Origin: Rebecca billardiae RCC1528
Taxonomy: Eukaryota > Protista > Haptophyta
Direction of reading: 5' to 3'
Length of the DNA stretch: 64,000 nt
Assembly (NCBI GenBank): GCA_965240325.2
Contig: OZ251232.1
Coordinates: forward strand, 2,108,001 to 2,172,000
Each line of letters begins with the position of its first letter. Within the stretch, counting starts at the first letter, position 1. A program made the translations under genes and the position numbers. Shown here one piece after another: positions 1 to 64,000 of this stretch. The notes beneath the pieces were generated by a model that searched no databases, was not told where the DNA came from, and was given only the letters and a program-made list of their open reading frames with translations.

Positions 1-717
1 GGGCTCGGTGGGCGCGCCGGCGGACGAGGGGCGCGTCGACCGACGCAGCGCGCCGCGCAGCGACACGTCCGCGTCCGCCTCGGCCGCCCCGACGACGAGC
101 TTCTCGGGCGCGCGCTCGTCGCGCGCGCGCGCAGAGCCCGCGCCGCGCGCGCGCGCCGAGTTGTTGCGCTTGGCGTGCGCGCCGCCCACGCCCTTGCGCG
201 CGCGCGGCGACACGCCGGTGCCGGCGCGAGCGCCCGCGTATTCCGGCGCGAGCCGCTCGGCGGCACCCACGCCGAGCGCGTGTGGGAAGCGCGTGATGCC
301 GTCGGGCGGCTGGTCGTGCTCGATCGTGAGCTCCTGCGCGACCGGCTGGTGCAGCGCGAGCAGGTGGCCCATCTTGCGCTGGTCTTCGAGCTCGCGCAGC
401 CTGAGGGCGTCGTTCTCGGCCTGAACCTTCAGCCGCGCTTCGCGCTCCTCCCACAGGAACATGTGCGCGTCGCTCAGGGCCTTCCGCAGCTGCGCATTCT
501 CGGCCTCGCGCTTGCGCGCCTCCCACTGGGCGGCGTGAACGTCCGCCTGCCCGGCAAGCCGCTGCTCGACCCAGGCCTGCACGTCGGCGAGCTCGCGCTC
601 GGCGTGCTCGACACGCTGCTTGTAGTACGCCAGGCGCGACTCGAGGTTGAGGCGCTCCGCGAGCCCGTCGCCCAGGTCCTCGCCCACCGCCGCCAGGGCG
701 CCGCCGGCGCCCGGCAT
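1..717 (-). CDS. CCDC77: CCDC77-like coiled-coil protein (3' part runs off the window)
   Basis: Minus-strand frame from ATG at 717 reads MPGAGG...LAYYKQRVEHAERE...QLRKALSDAHMFLWEEREARLKVQAENDALRLRELEDQRKMGHLLAL, matching the CCDC77 signature (LxKALSD..FxERE..LxxENDxLRxRELED). Not in the ORF track because it is open to position 1. Confidence 0.7.
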   Translation of the reverse strand, partial: MPGAGGALAAVGEDLGDGLAERLNLESRLAYYKQRVEHAERELADVQAWVEQRLAGQADVHAAQWEARKREAENAQLRKALSDAHMFLWEEREARLKVQAENDALRLRELEDQRKMGHLLALHQPVAQELTIEHDQPPDGITRFPHALGVGAAERLAPEYAGARAGTGVSPRARKGVGGAHAKRNNSARARGAGSARARDERAPEKLVVGAAEADADVSLRGALRRSTRPSSAGAPTEP

Positions 718-953
718 GTTTGAACCTGACTGAACTGTTCGCCTGGCGGCAAGCAAGCCAAGCTGAAAGCAAGGCGTTCGTCCGGGCGCGCGGGGAGAGG
801 GCAAGTTGAAAGTCCGGGGGGCACCTGCCGACGACAGCATCAGCCCGCAGCCGCCCTGCGCCCAGCCAACACGGGCCACGTGCGTACTGCGCGTGCCCAG
901 CCTCAAGGCCGAGGCGAGCGCGCGCCGAAGCGGCGCCTACGCCGCGGTTGGGC

Positions 954-3900
954 ATGGCCGAGGCCGAGAAAGACGCCGCGCACAAGGCGCACCGCGCGCG
1001 CAAGGCCAAGGGCGCAAAGGCCGCGCACAAGAAGGGCGCGGTCGCGGCGGCAAAGGCAAACCGCGGCGCGGGCAACAAGCACAACAACCCCAAGGCGTTC
1101 AAGTCATTCGCCGGGCCGGGCGGCGTGCGCAGCGCGGTGCGCACGCTCGAGAAGCGCGAGAAGCGGCAGCACGCACCGGTCGTCGATCGCTCCGCCGAGG
1201 TCGTGCTGCCCGCACCGTTTGTGGTCGCGGTCGTCGGCCCGCCGCAGTGCGGCAAGTCGACCGTGATCAAGTCGCTGGTGAAGCACCACACGCGCCAGTC
1301 GATCACGGGCGACATCAAGGGGCCGATCACCGTCGTCACCGGCAAGTCGCGCCGCCTCACCTTCATCGAGTGCCCGAACGACCTGCACGCGATGTGCGAC
1401 GTCGCCAAGATCGCCGACCTCGTGCTGCTGCTCGTCGACGGCTCGTTCGGCTTCGAGATGGAGGTGTTCGAGTTCCTCAACGTGTGCCAGGTGCACGGCT
1501 TCCCGCGCATCATGGGCGTGCTCACGCACCTCGACCACTTCCGCAACAACAAGGCGCTGCGGCGCACCAAGAAGGCGCTGAAGCACCGCTTCTGGACGGA
1601 GATCTACGACGGCGCCAAGCTCTTCTACTTCTCGGGGCTGAGCCACGGCCGCTACCCAAAGTCGGAGGTGCAGAACCTCTCGCGCTTCATCTCGGTGATG
1701 CGCTTCCGCCCGCTGTCGTGGCGCAACACGCACGCCGCCGTGCTCGCCGACCGCATGGAGGACCTCACGCCGCCGGCCGCGCTCCGCCTCACGCCGACGA
1801 CCGATCGGACCATCTCGCTGTACGGGTACGTGCGCGGCACGTATCTCAAGCCGCGCTCGACCGTGCACGTCGCCGGCGTCGGCGACTTCGCGCTCGACGC
1901 GCTCGACGTGCTGCCCGACCCGTGCCCGCCGCCCGACGCGCGCCCGGCCGGCGCGAGAAAAGCCACGCTGCGCGACCGCGAGAAGCACATCTACGCGCCG
2001 ATGGGCGACCTGGGCGACCTCATGTACGACCAGGACGCGGTGTACATCAACCTGCCAGACTCGGCGGTGCGATTCACCGCCACCCAGGACGAGATCGAGC
2101 GCGAGGCCCAGCTGCTCGCAGACGGCGGCGGCGATGGCGACCCGGCCGCCGCGGCCGCGGCGGCCGCGGCCGCGGCCGCGGCCAGCGCCGGCGCCGGCGC
2201 CGCTGGCGCGGACCTGCGCATGCAGGGCGTCGACCTCGTCAAGCAGCTGCAGCGACTGCGGCCGGACGAGTCCATCAACGCCCGGCTCGGCGCCGGACCC
2301 GGCCTGCAGCTCATCGCCGGCGGCGGCATGCTCACCGCCGATTCGCTCGCCGCTCCGGATGGGGAGGAGCCGCGCGCCGACGCGCCGGCGGATGAGGCCG
2401 AGGAGAGCAGCGAAGACGACGCGGACGGAGAGGAGAGCAGCGATGGCGATGGCGATGCCGATAGCGACGAGGGCGGGCCGTCGGAGGCGCACGCCGCAGT
2501 GCGAGGTGCGAGTGGGAGGCCGGTGCACGCGCGCGAGGAGACGGCAGCGGACGGGCAGCGCGTCCGTCGGCGCGCCGTGTTCGATGACGACCACGTCAGC
2601 GGCAGCGGCGATGACGAGAGCGACAGCGAGGAGGACTCGGACGGTGGCCACGGCGACGATGACGACGAGAGCGATGACGACGACAGCGAGCCCGATTTCG
2701 ACGGCGCGGCTCCCTGGAAGGACGGGCTGGTGGAGCGCGCGGCAGCCGCGCACGCAGAGCGGCAGACGCGCATCCCGAACCTGATGGCCTTCGTGTACGG
2801 CCACGGTGCATCGTCGCGGGATGACGGCGCTACGCATGCCGATGATGACGACATGAACGGCGGCGATGACGATGACGACTTCCTCGTCGAGGTCGGTGCG
2901 TCAAAGCGGGCACAGCGCGGGGCAGGTGGCCCGAGCGGCGGGGACGACGACATCGATGCGCCGGAGACGCCTCGGCTGCTCTTGCATGAGCACCAGCTCT
3001 CGCGGTGGGCGGATTCGAGCGAGCGAGAAGCCATTCGGGACCGCTTCGTCACCGGCCGCTGGGACGGCGCTGACGGCGGCTTGCCAGTGGAAGCCGAGCA
3101 GGCGGACGACGGTGGCTTCGAGGACCTCGAGACCGGCGAGCTAGTCGGCAGCATGCGCGATGCAGGCGCGGCTGCGGATGCAGGAGGCGAGGAGGACAGC
3201 CTGGCCGCGCGGAAGGCGGCTGCGAAGGCCAAGTTCGACGAGGAGTACGACACGAAGGGAAAGCGGCAACCCAGCGTGCCGTCTGTGGCGCGCCTTGATG
3301 GCGAGGAGGAGTCGGAGTTCGCGAAGGAGCAGCGCGAGGCTCGAGAGCGCCAGCTGCAGTTGAACAAAGCCGCTTTCGACGCAGACGACCCAGCGCTCGT
3401 CGAATTGCAAGGCGTTCGTCCAGGCACCTACGTGCGGCTGGTGATTTCGCGCGTGCCGTATCAGTTCGTGAAGCATTTCGACCCTCGCCGACCCATACTT
3501 GTCGGCGGTCTTCTTGCGGGTGAGGAAACGAAAGGCATGATCCAGGTAAGCAACAGCCAAGCGCACGCCCGAGCCCCCCTTGCCCCGCGTGCGGGGCGCA
3601 TCTTGTAATGTCGTCCGCACGCCCCGCGCCGGCGGCACACCACGCAGGTGCGCCTCAAGAAGCATCGCTGGCACAAGAAGATTCTGAAGACGCGAGACCC
3701 GCTGGTGATCAGCCTGGGGTGGCGTCGATTCCAGTCGGTGCCGGTCTATGGCATGCGGGACCCCTCGCGTCGATGTCGGTACCTCAAGTACACGCCAGAG
3801 CACATGCACTGCCTTGCGACCTTTTGGGGCCCACTTGTCCCGCCGAACACGGGCATGCTTGCTTTCGCAGCGACGAGCAAGTCTTCGTTTCGAATCGCGG

Positions 3901-4924
3901 CGACTGGGGTTGTGCTCGAGGCCGACCAATCGATGACCATCGTGAAGAAGCTCAAGCTGACAGGTGCCCCGTACAAAATATTCAAGAACACAGCGTTCGT
4001 GAAGGACATGTTCTCTTCCAGCCTGGAGGTGCGTGCATGCACTAGCCGCGGAGAAAGCCTCGCAAGTGGCGGCTATTCGAGCGGTGGGCGCGTCTTTGCT
4101 CGATCGAGTTTTACGCGGTGCTGACCGACAACGCCGCCGCGCCCCCTGCGTGCGCACCTCAGGTCGCCAAGTTCGAGGGGGCGGTCATTCGAACCGTCTC
4201 TGGCATCCGTGGCCAGGTGAAGAAGGCGCTCGCTGGTGGCAAAGGGGAATTCCGAGCTGCTTTTGAGGACAAGCTGCTACGTTCGGACATCGTGGTCCTC
4301 AAAGCATGGGTTCCGGTAGACGTCCCCAGTCTGTACAACCCCGTGACCACGTTGCTGGGCAGCGCGCCGGCACAACCTTCGCAGCCCACGGACGGCGATG
4401 CTGCAGACGGTGCCGCACCCGCGTCCGAACCTGAGCAGAACGACCCCGGCTGGGTGCCCATGCGATCGCATGCCGAGGTCCGTGCCGCCTCGGGACTTCC
4501 CGTGCCGCTGAAGCGAGATTCGCTGTACCGCACGATCGAGCGCGAACCACGGCGCTTCAACCCGCTCAAGATCCCGGCCAGTCTACAAGCCGCCTTGCCC
4601 TACAAGTCGAAGCCTAAGCTGACCAAGAAGCAGTCGCGGAAAAGCTACGAAGCAAAGCGTGCGGTCGTCGCCGAGCCGGAGGAGCGCAAGGTGGGCACAT
4701 TCATGCAGCAGTTGCGCACGCTCCGCAACGCGAAGGAGGCGAAAGCCCGTGAGCGCACGAAGGCCAAGCTCAAAGAGCGGGATGCGCGCGTGGCCAGAGA
4801 GGAGGCCGCCCGGGCGCAGGCCACAAAGGCACACCGCAAGCGACGATACAAGCGTGAGGGCATCGAGGTAGAGATCAAGGCGAAGATCGCGCGCAAGCAT
4901 GGGGCAGCTGCCGATGAGGACTGA
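954..4924 (+). CDS. BMS1: Ribosome biogenesis GTPase BMS1 (3 exons: 954-3545, 3648-4028, 4163-4924)
   Basis: GPPQCGKST P-loop, RRLTFIEC, DVAKIADLVLL, KHRFWTEIY; C-terminal KKHRWHKKILKTRDPL, KYTPEHMHC, IRTVSGIRGQVKKA. GT-AG introns 3546-3647 and 4029-4162 join in frame. Confidence 0.96.
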
Positions 4925-5230
4925 CCGTCAAGCAAGATTACACAACCTTTCTGCACAACCCACAGGGCCCGCGTGCGGCCGGTGTCTGGCAAGCGCGGTC
5001 GGCATCGCGCGATGGCGGCGCAGCCGTGTAGTTACGCATATCGCCAACATTAATAATTGATGGAGTGCTCGCCAAACGAGCATCAGAACATAGACTTGTG
5101 AGACCGCACGGCGACAATGAATTCCCGATCTGATGAGAGAGCATAGATATCACTGTGTAGGCCGAAACGAAAATAACGCCGCAATCGCTTGGTTTTCAGA
5201 CCTCGGCCCCACCGGCAAATGCGTTCAGCG

Positions 5231-5316
5231 ATGGTAAGATGACGAAGCGTTTTACCGCTGCGCCACCAGAGTCGACTCTGGTGGCGCAGCGGTAAAACGC
5301 TTCGTCATCTTACCAT
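5231..5316. repeat. Perfect 86-bp palindrome (two 43-bp arms, no spacer; centre gtc|gac)
   Basis: 5231-5273 atggtaagatgacgaagcgttttaccgctgcgccaccagagtc is the exact reverse complement of 5274-5316. Confidence 0.97.
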
Positions 5317-5677
5317 GACGTCCTGGGTTCGAATCCGCTGCGGTGCGCTTCTTTCACTCTTTCACAGCAGCCGCTGCGGCTTTCGTGTCTCGCAGGAGGG
5401 TCGCCCACGACCAGGGATTCCGGACACATTTCCGAATGTCCGGCCCCCGGGCGGCTCCCAGGGTCGGCTCTCCCCGGATTCCCTCCCAGGGGGCCCCGCC
5501 AGAGGGGCATGGGACGCGGAGCCAACCGCGAGAACAAACCGTACCCGGCAGGCGACCGGCCCCACACCCAGGGGGGTGTGGCTCAGAGTTGCAGCGGCAA
5601 ATTGGCACCGCGCGCGGATGAGACCCAGTACGTTATGGTAAGATGACGAAGCGTTTTACCGCTGCGCCACCAGAGTC
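5274..5677 (+). mobile_element. tRNA-headed fold-back element E1 (SINE-like, with terminal inverted repeats)
   Basis: Head has A box TGGCGCAGCGG and B box GGTTCGAATCC but no acceptor stem. 5635-5677 is an exact inverted copy of 5274-5316, and imperfect pairing extends over 5605-5677 vs 5274-5346. Confidence 0.7.
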
Positions 5678-5783
5678 GAACGCTTCGTCATCTTACCAAG
5701 CGACCTTAAAAACATTGGGACCGCTCGGGGTTGGGCGTCAGGTGCCACAGCGACCATCCAACCGCCGGAACCGTCCATAAGTC

Positions 5784-6560
5784 GAAGGACGCTAGCGTAT
5801 CTTCCTTTCGAGGGTGCCGGTAGTACGCTAGCGCCAGCTATGTTCGAGACCTCAGAGGCTAAGACTTCATTCAACCAGAGGTGCCCCAGGAGGTGCCCAA
5901 CATGATTGACTCAATTGGCAGCAAGCGCCGCCCGCGCACGTCAGAGAGCTCCACGACTGACGTTTTGAGTGACACGCTCAGCGACGCGCTCGGCCCTCGT
6001 CGTCGGACGACCAACAGCACTGAGGGTTCACGGCGACAGCACACAGGGCGGGCTAGTCGGCGGGACGTACGGCTTTCGCGACTCCATCAACCATTGGCGA
6101 GCGCGCGGTGGCAGCGGCGCGCTGGTCGCACCTGCAACGCCCTGCTCAGGCACCGCGGCCATCGCACTGCTGGCCACGCTCCCGGCTCGTGCCGCAGCGG
6201 CCGCGCGTAGCTTGCACTGGCGCAACTGGCGTGGTGCGTGGCAGCGCGGTGGCACTCGGGGCAATGACGTTGACGATGATAAGTTGCTCCATCGCCACAG
6301 CCCGCTCGAAGCCCTGCGCCGCGCCGCTTTCCTCCGCCTCACGCCGCGCAGCGCCGCAGTCATCCGAATCACGACCGTCGTCGAGCGCGGTCGCCTCTGG
6401 AGGGCCGTCGTCGGCATCAGAAGAGAAGGTCTCGTCATGTGAGTTGTCGTTGAGGTCCCAGGCATCAATCGCGCCCGCGGCCGCCCTCGCGCGCGCCCCC
6501 CACGCGACGTCAGAGCTCACGCGCGCCGGGGCGCAATCGAAGATACGCTAGCGTATCTTC
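5784..6560. mobile_element. Segment bounded by direct copies of a 21-22-bp palindrome
   Basis: gaaggacgctagcgtatcttc at 5784-5804 and perfect palindrome gaagatacgctagcgtatcttc at 6539-6560. Confidence 0.45.
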
Positions 6561-6967
6561 CCCGCGGCCAACAAAGAGATAACGAGTCAACAGAGAAGAG
6601 GGCGGGTCAATTGGACATCTGCAGCGGGCGGCGGCCCTCCGCCGCGAAGGCTGGTGGGCGCCAAAGAGAACGAGCACGTCTCAGGTCGCGCTTCTCGCAG
6701 CCTCCGCCTAGTTCCATGAGTGCCGTACTGCCGTGCACACGGCATAGAACGACAGCCTTTCAAGGCGGCATGACGTGTGTGCGGACTCAACGATAAGAGG
6801 AAGGGCGGAATCCGGGGCAAGGCGCGGCTGCGCTAGCGCGCGTGGGTCCCCAGAGCAACCCAGTCCCGAGCCGCTTCACGCCTTCATCACGCGCTTTTTT
6901 TCCTGCGAGAGAGCGTTCCGAGTTCGATGCCCATGCCTCGGCTGGTGCTAGGGGGTCAACTAGAAAC

Positions 6968-7033
6968 GCGTTTTCCCGCTGCGTCACCAGAGACTTTGAT
7001 GGCGCAGCGGGAAACGCTTCGCTGTCTTGCCAT
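6968..7033. repeat. Diverged copy of the E1 palindrome
   Basis: gcgttttcccgctgcgtcaccagagactttgatggcgcagcgggaaacgcttcgctgtcttgccat aligns to 5247-5316. Confidence 0.8.
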
Positions 7034-7054
7034 CGTCATCAGCACTCATCACCA

Positions 7055-9004
7055 TCAGGCCTGGTCATCTTTGCTTGGACCATCTTGGCTTGGACGCATC
7101 TCACATGCCGATGCCAACTGCGTCCCAGGGATCGACGATTCGGAGTGCGCGCGATACACACGGCGGCCTCGCGCGCTGAGGCCGATTGCCAATGCGCCGG
7201 GCGCGCCCACGTCTGCAGAAGCGCTCGCGCGTCGGCCTTTTGCCACACACGATGCACGCCTGTCCGGCAGGGGGCCGCGGTCCGCAGGGTGTGCCACCGA
7301 CGCCTTGAGCATCGCGGCTATGAGCACGTCGGCCCGAGCACCCAGCTGGGTCAGTCCCTGCGCCGCGCTAGCAGCCTGGTGACTGTGGTCCTGCTCACCG
7401 CCGCCATCCACAGCCCGCCGCAGCGCGTCAAGTTCGTCGGCGAGTGCCTCCGCGAGCGACAAAGTCGCGCGGATGAGGCCGTGGAAAGGCAGCCCACGCG
7501 GGCGCGGAAGGCTGGGGGTGTGCCAGCCCGTGCCGATGTCGTCTAGTCGGCCAAGCGCTCCGCGCGCAGACCGCTCGGCAGCGTCGCGCGCGCCAGCGAG
7601 GCCGGTGCGCTCGGCCACGGCGGCGAAGACGACAGGAAGCACGCCGCGTCCGCCAACCGGTTGATCGAATCCACTGGCACCTGCGCTCGCCGCGCGCCTG
7701 GGCTCGGCGAGTGCGTCGAAGAGCGCGCGCAGATGCTGCAGCACATCTGGCGACGCATCCAGGTGACGCCCAGCTGCCCGAGGCCGCGCGGCAGGCTGCG
7801 AAGTAGCGTGCAGGGGCTCAAGGCCATGCGCGGCGCAGATGCCAGCTACCGCGGGATCGTCCGCGCCTGACGCCGTGCGCGAGAGGAGCATCGCCGCCTT
7901 GACGACCCCAACCTTGGTCGTCACCTCGTCCTCGTCTCCACCATCCAGCGCCATCGACGGCGAGTGGTTGAGCTCGATGAGCCATGGCTTCGAGTCGGCA
8001 TCGATGAGGACGTCCACGCCGAGCACCTGGAAGCAGCAGCGCGGGCCATGCGTGTGCGATGGGAGCGCCTGCTCGTAGAGCTCGGAGGCGAGAGCGCAGA
8101 TGGAGCGGACGCCCACGTGGACGACGTCCCGGATCGACGCCCAGACCACACCCGCATCAACGCCCACGCCGCTGGCACCGTCGGCCCGAGCGCTCCAGCC
8201 GAGCTTGTTCGAGAGGCCCGTGAGCGGCATGGCCAGGCTGGAGTTTGTGAGGTGAATGTACGGATCGAGTCGCGCGAGCTCTCCCCCGCGCTCGCCTTGC
8301 GCCACGTCGGAGCGTCTTGCCTCGGAGGACGCCGTGCCGGCGCAAGCGGCATGCTCGCGGCGCCCTGCCTCCACCGGCGCATACGGCCGTGCAGCCACGC
8401 GAGCGAGCGCCCGCGTGCACACGTACGCCTCAAACGGGTGCGCGCACATCAGCAGCGCGTACATGCGGAGGTCGAACTTGTGCCCGGCGGATGCCGGCGC
8501 GGCGCTGAGCAGCGGTCGGTCGACGTAGATCTGTGCGACGCACCGCTGCCGTCGAGACAGCGAGCGCGCCGCACGGACGGCGTCCGGGGCGCGCACCAAG
8601 ACGATCCCGTCACCCTGACAGCCTGCGTCCGGCTTCAGAATGAACGCGCCACCGAGAGCAGGCACGGCCGCTTCGAAGGCTGCGAGCTCGGCGGGCAGGC
8701 ACCACGTCTGCGGGCTCACGGTATGGCCGGCGCCGTACAACGCCTCCGCCCAGCGGAGCTGGTGCGCGAGGCACACCTTCCGGCACAGCCGAACCATTCC
8801 GTAGAAGCGGTTGATCGCCTGCTCTGGCGCGACGCGCGCGAAGTGCGCGCGCGAGATGGGCGCGTCGAACCAGTGCAGCGCTGCGGTGCCCCCAGCATCG
8901 GCCTCATCCCACTCAAGCTCGTGCAGCGCGCGCCGCACCGCGGCGGCGTAATACTTGGCGCTCATCATCGACACGTCTACGCGCGGCGGCGCGGCGGGCG
9001 CCAT
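7055..9004 (-). CDS. Tubulin-tyrosine ligase family protein (TTLL polyglutamylase-like)
   Basis: INRFYGM..LCRK, PQTWCLP, FILKPDAGCQGDGI, VAQIYVDRPLL, KFDLRMYAL, HLTNSS, CFQVLGVDVLID..KPWLIELNHSPS. Start taken at the ATG at 9004. Confidence 0.9.
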   Translation of the reverse strand: MAPAAPPRVDVSMMSAKYYAAAVRRALHELEWDEADAGGTAALHWFDAPISRAHFARVAPEQAINRFYGMVRLCRKVCLAHQLRWAEALYGAGHTVSPQTWCLPAELAAFEAAVPALGGAFILKPDAGCQGDGIVLVRAPDAVRAARSLSRRQRCVAQIYVDRPLLSAAPASAGHKFDLRMYALLMCAHPFEAYVCTRALARVAARPYAPVEAGRREHAACAGTASSEARRSDVAQGERGGELARLDPYIHLTNSSLAMPLTGLSNKLGWSARADGASGVGVDAGVVWASIRDVVHVGVRSICALASELYEQALPSHTHGPRCCFQVLGVDVLIDADSKPWLIELNHSPSMALDGGDEDEVTTKVGVVKAAMLLSRTASGADDPAVAGICAAHGLEPLHATSQPAARPRAAGRHLDASPDVLQHLRALFDALAEPRRAASAGASGFDQPVGGRGVLPVVFAAVAERTGLAGARDAAERSARGALGRLDDIGTGWHTPSLPRPRGLPFHGLIRATLSLAEALADELDALRRAVDGGGEQDHSHQAASAAQGLTQLGARADVLIAAMLKASVAHPADRGPLPDRRASCVAKGRRASASADVGAPGALAIGLSARGRRVYRAHSESSIPGTQLASACEMRPSQDGPSKDDQA

Positions 9005-9085
9005 ACTGGCGGGTCGCTCGCGCCAAAAATTCGCCACACATGACACAAGTAATCTTCGCTGCAACGGTCGCATCAAGACGATAAT

Positions 9086-10003
9086 ATGGCCGTTGAATCA
9101 CTTGAATGGCGCGGGCGCCGCGACGCGGGCGCATACCTGCGCACGCTGCGCGCCAACGCGTCAGCTCGCGCCCCAAGTGGTATAAGTGGTGCCGACTGGC
9201 TCGCAATACGCCTGCGCGCCTTCGGCGACGCGATCGATCTCGACGAATTCGCGACGGCTGTGCAGCCTGCCATGGCGCATGTGCCGCGCGCGCGCATCGA
9301 CGACTGCTTCCGATCGTTGAGTGGGGGACGTGACACGATTGGCGCGGAGGCCCTGCTCCACAAGCTGTTCCGAGACGAGCCCGTCTACCTCCTGTCAGGT
9401 GGGGAGCCGGCGCACGCCCCACTGGCCGCGCTCTTCACGTCGCGCGACGCCGCCACGCTCGGGCGCGATCTCTCGCGCACGCAAGGCTGGGGACTGCGAC
9501 AGCGGCGCGAGGAGGACGCGAGGGCGAAGAAGCTGGACGAGGCGCTGGACAACGACGCCCGAATTATGCGCAATGCACTCCTGTGCAGGTATGCCCCCCA
9601 TGGTGCGCCGTCGAGTGCGCGCGTCGGCGCAGGCTGCCGCGCGTCCAGCTCGCACGATCCCAGCACGCCAGCGGCTGCGCCGGCGTCGGCGGTCGCAGCG
9701 CCTGGTTCATCCTGTCGAGCGTTCAGGCTTGCAGCGCCATCGAGTGCGCCCTCTCCCACACCGCCGTTCCTGCACCCGGCTGCCGCTTTGGCGCCGATGG
9801 CGGGCCCACCACACAGCACGCGCACTCGTCGGCGCTCGCCCCTGGGTGCGGGGCGGCGACCACGCCCTGCAAGTGAACCCGCCGGACCCCCGCCGCCGCG
9901 CATCGTGACGCATGCGGCGCGCCCTCGTCACATGGGGGTCCGCGTGCGGACGGCACGCTCGGAGGTGCTCGTGACCGCGCCGCCGGCAGGGTTGCGCCGC
10001 TGA
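9086..10003 (+). CDS. Hypothetical protein with a degenerate EF-hand-like pair (3' end and splicing uncertain)
   Basis: AFGDAIDLDEFATAV...IDDCFRSLSGGRDTIGAEALL resembles a paired EF-hand. Possible splice donor (cag|gtatg) near 9588. Confidence 0.35.
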   Translation: MAVESLEWRGRRDAGAYLRTLRANASARAPSGISGADWLAIRLRAFGDAIDLDEFATAVQPAMAHVPRARIDDCFRSLSGGRDTIGAEALLHKLFRDEPVYLLSGGEPAHAPLAALFTSRDAATLGRDLSRTQGWGLRQRREEDARAKKLDEALDNDARIMRNALLCRYAPHGAPSSARVGAGCRASSSHDPSTPAAAPASAVAAPGSSCRAFRLAAPSSAPSPTPPFLHPAAALAPMAGPPHSTRTRRRSPLGAGRRPRPASEPAGPPPPRIVTHAARPRHMGVRVRTARSEVLVTAPPAGLRR

Positions 10004-10489
10004 GTGCGACGGTGCCGGCGGCGGGCGGTCTAGTCATCATCGACATCAGCAGCCCGGCCACTGAGCCGTCTCGGACGGCCTCAGTCACGCCCGCGCGCGC
10101 ATGGTGCACGTGCGCCCGGGGGACGGGGGCACGCGCCCACGGGGGCGCTGCGACACTCCGCGCTGCGCACGACGACCGTATACTGCTGGTACTACTCACG
10201 TACCGTAGTCTTCGAGACCGGCTACGTCCGCCAGCCAGGTGCCACTGCCAGTCGGGCCAGTTACGCCGTCGCGCGCACATAGTCCCGCGGTGCCGATGAC
10301 ACTAAGTGTCACGTGTGCCGCGCGCACACTGGCTACGTCCGCACCGGCACGACCATATTGCTTGCGCTGATGGTGATATTGGATCATCACGGGCAGGCCG
10401 GACGCGTATACCCGTAACCCGCCACCAACTACCATAACCAAGCGACAGGCCACTGACACTCGCCGAGCGACGCATGGACCCTCACCCTG

Positions 10490-10612
10490 TGTTAAGCTTT
10501 GCGCCGAGTCCTTAACCACTCGGACACGCAAAAGCTCCCACGACGCGTCGTGGGGGCTTTTGCGTGTCCGAGTGGTTAAGGACTCGGCTCAAAAGCTTAA
10601 CATAACGCGGTT
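10490..10612. repeat. Near-perfect head-to-head palindrome at the E2 tail (centre cacgacg|cgtcgtg, 10545/10546)
   Basis: 10490-10545 is a slightly diverged reverse complement of the arm starting at 10546. Confidence 0.92.
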
Positions 10613-10858
10613 CCTTCCGGCGGGTTTGTTCTTTAGCCTGGTGTTGTTCCTTCACCAGCGTTCCGACGGGCCGCGGGCCATCCGCCGTCCCGCTCTCATG
10701 AGCCTTTCAGGGACGGATCTTCACCCCGTTCAGCGGGAGTGAAGAAAGAAGCGCACTTTCGGGCGAAAGAGCGTTGCGCAACCGGATTCGAAACCGCGTT
10801 ATGTTAAGCTTTTGAGCCGAGTCCTTAACCACTCGGACACGCAAAAGCCCCCACGACG
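10546..10858 (-). mobile_element. tRNA-headed fold-back element E2 (67-bp perfect TIRs)
   Basis: 10546-10612 and 10792-10858 are exact inverted repeats. Minus strand reads GTGTCCGAGTGGTTAAGGA (A box/D-arm), CTCAAAA, and GTTTCGAATCC (B box). Shares GTGCGCTTCTTTC and AGAACAAACC with E1. Confidence 0.7.
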
Positions 10859-11023
10859 CTCCCTGCCGCAAACGTCACACAAACCCAGCGCACCGTTTGG
10901 GTGCTTGGCCTTGGGCCCAGGAGAGGCGCGGCCGCGAGCCGGGCAACCCATGACGGCGTTGGGAGCGACGGCGGATGGGTTGCAGATGGGCACCCAGGCC
11001 CAAGAAGACTTGATAGTGCTTGT

Positions 11024-12228
11024 TCTGGTGAACACAGCTTTTAAACAATTTTAATTCGTGAGAAAGCCCTGGGAGACCCAGCTCCGACCCCCTTTAATTG
11101 GGTGTCACCTACTGCTGTCCAAAGTAATATCGGAGTAGGAATACGAACAATGGACCCCGAAACGATTTTTGATTAGGCACGCCTCGGGAATCGAGAACGC
11201 ATGTCGTTACCTTTTTGAGCGCGCATCATAGGGATGTCGTTGCGATTCCCACATAGGACGCTTTTCTACGACCATCCGCTCCCACCTTGAGGAACCGCGA
11301 CGAGTGCTTTCGCCGCCGCGCCGCGTGCGCTCGGCACACACGATTGAGTATGACGAACGAGCTCAGCGCGCTGCTGCAGGCGGCGAAGGCCGCGCGCGAC
11401 ACGCAGAATGGCGCTCATCCGGCGTGGCTCGACGACGCTGCCGGCACTCGCGCTCGCACACACGTGTGCGACGAGGATCAGCTGTCCGCGGGCCTCCGCC
11501 GAACCCAGCGCCAGATGCCATCGTCGGCGTCGCGAGGAACTGCGCCGATCTGGCGGAGATCCAGCGGCACGTGGCGGCGATCAAGCAGCCGCAACCGCAT
11601 CAGATGACGTGCACGAACGGCCTCATGGAGAAGCTTGTACCACAAGCCTACCTCGCCGACTTGCCCGACTATTACTGGCTCACTGGCTCGTCATCAACAG
11701 GCGCGGCCTTCGAGCCGTCACCCGCGCCGCCCGCGGCTCGCGGCGCCATCGCGGAGGTGCGTGCCCGCCGGCGCGAGCTGCACGACGCAACATGCACACC
11801 GACGCGAGCCGCTCGTACCACGTCGTGCCCGACGGGCCGTGCTCAGCGACGGCTGCAGGAGTCTACGCCGTGCAGTCGGTTGTGCCCTGCGCCGCTCGCC
11901 CCGCACCTGCAGACCGGTGGGCCATCCGCGGTGCGTGCCGTTGCCGCGCAGTCGTGCCCGAGCGGCCGTGCGCAGCGACGACTGCATCGACGCGCGCCTC
12001 GCCGTGCGCCTCGGTGGGCCTTGCAGAAGTGCCGCGCTGCCGCGCCGCTGGCTTAATCGCACGCGCGACTGCGGCGCGCCACCGGATGATCCCGTTAGTC
12101 AGCGCTGAACGGCCAACTCGTCCCATCGTCGTCGGGTCTGCCGGCCCTAACCAGCTTCTCCGTCGCGTCCTAGACGCGCTGTGTTCGACCAGCCCCACCG
12201 GGACAAGGCCGCCAGGCCCCCGCTGTTT
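11024..12228 (+). mobile_element. Non-autonomous Helentron-like element, copy 1
   Basis: 5' ~250 bp and 3' ~300 bp shared with 20754-21759. Asymmetric inverted repeat TGGTGAACACAGC (5' end) vs GCTGTGTTCGACCA about 40 bp from the 3' end. No TSD. Confidence 0.6.
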
Positions 12229-12619
12229 AGTAATACCGGCTTGGTCGTCGATTCCCCACGTCTTGGCGGGTTGTCCGATGACCGATGGAAGCTTCGGCCA
12301 CGGCGAGGTTTCAGTGTTCGGCGGCTAGAGGCCAGAAACTTCCGCCGATTTTTTGGCTCATCATTCTGAAGACTGAAATAACCTGCTCAGATCTGCTCAT
12401 ACAAAAATGGCGGGCTCACGGCCGATGGCGGCGGAGTTGGCGGTGGCGCTACGGCCGGGCTTTCTGAGGCGCCTATGTGTGGGGCATCTACTATCTAGCG
12501 CTCACTGGGGACCATGTGGCTGTGACAGTGACCCCCTCGCCTACCGATGCACGCATCATAAGTGTCACAGAATTTGATCAATGGGGTCGATCTTTTGATT
12601 CACGGGCGGGGTTTTGACG

Positions 12620-15600
12620 CTAAGACTGTAGTCGTAGTAGCCTACTGCGTGACAGTGACTGCCGCCTGGTCAGGTCCGCGGCGAGCGCGTCGCACAGCAG
12701 CCGCGCGCTCACTGCGGTGTGCACGCCGGCGCGCCACGGGATGGCGAGCTCGCCGAAGAGGTTGGTCGACACATCTGGCGTGGTGCGCAGCGAGAGCGGC
12801 GCCGTGCGCTTCACGCTCCCAAAGTCACTCGCGTCCGCGGTCTCGTCGTCGAGGTGCACGACGACGACTGGCCGCGTGGCTGCGATGCGCAGCATGATCG
12901 TCTCGAGCTGGGGGTCGCGCGGCCACCAGACCAGCACCACCTCCCCGTGCGCGAGCTCCTGGCTGGCCGCGGCGCCCGGCGACGCGCTCAGCTGCGCGAG
13001 CGTCGTGCCAGCGCGCCCGCCCGCAAGGACGCTGGCCTCGTGCGGGTCGACGCCAAAGTGGGCGATCGGGTGCACCGCGCCGTCGAGCGCGGCGGGCGGG
13101 ATCGCATGGCGCGGCACGATGCACGCGCACGCGGCCACGTCTCGCGCGTGCAGGGCTGCGCGCGCCGCCGCTCGCAGCGTCGCCTTGCGCGCGCTCGAGC
13201 TGCCCCCGAGCACGACGCCGTGGCCGAACGTGTCCGCGCGCAGCAGGAGAAGGCCTGCGTAGAGTGACGGCGGCGGTGGCGAGCCGAGCGGGGGCGCGGG
13301 CGCGAGCAGGTCGCCGTCATCCTCGGCAGGCGGCTTGGCGCCGAGCGTCACCGCAAACTCGTGCGCGCCCGGGCCCAGCGCGATCGCCTCCGATGCCGCC
13401 GCGCCGCGGGCGGGGGCACCGCCTGCCGCTTGGGAGGGGACGACTGACGCAAAGGACAGCGCGCCCTTGCGCAGGTGCTCGAAGAGGCGCAGGCCGGCCT
13501 CCGACTTGACGTCCGCGCTGCGCTGCGCCGTATTGCTGCCCAGCCGCAGCGTCGGCTTGCCCTCGACGCGCTCGCGGTACGGCTGCAGCACGCCGATCTC
13601 GCGCATCTGCTCGCAAAGCTCCATCAGGGACATGCTCAGAAAATCCTTCTCGCGGAAGTAGCGGATCGCCCGCGTCTCGTCAAAGAGGATGGGCGCGAGC
13701 TCGCGCACCTCGGGGTCGTCCGCCGCCTCGCACTCGGCGCGCATCGTGGCGAGGCTCCCGCCGCCGTGCATGCCGGTCGCCTCGAACACGACGACCATCG
13801 GCTTGCGCTGCCGCTTCATCTGCACGAGTTCGCGCACGCAGTTGGGCGACTGAAAGTAGCCGCCCGAGATGAAGACGAGGACGAGCTCGGACGAGTCCAC
13901 GATCTCCTCGAGGCGCGAGATGTCAACCAGGTCTGGGCGCGCGGCGGTGCGGTGGCGGGCGCAGCGGTGGACGTGGCGGCAGCGTACGGTGCCACGCACG
14001 CGCGGGCGCGGCCGAGGTGTTCAGAGCGGCCGCCGTGGGCGGCGGCGGGCGGAGCGGCCGCGCGGGGCGGCCCAAAAGAATGACGGGCCAGCTGCCGGGG
14101 CGCGAGCTCGCGCACAGGCCGGGCGCGGGCGCGCGCGCGCGCGCACGCCGCGCACCGTCCACGTCGAGGAAGACGCGCAGGTCACGGAAGTGCGCCGTGA
14201 GCAGCTGCTTGAGCGCGCGCGCCTGGTCCTGGCCCGTGCGCCAGCGGTGCGAGACGAAGACCGAGTACCACGGGAACACGGCCGCGGGGCCCTGCCTCTT
14301 GTCCGGCTTGCGGCCTGCCGCGCGCGCGCAGAGGGCGCGCGCGCCGTCCTCGAGCGACGGCGCCTTCTGCGCGGAGACCGACTCGCCTTGCGCGTGGCGG
14401 CGGACGGCCGGGCGGCGCACGCTCGTCGCCGCCACGATCTGCCGCCCGTCAATCCGGTCGCGGATGATCTGCAGCGACTGCTCGCGCAGCCGCTCCGAAG
14501 ACCACACGGCCGCGCCGCCGACCATCACAAAGACGGTCGTGGCCACCATCAGCCGGCCGAGCGGGTCGGCGCTGTACCGCGCCTCGGCCTCGTCGATGCC
14601 AGCGAGGAGAGCGAGGGTGTGCGTCTCGGCGTTCAGGGTCGCCGCGAGCGCGACGACCATCACGAGCACCAGGCCCGCGTGCGCGAGCAACCCGACCAGG
14701 TGGTTGGCCGCGCTCTCAAGCGGCTTCTGGTACACGTACGCCAGGGTGAAGGCGAGCTGGGGACGAGCATGCACGCCGGGCGCAGAGGTGCGGCGCGGGG
14801 CGCACGCGCCGCATGGTGAGCGCCGTGTGCTTCGACGGAGCTGTCACTGATGTCGCCCCACTGGGCGCGCGCCCTCGCACTCCCAACCGGCCGCCCAGAC
14901 GCGCGCGCGGCGCTGAGCTGAGGCGTGTACGCGGCGCGCTGCGGTGGGCGTGCGATGGCGCGCGCGCGCGAGCGGGAGCACGAGCGCACACCTGGACGGC
15001 CGAGGCGATGATGAGCCACATGGACGACGTCGTGGAGCGCGAGAGGCGCACGTCCAGAAACACGGAGGTGATCGGCGGCAGCGCGCAGATCGAGACTTTG
15101 CGCCAGCACTCGAGCGCCTCCCACCAGCGGTGCGACGGGCGCGTGCCGACGACGAGCGCGCCGAGGCCCTCGCGGCCCGCCTCGGAGCGCAGCATCGTGA
15201 GCAGTGTGCCTGGGAGGAGGAGGCCGTACACGACGCTCATGCAGATCACGAACGGCCGGATGGCCAGGTGCTCGGCGCCGCCGCACTCCACGCGCATGTC
15301 CACCACCATGTAGCTGGGCGCGTGCGCGTCGGTCGAGTCGAAGGACGTGCACGACCAGTACCCGAAGAGCGCGTAGCTCGCGGAGGGGAGCAGCAGGTAG
15401 CCCACGTACAGCACCGGCGAGGAGGCGTGCAGCGCGAGGAAGGACGCGATGGCGGCCGAGCTCTCGCCGACGAGCGCGCCCTCGTCGCGCCGCGCCGCAA
15501 ACGCCTGCACGACAGCGAGAGGCACCGACGCGAAGAGCACGCTCAGCGGCGCGAGCGTGTAGCTCAGCAAGAGCTGCCTGTACGAGAGGCGCACGCACAC

Positions 15601-17665
15601 GTGCTCGGATAGGAGCGCCATTAAATCGAACTTGAACGGCCAGAACAGCTCGGCGATCCGAGCGAACTGCGCGGGCAGCGGCACATTTTCCGCGTGGAAA
15701 ATGTGCTCGAGCAGCACCACCACCTGCACGAACGCCAGGAGCATCCGACCGCCGACCGTGAGGCTCACCCACGCGCTCGAGGCGAGGAGGATGGCGAGGG
15801 CGCGCCGCGCGGCCATCGCGAGCAGCGCGACGACGAGCACGACGACGACGAGCAGCGCGACTGCTTTGATGATACTCCCCGAGAGGCCTCCGCTGCCGCC
15901 GTGCGCGGCCGCCGAGCACCCGTAGCACGTCTCGCCGTCATCGCCGAGGACGCCCGTCGCGACCGAGCACGCCGGTCCGGAGCGGCACGGCGCGCACACG
16001 CCGCCCTCGAGGCACGCGTCCTCGGGCTCGCAGCGGTGCACGTCGCTCGACAGCGCGCGCGCACGCCAGTGGCCCGCGTCCAGCACAACCGTCTCAAGCG
16101 AGACGCCAGGCTCTGTGCAGCGCATGGCGCGCTGGCACTGCTTGCACAGGCCGGTCTGGCCGTCCCACAGATAGCCCGCGGCGCAGACGGTGCACGCCGC
16201 CTCGCTCGACGAGCCCTCGAAGAGCGTCGCCGAGAAGGGGCGCGTGTGCGTGCACGGCGTGCACGACTCCTTCGTCCACCGGTCCGAAAAGTAGCCCTTC
16301 TTGCACTTCTGGCACGCGCCGAAGCCGAGCTCGTACCCCGGCGCGCACGCCCACGCGCCGGGCACGGGACCGTCGAAGAGGTTGTCCTTGAGCGAGAGGA
16401 AGGTGAGCGAGGACATGGTGCCCACCTCCGTCGGCACCGTGCCGGACAGCGAGTTCACGCCCAGGTGGAAGTAGTACAGCTTGTGCATCTGCCCAAGCTC
16501 CGTCACGACGGGGCCCGTGAGCGCGTTGTCAAAGAGCGAAAAGTAGTGCGTGTCCCACAGGCGCCCGAGCTCGGTGGGGATGGCGCCCGAGAGCGAGTTG
16601 GAGTCTGCGCGGATAACGCGTGCGCGCGCGACGTCAGGCGGCAGGTGCGGCGGGTCCGCAGCCAGTCGCGAAGACCGACGCGCCGCAAGCCGTGCGAGCG
16701 TGACGGCAGACACTGCACCCGGAGGGCGGCCCGTCGCGGCGCTGTCTGCGCGCACAGAGATAAATCGTGTGGATACTGTGCATCTTGCCCAGCTCGGTGG
16801 GAATCGTCGCGCCGAAGTCGTTGGTCGAGATGTTGAATGTCACAAGGTCGGCCAGCGCGCCCAGCTCCGACGGGAGGGTGCCACCCAGCCGATTCTCTTC
16901 GAGATACAGCGCGGTGAGCTTCGAGGTCAGAGCAATCTCAGTCGGCACCTGGCCATCAAACGAGTTGCCCGAGAGCGCGGCGTAGTACAGCTTGTCGCCC
17001 AGCGCACCGAGCTCGGTGGGGAGCGTCCCACCGATTGAGTTCTTGTCGACAGAGAAGTACGCCAGCGAGGGCATACCACCCACTTCTGTCGGGAGGTCGC
17101 CGGCGAGTGAGCAGCTGCTGATGTACAACTCGCGTGCAGCGCTCAGACCGGACAGCTCGGTCGGCAGCGTGCCGCCCACGCCGCTGTACGAGAACTGAGC
17201 GTTCGTGAGCGCCGCAAGGGTGCCGATCTCCGTCGGGAGCGTCGACGATTTGAGCGCGTTGTCGTACACAGAGATGTATCGCATCGAGTGCAGCCGCCCG
17301 ATCTCCGTCGGGAGCTCCTCGAGCTCGTTGTAGTACAGGTGGAGGGACGTGAGCGAGGCGAGCTCGCCGATCTCTGTGGGCAGTGAGCTGAATGCGTTCG
17401 CGGACGCGTTGAGCAGCTTGAGCGAGCTCAGAAGCCCCATCTCCGTCGGCATCGCGCCTCGGAGCGCGTTCATGTCCAGCCGCAAACGCGTGATCGCCGT
17501 CGACAGCTCGCGGCCAATCTCGGTCGGGATCGTGCCGGTGAGCGACGCGAACGCAAACGATGGCGAATTCGAATCATTCACAGCGCGTAGTTGCTCGAGG
17601 TCAAGCACGCCAGCGCGCCCCAGGTGGGCGCCCAGCAGGAGCACGAGCGCGACGATAGCGCGCAT
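12620..17665 (-). CDS. Secreted-pathway receptor: signal peptide, LRRs, Cys-rich repeats, multi-pass TM region, cytoplasmic TIR plus a degenerate second TIR-like domain
   Basis: Exons about 17665-16756, 16604-14992, 14756-14156, 13932-12620 (GT-AG). Plant-type LRRs (LxGxLPTEIGxLxxL), CxxCxxG motifs, 7-9 hydrophobic helices, TIR motifs VFVSHRW.TGQDQ, VFLDVDDL, YFQSPNCVREL. Confidence 0.85.
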
Positions 17666-17828
17666 CTCAGGCTCAAAAAGTGCGTGGGCGTTTGCAGACC
17701 CCTCGCGTCCACAATTAATGTTATTGCATCGTCATGGCCTATTTTTGTTGGTGATATGTATTGTTTTGAAAAGCCAAATAAAAATGGCCGGCGGCGCCAA
17801 GCTCGTAGCATCAGCACCGACAGTTCAA

Positions 17829-18021
17829 GTTGGACGGCGCAGAAGTAGTATTGATCATAGTAGCTGCTGCTACGCGCTGCACAGTCTGATGAGTCGTCAG
17901 GCTCATCAGGCAGCTATAATACGGTTGGACGGCGCAGAAGTAGTATTGATGATGATCATAGTAGCTGCTGCTACGCGCTGCACCGAGTCTGATGAGTCGT
18001 CAGGCTCATCAGGCAGCTATA
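17829..18021 (+). repeat. ~95-bp tandem duplication, each unit containing the hairpin ctgatgagtc-gtca-ggctcatcag
   Basis: Unit gttggacggcgcagaagtagtattgat...gcagctata begins at 17829 and again at 17924. Confidence 0.9.
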
Positions 18022-20560
18022 TAATATATATATATATGTGGTGTTATAATTGGCACAATAACTGACGACGAGTGTCTGCTAGGAGCGACACCATGACCAA
18101 GCAGATCCGGCTCGCTGGCGGCATCATCAACCATTCAACCAACTTCTCCGCGGCGGGCCGCGCCGCTGGCCAGCGCGCGCGCAGCAGTCCTGGTGACACC
18201 TAGTTCCGCGCAGCTGCCCATCCGGCCGGCACCGCCGGCGCCTGCAGGACACGGTACTTTCGGCAAGCACTCATTTGGCAGCGTGGCGGCCCAAGGGACC
18301 CACCGGGGGCGTCGCGATGCGTGCGCCGAACCGGGCAGGGGGCTCCGACGACACCGGGGCTGGGCTTTCCTCCGACCGCTCTCTTGAGCTCGGCTCACAG
18401 GAAGTGTACGCCTTTGGCAGTCCCCTCTGCTCGGTGAGGTTGTCTGCTGTCCGCGCCTTCGCCCTGCAGTGCCGCACCGCTCGCCTCGAGTTGCCCATCG
18501 TCCCGCACATTCTCGGGTCCAGCGAGTGCGACCAGCATGGCAGCATCAGCACGTGTACGTAGTGCTGCCGCGTCAGCACCGCGGCGGCGGTTCATTGTTT
18601 GCCCACTCTCCCACCCGAGTCTGTCGGGGATAACGGTGCGGCTGATGACTGCTGTGCAACCCGTGCTGTCTGGTCAGCCGTCGGCCGTCGACCTCCGTGA
18701 CTGATGACGGCAGACGGACCTCACGGGCGGCCCTCTCGACCACGGGCAGCCAGTAGTGAGCTGCGGCCTCAGGCCGCAGACCGCACTCGGCCCGCGCCCG
18801 TCGTTCGTTGCTGATGGTATGATAAAATCCCAATAACCTATGTATATATATATGACCGCGTTCCGCGGTCCTTTTCCGTAGAACGAACGTAGTTCGGGGC
18901 CCGCGGTGGCGGTGCACCCTCCGTCGCAGTCGTCCCGTACGTAACTAGACTCCATCCAGCGGCGCGCCGCCCAGCGCCGCGCCGCCGCCGGCCCGGCCCG
19001 GGCCGGCCGGGCGCGGGCGCGTCGGCGGCTGGCGTGCGCCGAGTGTGGATGTCGGTCGTCGGCCGAGCTGCCCTCATCACAGACGGCCCTTACCTGACCC
19101 CCTGCGCGTGCGCGACGGCCGACAGGCGGATGCGACTCGGCGTGATCGACGCACGAGCGCGACTCTTGCACGCCAGGCCACCGGCGGAGGGGCGGGACCG
19201 CGCATTCGACCGTTCGTTCGGGCCTGCCGCTGACCGTCGTCGCCGCGACGCCAGCAGCGCAGGAGTAGATGATCTGCAGGTCAGTAGGGTTCGACCTGCG
19301 CGCCTGCGCGACGGCCGACAGGCGGGCGCGAGGCGTGAGCGACGCATGAGCGCGACTCTACGTGCACACCAGGCCCGACACGCGGCCTGAGCTGACTGAC
19401 CGAGCCAGGGAGCACGGTGCGAGCAGCCATGCAGCACCGGTGCTTGCGCGCGCCGCGCGTGCACGGGGTGACACACCTCGGTCAGGCTCGGCACGCGTCG
19501 CAGAGGCACGGCCAGCTCTGGGCACGCCAGGCGCCCAGGCCACGCGGAGCTGACAGCCACGGGGAGCCGACGGCGCCGGGGCCGCGGCCAGTTCGACTTG
19601 CGCCTGCTCTGAAGAAGAGTTCTGGGAGACCCTGGCGGAGAGGCATGGCAAGGGGGGCGTGTGGTGAAGTCGGAGACTCAGAGATCGATCAGTCCGGCAT
19701 CATGCGCCGCTGCCCCCGAGCTTGCGAGAGCCCGAACACAGGGCGGCGGCTGCGGCGGCGGCGGCGCGGCCGCGCGGCCGGCCGCGCAGGCATCGACAGG
19801 GCGCTGCAGGGGCGTGCGGAGTGACTAGTGAGCGGGCACGAACGCGATGTCGACGGCCGTCGGGACCCGCCGCAGACGCGCGCTCCAGGCGCCACTCGGC
19901 ACTCGCCACGCGCACCTGCCCATCGAGCGCCCCCTAGTGGACCAAGAGTTGTCGCGGCTCGCTCGCCACCCCCGAAGAAACCTGCGCACGTGCTTGCGAC
20001 GGCGGCAGTTTTTGAGCTCGCCAGCTCGGTAAGTCAGTGACTACTGACTATATGGAATGGGCTGGCAACGAATAGCTGCGCGGGTATTTTCAATAAGGCT
20101 TGCGGGTTTTAGACTCTAGATACCAACCGCCGCGAAGCCAAGTTCATATTCATCAAGGCGGAGGCAAACTATCACACATGAACGAGAGTCTACCCACAAA
20201 ATTTACCCAGCCTGGCACACTTGGGCGTGGGTTTCGTTGATTCCTCTGTTCACTATTCAAGACGGCGGACGCGTCCTTTTTCGACGAGGATGCACCTGTA
20301 AGGGAGTCTCAAAATTCGAAACTCGGTCTCCTCCAGCCCTGAAAATCGTCCCCCGTCCCTTTTTTCTTTGATCAAAGATCTTTTTGAAACGTGGTTCGGG
20401 CCCGCTGGTGCGGGCTCCACGCTGCGCGCTCCGCCCTGCACCGCGGGCCATGACGCATTCTATGTGTCTGCTGCACTCTGAGCCTGACCGGCTTGCCGGT
20501 TGCATACCACCTCGTTACTATACTATATATACTATATATTTATTAGTATATATATCTATA

Positions 20561-23301
20561 GAGATAATGTCAGCTGTATTGCCGTTTTGGAAAGTGTGGT
20601 CAGGTGTATTGCCAAACGCACGTTTTGACTACCGTGGTCAGTTGTATTGCCGTTTTCCATGTTTGGGAATCACGTGTCAATCTTGTTGCCTTGGTCGAAT
20701 ACTTGTGTCAGGTGTATTGCCGTGGATGATGGCCCAATACTTTGTCCAGCTGTTCTGGTGAACACAGCTTTAAACAATTTTAATTCGTGACAAAGCCCTG
20801 GGAGACCCAGCTCCGACCCCCTTTAATTGTGTGTCACCTACTGCTGTCCCAAGTAATACCGGAGTAGGAATACGAACAATGGGGCCTCAAACGTTTTTTG
20901 ATTAGGCACGCCTCGGGAATCGAGAACGCACTTGGTTAATTTTTGCGCCAATTAGGGCACGCCTCGGGAATCGAAGCGCATGTGGTTAATTTTTGCGCGC
21001 GCCGCATGGAGATGTCGTTGCGATTCCCACAAATCTGGCGGCGATCTTAGCTACCGTCTTACCCAGTTCATACCGCCTATACAATACGGTAACGGTACGG
21101 ACCTGGCGCGCCTCGCCGTGCACCGCACGAGGCCACGCGCCCCGGCGCGCGCGCGCCCGCGGCCTCGCACCCAAACTGCGAGACGCCGGCAGCGCTCGAC
21201 GCGTGCCTCGCGCAGCGCGGCTGGCGAGCACGCTGAACGGCGTGGACGAGGCGCGCAACGCGGAGCGCCGCGAGGGTCACGCCGCGCGTCGAGCCGAACC
21301 GCGCGCGGCGCGCGAGGCCGCCGCGACCGACGCGGTCGCGCGCCATCTGGGCGTCCGGCGGCAGCAGCGCGCACGACGTGCGGACTGCAGTTGCTGCACG
21401 ACTACCACGCGTCGATGGCCGACGCGCGCACGCACGGCGTGATCGGTGCGTGCCGTTGCCGTGCCGCCGTGCCCGAGCGGCCGTGCGCAGCGACGACTGC
21501 ATCGACGCGCGCCTCGCTGGCGCCTCGGTGGGCCTTGCAGAACTGGGAGAGCCACGCTGCCGCACCTGGCTAATGGCTAAATCGCACACGCGACGCGCGA
21601 AGACGCGGCAGCCCGGATGATACCGTTAGTCAGCGCTGAACGGCCAACTCGTCTCATCGTCGTCGGGTCTGCCGGCCCTGGCAAGCTTCTCCGTCGCGTC
21701 CTAGACGCGCTGTGTTCGACCAGCCCCACCGGGAAAAGGCCGCTAGGCCCCCGCTGTTTATTGCCGTCGCGTTCCGCGTAGTGTGGGTCAGTTGTGTTGC
21801 CGTTTGCGCATCTTTGATTCAGGTTTGTTGCCGCGATCGCCCACGCGCTGATGATGGCGCTGGCGCCCACGCGTCGCCGGCGTGCGCGGCGTGCCCTTGA
21901 GCAGGCCTAGCTGATCCCAGGCCAGAAGAGTGACGTTCAACGACGACGATCTCTGCCGGGGTAGCGCCGTGTTCCTCGACATCATCAAGCCGAACGACGA
22001 GCTGAACCGTGGACCGGAATCTGCACAAACGCTGCCGCATGCGCGCGCAGTGCAACACGCGCGTGCACCTCGGGCTACTCGCCGTCTACGCGGAGACGGG
22101 CGAGAATCCGTCGTGACTTCTATCGAATCGGCGTTGCTCCGTGCTCACTTCGACTCCGGGACCGTCAAGCGCGCAGTCGATGACATTGCGACGGCAGCGC
22201 ATGCAGGTGCATGCGTGAAGCAGGGTGAGCGTGAGTTGCCGCGCCCCAATTCGCGGGAGTCGAACGTGCACGACGGGCGTGTGCTCTTCAACGGCCTCAA
22301 GGAGCTTGACTAACGCGACGCGCGTCCCCCTCACTGCCTGCCATCGACTGTCATTCACACCGTGGCGATCAACCAACGCGCGTCGCTCTCGCTCGTGCAA
22401 CACTGCTGGCGCGTGCCTTTTTGCGATTGTCATCACTCCAACAGCAGACTGCCCTGTGGTCAACCGTGTGCAGGTGGCTGACCGTGCGCCAGTCGCACTC
22501 GTCAACGCAGGCTGATTGGCCCGTGGAGGAGGAAGTCCAAGGCGTACTGCCAGCTGGGACACAACGCACCGACCGGCGGGCGGTGCGCCGCGCGCGCCTC
22601 GACGAGCCAGCAAGCAGGCGGGGCAGGCGACGCTTCCTGCTGCTGCTGCTGGAACCCGAGAGGCAGGCTTGGCGAGCGCGGTCGCAGCTTGAGGCGGCGC
22701 GTGCAGCGGCACGGGACGCGATGCGGCTCACATGGCCGCTGAAGTAGCAGCAGTCCCGATGACGCTGGCGGCCGGCCGCCGGCGGGCGGCAAGCGCGACG
22801 GCGACGGGAAGCGCCGACTGCTACTGGAAGTCAAGATGAGCTACGCAGGCCGCATGATGATGGCATGTCGGTTGGTTGCAGTCGCGTATCCTGCATGCCG
22901 CGCGCAGGCAGTCGCAGCTCTGCACGCACGCGCACACGGGCTGCGCGAGTCTCTTGTCTGAGTGCGAGTCGTGCCCCAGCCACCAGCTGCTGGCGGCAAT
23001 ACAACTGACACATAGTTATGGAAAGGGCAATATTTCTGAGCAGACTATGTAGTATGTTCAAGCTCGAAAACGGCAATATTCGTGAACCAAGTAGACGTAG
23101 TGTGAAAGGGTCATTGGTTTGAAACCAGTATTTGAGGCGGGGCAATATTGTTGGCACACTATCCAAAAGCGGCAATATTCTTGACCCATACTACTGAAAA
23201 CGGCGATACAACTGACCACGGTAGTCATAACGTGCTTTTGGCAATACAATTAACTCGGACCACACTATCCAAAGCGGCAATAATACAACTGACGTCGGCT
23301 C
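20561..23301. mobile_element. Decayed TIR DNA transposon with long imperfect TIRs built from gtcag(c/t)tgtattgccg subrepeats
   Basis: Left end GAGataatgtcagctgtattgccg...ttttgactaccgtggtcagttgtattgcc matches the reverse complement of about 23190-23301 (ending CTC). Both flanks are TA-rich. The interior has only broken ORFs. Confidence 0.65.
20754..21759 (+). mobile_element. Non-autonomous Helentron-like element, copy 2 (nested in the TIR element)
   Basis: Same termini as 11024-12228. Splits the host motif cagctgt|attgccg with no duplication. Confidence 0.65.
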
Positions 23302-23324
23302 ATATATATATATATGCTCTGTAG

Positions 23325-23344
23325 TCTCTCTCTCTCTCTCTCTC

Positions 23345-23385
<41 letters not shown>
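23325..23385. repeat. (CT)n microsatellite
   Basis: Interrupted tctctc run. Confidence 0.95.
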
Positions 23386-23388
<3 letters not shown>

Positions 23389-23429
23389 GGCAGGCCTGAC
23401 AGCCCGCCCTGAATCCTGAGACCTGACGG

Positions 23430-24416
23430 TCAGCTCCACTCGTGCACGTACACGCACGCTTTGCGCAGGAACACAAGCCATCGCAGCGCCTCCTGTCGAT
23501 GCACGCAGGGCTGCGTGTCGGACTCCGCCGTCTTGGAGCACTTGCTGCGCCGGTTGGCTGAATGCCAGCTCTGCCGCGAGTAGTGCATCTCGATGAAGAG
23601 CTCGTCGATCACCGCCATTGCGCCCGTGTTGATCAGCAGCGGCAGCAGCTCGTACTCGGTGCCCTCGACGTCCAGCTTGAGGACGACGAAGTCGGCGGGC
23701 GTGTATCGCGCGAGGAGCCAGCGCGACATGTTGTGCACGGGCACCTCCTCCATCTGCGTCGTGCTCAGCCGCTGATGCATGCCGATGCCACGCGAGCTGA
23801 GTTGCGAGCCGACGGGCAGGTGCAGCATTGCTTTGGATGCCGCCGCCACGCCAGAGATGGGCATCTGCACGGCGCCGTCGTAAGAGGCAAAGGCTGCGTG
23901 CATCATCTCGAAGCGCGGCGAGCGGCCCTGCTTCCGGAGTGTCTGGTTGCCCCACACGGCCGCATCACTGGCCCAGCTGCGCGCGTACGTGCCGTCCATC
24001 TCGACGCCCACCACGTGGTCGAACGACGACGCGTCAGGATACTTGCCGAGAAACTCGGCGGTGGAGCTGGCGAACTTGCGCGCGCCGACGTCGATGAACA
24101 CGCGCCGGGCGGCCTGCGCGCGCTCCTCCGCCGAGAGTCGCGTCCACAGCGGGCGCGTCATGCCTTTGGCCATCCACTGTGACTTGAACCTGAGCGTCGG
24201 CCATTCCTCGCCCGTAAACAACGGCTCGAGCGCCGAGATGGACGCCCGCGAGCGAGTGCCTCTCGCCGTGCACAGGCCGTCGGGGTGCCGTGCAAAGAAG
24301 TGCTCTTGCGCCCGGGCAAACGCCGCGTCGCGTTCCGCGCGCGCGCAGGGGATCGAAGCGCCTCGGAAAGGGCATGAGGATGTGCCCAGGACGAGCAACG
24401 CCACCACCGCCGCCAT
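23430..24416 (-). CDS. FkbM/Methyltransf_21-like SAM-dependent methyltransferase with N-terminal signal or anchor
   Basis: VFIDVGA SAM motif, DFVVLKLDVEGTEYELL, IDELFIEMH, C-terminal VHEW. Start MAAVVALLVLG. Confidence 0.8.
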   Translation of the reverse strand: MAAVVALLVLGTSSCPFRGASIPCARAERDAAFARAQEHFFARHPDGLCTARGTRSRASISALEPLFTGEEWPTLRFKSQWMAKGMTRPLWTRLSAEERAQAARRVFIDVGARKFASSTAEFLGKYPDASSFDHVVGVEMDGTYARSWASDAAVWGNQTLRKQGRSPRFEMMHAAFASYDGAVQMPISGVAAASKAMLHLPVGSQLSSRGIGMHQRLSTTQMEEVPVHNMSRWLLARYTPADFVVLKLDVEGTEYELLPLLINTGAMAVIDELFIEMHYSRQSWHSANRRSKCSKTAESDTQPCVHRQEALRWLVFLRKACVYVHEWS

Positions 24417-25176
24417 CGTCTTCTCAGACTCCACGGCTGTATACGTGCATCCAAGACTCTCTCTGCAAGAGGCAAGGAGGCAAGCGGCGTGCACACCAAC
24501 GATGGCGGACCGCCCGGACGTGGGCAGGATGACATCATGTTCTGTCGCAAGCCCGCCGCAAAGGCTGATGGCTTCTGGGCCTGCACTGCCAGGCAGACGG
24601 CGAGTAGCTCGTTGAGGCGTCGCCGTGCGCAGCCGATGCGCTGATTGCCCTGACCGTCGTCGCGGCCGCGGGCCGAATCGATCGCCCCTTGCGGCCGCGC
24701 GGCCAGGCCATGCCCATGATCACCGCTAAACGGAGTGCCGTTGAAGGCTGAAGTCACCCCTTCAGAAGCTGCTCTGCGCCGGCTCGCAGTATGTGCTGCA
24801 AGCTGCACTTGTTCAAGGTGTGCACTCATCGTAGATCCCAGCTGCTGTGGGCGCCCGCCAGCCCGCTCATGCTGCTCATCGTCAGTGCTTGTGGATGGCT
24901 ACCGTACCGCCCCCCCCCTGTTCGCGCGCGGCCCGCGATGGTCGTAACCCTTGTCATCAGACCGGGTACGAGATGGGGCAATGCGCAATAATGTTTGCTC
25001 GTGCCCGACGCATGCCCTTGCTATCCAGATGGGCATCTGACATCTCGTTCTCCAATTAAAATGTGGCGCCGCTAATTTGGCCGAATACATACGACCATTC
25101 AGGCCTTGGCCGTGGCAGCGGCCAGCGGGGGTGAAGAGTGAGGGTGGTCCCGGCGACGGCGCTCGTAATTGCGACC

Positions 25177-27791
25177 ATGGCCACGCGCCACGCGCTCGCG
25201 CTACTGCTGGCGCTCGCGGCCGCGCCGCTGTGCGCGGCTTGGGGCGGGCAGCTTGGCCGTACGCCTAGCACGAGCACCGCCTCCCGATCGTCGGCCGCGG
25301 TTCGGGCTGTCGCCGCGCGCACCGCGCCGACGATGCTGTTTGGGCGCGGCGAGGCGCGCGCGGCCGCGGTGGAGAGCGCCGAGTACGACTACATCGTCGT
25401 GGGTGGCGGGACGGCGGGGTGCGTGCTGGCGAACCGTCTCACCGACCAGCCAGACACGCGCGTGCTCGTGCTCGAGGCTGGCACGCGCGCGCACAAGTCC
25501 ATGATCGTCAAGGCGCCCGTCGGCCTGATGAAGATCTTCAAGTCGAAGCTCGACTGGAACTTCCAGACGGCGCCGTCGCAGGACCTGAAGGGGCGCGAGG
25601 TGTACATCTGCCGCGGCAAGATGCTCGGCGGCTCGTCGTGCGCGAACGTCGTGCTGTACAACCGCGGCGCCGCCGCCGACTACGACGCGTGGGCGGACGA
25701 GTGCGGAGACCCGACTTGGAACGCCGAGAACCTGCTGCCCTACTTCAAGAAGGCGCAGAACTGCGTGTCGAAGGAGAACTCGGGCGTGGGCGAGTGGCAC
25801 GGCGCGGGCGGCCCGCAGACCGTCTCGGACGTGCCGTACCAGAACAAGATGTCCAAGGCCTTCCTCGAGGCGGCGCAGCAGGCGGGCGGACAGCTCAACG
25901 CTGACTTCAACGACTGGTCGCGCGCGCAGACGGGCTTTGGCCGTTACCAGGTGATGGAGAAGCGCGGCAGGCGGTCGGACGCCGCGAGCTCGTACCTCGA
26001 CCCGGTGCGCGGGCGGCCGAACCTCGACGTGGTCACCGGCGCGCAGGCGACCGGCGTGGTGCTCGACGGGAGCAAGCGCGCGACGGGCGTGCGCTTTGTC
26101 GACGCCGACGGCGTGGAGCGTGTCGCGACGCTCGCGTCGAACGGCGAGGCTCTGCTGACGCTCGGCGCCATCGGCTCGCCTCACCTGCTCATGACGAGCG
26201 GCGTGGGCCCCGCGGATCACCTCAAGGAGCGCGGCGTCAACGTGCGCGCGCGCGCGGGAGACTCGGCTGCTCAGCTCGCCGCCGCGTCTGCGCGCAGCGC
26301 GCCCCGCGGTGCCCTGTGCCGCGCGCGCTCTCACGCCCGTGCCCCCCCCCCCCTCCCCACTGCGCCCGTGCCCGGCGTCCGGCGGCGCAGGTGGTGCACG
26401 ACCTGCCCGGCGTGGGCGCCAACCTGCAGGACCACCCGGCCGTGCTCGTCTCCGCCACGGGCGAGGGCATGCCTGCGGCCAAGGGCCAGTCGCAGTCCTC
26501 GCGCATCAAGCTCGGCACGTCGGAGAAGATCAACCCGCTCGCTGTCGCGCAGTTCATGGTGGGCAGGGGGCCGCTCACCTCGCCGGGGTGCGACCACGGC
26601 GGCTTCGCGTACTCCGACCGCGAGGCCCAGTCCGCCGCGCCGCCAAAGTCGAGGAGCGACCTCCCAGGTACGCTTGCAGCCGGCGTGGGCTCCAGCCCGC
26701 GCGCCACGCGCCGCGCGCGCCGCGCCGCGCGCCGCGTCTCTGCTGCTGGCCTGCCTTGCCTGCCTGCGCGCGCGGCGCTGAGCGTGCTGACGGCCATCGC
26801 CCTGCCCCGCACTGGCCTGCGCGCGTGCGTGCGTGCGTGCGCAGACATTCAGTTCCGCTTCCTCGCGAGCAAGACGATCTCGCCCGACGGCATGAGCACG
26901 ATCGCGGACAAGTTCCTCCAGTCCAAGGAGAAGCTACCGGACGGCATCACCATCCAGACGATCGCCGCGCGGCCGCACTCGCGCGGCCAGGTGCGGCTGG
27001 CCACGGCCAACCCGCTTGACAAGCCGATCATCGAGGTGCGCACGCGCGCGCTCGCGCCGGGCGCACGGCGCGTGCCCGCGCGGCGCGTGGTCGCCCCAGA
27101 CGCCCGTCTGATCGGCACACGAGCAGCACGCACGCGCCTTCCGCGAGGCCATTGGCTGCGCCGCCGCGCCCGCCCTTGGCGCGCGCGCGCTCCTCACACA
27201 CACCGCGCGCCCCCGCCCCTGGCCGCGCGCAGGGCGGCTACCTGAGCGACCCGCGCGACGTCAAGTCGCTGGTGAGCGGGCTGCGCAAGGCGCGGGAGAT
27301 CCTCAAGCAGCCAGCGCTCCTTCCGTACCAGAAGGAGGAGGAGTACCCGGGGGCTGCCACCACGTCCGACTCTGCGCTGGAGGACTACGTGCGCTCCACC
27401 GTGCACACGGCAAACGCAGTCGTCGGCACGTGCAAGATGGGCAAGCCGTCCGACCCGATGGCCGTCGTGGATAACGAGCTCAAGGTGGTGGGCTTGGAGG
27501 TGTGCGCGCGCACGCGCGCGCAGCGAGCGCGCAGGCTCGTGCGTGCGTCCCCGCGGCCGTGCGCGACGGTCGAGCTGACCGCGCGCGCGTGGCCCTGCCG
27601 CGTCGCGCCCGCCGTGCCCGCCGCGCCTTGCGTAGGGAGTGCGCGTGTGCGATTCGTCGGTCATGCCCATCCTGCCCGGCGGGCAGACGGCGCCGTCGAC
27701 GCTGGCCATCGCCGAGAAGGCCGCCGACATCATCCAGCGCAGCCTGGCGCCCAGCCGCGTCGCCGACCCGTCCTCTTTCCAGACCGCGTAG
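25177..27791 (+). CDS. FAP: Fatty acid photodecarboxylase (GMC oxidoreductase), plastid-targeted; 5 exons
   Basis: Exons 25177-26241, 26391-26667, 26845-27035, 27233-27499, 27636-27791. GGGTAG FAD motif; FAP-type DFNDWS, LTSPGCD (catalytic Cys), DIQFRF (catalytic Arg), PDGMST, GITIQ, VHTANA, PGGQT. Signal peptide followed by a Ser/Arg-rich transit peptide. Confidence 0.88.
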
Positions 27792-28495
27792 GGCGGCGCG
27801 TCCATGCTTGCACCGTGGACGAGAGATCACACCGCACGCGCGGGCCGTGCGGCTCGCTTGCATATCCACCGGGAACGTGCTGCTATGCTACTGGGACCAG
27901 CTCAATCGCCGCGGCGAAGTGGCCGCGCTTATCTGCGTGCTGCTGCAGAGACTGCGCGCAGTAACCGGGCATATCGTCGTCGTCATCATCACGCCGTCCG
28001 CACCCGGCAGCGCCCCTGACCAAGCTCGGACCGGCCACGCGACATTCTATCGTCTCTTCACTATATTATCATCAGCACAGTAGCATAGCAGTATTAGCAT
28101 TAGTCGCGCGATATTATAGTATTATTCTGCTAATGTATTATTAATTATATATATGTACATTATTATAATATATATATTATTTAAGGACGATTCTCATTCA
28201 CCAGACCGTGCGGCCCGGTCCGAGGCAGCCCGGGTGAGCCCTGAGCATGACAGAGCCTACCCAGGATGGCCATTGGCGTTGTGTCGCGCGCGGCCCGCAT
28301 CGCCATCGGCACGGCGGCCGCCATTCAATGCACCGCCGCTGACACGCCGCTGGCATTCACCGCCAGACGAGGATCGTCGTCTGACCAGATCGAGCAGCAT
28401 CACCGGCATCGTGCTTACGCCCCCAGCGCAGGCCGCGGCACACTGCTCGGCTCCATCCGGGGCCCATGGCGGCCAGCGGGCGGTGGCCGTCTCGC

Positions 28496-29050
28496 TCAGC
28501 GCTTCTCGCTCTTGCGCCCCCAGAAGGAGTAGCCGCGCTTGCCCTCCGCCGCGGGCTCGCTGCCCCCCTTCTTATTGCGGTTGCGCCTGCGGTTGCGCCC
28601 GCTGTTCTTTGACGTGCCATCGATGTTCATCCGGTCGTCCTCGAACGGAGGCGGCGCCGGCTTGGGCGCTGGCGCAGCGGGCAACTCCTCCGCATCGGCC
28701 TCGCCCTCGCCGCCCGGCCCGAACTGAAGCACCGCCTCGCCGTCGCCCGCGATGAGGTGCAGCGGATGCGTGACGCGGCGGTTGCCGCTGATCGCGAACC
28801 CCGCCTCGGCCACCTGCTCCGACCTGAAGTCCGTCAGCGGCGTGAACGTGTGCTGCGGGATCACGGCGTCGGCTTCGTCCGAGCGGAACGCGTTGCGCCG
28901 CGCCTTTGTCGGGTCGATGATGCCCTGCGCCGCGCGCTGCAGCTTCTCGGTGACGGGCTTTGCCCGCTCCGCAGAGACCGTGCGCTTGACCACCCCACGC
29001 TTCGCCGTGCGGAACCGCCGCTTCACCTTGCTGCGGATGCTCTTGGCCAT
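28496..29050 (-). CDS. LLPH/DUF2423-family small basic nucleolar protein
   Basis: N-terminus MAKSIRSKVKRRFRTAKR is the family signature; basic C-terminal tail. Confidence 0.75.
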   Translation of the reverse strand: MAKSIRSKVKRRFRTAKRGVVKRTVSAERAKPVTEKLQRAAQGIIDPTKARRNAFRSDEADAVIPQHTFTPLTDFRSEQVAEAGFAISGNRRVTHPLHLIAGDGEAVLQFGPGGEGEADAEELPAAPAPKPAPPPFEDDRMNIDGTSKNSGRNRRRNRNKKGGSEPAAEGKRGYSFWGRKSEKR

Positions 29051-29343
29051 GGCGACGGGGCGGGACGGCTGCCCTCGTGCGCACCCACCCGGCAAAGGTT
29101 CAAGGTGCTCAAAGCGGGTCACGTCCACCGGGCGGAGCTCTCCAGCGCTCCCGCCCCGGGCCGGTCCGGAGCAATGTGGTCAATGGTCAAGACTGGTCAG
29201 CAGCGCCCGGACATTCACAGCGCTCGCGGCTTGCTGCCGGCCCTGTATTTCTTTGCTGCCGGGAGGCTCGCCGCGGCCCCGCTGCCGCCGCAAGCAGCCG
29301 CGCTCGCGACCGCGCGCCTGCGCTCGACGCAGCCCGCGCCAAG

Positions 29344-32300
29344 ATGGGCGTGCCCGCGTTCTACCGGTGGCTCGCGGAGAAGTACCCGAAGACGGTCGTC
29401 GACTGCATCGAGGCGGAGGCCCCGCCGCGCGACGACGGCACGAGCGACTTCTCGGCGGTCGACATCCGCGAGCCCAACCCGAACGGCGTCGAGGTCGACA
29501 ACCTGTACCTGGACATGAACGGCGTGATCCACCCGTGCTCGCACCCGGAGAACGGGCCGCAGCCCACGAGCGAGGACGAGATCTTCGCCAACATCGAGCG
29601 CTACATCGACCGCCTCGTCGCGGCCGTGCGGCCGCGCCGGCTGCTCTTCATGGCCGTCGACGGCCCGGCGCCGCGCGCCAAGATGAACCAGCAGCGCTCG
29701 CGCCGGTTCAAGGCGGCGAAGGACGGCGCGGAGCGCGAGGCGGAGGAGGCGCGCCTCCGCGCCGAGTGGCACGCCCGCGGCCTCACGCCGCCGCCCAAGC
29801 GCGACGCGGGCGCGTTCCACTTTGACTCGAACGTGATCACGCCCGGCACGTCCTTCATGGCGCGGCTCGCGGACGCGCTGCGCGCGTACGTGGCGCGCCG
29901 CCTCGCGAGCCAGCCGGGGTGGCGCGGGCTCGCGGTGATCCTGAGCGACGCCTCCGTCCCCGGCGAGGGCGAGCACAAGATCATGCAGCACATCCGCGTG
30001 CAGCGCTCGCTGCCCGGGTACGACGCCAACATGTGGCACGTCGTGCACGGGCTGGACGCCGACCTGATCATGCTCGCGCTGGCGACGCACGAGCCGCGCT
30101 TCATGATCCTGCGCGAGATGGTGTTCTCGCCCAGGGACCGCAAGAAGCGCGCCGGCCTCGGCGCCGCCGCCGCCGCCGAGGACGAGGAGGACGAGCGCGA
30201 GGCGCAGGCGGCGCTCGCGCTGCGGCGCGGCGGCAAGCCGCTGCAGCTGCTGCGCATCAACACGCTGCGCGAGTACCTGCGCGTCGAGTTCGGCGAGATG
30301 TCGTTCGAGGGCACGCCCGAGGCGTTCGACCTGGAGCGCGTGATCGACGACTTCGTCTTCCTCTGCTTCTTCGTGGGCAACGACTTCCTGCCGCACATGC
30401 CCGCGCTCGAGATCCACGACGGCGCGATCGACACGCTGATGGGCATGTACGCGACGTCGATGGCGGAGCTCGGCGGCTACGTGACGACGTCGGGCGAGAT
30501 GGACCTGCGCCGCGCGGAGCTGCTGCTGCGCAAGGTGGGCGCGTACGAGGAGGACGTCTTCGCGCGCCGGCGCAAGCGCGACGCGGGCAAGCGCCGCTCG
30601 ATCGACGAGCGCGCGCGGCTCGTGCAGCAGGAGCAGGCGAGCGCGCACGCGGTCGCCAACGGCGGCGCGTCGCCGTACGGCGCGCTCTACCCGCCGCGCG
30701 GCGCGGAGGCGCTCAAGCTGTGGAAGCAGCTCGAGGCGTTCGCGGACGCGCGCAAGTACGACGAGCGCCTCGAGCTCGAGCCGCAGGGCGCGCAGCTCCG
30801 CGCGTGCGCCCACCTGTACTGCCACATGCTCGGGCTGCGCGCGGACGCGGGCCACAACAACGTGACGCTGGTGGTGACACTCTCGCTCCCGCACCCGACG
30901 GAGGAGGACTCGGCGCACGCGCGGGGGCGGAAGGGCGCGGCGCAGCCGAAGGCGGCGTGCGCGGCGAGCGGCGGCGGCGGCGCCGAGCTCGCCGCGGACG
31001 CCGCGCCGCCCGCCGCGGCGGACGCCGCCGCCGCCGGCGCCGCGGGCGCGCGCGCGCGCACCGCGGACGAGCGGCGCGCGGACGAGGACGCGAAGCAAGC
31101 CGCCGCGGAGGAGGCGGCGCGCGCGAGCCGCTTCGCCGTCGAGCTCAAGCTCGCGCTCGACCGGCGCGACACGGTGCTGCAGTCCGTCCCGGACACGATC
31201 TCGTACGGCGCCCCCGGCTGGCGCGACCGCTACTACTCGCAGAAGCTCGGGATCGGCGCGGACGAGCCCGGCCGTCTGCGCGAGGTGGTGACGGCGTACG
31301 TGGAGGGGCTGTGCTGGGTGCTGCGCTACTACTACCAGGGGGTGCAGTCGTGGGGCTGGTTCTACCCGTACCACTACGCGCCGTGCGCGTCGGACATGAA
31401 GCACCTCGCCGAGCTCTCCGCGCGCGTGCGCGCCTTCGAGCTGGGCACGCCGTGGTCGCCGCTCATGCAGCTGATGGCGGTCTTCCCGGCGCGCTCCGGT
31501 GAGCTGCGCGCGCGCGCGCGCGCACGCGCGCGCGCGCGAGCTGAAACCGCGGCGCGACGCGGCGGCGCGGCGCGGCGCGGCGCGGAGCTGCGCGCGTGGG
31601 CTGCGCGGAGCGCGCGCGCGGGCACGAGCCGCGCACCCCGCCGCGGCGCGCGCCCCCGCCCCGCGCAGGCCACGCGCTGCCCCCCGCGTACCGCGCGCTC
31701 ATGTCGTCGCACGGCTCACCGGTGATCGACTTTTACCCGCAGGACTTTGCGCAGGACCTCAACGGCAAGAAGTTCGGCTGGCAGGTGCGCGCGCGCGCGC
31801 GCGCGCGCGCGTTCCCGAGCGGCCGGCCGGCCGGGGCGCGCGCGGTGCGCGGAGACGGCGCGCCGGCTGAGTGCCGCTCTGCCCCGCTCTGCCGCGCCTC
31901 CGCGCGCGCGTGCCGCGCCTCCGCGCGCGCGCCGCGGCGCACTGTGCGCGCCGCTTTTGCAGGCGATTGCGCTGCTGCCCTTCATCGAGCACGTGCGCCT
32001 CGCCTCCGCGCTCGAGCCGCTCAAGCACACGCTCAGCGAGGTCGAGCGCACGCGCGACTCGCACGGCTCGACGCTCGTCTTCACGCACGCGGAGTCGGCG
32101 CTCGGGCTCGAGCTCCGCCCACTCGCCGGCGGCGCGGGCGCGGACTCGGGCGTCGTGGCCGGCGCGCGCAGCTTTGCCCCCGCGCAGCGCGTGGGCGGCG
32201 TGCCGTACGGCGGCACCGCGCGCAGGCCGGCGGAGCTGCTTCACGCCGGCGCCGTGCTGCGCGCCACGGCGGACCAGCCGCGGCCGGAGCCGCACAAGTC

Positions 32301-32661
32301 GATCATCCTGCCCACGGTGCTCATGCCCGCGCACACGCTCGCAGACGGTGACGGGCCGCTGCTCTCGAAGGATGCCAAGATGATCTCGCGCGAGCGCGAG
32401 CGCTCGGCTGCCGGCGGCGGGCGCGGCGGCGGCTACGGCGGCGGCTACGGCGGCGCCAACCGCCGCGCGGGCATCGGCCACGCCGAGCGCGGGGCCGGGC
32501 GCGACGCGGCCCAGCAGGGCGGGCAGTTCGCACCGGACGCGCCCGCCGGGCGCATGGTGCGCGCTGTGATCGGCCGCGGCCGAGGCGAGCAGCCCAAGCG
32601 GCCGCCGAGCGGCGGCGGGGCGTCGCTCGCCAACGCCTTCTCCCTCCTCAGCGCGGACTGA
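29344..32661 (+). CDS. XRN2: 5'-3' exoribonuclease XRN2/Rat1-type (exons 29344-31498, 31669-31784, 31963-32661)
   Basis: MGVPAFYRWL, NPNG.E.DNLYLDMNG.IHPC, PRAKMNQQRSRRF, FDSNVITPGT, PGEGEHKI, GLDADLIML, FFVGNDFLPH, WFYPYHYAP, DLNGKK..WQ. Confidence 0.93.
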
Positions 32662-32946
32662 GTGCGCGCGCGGGCCGAGCGCGCGGCGGCCCTTGGGCTG
32701 GATGGCGGCGCTGGAGGGCAGCGCCGTGCCGCGCTGGCTCGCTGCTACTCGCGGCGCTCACTGCTCAGGCGTGAAGTGCGCACGGTGCGGCAGTGCGGGC
32801 GTAGCTAGGGCTGGGCACCAGCGCGGGTACAGTAACGGTCGCCTCGGCGATCGATCGACCGCGAGCTGCGTGATCGCCGTGGCCTTCGGGCGACGAGGAC
32901 ATATAATATATATATTATATAATATATATATATATAATATATATAT

Positions 32947-33212
32947 GTGTCCTCCTGCATGAAGAGCGACGCGACGCCATTGAGTATGGACGAACATCAC
33001 CCACAGTCTGCGTGATGTGCATGCGAGGGCAGGTATTGCAGCATATATGCGAGCATGCAGCAAATGCCGATACACACCATGCCGAAATGGTGATGTATAA
33101 ATATATACTTGCGCGTGGTGGGGATTTGTCCCTGGCTGAACGGGAAGAGCGACTGAGCCGACGGTGCCAAAGCTGCGCGCAGACTGCGCCAGCGTGTGGC
33201 AGCAAGGTCCCG
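32947..33212 (+). repeat. Left terminal repeat A (inverted partner at 38566-38831)
   Basis: gtgtcctcctgcatg...aaggtcccg is the reverse complement of cgggacctt...catgcaggaggacac. Confidence 0.97.
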
Positions 33213-33424
33213 GGCCAACCCGGCCACGGCGCGATCGGCGCCGGCGCGCACTCGCTCGATGCCGTCGACCTCGCCCAGCATGCTCTCGACGCTTGGCCCT
33301 CGGGTTTTGGCTTGCCGACGGGCCACTAAGTGGGCGCCCGCCGGCGGATTGCTGCCCGCTTCTCTCGCCGGCGTCCGCGGCGGCGGTCGCCGCCGGGCCC
33401 GCGGGCGCTGCCGCGCGCGCGGCG

Positions 33425-36400
33425 ATGAGCGCCGAGGTGCCCCTGCCGGCGGTACCACCTGCTGCTCCCTTGCCGGGTGGGCTGGCCGCCGCTGCCTCGC
33501 CGCGGTCGCTGCGTGCTGAGGCTGCGCGCGCAGGCGACTCGTCATCTGCCGCCTCCTCGCCAGTCGCGGCGGTGACGGCGGGCGTGGGTGCTGCCGTGCT
33601 GCTTGCCCGCGCGCGGCTGCAGCCGCCCCGCGTCGACGGCGCCAAGCGCGCGCGCCCAACCGCGCCGGCTGTCGGCTGCGATGCGCCGCCGCCGCCGCTC
33701 GCGCCGGCGGGGCGGGGCGGCTCCACGCCTCTCGCTTCGCTGGCGCCGGGCGTGGCTGCCTCAGCGCTGCTCGACCGCTCGCGGCTGCCGCCGCCTCGCG
33801 TCGGCGGAGACGCGCGGGCTCGCCAGGCGGCGACATCTGCCGGCGCCGGTGCGCCGCCGCCGCTGCGCGCGCCTGCGGCGCGCAGCGGAGGTGGCATGCC
33901 GCCATCGCGGCTGGCGTGGGTCGAGCCGACACGCACGCTCAGTGCATCCACGGACTCCAGCACCTCGCTGCTGGCGCTCGTCGTCGCTCTCGACGATCCC
34001 GACGCGCCGCTCATCCTCGCCGGTCGACGCGCGCCCGGCGGCGCGCCGACTTCCTTTCTGGGCTCATCCACGTCGTCGTGCCCCCGCTCAGAGGCGTGCC
34101 CACGGGCCGAGTCTCTCGTCGCACGCGCGCTCACGGGTGGCCCGCCGCTGACGGGCATCTACGCCACACGCCTGCGCGGCGCCGAGTGCCGCTTTGGCGG
34201 CGAGGCGCACGTCGTGGCCCTTCCCAGCCGAACGCGCCCGCCGCGCTCGCCGATGCTCGCTGCTGGCTGCGAGTGGTTCCCTTTGGGCGCGTTCGCCGGC
34301 TCCGACTTGTACGAGCCGGCCGCCGCTGCGTGTGCAGCGCTCGTGGACGTCCTCCCTCGTCGCATGCCTCCTCTCGCCGCGACGGGTCCGGCCGGTTCCT
34401 CGGCCGCGCGCGATCTGGCGCTGGCGGCCGCCAGGCAGCGCTCGTGGGCGCAAGGGGCGCGCGCGGCCGAGGCGACCGACGCCGCTCTGCGGGCGATGAT
34501 CGCTGTACGCGCCGCCTCCTTGCCGGCCACGGAAGGCCAGTCGCTCACCGGCTGGGGCGATCGCGTGCGCACCGACCGCTCCAGCATCCCTGTCGCCCTG
34601 CAGGGTCACTCGATGCGCGTGCCGCTCGGGTCGCTCGCCGCGCTCCCCTTTGACTCCACGTCGGCGCGCTTTGACCCTCCTCACACCAACGTGCCGACGC
34701 CGCGGCGGCAGCGTGCGACTTCGTACCGCCCGCGGTCGGTTGCTGACATCCTCTTACCCGCGGCGCTCGAGCTCGTCGCGGGCTGGCGCCGCCGCGAGGA
34801 GGCCGACCTGCGCGCGTACCTCTCGCTCGGCTCAGCCGCCCGGCGCACCAACGCGCCGCTCGCCATCGGCCAGGACCTCTTCCACCCGGAGGCCCGCGGC
34901 ATCGTCTGGGACCTTCGGAGCAAGGTGGACGGCGTGTACTTGCCGCTCGACTTCTCGGCGCCGCTCGAGTCGCGCACGCTCATGCCGGACGCCCTCGAAG
35001 CTGCCGTCGGTCCCGACTTCCCCGACCGCGAGCTGCTCTCCTTTGTGCGCCACGGTGTGCGGTTCAAGGCCGATGTGGCTCTCCAGCTCGTGCTGCTGCC
35101 GCACCTCACCACCCTCGGCGCGGCCGCCTCCTCCGTGCACAAGGAGCTCCTCCGCCTCGCGGCGCGCGGCTGGTACAGCTTCTGGGACGACTTCCCGTTC
35201 CTCCCGTGCCGGCTCAGCCCGCAGGGGTCCACGCCGCGCAAGCTCGAGCCGGACCGGCACCGCCGCACGACCGATGGCGGCGCGCCCCGCCGCGCGCTCG
35301 TCGACACAGCTGGCGTGCCTGTCATCCCGCTCAACGTCGCTGTCGGTCTCCACGACGAGGTCGCTGACGCGGCCGCGGGCTGGCACGACGTGCCCCGCCC
35401 AGCAGCGGCTGCCCCGTCCGCCGCGGCCGAGCGGATGATCGCAGCGGGTCTTACGCCCACCCTGCCGCGCGCGCCGCCGCGCAAGTGGCCGCGCGAAGCC
35501 AAGCCCACGGTCGGCGGCAAGATGCACGACAACGCGATCCTGCTCGACGCCGCCGCCGTGTTTGGCGAGCCAATACTCACGCTCACAGACGACGTGGCCG
35601 ACTTCTTCAACCACCTCGGCGTCGCAACGGCCGAGCTGCCAAACGTCTGCCTCCTCTGGCTGCGGCCGGACGGCGAGGGCGTTGCCGCCGGCGGCCACGT
35701 CGTCGTCTCTGAGTCGCGCCTCGGCTTTGGGCTCTCGCCCAGCAGTAACATCGCGCAGCGCCTAAGCACGACCGTCGTGCAGATCGCCTCGCGGTGCTTC
35801 GACGACGAGGAGCTGCCGCGCTTCGAGGCGATGCTCGCTGACCCGCTGACGCCCCCTGCTGTGCGCAGCTGGATCGAGCAGCGCCGTGCGCTCGCGGTGA
35901 CCACGCGGCGCCCCCAGCTGCGCCTCTTCAGCGGCGACTGCTTCACGGACGACACCAACTTCTCCATCGTCGGCGTGGACAGAACGGTGCGCTTTCTCTC
36001 CGTCTGGCACCGCGTCACCACCAGCCTCGGCCTGCTCATGGCCATCCCCGAGAAGCGCCAAATCGGCCAGTCAGCGCTCTGGCTCGGCTGCGACTTTGTC
36101 GTCTGCGCTGGCGTCCTCGCGGTGCCGCCGGCCAAGATCCTGCGCGCTCTCGTCATCCTGGACGACTTGCTGGCGAGCAGGCCGGTACCCTTCTCTACCT
36201 TTCGCGCGCTCGTCGGTCTGCTCGAGCACTTCCGCCCGCTCACGCCGGCGAACCGCACGTTCTTCTACGGCCTGTACACGCACTTCGGCGAGCTCGGACG
36301 CCACCCAGCGCGGCCGGTGCCCATCACCGCCACGCTCCGCGCCGCGTGCGCGCGCTGGGCCAAGCTCCTGCGCTCCACCGCGGGCGTGCTCTTCTCCAAC

Positions 36401-37078
36401 GCGCTGCCGGGCCCCTCGACCCGCCGGCACCTGCCGGCCGCGGCGCCGCCTGCGTTCGTGCTCTTCTCGGACGCCGCCAAGGATGGCGCGCGCGTGCCGT
36501 CGCTGGGGGGCTACGCCCACGGGCTCTGCTGGAGCCTGCCCTTGCGCGCGTCGGACCTCGCTCTGCCGGTGGTCGCGCTCGAGTTCGTCGCGCTGTTCGC
36601 CAACGTGCTGATCTTCGCGCCGCGCATTGCAGGCGCCGTCATCCGGCTCCGCACCGACAGCTCTGTCACCGACCACATCCTCCACAACCTGTCCGCGCAC
36701 TCCCCGCTGCTGCAGCACGCGCACCTCGCGCTGCTCGACGCCCCTGAATGGCGGGCGATCGCAGAGCTGGCCGACTCGGAGTTCCTCCTCTCCGAGATGA
36801 ACCCGTTGGCGGACGCAGCTAGCCGCGGCGAGTTTGGCGTCCTCGAGCGCCTGTGCGCCCAGCTCGGCCTACGCCCGACGTGGCTCGCAGTGCCCGTCGT
36901 GCGCGTGCAGGCGCTGCTTGACGAGCTCGTCGCGCTGCTCTCGCGTCCGCTCGTCCTCGCTGCCGATCCGCCCATGCCGCTGCGCGGTGAGCGCGTGGGC
37001 GAGGCCAGCAACCCTGGGCCGGTGTGGCGGCGCTCGCGAGTCCGTGGCGCGCCGCCCGCGGTGGGCGCTTGTCGCTGA
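33425..37078 (+). CDS. Reverse transcriptase + RNase H polyprotein of DIRS type (frame open from 33164; first ATG at 33425)
   Basis: RT motifs TDDVADFFNHL, RLGFGLSPSS, FTDD (35942-35953), KRQIGQSALWLG. DIRS-like RNase H motifs LFSDAA, LEFVAL, LRTDS, NPLADAASR. Confidence 0.88.
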   Translation: MSAEVPLPAVPPAAPLPGGLAAAASPRSLRAEAARAGDSSSAASSPVAAVTAGVGAAVLLARARLQPPRVDGAKRARPTAPAVGCDAPPPPLAPAGRGGSTPLASLAPGVAASALLDRSRLPPPRVGGDARARQAATSAGAGAPPPLRAPAARSGGGMPPSRLAWVEPTRTLSASTDSSTSLLALVVALDDPDAPLILAGRRAPGGAPTSFLGSSTSSCPRSEACPRAESLVARALTGGPPLTGIYATRLRGAECRFGGEAHVVALPSRTRPPRSPMLAAGCEWFPLGAFAGSDLYEPAAAACAALVDVLPRRMPPLAATGPAGSSAARDLALAAARQRSWAQGARAAEATDAALRAMIAVRAASLPATEGQSLTGWGDRVRTDRSSIPVALQGHSMRVPLGSLAALPFDSTSARFDPPHTNVPTPRRQRATSYRPRSVADILLPAALELVAGWRRREEADLRAYLSLGSAARRTNAPLAIGQDLFHPEARGIVWDLRSKVDGVYLPLDFSAPLESRTLMPDALEAAVGPDFPDRELLSFVRHGVRFKADVALQLVLLPHLTTLGAAASSVHKELLRLAARGWYSFWDDFPFLPCRLSPQGSTPRKLEPDRHRRTTDGGAPRRALVDTAGVPVIPLNVAVGLHDEVADAAAGWHDVPRPAAAAPSAAAERMIAAGLTPTLPRAPPRKWPREAKPTVGGKMHDNAILLDAAAVFGEPILTLTDDVADFFNHLGVATAELPNVCLLWLRPDGEGVAAGGHVVVSESRLGFGLSPSSNIAQRLSTTVVQIASRCFDDEELPRFEAMLADPLTPPAVRSWIEQRRALAVTTRRPQLRLFSGDCFTDDTNFSIVGVDRTVRFLSVWHRVTTSLGLLMAIPEKRQIGQSALWLGCDFVVCAGVLAVPPAKILRALVILDDLLASRPVPFSTFRALVGLLEHFRPLTPANRTFFYGLYTHFGELGRHPARPVPITATLRAACARWAKLLRSTAGVLFSNALPGPSTRRHLPAAAPPAFVLFSDAAKDGARVPSLGGYAHGLCWSLPLRASDLALPVVALEFVALFANVLIFAPRIAGAVIRLRTDSSVTDHILHNLSAHSPLLQHAHLALLDAPEWRAIAELADSEFLLSEMNPLADAASRGEFGVLERLCAQLGLRPTWLAVPVVRVQALLDELVALLSRPLVLAADPPMPLRGERVGEASNPGPVWRRSRVRGAPPAVGACR

Positions 37079-37295
37079 GACACGGACGCCGCTGCATCGA
37101 CTGCTCGCCAGTCGCGCGGCGCAGTTTGGCGGCGGCCGCCGCCCGTCGCGCTCGCGCTGCAGTCGCGCTCGCAGCCGGATCCGGCCCTCGCACCGGCGCA
37201 CGCGTTGCCGGCTCCGCTGGGAGGCGCGCTCTGGCGACGCGGCGCACATCTCTCGCTCAAGTTGCAGCAACATCGTCTCTACGCTTCGGCCAAGC

Positions 37296-38515
37296 CTTTG
37301 TAGGCCACCAGCCTTTGTGGGCACAGCCTTTGCAGGCATACCCGTGACCTTTGTAGGCACAGCCTTTGTAGGCACACCCGTGACCTTTGTAGGCACAGCC
37401 TTTGTAGGCACACCCGTGACCTTTGTAGGCACAGCCTTTGTAGGCACACCCGTGACCTTTGTAGGCACACCAGTGACCTTTGTAGGCACAGCCTTTGTAG
37501 GCACACCAGTGACCTTTGTAATTGTAGGCACAGCCTTTGTAGGCACACCCGTGACCTTTGTAGGCCACACCAGTGACCTTTGTAGGCACACCAGTGACCT
37601 TTGTAGGCACAGCCTTTGTAGGCACATCCGTGACCTTTGTAGGCACACCAGTGACCTTTGTAGGCACAGCCTTTGTAGGCACACCCGTGACCTTTGTAGG
37701 CACAGCCTTTGTAGGCACACCCGTGACCTTTGTAGGCACAGCCTTTGTAGGCACACCAGTGACCTTTGTAATTGTAGGCACAGCCTTTGTAGGCACACCC
37801 GTGACCTTTGTAGGCACACCAGTGACCTTTGTAGGCACAGCCTTTGTAGGCACACCAGTGACCTTTGTAATTGTAGGCACAGCCTTTGTAGGCACACCCG
37901 TGACCTTTGTAGGCACACCAGTGACCTTTGTAGGCACAGCCTTTGTAGGCACACCCGTGACCTTTGTAGGCACAGCCTTTGTAGGCACACCCGTGACCTT
38001 TGTAGGCCACACCAGTGACCTTTGTAGGCACACCAGTGACCTTTGTAGGCACAGCCTTTGTAGGCACATCCGTGACCTTTGTAGGCACACCAGTGACCTT
38101 TGTAGGCACAGCCTTTGTAGGCACACCCGTGACCTTTGTAGGCACAGCCTTTGTAGGCACACCCGTGACCTTTGTAGGCACAGCCTTTGTAGGCACACCA
38201 GTGACCTTTGTAATTGTAGGCACAGCCTTTGTAGGCACACCCGTGACCTTTGTAGGCACACCAGTGACCTTTGTAGGCACACCAGTGACCTTTGTAGGCA
38301 CAGCCTTTGTAGGCACACCCGTGACCTTTGTAGGCACAGCCTTTGTAGGCACACCCGTGACCTTTGTAGGCCACACCAGTGACCTTTGTAGGCACACCAG
38401 TGACCTTTGTAGGCACAGCCTTTGTAGGCACATCCGTGACCTTTGTAGGCACACCAGTGACCTTTGTAGGCACAGCCTTTGTAGGCACAGCCCTTGCGGG
38501 CCAGACCTTTGTAGG
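37296..38515. repeat. Composite minisatellite (15-bp ctttgtaggcacagc and 21-bp ctttgtaggcacacc(c/a)gtgac units) with higher-order structure
   Basis: Rare variant units (ggccacacc, catccg, gtaattgta) recur in the same order at spacings of 442 and 364 bp. Confidence 0.97.
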
Positions 38516-38565
38516 TCCGGAGGTCCCCACGCACCCACCCCCGAACTCGCTTTCCTGCTCACAAA

Positions 38566-39275
38566 CGGGACCTTGCTGCCACACGCTGGCGCAGTCTGCG
38601 CGCAGCTTTGGCACCGTCGGCTCAGTCGCTCTTCCCGTTCAGCCAGGGACAAATCCCCACCACGCGCAAGTATATATTTATACATCACCATTTCGGCATG
38701 GTGTGTATCGGCATTTGCTGCATGCTCGCATATATGCTGCAATACCTGCCCTCGCATGCACATCACGCAGACTGTGGGTGATGTTCGTCCATACTCAATG
38801 GCGTCGCGTCGCTCTTCATGCAGGAGGACACGTGGCGTTATAACGGAGTTATAACCGAGTGTGTCGGGAGGCTGGAAAGGCAACGCGCAGCTGGTGGACA
38901 AGGGCAGCCATCGTCTTCTAGGTCCTGCAGGTAGTTGCAGTCGATTTCCGGAGCTCATCGGCCACGGAGCTATCCTTTATCATCATCATGGCGGGCGCTG
39001 GTCCTTTCATATCGGCCAACCACACTGGCTCCTCTGTAAGTACCCGCTCCTCTCCACTATCCGGCGCTCGAGATCATATACAAGGTCATCTTAAGTCGGC
39101 GTGGCAACTTACCAAAGTTCATATCAAGCAGCCCACCTAGCAGAGCTCGCTCGATCATCGGTTACACGACCTTTCGGGCCGAGCTGCTCATCTCTCGGCA
39201 GCCCCTGCTTCGGCCTGCGCATCTGCAAAGCCCGAGGTCCCGCCATCTCCTCTGCGTTCTTTGCTTGTGCTCGTT
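38566..39275. repeat. Internal complementary region A'B
   Basis: Junction gaggacac|gtggcgtt at 38831/38832 is the reverse complement of right end aacgccac joined to left end gtgtcctc. Confidence 0.95.
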
Positions 39276-39364
39276 CCCTGGCTCAGGCAAGCGCAGCACT
39301 CACAGGCCTGACGACAAGGTTGTCAACCACAACGGAGGCTGCAGGGGCGGATGGCGGGTTTCGC

Positions 39365-39808
39365 AACGAGCACAAGCAAAGAACGCAGAGGAGATGGCGG
39401 GACCTCGGGCTTTGCAGATGCGCAGGCCGAAGCAGGGGCTGCCGAGAGATGAGCAGCTCGGCCCGAAAGGTCGTGTAACCGATGATCGAGCGAGCTCTGC
39501 TAGGTGGGCTGCTTGATATGAACTTTGGTAAGTTGGCACGCCGACTTAAGATGACCTTGTATATGATCTCGAGCGCCGGATAGTGGAGAGGAGCGGGTAC
39601 TTACAGAGGAGCCAGTGTGGTTGGCCGATATGAAAGGACCAGCGCCCGCCATGATGATGATAAAGGATAGCTCCGTGGCCGATGAGCTCCGGAAATCGAC
39701 TGCAACTACCTGCAGGACCTAGAAGACGATGGCTGCCCTTGTCCACCAGCTGCGCGTTGCCTTTCCAGCCTCCCGACACACTCGGTTATAACTCCGTTAT
39801 AACGCCAC
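39365..39808. repeat. Right terminal repeat B' (inverted copy of 38832-39275; 89-bp spacer)
   Basis: 444-bp inverted repeat with one mismatch seen (gtggcaact vs gtgccaact). Confidence 0.97.
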
Positions 39809-40023
39809 ATATTATATCGATACAATGCGACGAGGGACCCACCTAAATTATTCATACAGCATACATTATTACATATGTATATATATATCTGATAGTACAC
39901 ACACACATCACACACGTATATAGCGAGTGATACCGAAGCGCGCAATGCCACTAGCAAGCTAGTTGAGTCGTCCTACGTATACGACTCGCAGTGCGCGCGG
40001 GGGCCACCCGGCGGTAGTTAGTC

Positions 40024-43000
40024 TCACTCGGCGGGTCCGACTCCGCTGGGGAGGCCGCCATCCGGCGTCGGGAGGCGGCCGTGGCGCCGTCCCGGTGGCA
40101 GCAGCACGGCGGGCTGGCGGATGTGGCGGACCTGCCGGATCTGGCGGCGCAACGCGCCAGGCATGCGTGCGGGCTCGCCGCCTCCCTCCGCTGCCGGCTC
40201 AAGGGCGGGCAGCTCGTACTGCGCGCCGCTCGGCACGGGCAGCGGCGGCATCATCCACGCGCTCCCCCACTCGGCGCCGCGCGCCTCCTCGCCGCCATCG
40301 GGGGCGGGGTCGGTGGCGCGAGCTGGGCATGCTGTCGCGCTCGGGCGTGGGGCCGAGCCGCCGCCGCCGCCGCCGGCGGCGGCACCGGCTGGCGGCGGCT
40401 CGGTGGCGGCGCCGAGGAGCGCGAGCCAGCACGGGCTCTCCAGCTCGGCCGAGTGCGGCCCCGCCGTCCCCGCGGCCGCGGCCGCGGCCGCCCCCGCCGG
40501 CCGCAGCGCGGGCGCGTGCAGCCTGCCGCCGCCGGCGTGGTGCGACGGATGCGAGTGCGAGGCGCGCCCCGCGCGCGCGGCGCTCCACGCGCTCAGCGCG
40601 AGCGCGCTGCGCACCGCGGCGCGCACGAGCTCGTTGAAGATGGCGCGCGCCTCCTCCTCGCGCGCGCTCGCTCCGCCGCCGTCGGGCGGCGCGGCCGCCG
40701 CGCCGTCGGCGTGCACCGCGCCGCCCGCGCCGCCTGCGCCGCCGGCCGCCGGCGCGAGCCCGGGCTCCGGCGCGGAGGCCGTCGGCTCGGCGGCGCGGCC
40801 GGCGGGCCCCGCGCGCGCCGCGCGGCCCGCGCCCTGCCGCAGCGTCGGGTGCGCCGACAGCGGCCGCGCCCGCTGCGGCGGCGGGTTTGGCCGCAGCGCG
40901 CGCGTCGCCGCGTCCACAATCGAGTGCAGGTCCTCCGGCCGCGCCGCGCGCGCGTCGTGCACGCTGAAGGCGGTGAGCGACGCGGCGACGCGGGCGTGGT
41001 CCTCGCGGAGGGCGTCGAGCAGGGCGCGGCCCTCGGCGGGCGCGAGCGCGAGGCGCAACTCCAGCGAGGGCCGGTGCTTGAGCCCGATCCCGCGCCGCGC
41101 GAGCTCAGCCTGCAGCACCTCGTGCAGGCACCACGCGCGGCTCAGGCACAGCGGCGCGTGCCACGGGTCTGCGCGGCGCGCGGCGCGGCGCGCGGCGCGG
41201 CGGGCGCGGCGCGAGCGGGCGCGCTCAGCCGGCCGCGCGCGAGGCGGGCAGCGGCGCAGCCGGCGCGCTCGGCGCGCGGTGCGCGCGGCGCGCGGGGTGC
41301 GCGCCGCGCGCGTGCCGAGCACGAGGACGACGGTGCCGATGGCCGCGATCAGCTCGCCGATGGAAGCAACCTCCGCGGCGGAGTCGGCCGCGTCGACGGG
41401 GCGCATGGAGAAGACGTCTGCCGCGGGCGCGCGGGGCGGCGCGGCGCGCGGCGCAGGGCGCGCTGAGGTCGGGCCGGGGGCCGGGGGCGGCAAACGGCGG
41501 GCAGTGCGCAGCACAGCACAGCGCGCGGCGCGCGCGCGCGCGGCGGCGCGCGGCGCGCGGCCGCGCGCGCCGCCGGCCGCGCGCGCGCGCCGCCCGCCCG
41601 CTCGCGCGCGCGCGCGCTCCCACACCGCGCGCGCACCAACCCAGAAGAACGCGCCCTCCGGCTCGAGCGCGTGCGCGTGCGTGTACTCGTCGAGCGCAGC
41701 GAGCAGCTTGGCAAAGGCGCAGCCGCGCGCGTGGGATACGAACGCCCTCGCGCGGCCGCTGGCGGGCGGGTCGGCCTCGCTCGCGCGGCGCGAGCGCGCG
41801 AGCTCCGCGAGCGAGACGCGCGGGTCCCCCGTCAGCCGCGCCGCGCGCTCCAGCACGAGCGCACTCGGCGCCTCCGCCCCGAGCTCGAGCTCGGCCGCGA
41901 TCGCGCGCATGAAGCCCACCGTGACGCCGAGCAGCGGCTGGCGCGCGCGCTGCGGCCGCGCGAGGCCGTGGCGAAGGAGCGTCGCGGGGGAGGGCGCGTC
42001 GGGCATCGTCGTGGGCGCGCCCGGCGCCGTGCCGCCCCCCGGCGCCACGCTCGCCGCGCGCAGCTGCCGATCGGCCGCGCGCCCGCCGGCGGGCTCGCCG
42101 CGGCGCGCGCGCGCGCACGCGGGCGCGCACGCGCGCGCGCGTGCCGCGCACGCGTCCGCGAGCATGCGCAGCGGCAGGCGCGGCACGAGCACGCCGACGG
42201 GCTGGAAGGCGTCGACGTGCGCGTACGAGAGGGCGGAGAGCACCACGTTCCACGCCGCGGCGCACACGTGCAGCCACACCGGGCGGAACTGCGCCCACGG
42301 CCGCGCGAGCGCGAGCGCGCCGAGCAGCAGCGCGCAGTAGCCCACGCGCGCCGCCGCGCGCAGCACGTGGCGCACGAGCGGCGTGGGCAGCTCGAGCAGG
42401 CCGGAGCGGGCGCGCGCGACCATGCACGTGGCGCCGAGCGCGACGCACAGGCTCAGGCACAGCGGCGAGAGCACCATCTGCACCAGCAGCGCGCGCGGGC
42501 TGCCTGACGCCACCGCGGCCACGTTCGCTGCCACATCAACACCGACAAAGAAGCACACGCTGCCGCCGAGCGCGAGCTTGTGCGAGCGGAGGGTGAGGTG
42601 CGACGGCGCGATGCCGATCGAGCGCACGGCGCCGTCGGCGTACACGAGCAGCAGCGACGAGCCCACCGCGAGGATCGACCACGGCACCGAGTGCACGCAC
42701 AGGCTCGCGCGCCACGGCAGCGCGCCGAACAGGCCCACGGGGTCGAGGGCGAGCGCGCACAGCCGCGCGGCGCCGAGGCAGAGGTGCAGCCAGAGGGTGG
42801 CGTCGGCGATGGTCGGGCGCACGCGGCCGTCGGGCGTGCGGCGGCGGTGGCCCACCCGCGCGTACGCGCGCAGCCGGCACGCCGCGAGCTCCACCACCGC
42901 GAGCACCTGCACGCCGAGCAGCACGCGGCCGAGGTCAAACCAGTGGGACGTCCACACGCGCTCGAACGCGGACGCGGACGGCGTGAGGCGCACGCGCACG

Positions 43001-43512
43001 CCGACCCAGCCGCCGCGCGCGTGCAGCGCGTCGTGGAGCTCGGCCATCCGCGGCTGCGACGCGTCGACCGACGGCAGGCCGAGCGCGCCCGAGTCCGGCG
43101 GGTGCCACGCGTTGGCCAGCCGGCCCGGCCTCGGCGCGAGCGCCCTCATGTTGGGGAACCACGTGACGAGGGCGATGGCGCCGTGCTCGGCGACGACGCG
43201 CGCGTGCATCTCGAAGGAGCACGTCAACGCTCGGATCGGCGCGATCACGACCACGCGCCCGCGCAGCGGCGTGCTGCCGACGTACCGCGGCGGGCACGTG
43301 TCGTGCACCCACTCTGCGTCCGAGTCGCCTCTCGTCGCCACGACGTCGCCCGTCAGGTCGAAGCTGCGGGGCGAGAAGCGGAAGGGCACGGCGTCGACCT
43401 CGAAGCCGACGAGCGCAGGCGCGGACGGACTGTCCACCACGACGAGGCGTGCCGCCACGGGTGCCAGCGCGGCGAGCGCGCACACCCCGAGCCAACCCCC
43501 TCGCGAGGGCAT
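40024..43512 (-). CDS. Signal peptide + PA-like ectodomain + multi-pass TM + cytoplasmic TIR/HET-like domain
   Basis: PA-like LRGRVVVI..CSFE.HAR....GAIALV; several TM helices; FVSHA.G..F..L, FFWVDVF, VLVLDPW.APLCLSRAWCLHE after removing introns 41418-41636 (GT-AG) and 41169-41315 (GC-AG). Confidence 0.7.
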   Translation of the reverse strand: MPSRGGWLGVCALAALAPVAARLVVVDSPSAPALVGFEVDAVPFRFSPRSFDLTGDVVATRGDSDAEWVHDTCPPRYVGSTPLRGRVVVIAPIRALTCSFEMHARVVAEHGAIALVTWFPNMRALAPRPGRLANAWHPPDSGALGLPSVDASQPRMAELHDALHARGGWVGVRVRLTPSASAFERVWTSHWFDLGRVLLGVQVLAVVELAACRLRAYARVGHRRRTPDGRVRPTIADATLWLHLCLGAARLCALALDPVGLFGALPWRASLCVHSVPWSILAVGSSLLLVYADGAVRSIGIAPSHLTLRSHKLALGGSVCFFVGVDVAANVAAVASGSPRALLVQMVLSPLCLSLCVALGATCMVARARSGLLELPTPLVRHVLRAAARVGYCALLLGALALARPWAQFRPVWLHVCAAAWNVVLSALSYAHVDAFQPVGVLVPRLPLRMLADACAARARACAPACARARRGEPAGGRAADRQLRAASVAPGGGTAPGAPTTMPDAPSPATLLRHGLARPQRARQPLLGVTVGFMRAIAAELELGAEAPSALVLERAARLTGDPRVSLAELARSRRASEADPPASGRARAFVSHARGCAFAKLLAALDEYTHAHALEPEGAFFWVGARAVWERARARAGGRRARAAGGARGRAPRAAARARAARCAVLRTARRLPPPAPGPTSARPAPRAAPPRAPAADVFSMRPVDAADSAAEVASIGELIAAIGTVVLVLGTRAARTPRAARTARRARRLRRCPPRARPAERARSRRARRAARRAARRADPWHAPLCLSRAWCLHEVLQAELARRGIGLKHRPSLELRLALAPAEGRALLDALREDHARVAASLTAFSVHDARAARPEDLHSIVDAATRALRPNPPPQRARPLSAHPTLRQGAGRAARAGPAGRAAEPTASAPEPGLAPAAGGAGGAGGAVHADGAAAAPPDGGGASAREEEARAIFNELVRAAVRSALALSAWSAARAGRASHSHPSHHAGGGRLHAPALRPAGAAAAAAAGTAGPHSAELESPCWLALLGAATEPPPAGAAAGGGGGGSAPRPSATACPARATDPAPDGGEEARGAEWGSAWMMPPLPVPSGAQYELPALEPAAEGGGEPARMPGALRRQIRQVRHIRQPAVLLPPGRRHGRLPTPDGGLPSGVGPAE

Positions 43513-43777
43513 GGTTGGGCCGAGCTCGTGTGGCTCGCGTAGTCATCAGTGGCCTTGGTCATCGAACACCGAGCCGTCAGCGGGTATTGACGACGGTTCA
43601 GATCCGTTCTCAATGATCGGTCATGCGAGACGATGGTTCATGAGCTACTACAGGTCGCTGCTTCGTTTTTCGGACTGCTTCGTCTTTCAGACCCGGCGAT
43701 GGCGACGCACCTCGCGCAGCGGCTGCTGTGTGGCGGGCGCCGCGCGGCAGGGCTAGGCGGCCTGTCGGCGCGTCTGG

Positions 43778-45150
43778 TGACCTCAACGCAGCTCTGGTGG
43801 CTGTGGGGCTGGAGCCCATCGCCTTCCCGATCGTGCTGTTGCTCGACAACCACTCGTCGCGGTACACGGAGGACGTGCTCGCAGCCCTCGGCACTGCTGA
43901 GTCCGAGTTCGGCATCCGCATCTTCACCGAGGAGCCGAACACGTCGCACTTCCTACAGGTAGGCGCCCGTGCGCGCGGACGGCTGCAGCGCCTCTCCGGC
44001 GCGCGCGCGTGCCCCGGGTGTACCTGGCGTGCAATCGGCCCGGCGCGCGCGCGCGACGCGCGCACAATCACCTCTCCGCCCTCGCGCGGCCGCACGCACC
44101 GTGAAGGCTCTCGATCAGTACAACCACAAGTTCCACTCGCAATACCAGAAGGGCCTGGCGTCTTTCAAGCACGCGTACACGGCGAGCTACGGCAAGGAGC
44201 CCACGATCGGCCTCCGCGAGTTCCTCCAGATCCTCGGCGGCTGTGAGGAGCTGTCCACGCCGGGTGCGTGGTTCTCGTGGTGTGACACCTTTGACATCAT
44301 CAACGCGTGGCGCAAGGTGGGCATCACGGGCAACGTGTTGGACCCGGACCAGATCAACAGGAAGGACTTCGTGGATCGTCTCGATGCCGCACAGGCGAAG
44401 GCGGAGCGCAGGCGGCAAGAGGAGGAGGCCGATGCCGCGTCGCTCGCGGCGGCGGCGCCGGCAGCGGCGCCAAGCACTCCGGAGCGCGGGGCTGCGCGCT
44501 CGGCCGACGACGGCGAGCCCTCTGGCGCGCACGCATCACCTACGTTTAGTGCGTTCACAGCCACGCCTGCGGGGATGCGCTCGAACACTGCTCCAGCCCT
44601 CCGCGCCAAGCTCGAGCTCGCCAAGGAGTACTCCGGCCGCCAGGCCGCCAAGCTCGTGCGCGAGCGTGATGAGCACGACGCCGAGCTCGCCGCGGTGCGC
44701 AAGGCGGTGAGGTTCGACCCGGGTGAGCTCGCAGACCAGCTCGGTGTCCTTCCAGTGCCCGCCGTGGAGCTCGCCGCGCCGAAGCCGGACAACACGCGGC
44801 TCGACAGCCAAAACGGCTCGTGGTCGTTGCGTGAGATCAACACGCAGAAGGCCGCGCAGACCGCGCAGAAGGAGGCCGAGGCGGCGCGCAAGGCGGCGGC
44901 CGCATCCGAGCGTGCGCGGAAGAAGGCGGAGGCGGAGGCAGCTGCTGCTGAGCTCGAGGCGAGCTTCGACCGCTGTCACCAGACCTGCTCGTGCGGCGTG
45001 TCGCCCTGCCCGATGGCGAAGGCGAGACGCTGCCCGACGTGCCAGAAGATCGATCTCCGAGGGTGGCTGTGCAAGAAGGCCGAGTGCTCGGAAGCTCGCA
45101 AGCAGTCGGCGCCGGCGCCGGCCGCGCCGGGCACCGCCGCGTCAGTATGA
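43778..45150 (+). pseudogene. 5'-truncated pogo/DDE_1-type transposase with intron 43959-44106 and C-terminal Cys-rich finger
   Basis: PIVLLLDNHSSR and EPNTSHFLQ|ALDQ match pogo/Tigger D2 and D3 motifs. No upstream HTH or first Asp in frame. Confidence 0.7.
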
Positions 45151-45845
45151 GCTGTCGTCGTCGACCGTGCTGGCCGCGCAGCCGCAGCGCCGGCTGGCGG
45201 TGGCGCGGAAGCCTAGTGAATCCCTGAGGTGGTCTGCTGCATATGTATGTGGTATCTAGAGTGCATGATGCCGTTAGCCCGACTCACACGCAGCTCACCA
45301 GACAGCGGCTCTGACTCGGCGCGCGCGCTGAGAGCCCGCGGGTCTGAAAGTTGAAGCATGCCGTCGGCGGCCCCGTCGTGGACCTCGTGGCGTCCGTGGG
45401 GCACATGGTAGTGATGGAACAAAGTCGTCTAAATGGTACATACCCGCTGGGTTGTACCTCAGGCACACCCTGGGGGTGCCGCCAGACGCGATCTCGAGCG
45501 CCGCAGACCCCCGGGGGCGCCGCCGCCATCGTGCACAAAAAGTGAACAGCAATCGGGTCCGAAAGTTGAAGCAGCGACCTGTAGTATTGTATCTCCCTTG
45601 GTGATGATGGAGTTTTGATGAACCAACGGCGGCTGAAACCGGTGAGAAAGTTGTCAGCATCATTATTTTGAGACTCGACCAGCGAGCTTCACTGTCAGCC
45701 CGACGCCGCGTGACTCGCCGAGTCGCCGGCGCCACTCTGTATATTACACGGCTGTAGAGGCCAGATGCTGCCCAGGATCCTGCCTAGCTGATCCGGATGC
45801 CGACCCGTGGCGCGATGCTTCGGCCCATCCCGCACCCGGGACACC

Positions 45846-48130
45846 TCAGCTCTCGCCTGCGCCCTGCGCCGCCAGCTCCACCGCGGGCGCGGGCACCGCG
45901 CACTTGTCCTCGAAGAAGCACTTGTGCAGCGCCTGCAACGCCTCGCGCTCCTTCTCGTCGGGCACGATGATGGAGATGTTGACCTGCGGGGCACGCGGCG
46001 GGGGCGGCGGGGGTGCGCGGCGGCGCGGTGGCTCGCCCGAGGCCGAATCGCGGCGCGGCCGCGGGCGCGGCGGCGGCGCGCGGCGGCCCTCCCACGAGCG
46101 CGGCCGCCTCGCGCGTCGCGCGCGTGCGCGCGTGCGCGCGCGCACCTTGGACGCGCCCTGCGACATCATCTCCACCTTCACGCCGAGCTGCGCCATCACG
46201 GCGAAGACGATGGCCATCACGGAGGACGAGCGGCTCACGTCGGCGATCAGCGTGATGATCGAGTGGCCCGTCGTCACCGACACCTCCGCCACCTTGCTCA
46301 GGTCGTTCAGCATGCCGGCGAGCTGCTCCGAGCCGGCAATCATGTCCGCGCCGCGCACCTTGCGCGGCGGCTTGAGGCTCTTGTTGAGCGTGAGCGAGAC
46401 GGAGACCTCGGACGAGGCGATCACGTCGACCGAGAGCTTGTGCTTCTCGAACGCCTTGAACACCTGCGCACGCCGCGCGCGGCGGGCGCGCGCCGCGCGT
46501 CAGCGCGCGCCGGGGCGAGGCGGCGCGCGCGCGGCGTGAAGGGGCCGCGCTGCCGCGGCGGGCGGGCGGGCGGCGGGCGGCGCGGCTGCGCTGCCGACGG
46601 CGCACACCTCGCTGAGGAAGCCGTACTGCCCGAGCATGCGCGTCGACGTGATGTCCACCATCGTCACGCCGGACTTGGAGGTGATCGCCTGCGCCGGCCG
46701 CCGCGGCGCATGCCGCCAGTGCGCGCGCGCGTCAGGCGAAGGCGCGCGGGCGCGCGGCAGCCGCGGTCCGAGCGCGGCGCGCGTCGCGAGAGGCGCGCGC
46801 GCGGCGGCTGGCGCGCGCGCACCGAGACGAGCGGCGGCTCCTGGTGCGTGCGCGTGATCAGCGTGCCCTTCGCCTCCGGGTTGTACGAGTTCTTCACCCG
46901 GACCGGGATGTCGACGCGCATCGCCGGCTGCATCGCCACCGGGTGCAGCACCTGGGCCCCAAAGTAAGCCAGCTCGGCCGCCTCCTCAAACGTGACGTAC
47001 GGGACGGGCTTGGCGTTGGGGCACGCGCGCGGGTCGGCGGTGAGGATGCCGTCCACGTCCTTCCACACCTGCACCTCGTCGAACCCCGCCGCCGCGCCGA
47101 CGAGCGAGGCGGTGAGGTCGGAGCCGCCTCGGCCGAGCGTCGTGATGCGCCCCTCCTTGTCCTTGCCTGCGGTGCGCGCCGGGCGCCGGGGCGCCGCGCG
47201 CCGCGCGCCGGGCGTCGGGCGTGAGCTGGGCGTCGGGCGCGGCGCGGGCGGGCGGCGCACGCAGGCACGCGCGCGCGCGCGGCCCACGCCCGAACGCCCG
47301 CGCGCCCGCCGCGCCGGCGCACGGCCGCCGCGCCGCGCGGCCGCAGCCGTGGCCGCGAGCGCGCGCGCACCGATGAAGCCCGTGATCACCGCGACGGTGC
47401 CCTTGGGCACGGCGTTGAGCTTGGTGCGGATGACGGGCCACGAGTCGTCGAGCACGGACGCGTCGCCAAAGTTCGAGTCGGTGATCACGCCCAGATCCCA
47501 CGACTCGATCTGCACCGCCGGCACGCCGATCTGGTTGAAGCGCGCCGCGACCATCCGGCCCGACATGCGCTCGCCAAACGAGACGAGGAGGTCGTTCGTG
47601 CGCGGCGAGAGCTCGCCGAGGAGGGCGACGCCCTCGAGCACGCGCTCGCACTCGTCGAGGAGCGTCACGATCTGCTGGTAGTACTCCGTGCCCGTCACGC
47701 CGAGCTGCTCCGCCGCCTCGGAGTGCAGTTTGCGCACGGCGCTCAGGTCGACCTCCTTGTCCTCGAGCGCCTTCTTGGCGGCGGCGAGCAGGTTGTTGGT
47801 GGTCTTGCCCATCGCGGAGCACACGAGGTGCGGCTCGATGCCGAGCTCGGTTATGCGCTTCTGCACGAGCGTGCACACCTCGCTCACCCGCTCCGCGTCG
47901 CGCACGGACGAGCCGCCAAACTTCATGATCACGCGCTTCGCCTCGACGTTGTCCTTGTCGGCCATCATGGCGACGGGCGGCATCGCGCGCGCTGGCCGCG
48001 CCGGCGGCAGCGCCGAGCGCGGCGTGGGGCGCCAGCATCGAGCCGCGCGGCCGCGCGACGCCGGGAGCACGCTCGCGCTCGCGCTCGCCGCGAGGGCGGC
48101 GGCCACGAGCAGCCACGCGCGCGATGCCAT
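45846..48130 (-). CDS. Aspartate kinase (plastid-targeted; 5 exons)
   Basis: [61 protein letters not shown] domains ([18 protein letters not shown]). Introns 47167-47370, 46689-46822, 46464-46607, 45984-46145. Confidence 0.95.
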
Positions 48131-48508
48131 CGTGGTTCGCGTGCAATTGGCGCGGTCGATCGGCGCTTCCACGTGAATTCAGACTGCCTCTCGGGGAGAA
48201 TCCCACGGCCGGAACCTTCCGGTCTCGGTTCCGGGGTCCGGATCTTGCGCGAGCTCAGGGCGGGACTGCCGGGACAGCGGGTGCGCACCCGGACCTGACG
48301 GGGTGACGAAGCCGGCTCGAGGTTTCGTTTCGAGCGCTCAACTCAGACTCGCGCAGTAGTCAGCGCAGACTGGGTTACCCGGGCGAGCCTGAAGCGGCGG
48401 CGGCCCAGGTCTTTCGGCTTGACGGTCGGGGGCCGATCGAGAGCGCGGCCGAAACAGGACCGCGCGGCCGAGGGAGGAGGCGCTTTCGGGCGCGGGGCAC
48501 GTGGTGCC

Positions 48509-51500
48509 ATGCTGCTGCGCGTCGCGCGGCGTGGGATGGCGTCGTCAGCGGGGCGGCCCATCAAGAAGCTGATGGCCGCGAACCGCGGCGAGATCGCCAT
48601 CCGCATCTTCCGCGCGGCGACCGAGCTGAACATCTCGACCGTGGCGATCTTCAGCAAGGAGGACATCCACTCGGTGCACCGGTACAAGGCGGACGAGGCG
48701 TACATGGTCGGCCGGGATAAGAGCCCGGTCGGCGCGTACCTCGCCTACGAGGAGATCGTCGAGATGGCGCTGAAGCACGACGTCGACGCGATCCACCCCG
48801 GGTACGGCTTCCTCTCGGAGAACGCGACGTTTGCGCGGCTGTGCGAGGACAACGGGATCCACTTCGTCGGGCCGCACCCGGACGTGCTGAAGAAGTTCGG
48901 CGACAAGACGCTGGCGCGCCAGCTCGCCATCGAGCACGGCGTGCCCGTCGTCCCCGGCACCGAGCACGCGCTCGAGGACCCGGCGGCGGCGCGCGCGTGG
49001 TGCGCGGAGAACGGCTACCCCGTCATCCTCAAGGCGGCGCACGGCGGCGGCGGGAAGGGGATGCGGATCGTGCGCGACGAGTCGGAGATCGAGGGCTCCT
49101 TCGCGCTCTGCTCCTCCGAGGCGCTCAAGTCCTTCGGCAACGGCGAGGTCTTCATCGAGCGGTACGTCGACCGTCCGCGCCACATCGAGGTGCAGATCCT
49201 CGGCGACGGCAAGGACGTCGTCCACCTGTACGACCGCGACTGCTCGGTGCAGCGGCGGCACCAGAAGGTGGTCGAGGTGGCGCCCGCGTCGGGGCTCTCG
49301 CCCGAGCTCCGGCAGACCCTCTTCGACCAGGCCTGCCGCCTCACCAAGGCCGCCGGCTACCGCGCGGCCGGCACGGTCGAGTACCTCGTCGAGCCCGCGA
49401 CCGGCCAGCACTTCTTCATCGAGGTGAACCCGCGCGTGCAGGTGGAGCACACGATCTCGGAGGTGGTGACCGGCGTGGACATCGTGCAGTCGCAGATCCT
49501 CCTCGCCGGCGGCGCGACGCTCGGCCCCGACCTCGGCCTCACGCAGGACGCCATCTCGGTGCGCGGGCACGCGATCCAGTGCCGCGTGACGACCGAGGAC
49601 CCCGCGAACAACTTCCAGCCCGACGTGGGGCGGCTGCAGGTGTGGCGGCCGGCGGAGGGCTTCGGCATCCGGCTGGACGGCGGCAACTCGTACGCCGGCG
49701 CCGTCATCTCGCCCTACTACGACTCGATGCTCATGAAGGTCACCGGCTCCGCGCTCACCTTCGAGCAGACGGCCGCCAAGGTGCGCGCGCGGCGCGCGGC
49801 GCGCGCGCGGCGCGCGCGCGAGCCGTCGGGCGGGGGCGGGCGCGGCGCGCGCGCGCGAGCGGCGCGGCGCGCGGCCCCGGCGGCGCGAGCGGCGCGGCGC
49901 CGGCGCGAGCGGCGCGGCGCCCCGCGCCGTCGCCGACCCGCCGCCCTCGCGCCGCCCTCCCGCCGCCCTCCCGCCGCCCTCGCCGCCGCCCATCCCGCCC
50001 CCTCACGCCGCGCGCGCGCCGCGGCCTGCGCCCAGGTCGCGCGCGCACTCCGCGAGTCGCGCATCCGCGGCGTCAAGACGAACATCCCGTTCATGCTGAA
50101 CGTGCTCAAGCACCCGACGTTCCTCTCGGGGCAGGCGACCACGTCCTTCATCTCGGACGCGCACGACGAGCTCTTCCACTTCCCGCGCGACGCCTCGCTC
50201 GACCGCGCCACCAAGATTCTCGGCTACCTCGGCGAGGTCGCCGTGAACGGGCGGTACGTGGTGGGCGCTGACGGGCCGACCACGCCCTACTTCGAGACGG
50301 TGATGCCGTCGTCGGAGGTGGAGCACCTGCCGGTGAAGCCGGGGCTCAAGCAGGTGCTCGAGCAGGGCGGGCCGGAGGCCTTCGCCAAGGCGGTGCGCGC
50401 GCACAAGGGCCTGCTCCTCACCGACACGACGTGGCGCGACGCGCACCAGTCGCTGCTCGCCACGCGCGTACGCACCAAGGACATCTGCGCGATCGCGCCC
50501 GCGACCGCGCGGCTGCTCTCGCCGCTCTACTCGCTCGAGAACTGGGGCGGCGCGACGTTCGACGTCGCGCTGCGCTTCCTGCACGAGTGCCCCTGGGACC
50601 GCCTCGCCGAGATGCGCGAGCTCGTGCCCAACATCCCCTTCCAGATGCTGCTGCGCGGCGCCAACGGCGTGGGCTACACCTCCTACCCTGACAACGTGCG
50701 CGCACACGCGGCGCGCGCGCACGCGGCGCGCGCGCACGCGACGCGCGCGGCGGGGCGCGTGCGGCGGGGCGCGTGCGCGCGTGCGCGGCGGCGAGGCCGG
50801 GGCGCAAGGCTCGCGGCGCGGCGTGGGGCGAGGGCAGGGCGCGCGCGCACGCGCGTGCAGACCGGGACGCGCGCCGCGCAGGGCGCACACAGCGCGGGGG
50901 CGGGGCGCGGGGCGAGGGAAGGCGCGCGGGTGGGTGGGGCGTGCGCGCGCGCGGGGCGCACACAGCGCGGGGGCGGGGCGCGGGGCGAGGGAAGGCGCGC
51001 AGGTGGGTGGGGCGTGCGCGCGCGCGGGGCGGGGCGCAGCGCGGGGCGCGCGGCGATGGGCACGCGCGCGCCCCAGCCGCGCCGTGCACGCACCGCGCAG
51101 CGCACCGACACCCCGCATGCCCCGCCCTGGCCCCCCGCCTTGGCGCTCACCCGCCCTGCCCGCCGCCTGCGCCCCTCGCCCCCTCCGCGCCCTCCTCCCT
51201 CCCCGCGCGCAGGTGGTGCACAAGTTCTGCGACGTGGCGGTGAAGCACGGCGTGGACGTGTTCCGCATCTTCGACTCGCTCAACTACCTCGACAACCTCA
51301 AGCTGGGCATCGACGCGGTGGGCTCGGCGGGCGGCGTGGTCGAGGCCACGGTCGCGTACACGGGCGACATCACCGACGCCTCCAAGACCAAGTGCGCGCG
51401 GCGGCGGCCGTCGCGCGCCACCGCGCGGCCGCCACGCGCGCCACGGCACGAGCGCGCGCGCGCGGCGCGGAGGGCGCGGCGCGCGCGGCTCTCTCACACA

Positions 51501-53179
51501 CGCGCCCCCTGCCCCGCAGGTACACGCTCGACTACTACCTCGAGCTCGTGCGCCAGCTCGTCGACGCCAAGGTGCACGTGCTCGCCATCAAGGACATGGC
51601 CGGGCTGCTCAAGCCCGCGGCGGCGACCATGCTGATCGGTGCGGCGCACAGGAGGCCGCGCGCGCGCGCGCGGGCGCATCGCGCGCGCCCCGGCCCGCGC
51701 CGCGCCGCGCCGCCGAGCGCGCGCTCACGCCCCGGCCGGCCGCGCGGCCGCGCGCGCAGGCGCCATCCGGCGCGAGTACCCCGACCTGCCCATCCACGTG
51801 CACACGCACGACACGGCGGGCACGGGCGTGGCGAGCATGCTCGCGGCGGCGCACGCGGGCGCGGACGCGGTGGACTGCGCGATCGACCCGATGTCGGGCA
51901 CGACGAGCCAGCCGTCCATGGGCGCGCTGATCGGCACGACCGCGCACACGCCGCTCGACACGGGCCTCACGATCGCCGACATCGTCCCGCTGCTCGACTA
52001 TTGGGAGTCGGTGCGGCTCGAGTACCACGCGTTCGAGGCGAACCAAAAGTCGGGCAGCGCGGACGTGTACCTGCACGAGATGCCGGGCGGGCAGTACACC
52101 AACCTGCTCTTCCAGTCGAAGCAGCTCGGGCTGGGCGGGCAGTGGCCGCAGGTGAAGGCGGCGTACGAGCAGGCCAACCTGCTGCTCGGCGACATCGTCA
52201 AGGTGACGCCCTCGTCCAAGGTGGTCGGCGACCTCGCGCAGTTCATGGTCGCGAACAAGCTCACGCCCGAGTCGGTGACCAAGGACGCGTCGCACCTCAA
52301 CTTCCCCTCGTCGGTCGTCGAGTACTTTGAGGGGCAGCTGGGCGAGCCGCACGGCGGATTCCCGCCCGAGCTGCAGCAGGCGGTGCTCAAGGGGAAGACG
52401 GTGTGCGCGCGTGCGCGCGTGTGTGCGTGTGCGCGTGTGCGCGTGTGCGCGTGTGCGTGTGTGCGCGCGTGTGCGTGCGCGCGCGCTCACACGCCCCGCC
52501 GTCGCGGCCGCGCGCGGCGCAGCCGATCAAGGGGCGGCCGGGCGCGAGCATGCCGCCGTGCGACTTTGAGAAGACAAAAGCGGAGATGGCGGAGAAGTTC
52601 GGCACGTCGGCCGACAAGATCGCCGACACCGACCTGATGTCGTACCTCATGTATCCCAAGGTGTACGCCGACTACGTCAAGGAGCAGGGGCGGTTCGGCG
52701 CGCTGACCAAGCTGCCCACGCGCGCGTTCGTCGAGCCGATGGAGAAGGGCGAGTCGATCGAGGTGGAGATCGCGCCGGGCAAGCTGCTCAACATCAAGCT
52801 GCTCGCGACCGGCGAGCTCGACCCCAAGGCGGGCACGCGCGAGGTCTTCTTCGAGCTGAACGGCGTGCCGCGCTCGGTCGTGGTCGTCGACAAGTCGGCG
52901 TCGGCGTCGCTCACGGCGCACGTGAAGGCCGACCCCGAGATGCCGGGGCAGGTGGGCGCGCCGATGGGCGGGATGGTCGTCGACCTCAAGGTCAAGGTGG
53001 GCGACGTGGTCAAGGCCGACCAGCCCACGATGGTCCTCTCCGCGATGAAGATGGAGACGGTCATCTCCGCGTCCATCGACGGCAAGGTGGAGAAGATCCC
53101 GATCGCGCTCAACGAGACGGTGAGCCAGGGCGACCTGCTGCTCACCATCCAGCCCACCTCGATGGTGCAGCCCGAGTAG
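48509..53179 (+). CDS. PYC: Pyruvate carboxylase (mitochondrial-type presequence; multiple introns)
   Basis: [82 protein letters not shown], biotin-attachment AMKM. Confidence 0.97.
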
Positions 53180-53793
53180 GGAGGACGCGGCGCGTGCGGA
53201 GCGGACGGACCGAGCGCCGCCGAGCGCGGGCTGCGCACGGACGCCGTCGGCGATGCCTGCGCGCTGCATGCGAGTCGGTGCCCATCATGCCGTCTCGACT
53301 CTCCGTGACCGTGCCACTCGGCCGCGCCGCCGCAGCCGCCGCAGCCGCCTGCGGCGAGTGGGCAGTCGCACGTGGCCGCGGTCGGGTGCGGTTGCGGACT
53401 CGTCGTACAGCGGGCCCGGGCTTGGGGGGCCGTACCGTAAGTGCGACGGCGGCGACTCGCTTCGGCGCATGATCAGTTGCGATTCATCTTGTAGCAGGCA
53501 TGCACTGTGTGAGAAGCAGCCTGCTCGTGCTAAGACTCAGCAGCCATCTATCGCTTACAGCTGACGGGGCTGCGATGGAATCAAGCCCAGGCCGGCCGCC
53601 CGGGGCATGTCAGGCGCCATCGTTCGACGCCGAGGTCCCCGAAACAGACGTACTGTTTTCCCTTTCGCGCCGGACTTCCGAAACAGCCTCACCCAGATTC
53701 CGACGAAGCCGCACTGCAGCTCGGTGCGCACACGCTGCGGCCGAGCAAGCAAGCAGCAGGGCCGAAGGCCGAGCCGAGCCCATCGCCGCAGCC

Positions 53794-55553
53794 ATGTCGC
53801 GCGGCGAGCCCGAGGGCGAGCTGATCATGCTCAAGCGCAAGCTCGGCGCGGAGACGAAGGCCCGCGCGGGCCTCGAGCAGTCCCAGAAGATCCTCGAGGA
53901 GGAGCTGCTCCAGATGCAATCCCGGCTCGAGGCGGACATGCAGGAGCGCGTCGAGCTCGAGAAGGCCAACCGCCGGCTGACGAGCGAGCTGACCGAGCTG
54001 CGCAAGGCCTCGCAGCACGACGCACGCGGGCGGGCGGGCTTCGAGGAGTACAAGGCGCGCGCCGACGAGGCGAACAAGGAGATGTCGCAGCAGCTGCAGG
54101 AGGCGCTCGAATCGAAGAACGCCCTCGAGGCGCATCTCGCGGAGACGTCGAACGAGGTGCGGGCGCCGCTCGAAGCCGCGGGGCGCGCGCGCGTGCTGGC
54201 TGGGTGGGGGGCGCGGTGCCCGCTCGCTCGCCACGCCGCCGTCCGCGCCCTGCCCTTGCCGGCGCGCGCGCGCGCGCGCGCGCGCGCGCGCGCTCGCCGC
54301 GCACGCGCGCATGCGCACGCGCACGCACGCGCGCGCGGCAGCTTGGGGCCAGCGCCTGACGCTGGCGCGCGGCGCGCGTGCGTACGTGCGCCCCGCCCCC
54401 TCCGCGCGCGCGCGCAGCTCCTCTCGGTGCGCCGCCGCCTCGAGTCCGAGCTCCGCGCGCGCTCCGGCCTCGAGGACGGGCGCAAGCTGCTCGACTCGGA
54501 GCTGGTCGAGGTGAGGGATGCGCTCTCGGCGAGCCGGCGCGAGATCGCGGAGCTGCGCGAGTCGCAGACGGACCTGGACGCGCAGGTGACGGACGCGCGC
54601 ACGAAGCTCGACTCGGACGCCAAGTCGCTGCAGGAGGCGCTGCTCGGCAAGAAGAAGGCCGAGCAGGAGCTCGCGCTGTACAAGCGCAGGTGCGTGCGCG
54701 CGCGGGCCGTGTGCGCGTGCGCGTGCGCGTGCGCGTGCGCGTGCGTGTGCGTGGCGTGCGGCGGCGCGCGGCGTGGGTAGCGCGTGCACGCGGACGCGCG
54801 CGCGCGAGAGAGAGGGGGGCGCGGCGGCGGCGGCGCGCGCGCCTGTGGGCAGCGCAGGCAGGCGGCTGCGCGCACGCATGCCGAGGGCTGCCCCGGCGGC
54901 GCCTCGGCGCGGTCGGCGCGCTTGCCGCGCGCGCTCCGGGCCGCGTGCCGCGCGCGCGCGCGCTGCCGCCCGCGCCGACCGCCGCCCCGGCCGCGCGCCG
55001 CCCACGCCGCCGCCGCCCCCGCGCCGCGGCAGGCACGCCGCCGAGGTGGAGGCGCGCGCGGGCATGGAGGAGACGCAGAAGCTGTACGAGGAGGAGCTGA
55101 CCGAGGTGCACAACCGACTCGCAATTGTGAACCGCGCGCGCTCGGAGCTGGAGGAGAGCCACAAGCTGCTGGAGGAGTCGAACGCGGAGCTGCGGCGCAA
55201 GCTGCAGGTGGAGGCGCGCGGCCGCGCGGAGGGGGAGCAGATCCAGCGCCGCCTCGGCGCCGAGCTGCAGGAGGCGCTCGCCAACCTCTCCTCCGACGAG
55301 AAGACGAAGCAGGTGCTGCAGGACACGCTCGCGCAGCGCGAAGACGAGCTCCGGCTCGTGCGCGCGCGCGCCGAGCGCGAGGCGCATGGCAAGACCAACT
55401 CGGAGGCGCTGCGCGTGACCGCTGAGGACGAGCTGACCAAGCTGCGCGCGCGGCACTCCGCCGAGGTGAAGGCGCGCACCGCGCTCGACGACTCGGTCAA
55501 GGTGCTCGAGACCGAGGTCGACGACCTGCGCCGCCGCGTCAAGGCCAAGGCCA

Positions 55554-55587
<34 letters not shown>

Positions 55588-56167
55588 GCACTCCTTCTCG
55601 CCAGAGTCCGCGCGGCTCGTGGGCATGTGCGGCGCGATGGCGCCCAGCTCCTCGTCGGGCAACGCCTACTCGTCCTTGTACGGCGCGGACGCGCGCGCGC
55701 GCTCGCCCATCCCCGGCGTGGACCGCGGCGGCGGCGGCGGCACCGGCGGCGGCACCTCGAGCAGCCTGCGTACCGCGAGGCTCGAGGGCGAGCTGCGCGA
55801 CCTCAAGTCGCGCGTGGCGACGGGCTCGGCGGGCGGCGCACAATCAACGCCCGCGGGCGGCAGCGGCGGGTACGCGACGGGCGGCGGCACGTACGCGAGC
55901 GGCGGAGTAGGCGGGCGGTGCGCGCGAGCGCACACACCGCGCGCGCGCGCCCCCAGCGCGCCCAGCGCGAGCGCGAGCGCGCCGCCGCGCGCCGCAGCTC
56001 ACCCGCGCGCGCGCCGCACGCGCCGCCGCGTGGCCGCCGCCGCCGCCGCCGCCGCGCGCAGCTCTGCGGGCGCGAGCGCGCAGTCCGGCCTGGAGAGCTC
56101 GCAGCGCATGCTCGAGAGCAAGCTCGAGGAGCTCAAGAAGAAGCTCGAGGATGAGGCCTTCCACTAG
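53794..56167 (+). CDS. Long coiled-coil (myosin-tail-like) protein, spliced
   Basis: Heptad-rich E/K/L/R exons with recurring E.(K/R/E)AR..(L/M)E motif, separated by (GC)n-rich GT-AG introns. Confidence 0.7.
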
Positions 56168-57045
56168 ACGGGCTGACTGACCCACCCATTGACACTGACT
56201 GACCCACTGACTGGCTGACTGGCGCTCAGCCAGCCGCCTCTCTCTCGGTTGCCACGACGCACCAGGCGGCGCATGCGGATGCGCGCGGCCCGCGGACGGC
56301 GCGCGCGTCCGCCGCGAGCGCAGCGCTCGCGGCATGAGGCCTGGCGGGGCGCGAACTGTGCGGTGCGCACGGCGCGTGCACGGCTCCGGTTGGCCGTGCC
56401 ATCCGCTTCCTGCGCCGTGCCCGTGTGGCGTGTGGCGCGTGCGGGCGCCGCCAGGCACCTCGCCGGTCGCCCGCGATGGCTCCGATCATGCGCAGCGCGC
56501 AGAGAGTGCACATGCCTGCCCGCCTGCGCCTGCCCGTGGCCGAGGTGGTGACTCATGGTGAGGGCGTGCGGCGTCCGCGTGCAGCTTGCGCGCGGTGCGC
56601 GGTGGCACCGCACGTGTGGGCTGCTTTTTCTGTCATCAATGCGCACCGTGACCGGGCCCGCGCTCAAATATAATAATAGAAAGTCATCACAATATATAAT
56701 AAAATTGTCTGTCACTACAATCGCGCCCGCGGAATCGGCGGATGAATGCGCGCGGCCGGCTGGGGTGGCCGCGCTCACTGGCAAGCTGCCGGGCCGCGCT
56801 GCTCTACTGCTCAGGCGGCGATCGTCGACGACACTATATATATATGATGCGTGCAGCAAATGTCGTAGCAGTAGTCGTACGTACTGTAGCGTAGTATATA
56901 TATACGTTGTATGCACGCCGCCATATACTATGACGACATATTATCGCCATCAGCAGCATGAGCGAGCAAGGCCGCAAGGCGGCGCCGCCGACCGTCGGCG
57001 CTCATTCCCACTCCCAGACATTCAGGCGCAGCACGGGCCATCCGC

Positions 57046-58203
57046 TCACTTGAGGCCCATCTGCTCCTTGAGCCTGCGCAGGTCGTCGTCGACGCGCGCG
57101 TCAAAGTCGGTCTTGCCCGACCGCGCCGCCGCGCCGCGCGCGCCGCGCGCGCCCGGCGCGGCCGCGCGCTGCCGCCTGAGCTCGGCGAGCCGGCGCTCGA
57201 TCCGCTCCTGCCGGTCGCGCGCGCGGTACAGGTGGGCGCTGACGGCGTCGCACTGGCGGCGCGTGGCGGCGGCGTCCCTGCGCGCCTCGGTGGCGCGCTC
57301 GGTGGCGGCGGCGCGGCGCGCGGCGGACTCGGTGTCGCGCGCGCGCGCGAGCATCTCCACCGCGAGCGCCTCCGCCGCCGACACCTCGCGGCTCAGCTTC
57401 CCGAGCCGGCTCTCCAGCTGGCCAATCAGGAACTTGACGTCGTCGCGCTCGGCCTCGAGCGTGGCCGCGTCCGCGCTGGCGAGGACGGCGTCGTCGGCGG
57501 TGTCCTGCGCGGCGTACGCGTCGGCGCCGCCGCCGCCGCCCGCCGCCGCCGCCGCCGACGCCTCCACGTAGCTCAGCCAGTCCTCCAGCCCCGCGCCGTC
57601 CTCGAGCTCGGTCACGAACCGGCCGACCCCTTTGAGCACGTCGCCGAGCAGGGCGCCAAACGAGTCGTTCAGGTCGGAGGGCATCGGGTTGGCCTCGCGG
57701 TAGCGGCGCTCGCGCTCGGCGCGCGCCGCGCGCGCCTCGGCGGACTCGGGCTCGCGCCGCGCGTACGCCGACGACGAGGCCGACGCGCCGCCGCCGTACG
57801 CGCCGCCGCCTCGGCGGCGGCGGCGCAGGTCGTACGCGCGGCGCGTCTCCGGGTCGATCAGCGTCTTGTACGCCTCGGTGAGCGCCTCGAACTGCGCCTG
57901 CGCGTCGGGCGCCGGGTTCACGTCCGGGTGCTTCCGCATCGCCAGCCGCCGGTACGCCCGCTTCACCTCCTGCGCGCTCGCGTCGGCCGAGAGCTCGAGC
58001 GCGGCGTAGAAATCCGGGGCCGCCGCCATGCGCACGCGCGCGGCGAGGCGCGCGCGCACGGCGGGCTGCACGCCGCCGGGCGGGGCGCAGGTGGCAGCCG
58101 CTCGTGCGCGCGTGGCCGCCCACGCGCCGCAGCCCGGTGCACAGAGCACGAGCACGGCGGCTATCCACGCACGGCTGCCGCGCGCATGACGAATGACCCC
58201 CAT
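57046..58203 (-). CDS. DnaJ-domain protein with signal/transit peptide and coiled-coil C-terminus
   Basis: DFYAALEL...EVKRAYRRLAMRKHPDVN...AYKTLIDPETRRAYD. Confidence 0.9.
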   Translation of the reverse strand: MGVIRHARGSRAWIAAVLVLCAPGCGAWAATRARAAATCAPPGGVQPAVRARLAARVRMAAAPDFYAALELSADASAQEVKRAYRRLAMRKHPDVNPAPDAQAQFEALTEAYKTLIDPETRRAYDLRRRRRGGGAYGGGASASSSAYARREPESAEARAARAERERRYREANPMPSDLNDSFGALLGDVLKGVGRFVTELEDGAGLEDWLSYVEASAAAAAGGGGGADAYAAQDTADDAVLASADAATLEAERDDVKFLIGQLESRLGKLSREVSAAEALAVEMLARARDTESAARRAAATERATEARRDAAATRRQCDAVSAHLYRARDRQERIERRLAELRRQRAAAPGARGARGAAARSGKTDFDARVDDDLRRLKEQMGLK

Positions 58204-58364
58204 CGCTGCTCGCGTCCAGACTTCCAGAAGCCTTCGCTGCCTTCGCCAGCGCTGCAGTCTCCGCCGCGTGTCCGGTGCCGGGCTGCGGAGAGCCAGAGAC
58301 TCGGCGCCCCGCCCACGCGGAGCAGCCGCGCCGGTAAACGCGCCGAGGGCAGCGCGCGCCGCCG

Positions 58365-61300
58365 ATGGCGAGCGCGAGCGTCGGCGGCGCCGACGACCCG
58401 CTGATCCAGTTCACCTCGCTCCGCGTGCCCAACTCCTCCGCCGCGGCGAGCGAGCTGCTGCCGCTCGGCTTCCTGCTGCAGCCGCTCGCGCCGGACGTCG
58501 AGCTGCAGACGCTGCACCGCGACGCCGACCGCTGCCGGCACTGCGGCGCGTACGTGAACCCGTTCTGCACGGAGCTCGGCGCGTGCCTCGCCTGCGCGAT
58601 CTGCGGCAAGCCCAACTCGCAGTGGGACCTCGCCGGCGGCCTCGGCGCCCGCGCCTCCGCCCAGCCGGCGGCGGACGGCGGCTTCTCGAGCAGCGACGGC
58701 GGCGGCGGCGCGCGCGGCGGCGCGTGGGCCGAGCTCGAGGACTACGCGGTCGAGTACGTGCAGCCGATGTCGCAGCCGGGCGCGCCGCCCATGCGCGCGG
58801 GCACGCCCGGCCGCGGCGCCGCCGCCGCCGCCTCGCTCGAGTCGGCGCTCGGCGGCGGCGGCGGCGGCGCGCATGCGTATTCGGTCGACGTGCAGCCGGC
58901 CGCGATCGTTCTGCTGATCGACGAGGGGACGCCGGCGGCGCAGCTGGCGGAGGTGAGCGGCGCGATGCTCGAGCTGCTCGGCTCGCTCGACCAGTCCACC
59001 TGCGTCGCGCTCCTCACCTTCGGCGCCGCCGTCTGCGCGTACGAGCTGGCGCACGCGGCCGTCACAGAGGCGCTGATCCTACCGGCGGCGGCCGGCGCGG
59101 ACGCGGACGCGGCGGAGCAGGAGGCGGGCGGCGGTGGGTCGGGCGGCGGCGAGGCCGAGGGGGCGTACGCGCGCGGCGGCGAGGGGCACGGCGTGTACGA
59201 CGTGCTCGCGCGCAACGCCTCGCTCTACCTCGTGCCCGCGCACCACGCGGCGCGGCCGCTGCTGAGCGCGCTAGAGCTTCTGGAGGCTGCGGCGAACGAC
59301 GCAGGCGCCGTGCGCGCGGGCGCGGCGGACGGGGCTGCGGCGTGTGGCGGCGGCGGCGCGCGGTGCCTGGGGAGCGCGCTCATGGCCGCGCGCGCGCTGC
59401 TCGCGGCGCACGACCCCGGGCCGAGCGAGACCCTCCCCGACGGCGCGCCCGTGGACGCGCCGCCGCCGCCGCCGCGCGCGTGCCGGCTGGGCGCGAGCGT
59501 GCTGACTGTGCTCGCCGGTGTCCCGAGCGGCGGCGCCGGCGGTCTGGCGGAGGCGGCGGGCAAGCCGGGCGCGGGGCCGCGCGCCGAGCCGGGCGAGGAC
59601 GAGGGCGGCTGGCTCGGCGGGCTCGCGCGCGCGCTCTTCGGCCTCGGCGCCGACGCGCGGCCCGCGCACGCGCCGCCGCCCGGCTCGGGCGCGCACGGCG
59701 CGCAGCGCGCGGCGCGCGAGGCGGCCGCCGCGCCCTTCTGGGCGGCGCAGGGGCAGGCGATGGCGGAGGCGTCGGCGGCGGTGTCCGTGTTCTGCGTGGG
59801 CCACGCGCCCGACTTTGGGCTGCGCACGATCTACCCCATCGCGCACACCACCGGCGGCGTGGTCGTCGTCGTGAAGGCGGACAGCGGCGCGGAGCGCGCG
59901 CGCGCGCCACACCTGCGTGCGTGCTTGCAGTCGGCCGTGCGCGGCCGGCTTGGCGCGGACGCGACGCTGAGCCTGCGGCTCTCGCCGGGCGTGGTGGTGA
60001 CGCAGCTGATCGGCGGCGGCCTCGCGCAGCCGCGCGAGGCCGACGGCTCCGCCTGCGCCGCGCACGTGCTCCTCGGCGCGCTGCACGCCGGCAGCACCGT
60101 CTGCGCAGCGCTGCAGCTGCTGCCGCCCGACGAGCCGCGCGAGCACTTGGTCGTGCAGGTGAGAAGCGTGCGGGGGCGGCGGGGCTGGGGCCGGCGGGGC
60201 GCCGCGCGAGCGCGGCCGGGGCGGGGCACCGCGCGAGGGCGAGGGCGGCAGTGCGCGGGGCCGGCCGCTCGAGCCTCGCCGAGCGTGCGCCGGCGCGCGG
60301 CCGAGGGCGGGCGCGCTCGGGCCAGGCGGTCGGTCGGACGGACGGACACGCCGGCTGACGCGCCGCCGCGCGCGCCGCGCGCCGCCCGCCTCCCGCCCTC
60401 CCGCCCCCCAGGCTGTGCTGCACTACACGTGCGCGGTGACGGCGCAGCGGCGCACGCGCGTGCTCACCGCCGCGCTCCCCGCGCGCGGCACCACCGAGGC
60501 CTCCTTCCTGCACTCGGTGCAGCCGGTGCCGACCGCGCTGCTGCTCGCCAAGCGACTGTCGCTCGACGTGCTCGGCGGCGCGGCGCCGCACGAGGTGGAG
60601 GCCGCCGTCGACGCGCACGCGCGCGAGCTCGGCGCGGCGCACGGCCGGGAGCTCAGCGCGGCCGAGCGGCGCGCGAGCGGCTCCCTCCCGCGCGCGCGCG
60701 CGCGCACCCTCGCCGCGCCGCACCTCGACGAGCTCGCGCGCCTCCTGTACGGCGCGCGCCGCTCGGCCGCGCTGAGCGGGCTTCTGCAACACGGCGATGA
60801 GATCGCGGCCGCGGCGCTCGCGCTCGCCGCCGCCGGGCTGCCGCTCGGGATGAAGCTGCTCGAGCCCGCGCTGATGCGCGTGCGCGGCGTGCCGCAGCCG
60901 CCCGCGCCGGGCGGCACGGCGCCCGCCGGCTGGACGCTCAGCTTCGACAGGAGCCTGCCACCTGTCGACCTGTGCCTGCGGCCAGAGCACGTCCTAGTGA
61001 TCGACCATGGCACCGACATTTGCGTGTGGTGCGCGCTCAGCTGCGCGGGGCGAGCGCGCGGAGAGGCGCCCCGCCTGGCTGGCTGCCTGCCTGCCGCGCG
61101 GCACCCGCCGCGAGCCGCGCGCGCCGTGCTCACGCGCGCCACCCGCGCCCCCCCCGTCCCCTTCCGGGCCGCGCGCGCGGCCGGCTTGGCGCGCGCGCAG
61201 GGTTGGTGAGGAGGCGGGCGCGGGCGGCGGCGCGCCCGACGCCGACGCCGTCCCGCCGTGGCTCGCCGAGCTCAGCGCCGAGGCGTGGCGGCAGGCGGTG

Positions 61301-61768
61301 GCGCGCACGCCGTGCGCGCAGCTCCTCGTCGTGCGTGACGGCTCGTCCATGGCGCGCTGGGCGCTCGCGCGCCTCGAGCCGCTGCACAACGACCCGCCGG
61401 CCGCGCAGGCGGCCGCGCTGCCGCCGCTCGCAGCAATGGACGCGCGAGCGCGCGACGCGCTCAGCGCGCGCTTCCACCCGACGGACGACCTGAGCCTGGC
61501 GCAGTGGTGCGCGCGCGTGCGGCTCGACGTGCCGCCGCGCGCGGGGCCCCTGCAGCGAGCGCCGGACCTCACCGCCGCTGCCGGCGAGGCCGAGCGCGCC
61601 GCGTCGGCCGCAGCAGGGGCGCCGAGCGGAGGCCGCGCCGCGCCGCCGTACCGCACGCCACGAGCACAGGCGCCGCCGACCCGCCGCGCGGCCGACGCAG
61701 CCGCCGCAGCAGGCTCCGGCGGTCGCGCCATCGCGGGAGGTGGAGGCGGTGCCGTCGAGGACGTCTGA
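58365..61768 (+). CDS. Divergent Sec23/Sec24-family COPII protein (plant SEC23A-like), spliced
   Basis: Zn finger RCRHCGAYVNPFC..CAICGKPN, vWA trunk (IVLLID, VALLTFG, RCLGSAL), gelsolin-like VIDHGTDICVW, SMARW...RLEPLHNDP. Confidence 0.8.
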
Positions 61769-62085
61769 CGACAGACGAGACACGAGTGGGCGTTGATGCG
61801 GGCACGGCGGGCGGACGGGTGGCCGTGCAGCGTGCTGCGTGCCGGCGCCGAGCACTCATTATCAGAGATTCAATTTCAGATATATGGCGATGCCATCACT
61901 AGCAGCGTCTGCAGTGCACTGCCAAGAATGTATATATATGTATATATATAGAGCATATAATATATATAGCATATATATATATATATATATGCGCGCGACG
62001 CCCTGCGCCGGCCCGCGATGATGCCGGTCCGGGACTCTGCCGTGCGCAGTCCGTCATCTGCGCCCGGCCGCGCCGTCGACACTCG

Positions 62086-62089
<4 letters not shown>

Positions 62090-62172
<83 letters not shown>
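62090..62172. repeat. (TA)n microsatellite
   Basis: Long pure ta run; a shorter interrupted run lies at about 61930-61990. Confidence 0.97.
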
Positions 62173-62180
<8 letters not shown>

Positions 62181-62244
62181 GAATAAATAATACATATAAT
62201 ATCAGACTAAATCGACGACAGGCAGGGCTCCGCCGGTCGTCGAG

Positions 62245-63625
62245 TCACGTTGAACTCCAAACGCAGCGCAGCTTCTGCTCGCCGTCCCGGCGAGCCTGCG
62301 GTTGGCAACGGCCAATCCAATCGCCTCTGGTGGCGCAGCGCTTCGACCCGTCCCATTGCCGCCCGGCCCTGTACACCGCGCACTTGACCGGGTTCTGCAG
62401 CGCGCAGTTGCTCGCGCCGTTCTCCTGCGCGAGCTCGCCGATCTTCTCCGCCTCGTCGTTGAACGTCTTCTGCAGCCGGCACTCGTACGAGGGGAGGCCG
62501 ATGCCGGGCGCCTTGCACGAGCCGGCCATCACCAGCTGGTCGGGCGTCGCGTAGTACGCCGCCGGGGCCGCGTCCCCAAAGTCGCACTCGCCCACGACCT
62601 GCGTGAGGCGCGAGGCGCAGGCGCACGCACGCACACGCGCGCGCGCACACACACACATACGGCGCGGGGGTGTCAGCCTGCTACCAGCCAGCCACGCAGC
62701 CAGCGCGCGGGGCGCGTGTTGCTCGCACGCAGGCGCCGTGCCCGCTGGAGCGCGCGCGGCGGCCGCGCGCGCTCGGGTGCACCCGCCATCGCACCGTCTG
62801 CAGCGTCTCCTTGACCCGCGGCGATTGCCGGATCGCAGCGTTCAGCGCGCCGCCGCACAGACGGTTTGCGAACGGCGCCTCCACCGTGCACACGTAGTAT
62901 GTGAAGCGATCGCGGCCCTCGACGTCCTCGGCGCTGACGGTGACGTTGGGGAGGCCCGCCGCGTCGAGCGCCTCGACGACCGCGGCCTGCAGCACCTCCG
63001 CCCACTCGTCCACCAGCCCGCTGTCCGCGTTGAGCCCGGTGAGCAGGTCGTCCTCCGCCTGGTCAAACTCGGCATCGTCCGCGCCGTCCTTCGCCTTGAG
63101 CGTGACGGTTACGCCGACTTTTGTATCCAGCCTGCGCCGCGGCGCGGCGTCGGCGTGCGGCCCGGCGCCGGCCGAGGCGGACGCGGCCGCCTCGCCCGCC
63201 GTGCCCAGCAGCGCGCGCCGCCGCCGGCCGTCCGCCTTGCGCCCGTCGTCGTCCACCTCGACGCCGCCGTCGAGCTTGCCGTTGATGGCGTCCTTCAGCG
63301 TGCTGTAGATGTCGGACGAGCTGTCGTCGAGCCCGTCCTCGAAGGTGGTGGCGGCGCTGTCTGAGGCGAAGACGAGGTTGAAGCCCATCTCTGGCGCCGG
63401 ATCGCTCTCGGGCGGCGCCACCAGCTCGGGCGGGTTCTTGGACTCGACGTCCAGCCAAGAGGTGCCGACGATGATCAGGATGACGAGGATGATGATCGGG
63501 GTGAGGCAGCACCAGAGCAGGCCGCACTTGGGGCTCGGCGTGCAGCAGAGCTCCTTGCACTGCGCGCCGCGCGACGTTGGCTCGCCCTCGATCTGCAAGG
63601 GCTTCTCGCCCGGCACGGCGCTCAT
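62245..63625 (-). CDS. Type II single-pass membrane protein with Cys-containing ectodomain (intron 62599-62794)
   Basis: MSAVPGEKP..., TM CCLTPIIILVILIIVG, RRRALL and RRRL motifs, in-frame splice LQT|VVGECDF. Confidence 0.6.
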
Positions 63626-64000
63626 CTTTACTATGGCGCCCGCGGACGGCGGGGCGGCCGGGTCGTCAATGACGACGACGATGACGAAACGAACGGGGTT
63701 CCCTCCGATCAATATTCCCGCCCGAAGTTTGTAGTTCGGGGGAATTTTTCGGGCAGCGCCAGCCGCCGCCAGCCAGCCAGCTGGCTCGAGCAGCAAGCGC
63801 GTACGCGACCGCCCGGGGAGCACGGGGCAGGCTCGACCAGCTGCTACCCGCGGCTGAGACTGCCAGCTGACATCCGGACCTGCACTTTCGCCCTTGCTCG
63901 GGGCACAGCAGGTCCATGCGAGCCGCGCAGCGCAGGTGGATCGCGCTTCAGCAGCTCAAGGCCGCGCTCAAGCTTTACGATCGCGGTGCAGGCTATGCTC

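Follow-up and report, generated by a model that had tools for sequence, protein, structure and literature searches.

A young non-autonomous mobile element with tRNA-like inverted arms, palindromic caps and an integrase-type insertion signature in Rebecca billardiae

The stretch of 64,000 nucleotides analysed here (the window) contains E1, a young, recently inserted, non-autonomous mobile element with an integrase-type insertion signature. A segment of 43 nt, designated X (X' in the opposite orientation), forms the outer part of two inverted, weakly tRNA-like heads of this element and recurs outside them as caps, one complete and one partial. E1 is absent from a closely related strain, where a single copy of its target sequence is found. 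We tentatively propose that its caps are copied anew onto a core unit and that the product is inserted by a borrowed integrase.

Results

Genomic context

The window has a G+C content of about 70% and is eukaryotic in appearance. Two convergent genes flank the spacer that contains E1; they code for a BMS1-type ribosome-biogenesis GTPase and for a tubulin-tyrosine-ligase-like (TTLL) protein (Table 1). Look-ups of the TTLL protein and of the protein of a DIRS-like element returned only Logan contigs of the same strain, L004 (6552-10121) and, for DIRS, L001-L003, which stop at repeats or palindromes.

Table 1. Positions of E1, related elements and neighbouring features in the window
Feature	Position	Strand	Remarks
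BMS1-type ribosome-biogenesis GTPase gene	ends before 4924	+	
Left TSD of E1, AGCGA	5227-5231	.	empty site in relative
E1, whole insertion	5232-5698	+	467 bp; tips TGGTAAG...CTTACCA; 20-bp perfect TIR 5232-5251 / 5679-5698
E1, outer left cap	5232-5273	-	X', mirror copy of the first 43 nt of the head
E1, left inner arm	5274-5346	+	tRNA-Lys(CTT)-like head; X = 5274-5316; tip-site motif CTTACCA/TGACG at 5309-5320
E1, unique non-coding body	5347-5604	+	not self-complementary, no Pfam match
E1, right inner arm	5605-5677	-	antisense head copy; degenerate B box GGGTCTCATCC; T4 run 5654-5657
E1, outer right cap	5678-5698	+	G + distal 20 nt of X
Right TSD of E1, AGCGA	5699-5703	.	empty site in relative
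P3, decayed right end of older related element	~6915-7032	-	full minus-strand head, plus-strand 5' part ending ...CTTGCCA at 7032
TTLL gene	7055-9076	-	
Candidate left TSD of E2, CCCTG	10485-10489	.	partner 10861-10865, 1-2 nt beyond the inner-arm end; chance ~1%
E2, second family, same build as E1	10490-10860	-	left tip TGTTAAG; no right cap
DIRS-like element	32947-39808		A 32947-33212, A' 38566-38831, B 38832-39275, B' 39365-39808
TSD, target-site duplication; TIR, terminal inverted repeat. A slash within a motif marks the tip.

Some further features were observed in this neighbourhood. A perfect 22-bp palindrome, GAAGATACGCTAGCGTATCTTC, is located at 6539-6560, and its right 17 nt, ACGCTAGCGTATCTTCC (6545-6561), are directly repeated 756 bp upstream, at 5789-5805. 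L004 ends at 6552, near the centre of this palindrome, and a contig of the related strain (see below) runs off at 5804; the region could be the border of another insertion or of a polymorphic segment. The 64 nt at 10088-10151 are matched by a contig of depth 32 with unrelated flanks (depths of the neighbouring contigs are 2-6), and L004 also ends at 10121; this stretch is probably a dispersed repeat. Just left of E1, at 5130-5166, a hammerhead-like core (CTGATGAG ... CGAAAC) is present. Its helix II pairs poorly and it has no Rfam hammerhead match at E<=10, and it is probably a chance occurrence.

Absence of E1 from a related strain and duplication of its target

The only public sequencing run found to contain parts of this region, with a share of 0.09, consists of contigs, and these were aligned to positions 4900-10890 of the window. 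One contig of 400 nt, derived from a relative about 95% alike, covers 5175-5231 and 5721-5969 with 18 letters between them, and these letters correspond to 5704-5720 in diverged form. The segment missing from the relative is exactly 5232-5703, and its contig has AGCGA once, immediately before the counterpart of 5704-5720. The insertion therefore comprises 5232-5698, that is 467 bp with both caps included, and is accompanied by a 5-bp TSD. The initial annotation had described E1 as lacking a TSD, which has to be corrected, since AGCGA abuts both tips and is present once at the empty site of the related strain. Its view of E1 as a mobile and non-autonomous element is upheld by that empty site, together with the lack of a Pfam match for any ORF of E1. 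A second contig, 100% identical, covers 5482-5635 and ends at the start of X', which is expected behaviour of a short-read graph at a repeat.

The insertion is bounded by a 20-bp perfect TIR with the tips TGGTA...TACCA, which would be 42-43 bp long but for the deletion in the right cap. TG...CA tips and a 5-bp TSD match the integrases of LTR elements and of the TDD type (PMC2836005). Such a combination is the signature of a retroviral-type DDE integrase, not of a DIRS tyrosine recombinase. To our knowledge, elements of the DIRS order, which use tyrosine recombinases, make no target-site duplication. No integrase or transposase gene with E1-type ends, and no autonomous partner, was found in the 64-kb window.

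Repeat layout and palindromes of E1

X is present three times in E1 with 0 mismatches, at 5231-5273 (as X'), 5274-5316 and 5635-5677 (as X'), the chance expectation being 0.00. The first two copies abut to form a perfect loop-less palindrome of 86 bp (5231-5316). At the right junction, a single G separates X' from 5679-5698, the distal 20 nt of X, and about 21 nt adjoining the palindrome centre are absent. The break of this partial cap sits in an A-run, the complement of the T4 run of the right arm. Within the X'X blocks of E1 there is also a direct repeat of 45 nt (5231-5275 and 5635-5679). Thus, the order X', X, body, X', partial X given by the initial annotation was recovered in full, as were the perfect left palindrome and the internal deletion at the right junction. 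E1 has, as had been stated, no poly(A) tail, and it ends in an inverted head and a cap. The lack of loops would speak for end-on copying or joining of two identical ends over a snap-back with a loop, and the X'/X junction is compatible with two element ends having been copied or joined onto each other.

Complementarity of the inner arms extends beyond X, as 5272-5346 pairs with 5605-5679 over 76 nt at 91% identity; the right end of the core is indeed, as proposed earlier, an antisense copy of the head with a broken B box. The differences between the arms are unevenly distributed, with 0/43 within X and 7/33 directly past its tip, and the probability that all seven would miss X is about 0.003. 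It follows that X is either rebuilt by copying in each cycle or under extreme constraint. A single strand of E1 folds into a panhandle (z = -14), in agreement with the fold-back structure originally suggested.

No ORF of E1 has a Pfam match, and nothing recognisable is encoded by the bodies of E1 and E2. An ATG-started ORF of 108 codons on the plus strand (5315-5641) spans the whole body of E1, starting at the tip site and reaching the right X'. For this ORF there is no Pfam match and no record in the protein collection, and at 62-70% G+C it is probably due to chance. Exact look-ups of the chance ORFs in and beside E1 and E2 gave no protein record either.

The tRNA-like head and the putative Pol III promoter

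The left arm of E1 carries an A box, TGGCGCAGCGG, at 5282-5292 and, at the correct distance from it, a B box, GGTTCGAATCC, at 5326-5336, which is the only B-box consensus match in the 64 kb. The right arm has GGGTCTCATCC in place of the B box, and the two boxes are intact together in one arm only. No tRNA was detected in E1, E2 or P3 by ARAGORN at default settings, or by Rfam at the gathering score or at E<=10. Rfam reported neither a tRNA nor a hammerhead, and its only matches were meaningless miRNA-hairpin hits to the palindromes. When the ARAGORN threshold was lowered to 80%, a 72-nt tRNA-Lys(CTT) was called at 5275-5346, with poor acceptor and anticodon stems. The earlier designation of E1 as tRNA-headed is stronger than these results allow: the A and B boxes are present, but the Lys-CTT cloverleaf is poor and was called only at the lowered threshold. 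We consider it plausible that the head is a degenerate tRNA derivative, only weakly tRNA-like, and that a Pol III promoter is retained in just one of the arms.

In the numbering of the 80%-threshold ARAGORN call, the palindrome centre (5273/5274) is located one base before position 1 of the tRNA-like sequence, and positions 40 and 41, 4 nt beyond the anticodon, flank the outer tip of X. Downstream of the left head there is a single T4 run, at 5654-5657 inside the right X'. A candidate Pol III transcript ending at this run would have about 380 nt.

The trinucleotide CCA after the right-arm head (GGTGCCA) was considered as a mark of a mature-tRNA primer and rejected, as it is not repeated in E2 or P3. 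Elsewhere in the window, the only call made by ARAGORN at default settings was a 92-nt tRNA-Val(GAC) at 29562-29653 on the minus strand, in GC-rich, ORF-dense sequence. It has no Rfam tRNA match and, given this setting, is probably a false positive.

E2, P3 and a shared tip motif

The build described for E1 is documented at three loci, E1, E2 and P3. In E2, the outer X' (10490-10545) abuts X to give a palindrome of 112 bp with 3 differences, and the outer cap differs from the inner arms at 3/56 positions. The inner arms (10545-10612 and 10792-10859) are complementary at 68/68 positions, and their identity continues 12 nt past the tip. The E2 head is unlike that of E1, and its D arm is class-II-like. 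Only the right arm contains a near-canonical B box, GGTTTCGAATCC (minus strand, 10795-10784), and on the sense strand a T4 run occurs 14 nt into the head. A CA tip is lacking at the right end of E2. A single strand of E2 also folds into a panhandle (z = -20); in both elements these folds are due to the arms, the body of E1 and the inner bodies of E2 being not self-complementary. The notion that E2 is an inverted dimer was rejected, since its 73% self-complementarity by BLAST comes from the arms alone and the inner bodies gave z below 0.

P3 is about 82% like X of E1. No matching left end was found for it, and it is therefore probably a truncated older member of the family.

The heads of E1 and E2 can be aligned, and they have in common, across the tip, the motif CTTAMCA/TRACG (where M is C or A and R is A or G). 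This 12-mer occurs in the 64 kb only at the four inner-arm tip sites (0.2 expected), and it is conserved between two otherwise dissimilar families. The caps, on the other hand, are in different states: full at the left ends of both E1 and E2, partial at the right end of E1 and absent from the right end of E2. They look like variable additions to a core unit, and where E2 lacks its right cap, the core end is still abutted by the candidate TSD.

A profile search with the head revealed no copies in the 64 kb beyond E1, E2 and P3. Exact-pattern scans for X of E1 and for X of E2 found none in JGI metagenome contigs or IMG/VR.

The DIRS-like element of the window

The young DIRS-like element sits in a TA microsatellite and has 100% identical repeats in the arrangement A...A'B..(89 nt)..B'. 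Its internal junction, GGACAC/GTGGCG, is the complement of its joined termini. Neither E1 nor E2 resembles the DIRS-like element, or its termini GTGTCC...GCCAC (32947 and 39808), in sequence. The DIRS ORF is found again in Logan contig L001 behind a different upstream part of 2.4 kb, which indicates at least one other DIRS copy or arrangement. The suggestion that E1 uses a DIRS-type recombinase is contradicted by its TG...CA tips and 5-bp TSD, by a different repeat logic and by the lack of likeness to this element.

Discussion

Comparison with known systems

E1 shares features with several kinds of mobile DNA. TDD-4/5 transposons have 5-bp TSDs, and Ginger termini, TGTNR, resemble those of Gypsy LTRs (PMC2836005); the left tip of E2, TGTTA, fits this pattern. 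The likeness of our elements to Ginger2/TDD-4/5 and their non-autonomous derivatives thus extends to the TIRs, the TG...CA-type termini (TGTNR in E2) and a 5-bp TSD as in TDD-4/5 (PMC2836005). In contrast to those transposons, the ends of E1 and E2 are made of a piece of a tRNA-like Pol III promoter and form loop-less palindromes of 86-112 bp, and E2 is capped at one end only. With TRIM elements and solo LTRs, E1 has in common the TG...CA tips, the 5-bp TSD and an X'X block as a direct repeat at both ends. Unlike in LTR derivatives, the 'LTR' of E1 would be a perfect palindrome and its promoter is of the Pol III type. No purine run that could be a polypurine tract precedes 5635. The sequence after 5316 is in the tRNA sense, not its complement, and X' is complementary only to the head of E1 itself.

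tRNA-derived SINEs resemble E1 in an A/B-box head with normal spacing, a short non-coding body and the use of borrowed enzymes. E1 departs from them in that an A-rich or LINE-like tail is missing and that it carries TIRs, TG...CA tips, a short exact TSD and a second head in inverted orientation; furthermore, its left end is located 43 nt upstream of the head and predicted transcript start. DIRS-like retroelements have inverted termini whose joined form recurs inside, and a circular or joined-end intermediate is presumed for them, which is reminiscent of E1, but E1 has a TSD, is laid out as X'X...X'X instead of A...A'B...B', and has no sequence in common with the DIRS-like element of the window. 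Terminal palindromes followed by a short inverted unique segment, and a rod-like single strand, are also found in parvovirus (AAV) ITRs and foldback (FB) elements. E1 differs from these in the lack of a Rep gene, in its simple hairpin without internal arms and in its chromosomal insertion with a 5-bp TSD; the Drosophila FB elements have long repetitive TIRs and 9-bp TSDs. A limited search of the open-access literature found no matching tRNA-derived MITE, no palindrome-ended retroelement and no family with the combination of features seen in E1.

A possible mechanism

The mechanism that we infer, and that we favour only tentatively, is that copies of X are added as caps to a core unit with inverted tRNA-like heads, and that a borrowed integrase inserts the product, probably by way of an RNA copy. 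The arm with the B box would give rise to the Pol III transcript of about 380 nt, running from the palindrome centre to the T-run of the opposite X'. X could then act like the half-tRNA primer of copia-type elements, and X' like its binding site. The primer of Drosophila copia is a tRNA fragment of 39 nt. In elements of the copia type or lineage, the anticodon region of tRNA-Lys can be the complement of the primer-binding site (PMC5445492), and the tip of E1 is located where such a primer would end. An X RNA of 40-43 nt may anneal to X' and prime copying, by which X of the right arm would be renewed from the primer. Regeneration of X in each round of copying would explain the 100% identity of the arms up to the tip and their divergence directly after it.

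Removal of the primers would leave identical X' 3' overhangs. These might pair through their short self-complementary ends (TCGA in E1, GC/CG in E2), or prime on the end of the transcript, and each overhang would be extended by X up to the border between primer and cDNA. The predicted product has loop-less X'X caps with ...CA 3' ends. A borrowed retroviral-type integrase, for example one from the copia elements of the genome, could join these ends to a 5-bp staggered cut, and repair would fill in the caps. Such a scheme accounts for the position of the tip, the boundary of identity, the loop-less centres, the variable caps and the insertion signature.

A more far-reaching version of this proposal, which we regard as possible and on the whole doubtful, is that the elements constitute an undescribed class of small retroelements. 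Each would be a Pol III unit carrying its own half-tRNA-like primer (X) and binding site (X'), with ends rebuilt in each cycle and inserted by the integrase of an LTR retrotransposon. The loop-less caps would arise by mutual priming of identical 3' overhangs, and monomers, dimers and tiny cap-only elements might be produced.

Weighing of the alternatives

Several observations argue for the rebuilding of caps from a primer. X ends with its tip at tRNA position 40, as copia-type primers do. The A-run in which the partial right cap begins complements the T4 run, as would result if copying started at the 3' end of a Pol III transcript, although chance alone would give this coincidence in about one case in ten. 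The B box, unique in the window, is correctly spaced from the A box. On the other hand, the head is below threshold as a tRNA, and the T4 run 14 nt into the head of E2 is awkward for Pol III. E2 also has an apparent TSD at a right end without a CA tip, arm identity that extends 12 nt beyond the tip, and 3/56 differences between its outer cap and inner arms. The absence of a polypurine tract and of a primer-binding site at the canonical position also counts against this reading, as does a record of three loci, with no partner in the window and no copies in JGI metagenome contigs or IMG/VR. The strongest alternative is that E1 is a plain MITE and moves as DNA. It would be a non-autonomous cut-and-paste or copy-out/paste-in transposon with 43-bp TIRs, mobilised by an integrase-like DDE transposase of the Ginger/TDD, Polinton or virophage type, in which the tRNA-like pieces and palindromes would be inherited accidents. 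MITEs are by far the commonest small elements with TIRs. The TIR, the fixed 5-bp TSD and the TG...CA tips of E1 are as expected of them, a conserved terminal motif would be expected of a transposase binding site, and the 5-bp TSDs of TDD-4/5 and the TGTNR termini of Ginger (PMC2836005), matched by the TGTTA tip of E2, point in the same direction. We nevertheless think a MITE rather unlikely, as E2 is without one TIR and yet has an apparent TSD at the end of its core, the identity of the E1 arms breaks exactly at the tip (0/43 versus 7/33), loop-less terminal palindromes of 86-112 bp recur in unrelated families, and the palindrome centres coincide with the 5' end of the promoter-bearing head.

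Loop-less palindromes would be expected also from direct strand-to-strand closure, as in a linear replicon with covalently closed ends, either parvovirus- or poxvirus-like or made by a transposase. Nicking at CTTAMCA and fill-in would unfold the X'X caps before an integrase-type insertion, and replication would give inverted dimers. The ends of AAV mirror this layout, in the order palindrome, D, body, D', palindrome, and the conserved motif lies exactly at the border between palindrome and unique sequence, like a terminal resolution site. We judge such a replicon improbable, because the window has no Rep/HUH, resolvase or polymerase gene linked to the element and the retention of a Pol III promoter in one arm would be left unexplained. 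Still much less probable is the model of the initial annotation, in which Pol III drives an element that circularises, with X'X as the circle junction, and that depends on DIRS-type reverse transcriptase and tyrosine recombinase for its insertion. X'X is indeed the product of abutting the ends of an X...X' unit, and there is a young DIRS-like element in the window at a distance of 27 kb, but the 5-bp TSD, the TG...CA tips and the single target copy at the empty site speak against this model, E1 has no internal region complementary to its joined termini, and its ends are unlike the DIRS termini GTGTCC...GCCAC. Hardly any weight can be given to an assembly artefact or to a one-off local fold-back rearrangement without a mobile element. 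Perfect palindromes can be made by adapter failures in long reads or by fold-back repair, and the Logan contigs stop at X', so that the palindrome is known from the assembly. However, the borders of the empty site coincide with the outer ends of the caps, which places the caps within the inserted DNA; the palindromes thus belong to the mobile DNA and are neither an assembly artefact nor a later local rearrangement. The same build in two unrelated sequences and in a decayed third also argues against an artefact.

Implications

We regard the E1 family as a variant of the integrase-type non-autonomous elements, and there is a fair chance that it represents a new kind of retroelement. The initial annotation was right in recognising a mobile, non-autonomous and probably Pol III-linked element, probably also in that its palindromes reflect ends copied onto each other, and wrong about the enzyme. 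Even if E1 were an odd MITE, that correction would hold, as the enzyme would not be a DIRS-type recombinase.

If the family is what it appears to be, it joins features that are normally separate, namely a SINE-type Pol III promoter, integrase-type ends with a TSD, and loop-less palindromes. The proposed mechanism, if true, would be a new way for a tiny parasite to borrow the enzymes of retrotransposons or integrases. Close strains differ in the presence of the insertion, and the family is therefore probably still active and amenable to experiments. Long perfect palindromes are usually unstable, and the family would then offer a natural case of their continuous creation, with palindromes seemingly rebuilt in each round of movement.

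Follow-up and report, generated by a model that had tools for sequence, protein, structure and literature searches.

The window considered here, the whole stretch of 64,000 nucleotides from Rebecca billardiae RCC1528, carries a short repeat, E2, whose perfect inverted arms and tRNA-like head raise the question of whether it is a structured RNA gene, a DNA transposon or a retroelement. With its limits corrected it occupies 371 bases (10490-10860) and is bordered by an identical pentamer, CCCTG, immediately outside both ends (10485-10489 and 10861-10865). The inverted repeat, initially annotated as perfect over 67 bp, is 68 nt long and 100% complementary (10545-10612 versus 10792-10859). A third arm abuts it on the left, such that 10498-10545 and 10546-10593 form a palindrome with no spacer, the head-to-head arrangement which had been noted at one end. 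The window copy thereby comprises three copies of one unit of approximately 57 nt. A D-arm-like 18-mer (GTCCGAGTGGTTAAGGAC) occurs three times in the 64 kb, in each case within E2, where 0.01 occurrences are expected.

The sense strand of E2 is the minus strand of the window, since it is only there that an arm runs into a B-box-like motif and that the motifs shared with a second family, E1, appear in the order in which E1 has them. Read along this strand the window copy is aberrant, being composed of half a terminal palindrome (hereafter P) starting from the palindrome centre, the interior, and a full P. Its 5' end is a 57-nt sense arm (10802-10858) containing the tRNA-Leu-like 5' half and the A box; two extra bases (AG in the sense direction, 10859-10860), also present in copy 'a' of the C13 dimer, lie between the palindrome centre and the duplication. 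The non-coding interior covers the 199 nt between the 57-nt arms (10603-10801). At the sense 3' end the inner arm of 57 nt (10546-10602), from which the inverted-repeat match runs on to 10612, completes P with the outermost arm of 56 nt (10490-10545). The latter ends in ...CA on the sense strand (the plus strand starting TGTTAAGC), and has three differences from both inner arms, making it a separate sequence variant.

To judge from the alignment, the E2 arm is derived from the 5' half of a tRNA-Leu. The genome contains a genuine tRNA-Leu(TAG) gene (G000:C27:1085241-1085322) with which the arm agrees at 25 of 26 positions, over a span that includes the A box (TGTCCGAGTGG), the D arm and the 5' strand of the anticodon stem; the T-arm region of that gene together with nine bases of its 3' trailer aligns with the start of the E2 interior. 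The tRNA-like head with its Leu/Ser-type D arm, as first described, is thus real but partial: the anticodon stem is broken, ARAGORN calls no complete cloverleaf in E2, and the Rfam tRNA model finds no match in the element even at E<=10. In both E2 and E1 the border between terminal repeat and interior coincides with the anticodon loop. The LTR-like arm holds the A box and D arm, and the B box is reached 13-17 nt into the interior. In the window copy the B-box-like motif (GGTTTCGAATCC, 10784-10795, minus strand), which aligns with the T arm of tRNA-Leu and falls outside the terminal repeat, has a supernumerary T in comparison with the canonical GGTTCGAGTCC of older copies. The plus-strand arm continues instead into GGTTCCTTCC, in agreement with the earlier remark that the antisense copy loses its B box.

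The A-box and B-box-like sequences are found on one strand only and at normal spacing, and on this basis transcription of E2 by RNA polymerase III (Pol III) is plausible. Each arm also contains a run of four T residues which might stop Pol III early, and this weighs against reading E2 as a Pol III-driven retroelement. The C27 tRNA-Leu(TAG) gene itself (C27:1085241-1085360; L043 241-360) has no four-T run within about 80 nt downstream, only stretches of the CTTTC type; nine bases of its trailer (CTTTCGCCC) are found again in E2. It may be that this alga terminates Pol III transcription at unusual signals. The sole tRNA called by ARAGORN in the window, a tRNA-Val of 92 nt (29562-29653, minus strand), is embedded in GC-rich sequence of coding-like character and was dismissed as an apparent false positive.

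About ten E2 loci are present in the 72-Mb genome (41 contigs). Over 314 nt the copies at C10 and in the window do not differ at all (100% identity), indicating that E2 moved very recently. The C10 copy also displays the layout typical of the family (P, an interior of some 200 nt, P), its 199-nt interior having a P on either side. The outer ends of P read TGTTAAGC...GCTTAACA, with TGCTAAC and TGTCAAGC as variants. Seven E2 insertions are flanked by 5-bp duplications, each of them different: CCCTG at the window copy, CTTCT at C10, TGTTA at the C13 dimer, CAATA at C23, ACATA on both sides of a solo P at C5 (C5:1365813-1365928), CATCA at a single arm in CAT-rich DNA at C8, and GAATA, with a slip of 1 nt, at C3. 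Five E1 insertions bear the same signature (AGCGA, GTGTG, TGGCG, CAGAT and GAATT). Ends of the TG...CA type combined with a target duplication of fixed 5 bp are the signature of retroviral-type integrases, and are seen in Copia and in those Helenus elements that depend on it. At five loci E2 is located in or beside a microsatellite. E2 is, in short, a mobile element and not a cellular RNA gene.

A third family of the same architecture, E3, was encountered at G000:C25:454900-455400 (L069 4895-5400). It has the ends TGTTGAGCC...GGCTCAACA, a different tRNA-like head of the Leu/Ser type, and an interior ending in a block similar to that of E2; single E3 arms are present at C7:2485900-2485970 (L044) and C17:1648610-1648680 (L045). 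Within the window, a diverged E1-like palindrome (6952-7035) whose arms are about 67-87% like those of E1 is situated 1.3 kb downstream of E1, which suggests that this intergenic region received older insertions of the same class. An 18-mer, allowed two mismatches, was also tried as a probe for further families and was discarded, having led to an unrelated repeat longer than 1.8 kb. This repeat (G000:C22:80971-82800 and at least ten other loci; L070-L073) is 98-99% identical among its copies and has internal tandem repeats of about 165 nt. Exact-pattern scans for relatives outside this genome drew a blank in metagenome and viral contig collections, which may omit the genome and its near kin.

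P is palindromic and hence at once a direct and an inverted terminal repeat; it behaves as an LTR that is its own reverse complement. The perfect TIRs of the initial annotation stand as regards the inverted repeats. A simple fold-back or TIR element it is not, since the repeat unit is LTR-like, a palindrome at the terminus with 5-bp duplications and ends of the TG...CA type. The solo P at C5, which has its own duplication, and similar solo copies of E1 have the form expected from recombination between LTRs. Head-to-head dimers of the structure P-interior(reverse)-P-interior(forward)-P are known for both E2 (C13) and E1 (C5), and as there is a single duplication around each of them, the dimers must have formed before insertion. 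The two arms of the central P in the E1 dimer share a private insertion, as though one arm were a copy of its partner.

A recurrent feature of these families is a break exactly at the palindrome centre. It is seen in the window copy, in C13 copy 'a', in the single arms of E2 and E3, and at the E1 junctions in C21, C18 and C22; on the sense strand both the window copy and C13 copy 'a' start with AG followed by the palindrome centre. Wherever the ends of E2 copies could be mapped, the 3' P (sense) was intact and the 5' P missing, halved or rearranged. In three E2 copies, moreover, the two arms of the 3' P, outer and inner, represent different variants.

The interior is well conserved, at 95-100% across six further copies and at about 85% in a single old one. 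Since MAFFT was uninformative in the comparison of E1 with E2, local alignment with shuffles was used, and it returned a sole significant match between the two interiors: the 13-mer GTGCGCTTCTTTC (10744-10756, minus strand), just after the tRNA-like head, which is exact and on the same (sense) strand in both families (score reached by two of 300 shuffles). A further sequence, CGTTATGKTAAG, forms the junction of interior and 3' P in E1 and E2 alike, where 0.02 are expected. The assertion that the two families have motifs in common and in the same order is accordingly borne out on the sense strand. The last 45 nt of the interior (10603-10647, minus strand) constitute a conserved block containing AGAACAAACC (10623-10632) and an 8-nt purine run; it aligns with E3 at a score which none of 300 shuffles attains, and in the C23 copy it is duplicated around a Copia insert. 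A 70-nt probe of this conserved 3' block retrieved E2 loci only. AGAACAAACC is kept in six young E2 copies, has a changed form in the C3 copy (80%-diverged) and a related form in E3; the block as a whole likewise persists in every young E2 copy and, altered, in C3. Together with the shared architecture, these few conserved motifs unite E1 and E2 in one class of mobile element, as had been suggested.

The other half of that suggestion, a structured functional RNA with conserved protein-recognition motifs, fared less well. The hairpins listed for the interior are present, and the interior folds merely marginally beyond its shuffles (z of -1.9 on the sense strand and a slightly better -2.5 on the antisense); it is the whole element which folds into a very stable panhandle. 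Covariation could not be demonstrated in the interior, the copies being too alike, so that nothing here shows a functional RNA. At the gathering threshold no Rfam family is found in the window, and in permissive mode the hits in E2 are below-threshold matches of generic hairpins to models of miRNAs and sRNAs, which we judge to be spurious. Nor does anything show a role in protein recognition for the shared motifs; to regard them as a terminator-like T-rich stretch, a site for plus-strand priming or a packaging signal would be guesswork.

Insertion of E2 takes place by an integrase-type reaction and its terminal repeat is LTR-like. Taking all of the above together, we think it somewhat more probable than otherwise that E2 is a non-autonomous LTR element of the TRIM type whose tRNA-like head is of the Pol III type, and that it owes its insertion to a DDE integrase of the retroviral class; the resident, currently active Copia elements are the most likely source of this enzyme. 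An RNA intermediate, transcription by Pol III, help from Copia and a U-turn step during copying would all belong to such a life cycle, and are inferred. With the A box belonging to the sense arm of P and the B box lying a little way into the interior, a complete type-2 Pol III promoter would exist at the 5' P only.

E2 does not evidently possess the two features by which ordinary LTR replication is recognised. By inspection there is no complement of a tRNA 3' end (TGG...) after the 5' P, the bases at that position being the sense T-arm of the tRNA-like head, and the nearest purine run, GGAAGGAA (8 nt), ends 9 nt before the 3' P, with no polypurine tract adjoining the LTR. One might tentatively imagine an LTR-type retroelement that dispenses with both tRNA primer and polypurine tract and in which the terminal repeat is remade in each cycle by a polymerase turning back at the 5' end of the Pol III transcript, i.e. 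at the palindrome centre, though we regard this as a rather doubtful proposition. In that doubtful case the tRNA half with its complement would serve as a built-in primer/template hairpin. On the preferred reading itself, the replicating molecule would start at the palindrome centre or 2 nt before it, and the second arm of P would be copied from the first by a U-turn or by strand transfer at the template end. A turn-back that ran on would presumably yield inverted dimers. One that failed would leave half-P ends, and the window copy (half P, interior, full P) would be a molecule of this kind that was integrated anyway. Palindromes of mixed variants would arise by copy-choice between co-packaged templates. 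It weighs against the scheme that a half-P end beside a clear duplication, outside simple-repeat DNA, is found in the window copy only. If true, a turn-back mode of replication would be one not described for integrase-dependent retroelements.

Two Copia families come into consideration as the source of the enzymes. In the first the LTRs are 100% identical within a copy and many copies are 97-99% identical to one another, so that the family is clearly currently active. Its 6.1-kb form encodes an integrase, a retroviral SH3-like domain and RVT_2, and a 3.4-kb form is a deletion derivative; the ends are TGTTGTATT...AACATCA (TGTTG... at the start), the duplications are of 5 bp, and the insertions sit in (TA)n. 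The second family starts with TGTTGAGC, which is identical to the first eight bases of E3 and to seven of the eight of E2 (TGTTAAGC). Both have GAGGGGGGG directly adjoining the 3' LTR. Young copies of the two families in (TA)n are exemplified by L065 4559-7981 (C13:1912559-1915981), L068 1282-7407 (C18) and L067 558-7736 (C16), and each family has, at the position expected of the primer-binding site, an 8-nt perfect palindrome (TGAGCTCA and TGCATGCA, respectively) and no TGG-type site. The initial annotation had proposed that the motifs shared by E1 and E2 be checked against the ends of autonomous retroelements. By short-word comparison, E1, E2 and E3 have their opening 5-8 bases in common with the two Copia families and otherwise share no interior or end block with them, a result that weighs against the preferred reading.

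At three of its loci E2 is found joined, at internal positions, to a Copia of the first family; none of 18 other loci that were checked touches Copia. At C7 the RNase H coding region of Copia passes straight into an E2 sense arm; at C8 the Copia 5' LTR and the first 180 nt of its interior are joined to the E2 interior and P; and at C23 a reversed Copia 3' end lies inside E2 between duplicated E2 blocks of 43 nt, one of the junctions being the exact LTR end. The composite at C23 exists twice, 15.6 kb apart (G000:C23:223685-224564 and C23:239275-240154), which implies a recent segmental duplication. Just upstream of the C7 Copia copy that ends in an E2 arm there is a large fold-back of inverted Copia LTR pieces (C7:2065788-2067287; L050 5788-7287) with perfect arms of 135 nt and inner pairs of 205 and 100 nt.

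The fusions fit co-replication of the two elements with template switching, for which they are suggestive only. They could also be the products of deletion or capture at the DNA level between neighbouring insertions, a possible origin given their common preference for microsatellites. A 9-nt direct repeat at the C7 junction fits a DNA-level deletion, and the absence of clean duplications around the chimeras as a whole weighs against co-replication with Copia. The first Copia family, with its TGTTG... ends, its 5-bp duplications and its occurrence in microsatellite sites of the type that E2 occupies, would be the likely helper of E2.

The perfect inverted repeats, the fixed 5-bp duplication and the TG...CA ends would also be at home in a MITE-like DNA transposon, in which the 57-nt arms are TIRs moved, without any RNA step, by an integrase-like DDE transposase (of the Ginger type, or a Copia integrase acting on DNA) and the solo palindrome is the minimal element. 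The fact that neither a primer-binding site nor an adjacent polypurine tract is seen speaks in its favour, as does the instability of palindromes in DNA, which could alone explain many of the breakpoints at the centre. One would then have hoped to meet a larger element with the same arms, and none is present among 53 genome matches to E2 and 71 to E1, in which all arm matches are small non-coding loci. It is also unexpected of a two-end cut-and-paste reaction that the non-canonical end of the window copy adjoins a duplication, and the inverted dimers inserted as single units and the mixed-variant palindromes fit copy-choice synthesis better. We consider such a transposon unlikely, if still deserving of attention.

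Considerably less can be said for a family of cellular Pol III RNA genes in which the repeats serve RNA structure. The boxes with their normal spacing on one strand, the panhandle, and the few motifs common to E2, E1 and E3 are what such a family might exhibit. On the other hand, target duplications at all well-defined ends, the occurrence of dimers and of solo and truncated copies, and a location in microsatellites are what marks a parasite and not a gene family, the interior scarcely folds better than its shuffles, and the window holds no Rfam family at gathering score; we regard this explanation as highly improbable. Slighter still are the prospects of a tyrosine-recombinase element (DIRS-, Ngaro- or Crypton-like) or a site-specific cassette, in which a circle would use the palindrome as its crossover site. 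The site is palindromic with a CG-rich centre, and a circle integrating through it would indeed leave inverted terminal arms. To our knowledge, tyrosine-recombinase elements make no target duplication, and with twelve insertions displaying 5-bp duplications at unrelated targets, and no conserved target site seen, integration of a circle by a tyrosine recombinase was rejected.

We return, then, to a TRIM-type LTR element, for which the nearest parallels are the LTR elements derived from small RNAs (Cassandra, Helenus and Ajax), a class grouped recently and reported from plants, fungi and animals (PMC10886601). Helenus was defined by Kojima in 2024 as miniature retrotransposons (TRIMs) with tRNA-like LTRs, and forms TRIMp3 together with Cassandra and Ajax; its members are non-coding, range from 311 to 1263 bp, and in fungi and plants have 5-bp duplications and depend on Copia (PMC10886601). 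E2 resembles these elements in being short and non-coding, with two terminal repeats and a tRNA-like sequence with Pol III boxes, and likewise in its TG...CA ends, its 5-bp duplications, its solo LTRs and the existence of several families in one genome. It differs in its LTR, in which two tRNA 5' halves in inverted orientation make up a perfect palindrome. Boxes A and B are both inside the LTR in Helenus, whereas the tRNA-like unit of E2 straddles the border of LTR and interior, leaving the B box outside. In Helenus no complementarity of the tRNA-like part to the primer site was found (Kojima; PMC10886601), whereas in E2 the tRNA-like part and its complement adjoin. In E2, further, no polypurine tract adjoins the 3' LTR and no tRNA-complementary primer site was seen by inspection; inverted dimers and half-LTR ends are frequent in elements of its type, and the host is an alga. 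E1, E2 and E3 would thus appear to work like the TRIMp3 class, the closest known kind, with a palindromic LTR in addition. In the literature searched, which gives partial coverage of the field, no account of palindromic LTRs composed of tRNA halves was found.

Other systems share one or another of these traits. Cassandra of plants is a non-autonomous LTR element with 5S rRNA sequence in its LTRs and a Pol III internal promoter (PMC10886601). E2 would likewise be of the non-autonomous LTR type with a promoter from a small RNA gene, in this case a tRNA; the 5S-derived Cassandra, unlike E2, has ordinary direct LTRs, a primer-binding site and a polypurine tract, and no palindrome. In the fungal GalEa Copia elements, which have TGT...CA ends and 5-bp duplications, a 'Conserved Hairpin Site' replaces the primer-binding site (PMC5445492). 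Their short palindrome right after the 5' LTR may be comparable to the 8-nt palindromes which the Copia families of this alga have there, and to the GACGTC of E1, although GalEa elements are autonomous and their LTRs ordinary. SINEs derived from tRNAs have in common with E2 a tRNA-like head with A and B boxes, short length and the lack of coding sequence. They are without terminal repeats, and have LINE-like or A-rich tails and duplications of variable length, none of which applies to E2; with no 3' tail of the LINE type, inverted arms for ends and duplications that are always of 5 bp, a SINE was rejected as an identity for E2. In the self-priming of Tf1, 11 nt of the 5' end are paired to the primer site, and a palindrome of the whole LTR is not part of the mechanism. 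It is established that an LTR element of the Tf1 type can prime reverse transcription with its own RNA, folded back on itself, and needs no tRNA for this step (cited in PMC5445492). For E2, self-priming would at this stage be only hypothetical.

Elements of this type scatter tRNA-like promoter pieces and long perfect palindromes, fragile and prone to recombination, across the genome, which is of relevance to its annotation. They would also provide a natural test case for how, in an integrase-dependent element, ends are defined and copying is started without the usual primer site and purine tract, and the very young copies and an active Copia partner make them experimentally tractable. With respect to the known systems, an algal version with palindromic LTRs built of tRNA halves would widen the class of LTR elements derived from small RNAs.

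Follow-up and report, generated by a model that had tools for sequence, protein, structure and literature searches.

The element at positions 32,947 to 39,808 of the window (the whole 64,000-nucleotide stretch of Rebecca billardiae RCC1528 DNA that we analysed) is very probably a single copy, rearranged and defective, from a young and multi-copy family of Ngaro-like tyrosine recombinase (YR) retrotransposons. A previous sequence-only reading had proposed a DIRS-type retroelement with a third, undescribed repeat design. Its placement as a YR (DIRS-order) retroelement in TA-rich DNA holds, but the layout is not a design: 12 other mapped copies have split direct repeats, and neither novel junction of the window copy occurs elsewhere in the genome. 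Moreover, the layout of the family is already described, as it matches the A1...B1A2B2 split direct repeats defined for Ngaro and PAT elements (PMC4157794, PMC6681497, PMC8547959).

Inverted repeats of the window copy

The inverted repeats reported from the sequence are real (Table 1). In a repeat search of the window, A and A′ (266 nt) as well as B and B′ (444 nt, with 89 nt separating the arms) were each 100% complementary, and perfect inverted repeats this long far exceed what chance would produce. The inner copies A′ and B adjoin at 38831/38832. Together they form 710 bp exactly complementary to the (circle) junction of the right end with the left end, also as originally noted. The only likeness between the two termini is GTG...CAC, and there are no inverted terminal repeats. 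No TSD is definable because the flanking DNA is TA-rich.

The order of modules in the window copy is rcX...X-Y-spacer-rcY (rc, reverse complement), versus the canonical Y...X-Y-spacer-X. Its outer pieces (rcX on one side, spacer plus rcY on the other) correspond to the terminal module in minus orientation, whereas the inner piece (5′-truncated core, minisatellite, X and Y) is in plus orientation; the window copy therefore contains two inverted pairs. Its outer ends are the canonical family termini, flipped relative to the core.

Table 1. Features of the rearranged element and its flanks (window positions)
Feature	Positions	Strand	Basis or details
Left flank, usual target of the family, here an imperfect (TA)n microsatellite	32895–32946	.	
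A, repeat X (B repeat in the A1..B1A2B2 scheme) as reverse complement, with the canonical 3′ terminus (...GGAGGACAC) flipped at the outer end	32947–33212	-	
ORF2, 1304 aa	33164–37078	+	motifs
Novel junction 1, rcX end (...GGTCCC) joined to core at GGGCC	33210–33215	.	alignment
RT in ORF2	about 35027–36100	+	LTDDVADFF at 35579, LGFGLSPSSN at 35720, FTDD at 35939
RNase H in ORF2	about 36460–36670	+	FSDAA, ALEFVAL, RTDSS
NPGP in ORF2	37010–37021	+	
Minisatellite array	37215–38565	+	
A′, repeat X at the canonical B1 position	38566–38831	+	
B, repeat Y at the canonical A2 position	38832–39275	+	private base A at 38906
“Loop”, reverse-complemented 86-nt family spacer preceded by CCC, the final 3 nt of rcX	39276–39364	-	alignment
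B′, repeat Y as reverse complement, with the canonical 5′ terminus (GTGGCGTTATAAC...) flipped at the outer end	39365–39808	-	mirror of private base at 39734
Right flank, AT-rich DNA	39809–39900	.	

Canonical structure and distribution of the family

The canonical structure of the family is Y (444 nt, A1), ORF1, ORF2 (RT and RNase H, to which the autonomous subfamily adds YR), X (266 nt, B1), Y (A2), an 86-nt spacer and X (B2). This layout of split direct repeats is present in 12 of 12 other mapped copies in the 72-Mb genome. We put the number of canonical copies at at least 12, which are the mapped ones; copies C31, C12, C16, C29, C34 and C38 were judged by coordinates only. The genome contains more than 200 matches to the element, and the window locus is the sole full-length match. 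Solos (Y-spacer-X) and copies with internal deletions also occur, and every break in the deletion derivatives lies at the Y end plus 0–6 nt. We rejected splicing as the source of these deletions, as no AG precedes the acceptor-side joints inspected or the start of the core in the window copy.

The termini are identical throughout the family (GTGGCG...GGACAC), and repeat A of the window copy is 100% identical to X of most other copies. The length of the minisatellite array differs among copies. (TA)n or (CA)n flanks each of the 12 mapped canonical copies, and the family inserts strictly into these microsatellites. A literature search on microsatellite targeting by YR retroelements returned nothing relevant. 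The family is young, multi-copy and recently active, and the recent activity suggested by the sequence-only reading is supported. A distant relative from a marine metagenome (L035) has the A1..B1A2B2 layout and no inverted repeats.

These comparisons bear on the suggestion that the window copy exemplifies a third architecture that is functional, with ends regenerated from the 710-bp complementary region as template and the 444-bp hairpin acting as its own primer. Formally, the exact complementarity of A′B to the end-to-end junction is the same principle as that of the internal complementary region in DIRS1 (PMC6681497). However, the arrangement is a single copy without descendants in the genome, near and distant relatives all have split direct repeats, and the window copy lacks ORF1 and YR. 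Neither the complementary region nor the hairpin is a feature of the family. Given that ORF1 and the recombinase are absent, nothing suggests that the window copy replicates via either structure, and we consider a functional third architecture extremely unlikely.

Coding content

ORF1 (812 aa) is located in the gag position of canonical copies and is absent from the window copy. The N-terminal half of ORF2 is of low complexity and is followed by RT and then RNase H. A Pfam search with 13 ORFs from both strands of the window copy yielded zero matches, RVT_1 included, and a PDB sequence search likewise found nothing. When an AF2 model of ORF2 was compared using Foldseek, the top PDB hits were all retroviral or LTR-type RTs (probability 0.98–1.0), and the best matches were retroviral, Ty3 and CaMV RTs. 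A profile search retrieved 3039 related clusters in public data; at about 3,000 clusters, the RT clade is large, though invisible to Pfam. In the ESM Atlas, we found only unnamed or generic RVT_1 clusters. Of the 23 long relatives, a single one has the 2A-like NPGP motif, which departs from the DxExNPGP consensus in that its E is displaced by one position.

The minisatellite has periods of 36, 21 and 15 bp, a GC content of 55% and a perfect internal duplication (300-nt copies at 37522–37821 and 37964–38263, spaced by 442 bp). It occupies the site at which a sister subfamily (~95%; L032, L033 and L008) encodes a linker and a tyrosine recombinase. In the sister subfamily, RT, RNase H, linker and YR form one ORF in that order. 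The YR of these three sequences matches PF00589 at 27.9 bits (cut-off 27.1) and shows the residues R, HxxR and Y. Neither the window copy nor its subfamily has a tyrosine recombinase, and this recombinase-less subfamily still spreads.

Among the 23 long relatives, YR is present in six and a methyltransferase in none at E<=0.001; the polyproteins of L032 and L008 likewise gave no methyltransferase match at E<=1, the sensitivity of both searches being limited by divergence.

Novel joints and origin of the rearrangement

Both novel joints of the window copy coincide with boundaries of repeat modules, and a base-level alignment revealed a 3-bp CCC overlap common to both. They are 6,063 bp apart. 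At junction 1, canonical copies instead carry ORF1 sequence (...GTGTTC) upstream. At junction 2, the Y end GCTCGTT meets CCC at 39275/39276, followed by the spacer, which normally sits between A2 and B2 and is here in minus orientation. The 80-mers that span junction 1 (A to core) and junction 2 (Y to CCC-spacer) are each unique in the 72-Mb genome.

Position 75 of Y is A solely in the two arms of the window copy, and is C in 38 of 38 other genome matches scored. Since both hairpin arms share this private base, they derive from one molecule, although arm-to-arm gene conversion could also have produced the shared base.

Aberrant template switching in reverse transcription is the most likely origin of the window copy. 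If the element is what we take it to be, there is about an even chance, judging from the positions of the joints, that the structure arose in this way within one replication cycle. The reverse transcriptase would have switched templates at module ends, onto the strand of opposite sense, and the Y end would have served as the same breakpoint that appears in the many internal-deletion derivatives of the family. A recombinase supplied in trans could then have used the intact terminal junction to integrate the product. Both the hairpin and the complementary region would be by-products of these events and not a replication device. We also considered YR-mediated inversion at the palindromic CAC/GTG junction, and rejected it, as it predicts (worked out on paper) X/rcX joints and none were seen.

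The same order of modules can be derived on paper from a DNA rearrangement in situ, in which the interior of a canonical, 5′-truncated minus copy was later inverted and the spacer was then flipped between the inverted Y arms, with a 3-bp duplication. A shared private base is compatible with such a single parental element. However, this route requires two steps, inverted repeats that could drive an inversion are missing from a canonical copy, and both breakpoints must hit pre-existing module boundaries to the base. We therefore regard it as possible but rather unlikely.

The private base is harder to reconcile with a nested event, in which an older minus solo (rcX-spacer-rcY) was interrupted by a captured partial plus cDNA extending from the core to the Y end, with CCC as a 3-bp target duplication. 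Solos are common in the genome, CCC is found on either side of the inner piece, and this piece stops at the recurrent Y-end breakpoint. Yet the outer rcY and the inner Y would not be expected to share a base private to the window copy if they stemmed from two independent insertions. Random capture in a solo of the same family is very improbable when it must also hit a module boundary exactly, and the inner piece has no canonical termini and is not in TA. This scenario is improbable overall.

In the assembly, the flipped arrangement is unique to the window copy. Run X1, the only public run, was compared as short Logan contigs with positions 32880–37200; in this interval, canonical junctions alone are present at the A/core site and no contig bridges the A/core junction of the window copy. 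This result, the 100% identity of the arms and the highly repetitive nature of the family would fit an assembly artefact, whether through mis-joined reads of different family copies or a fold-back chimera. However, repeat-induced mis-joins swap copies within shared sequence and do not create a pair of new joints that lack homology and overlap by 3 bp. The locus is also in mid-contig with unique flanks on both sides, and the private base is common to both arms. An artefact is accordingly quite improbable.

Relationship to known YR retrotransposons

We call the family Ngaro-like because no methyltransferase was found, and the term should be read as referring to architecture, not to RT phylogeny. 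Ngaro elements are defined in PMC4157794, and that of Cafeteria burkhardae is a described Ngaro-like example (PMC8547959). The resemblance includes the A1-[ORFs]-B1A2B2 layout of canonical copies, with the internal repeats downstream of YR, a gag-position ORF1, the order RT, RNase H, YR without a detected methyltransferase, isolated AB “solo” repeats and ORF1-deleted variants. In contrast to Ngaro, RT, RNase H and YR are fused in a single ORF, (TA)n or (CA)n is the strict insertion target, and the dominant subfamily has a minisatellite in place of YR; the window copy itself lacks the split direct repeat layout. In addition, the Pfam models RVT_1 and RT_RNaseH detect the RT and RNase H of the Cafeteria Ngaro, but miss those of the family described here.

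PAT-like elements (Pat1, Kangaroo and TOC), whose hosts include algae, also have split direct repeats and encode a methyltransferase domain (PMC4157794). The family shares the split direct repeats, but a methyltransferase was detected neither in it nor in the 23 long relatives. With DIRS1-like elements (PMC6681497, PMC7192593), the window copy alone shares an internal region complementary to both termini, which is present in no other copy examined. Unlike DIRS1-like elements, it has no inverted terminal repeats and no methyltransferase, and its complementary region, at 710 bp, is not short and is confined to one copy.

Significance

As a design, the proposed new architecture does not exist, and recognising this averts the naming of a false new class. 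Transitions between architectures require intermediate forms that “are not observed” (PMC4157794). The window copy may represent a one-step conversion of a split-direct-repeat element into a layout with DIRS1-like complementary repeats. It is unlikely, but conceivable, that it is a natural intermediate from split direct repeats (Ngaro/PAT) to complementary repeats (DIRS1-type), formed by strand-inverting template switches in a single replication cycle, in which case such conversions would recur in the genome. If true, this would provide a concrete route for transitions between element architectures. Of more modest use is the family itself, which is Ngaro-like, very young, well resolved and strict in its targeting of microsatellites.

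Repeat structure and genomic setting

The element at 32947-39808 (the window copy) begins with GTGTCC and ends with GCCAC. A repeat search recovered two inverted pairs, A/A' and B/B' (see table), whose internal copies meet at 38831/38832. The flanks are TA-rich, whereas the window is 70% GC, and no TSD is definable in them. The repeats match the description in the sequence-only reading exactly. Below, X denotes A', Y denotes B, rc marks a reverse complement, and the loop is the 89 nt between B and B', namely CCC plus the reverse complement of the family's 86-nt spacer.

The motif GCGACGAGG(G)AC is present in both flanks (~50 nt left and ~20 nt right of the element), possibly by chance in GC-rich DNA. 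X and spacer modules of the family occur again at C15:2176480-2177125, ~4.5 kb past the window's right end.

Features of the window copy and its flanks
Feature	Position in window	Type	Properties
A / A'	32947-33212 / 38566-38831	inverted pair	266 nt, 100% complementary
B / B'	38832-39275 / 39365-39808	inverted pair	444 nt, 100% complementary, 89 nt separating the arms
ORF2	33164-37078	ORF	1304 aa
Tandem duplication	33550-33885	direct repeat	168 bp, 74% identity
NPGP	37010-37021	peptide motif	
Minisatellite	37215-38565	tandem repeat	36/21/15-bp periods, GC 55%; in place of the sister subfamily's linker and YR
Duplication within minisatellite	37522-37821 / 37964-38263	direct repeat	perfect 300-nt copies, 442-bp spacing
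GCGACGAGG(G)AC	32885-32897 / 39827-39840	flanking motif	

Layout of the family

Used as a query against the 72-Mb genome (41 contigs; the window is C15:2108001-2172000), the element had more than 200 matches, of which only that at the window locus was full-length. In all other long copies, the match begins where A ends, at query position 265. We determined the layout by mapping the segments of the sequence-only reading onto 14 loci from the genome. Read in the sense of the ORF, all mapped copies other than the window copy have the order Y, a 5′ region of 1.4-2.5 kb that is missing from the window copy, core, minisatellite, a spacer of ~170 bp, X, Y, the reverse complement of the window copy's loop, and X. 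This is the layout A1...B1-A2-B2, or split direct repeats, which has been assigned to Ngaro, PAT and VIPER elements (PMC4157794, PMC6681497, PMC8547959).

A marine-metagenome (Tara) relative with ~35-40% amino acid identity, L035, likewise has direct repeats (1-100 / 10584-10683 and 10314-10387 / 10716-10789) in the order A1...B1A2B2 and no inverted repeats, and the relative L036 has a B1/B2 pair of 300 nt. For the clade, then, split direct repeats are the usual layout. It had been proposed that the window copy represents a third design, in which a 710-bp complementary region templates end regeneration and circularisation and a 444-bp hairpin self-primes. This proposal is not supported, since the inverted layout occurs in none of the other mapped copies, and both of its joints are unique in the genome.

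Solo modules (Y-spacer-X) and internal-deletion copies retaining the 5′ Y are both common in the genome. All 12 other copies with readable termini, as well as the window copy, lie in a (TA)n or (CA)n microsatellite, so TA targeting is a property of the family. Their termini are identical (GTGGCGTTATAAC at one end, GGAGGACAC at the other). Two solos (L029:3241-4118, equivalent to C10:2786240-2787117, and C7:921538-922413) have in common a partial duplication of ~80 nt of the rcX end. This points to movement or duplication of the solo variant as such, rather than to a mere leftover of recombination.

Coding content and classification

No ORF of the window copy matches Pfam. However, the C-terminal 700 aa of ORF2 contain motifs of RT (LTDDVADFF, LGFGLSPSSN, FTDD) and RNase H (FSDAA, ALEFVAL, RTDSS). 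An AlphaFold model (11 homologues; mean pLDDT 57.7) is confident in the palm/thumb and RNase H only, and its top Foldseek matches in the PDB are all retroviral or LTR-type RTs (foamy virus, MMLV, Ty3, HIV-1 and CaMV; probability 0.98-1.0). A profile search found 3,039 related clusters (579 at E<=1e-30), many of them polyproteins of 1,400-3,600 aa. Among 23 long relatives, Pfam detected a Phage_integrase domain in six, and a methyltransferase (MT) or a recognisable RVT_1 in none. Its escape from Pfam marks this RT as unusually divergent. In all full-length copies, the low-complexity N-terminal half of ORF2 has a tandem duplication.

Across the whole genome, PF00589 matches occur only directly downstream of RT/RNase H homology in a ~95%-identical sister subfamily (C23, C18, C33, C12 and C38). 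Its single ORF encodes RT, RNase H, NPGP, a linker of ~250 aa and a tyrosine recombinase (YR) with R, HxxR and Y; scanned by itself, the recombinase part scores 27.9 bits (cut-off 27.1). The window's subfamily, whose copies are 99-100% identical to each other, has a minisatellite of variable length at the linker/YR position, and its ORF stops 22 codons past NPGP. At ~1.35 kb, versus 0.3-0.75 kb elsewhere, the window copy's minisatellite is the longest among the mapped copies. In the sister subfamily (L032:2410-5154), the NPGP motif falls between RNase H and the linker/YR; only one of 23 relatives has it, so it is not conserved, and relative to the DxExNPGP consensus its E is shifted by one position.

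Upstream, canonical copies also carry ORF1 (812 aa), which is in the gag position and has no Pfam match. At L024:6243-8681 (minus strand), it overlaps ORF2 by ~217 nt in a different frame. The window copy has neither ORF1 nor YR and is doubly defective.

Given the RT-RNase H-YR ORF of the sister subfamily and the minisatellite at the same position in the window's, the family is a YR retroelement with Ngaro-type architecture. With Ngaro it shares split direct repeats downstream of YR, the order RT-RH-YR, a gag-position ORF1 and no detected MT, and with Cafeteria Ngaro (PMC8547959) the solos and ORF1-deleted variants. By contrast, the MT expected for PAT was not detected, and neither the ITRs nor the MT of DIRS1 are present; membership in both groups fails on these grounds. 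Judged by its architecture, the family appears Ngaro-like, and the divergence of its RT may place it in a separate lineage within YR retroelements.

Origin of the rearranged copy

The outer ends of the window copy are the canonical termini, inverted relative to the core. Base-level alignment locates two joints on module boundaries, with a 3-bp overlap. At the first, the rcX end (...GGTCCC) is fused to the core at GGGCC, where canonical copies have ORF1 sequence; at the second, the Y end (...GCTCGTT) is fused to CCC followed by the reverse-oriented spacer. The locus therefore reads as a minus-oriented terminal module (rcX-spacer-rcY) whose rcX and spacer are parted by a plus-oriented segment, comprising 5′-truncated core, minisatellite, X and Y, with CCC on either side. 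The 80-mers spanning each joint have no other occurrence in the 72-Mb genome. Another copy (C31:995806-995850) has CCCTG after its Y end, identical over 5 nt to the window copy's Y-loop joint, which may be chance.

An assembly error is very improbable, since repeat-induced mis-joins do not make new non-homologous joints and the locus is mid-contig with unique flanks on both sides. A single public run contains any of the sequence. Its contigs have loose ends at 33211-33215, with canonical U-to-core, rcX-to-spacer-region and rcX-to-loop junctions, and none bridges the A-core joint; because contigs drop rare variants, this speaks neither for nor against the assembly.

At position 75, Y has A in both arms of the window copy (38906, mirror 39734), but C in 21/21 other aligned Y copies and 38/38 other scored genome matches. 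Hence the arms either derive from one molecule or were homogenised later. This shared private base speaks against an older, unrelated solo having been struck by the cDNA of another copy. Capture of a partial cDNA by a solo is improbable; it and assembly error are both less likely than the two origins that follow.

Given the family identity, we infer that the rearrangement most likely arose during reverse transcription, at about an even chance. Both joints match repeat-module ends to the base, and in the family's internal-deletion relatives the break is always at the Y end + 0-6 nt, making the Y end a recurrent switch point. On reaching the ends of its templates, the polymerase would have jumped to the opposite-sense strand, and the YR-bearing subfamily would have provided in trans the recombinase that integrated the product. 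Inversion of a canonical minus-oriented copy at the DNA level, followed by a flip of the spacer, gives the same order on paper, but is rather unlikely: it requires two steps, with both breakpoints exactly on module boundaries and no inverted homology as driver.

The window copy is thus a one-off rearranged copy within a family of Ngaro-type YR retroelements. In this copy alone, both termini have their complement in an internal region, formally as with the ICR of DIRS1; the copy occurs once and has left no descendants. The evolution of YR-element architectures requires intermediate forms, yet such forms "are not observed" (PMC4157794). The residual interest of the window copy lies in its being an actual case of such a form, with a split-direct-repeat element turned into a complementary-repeat layout.
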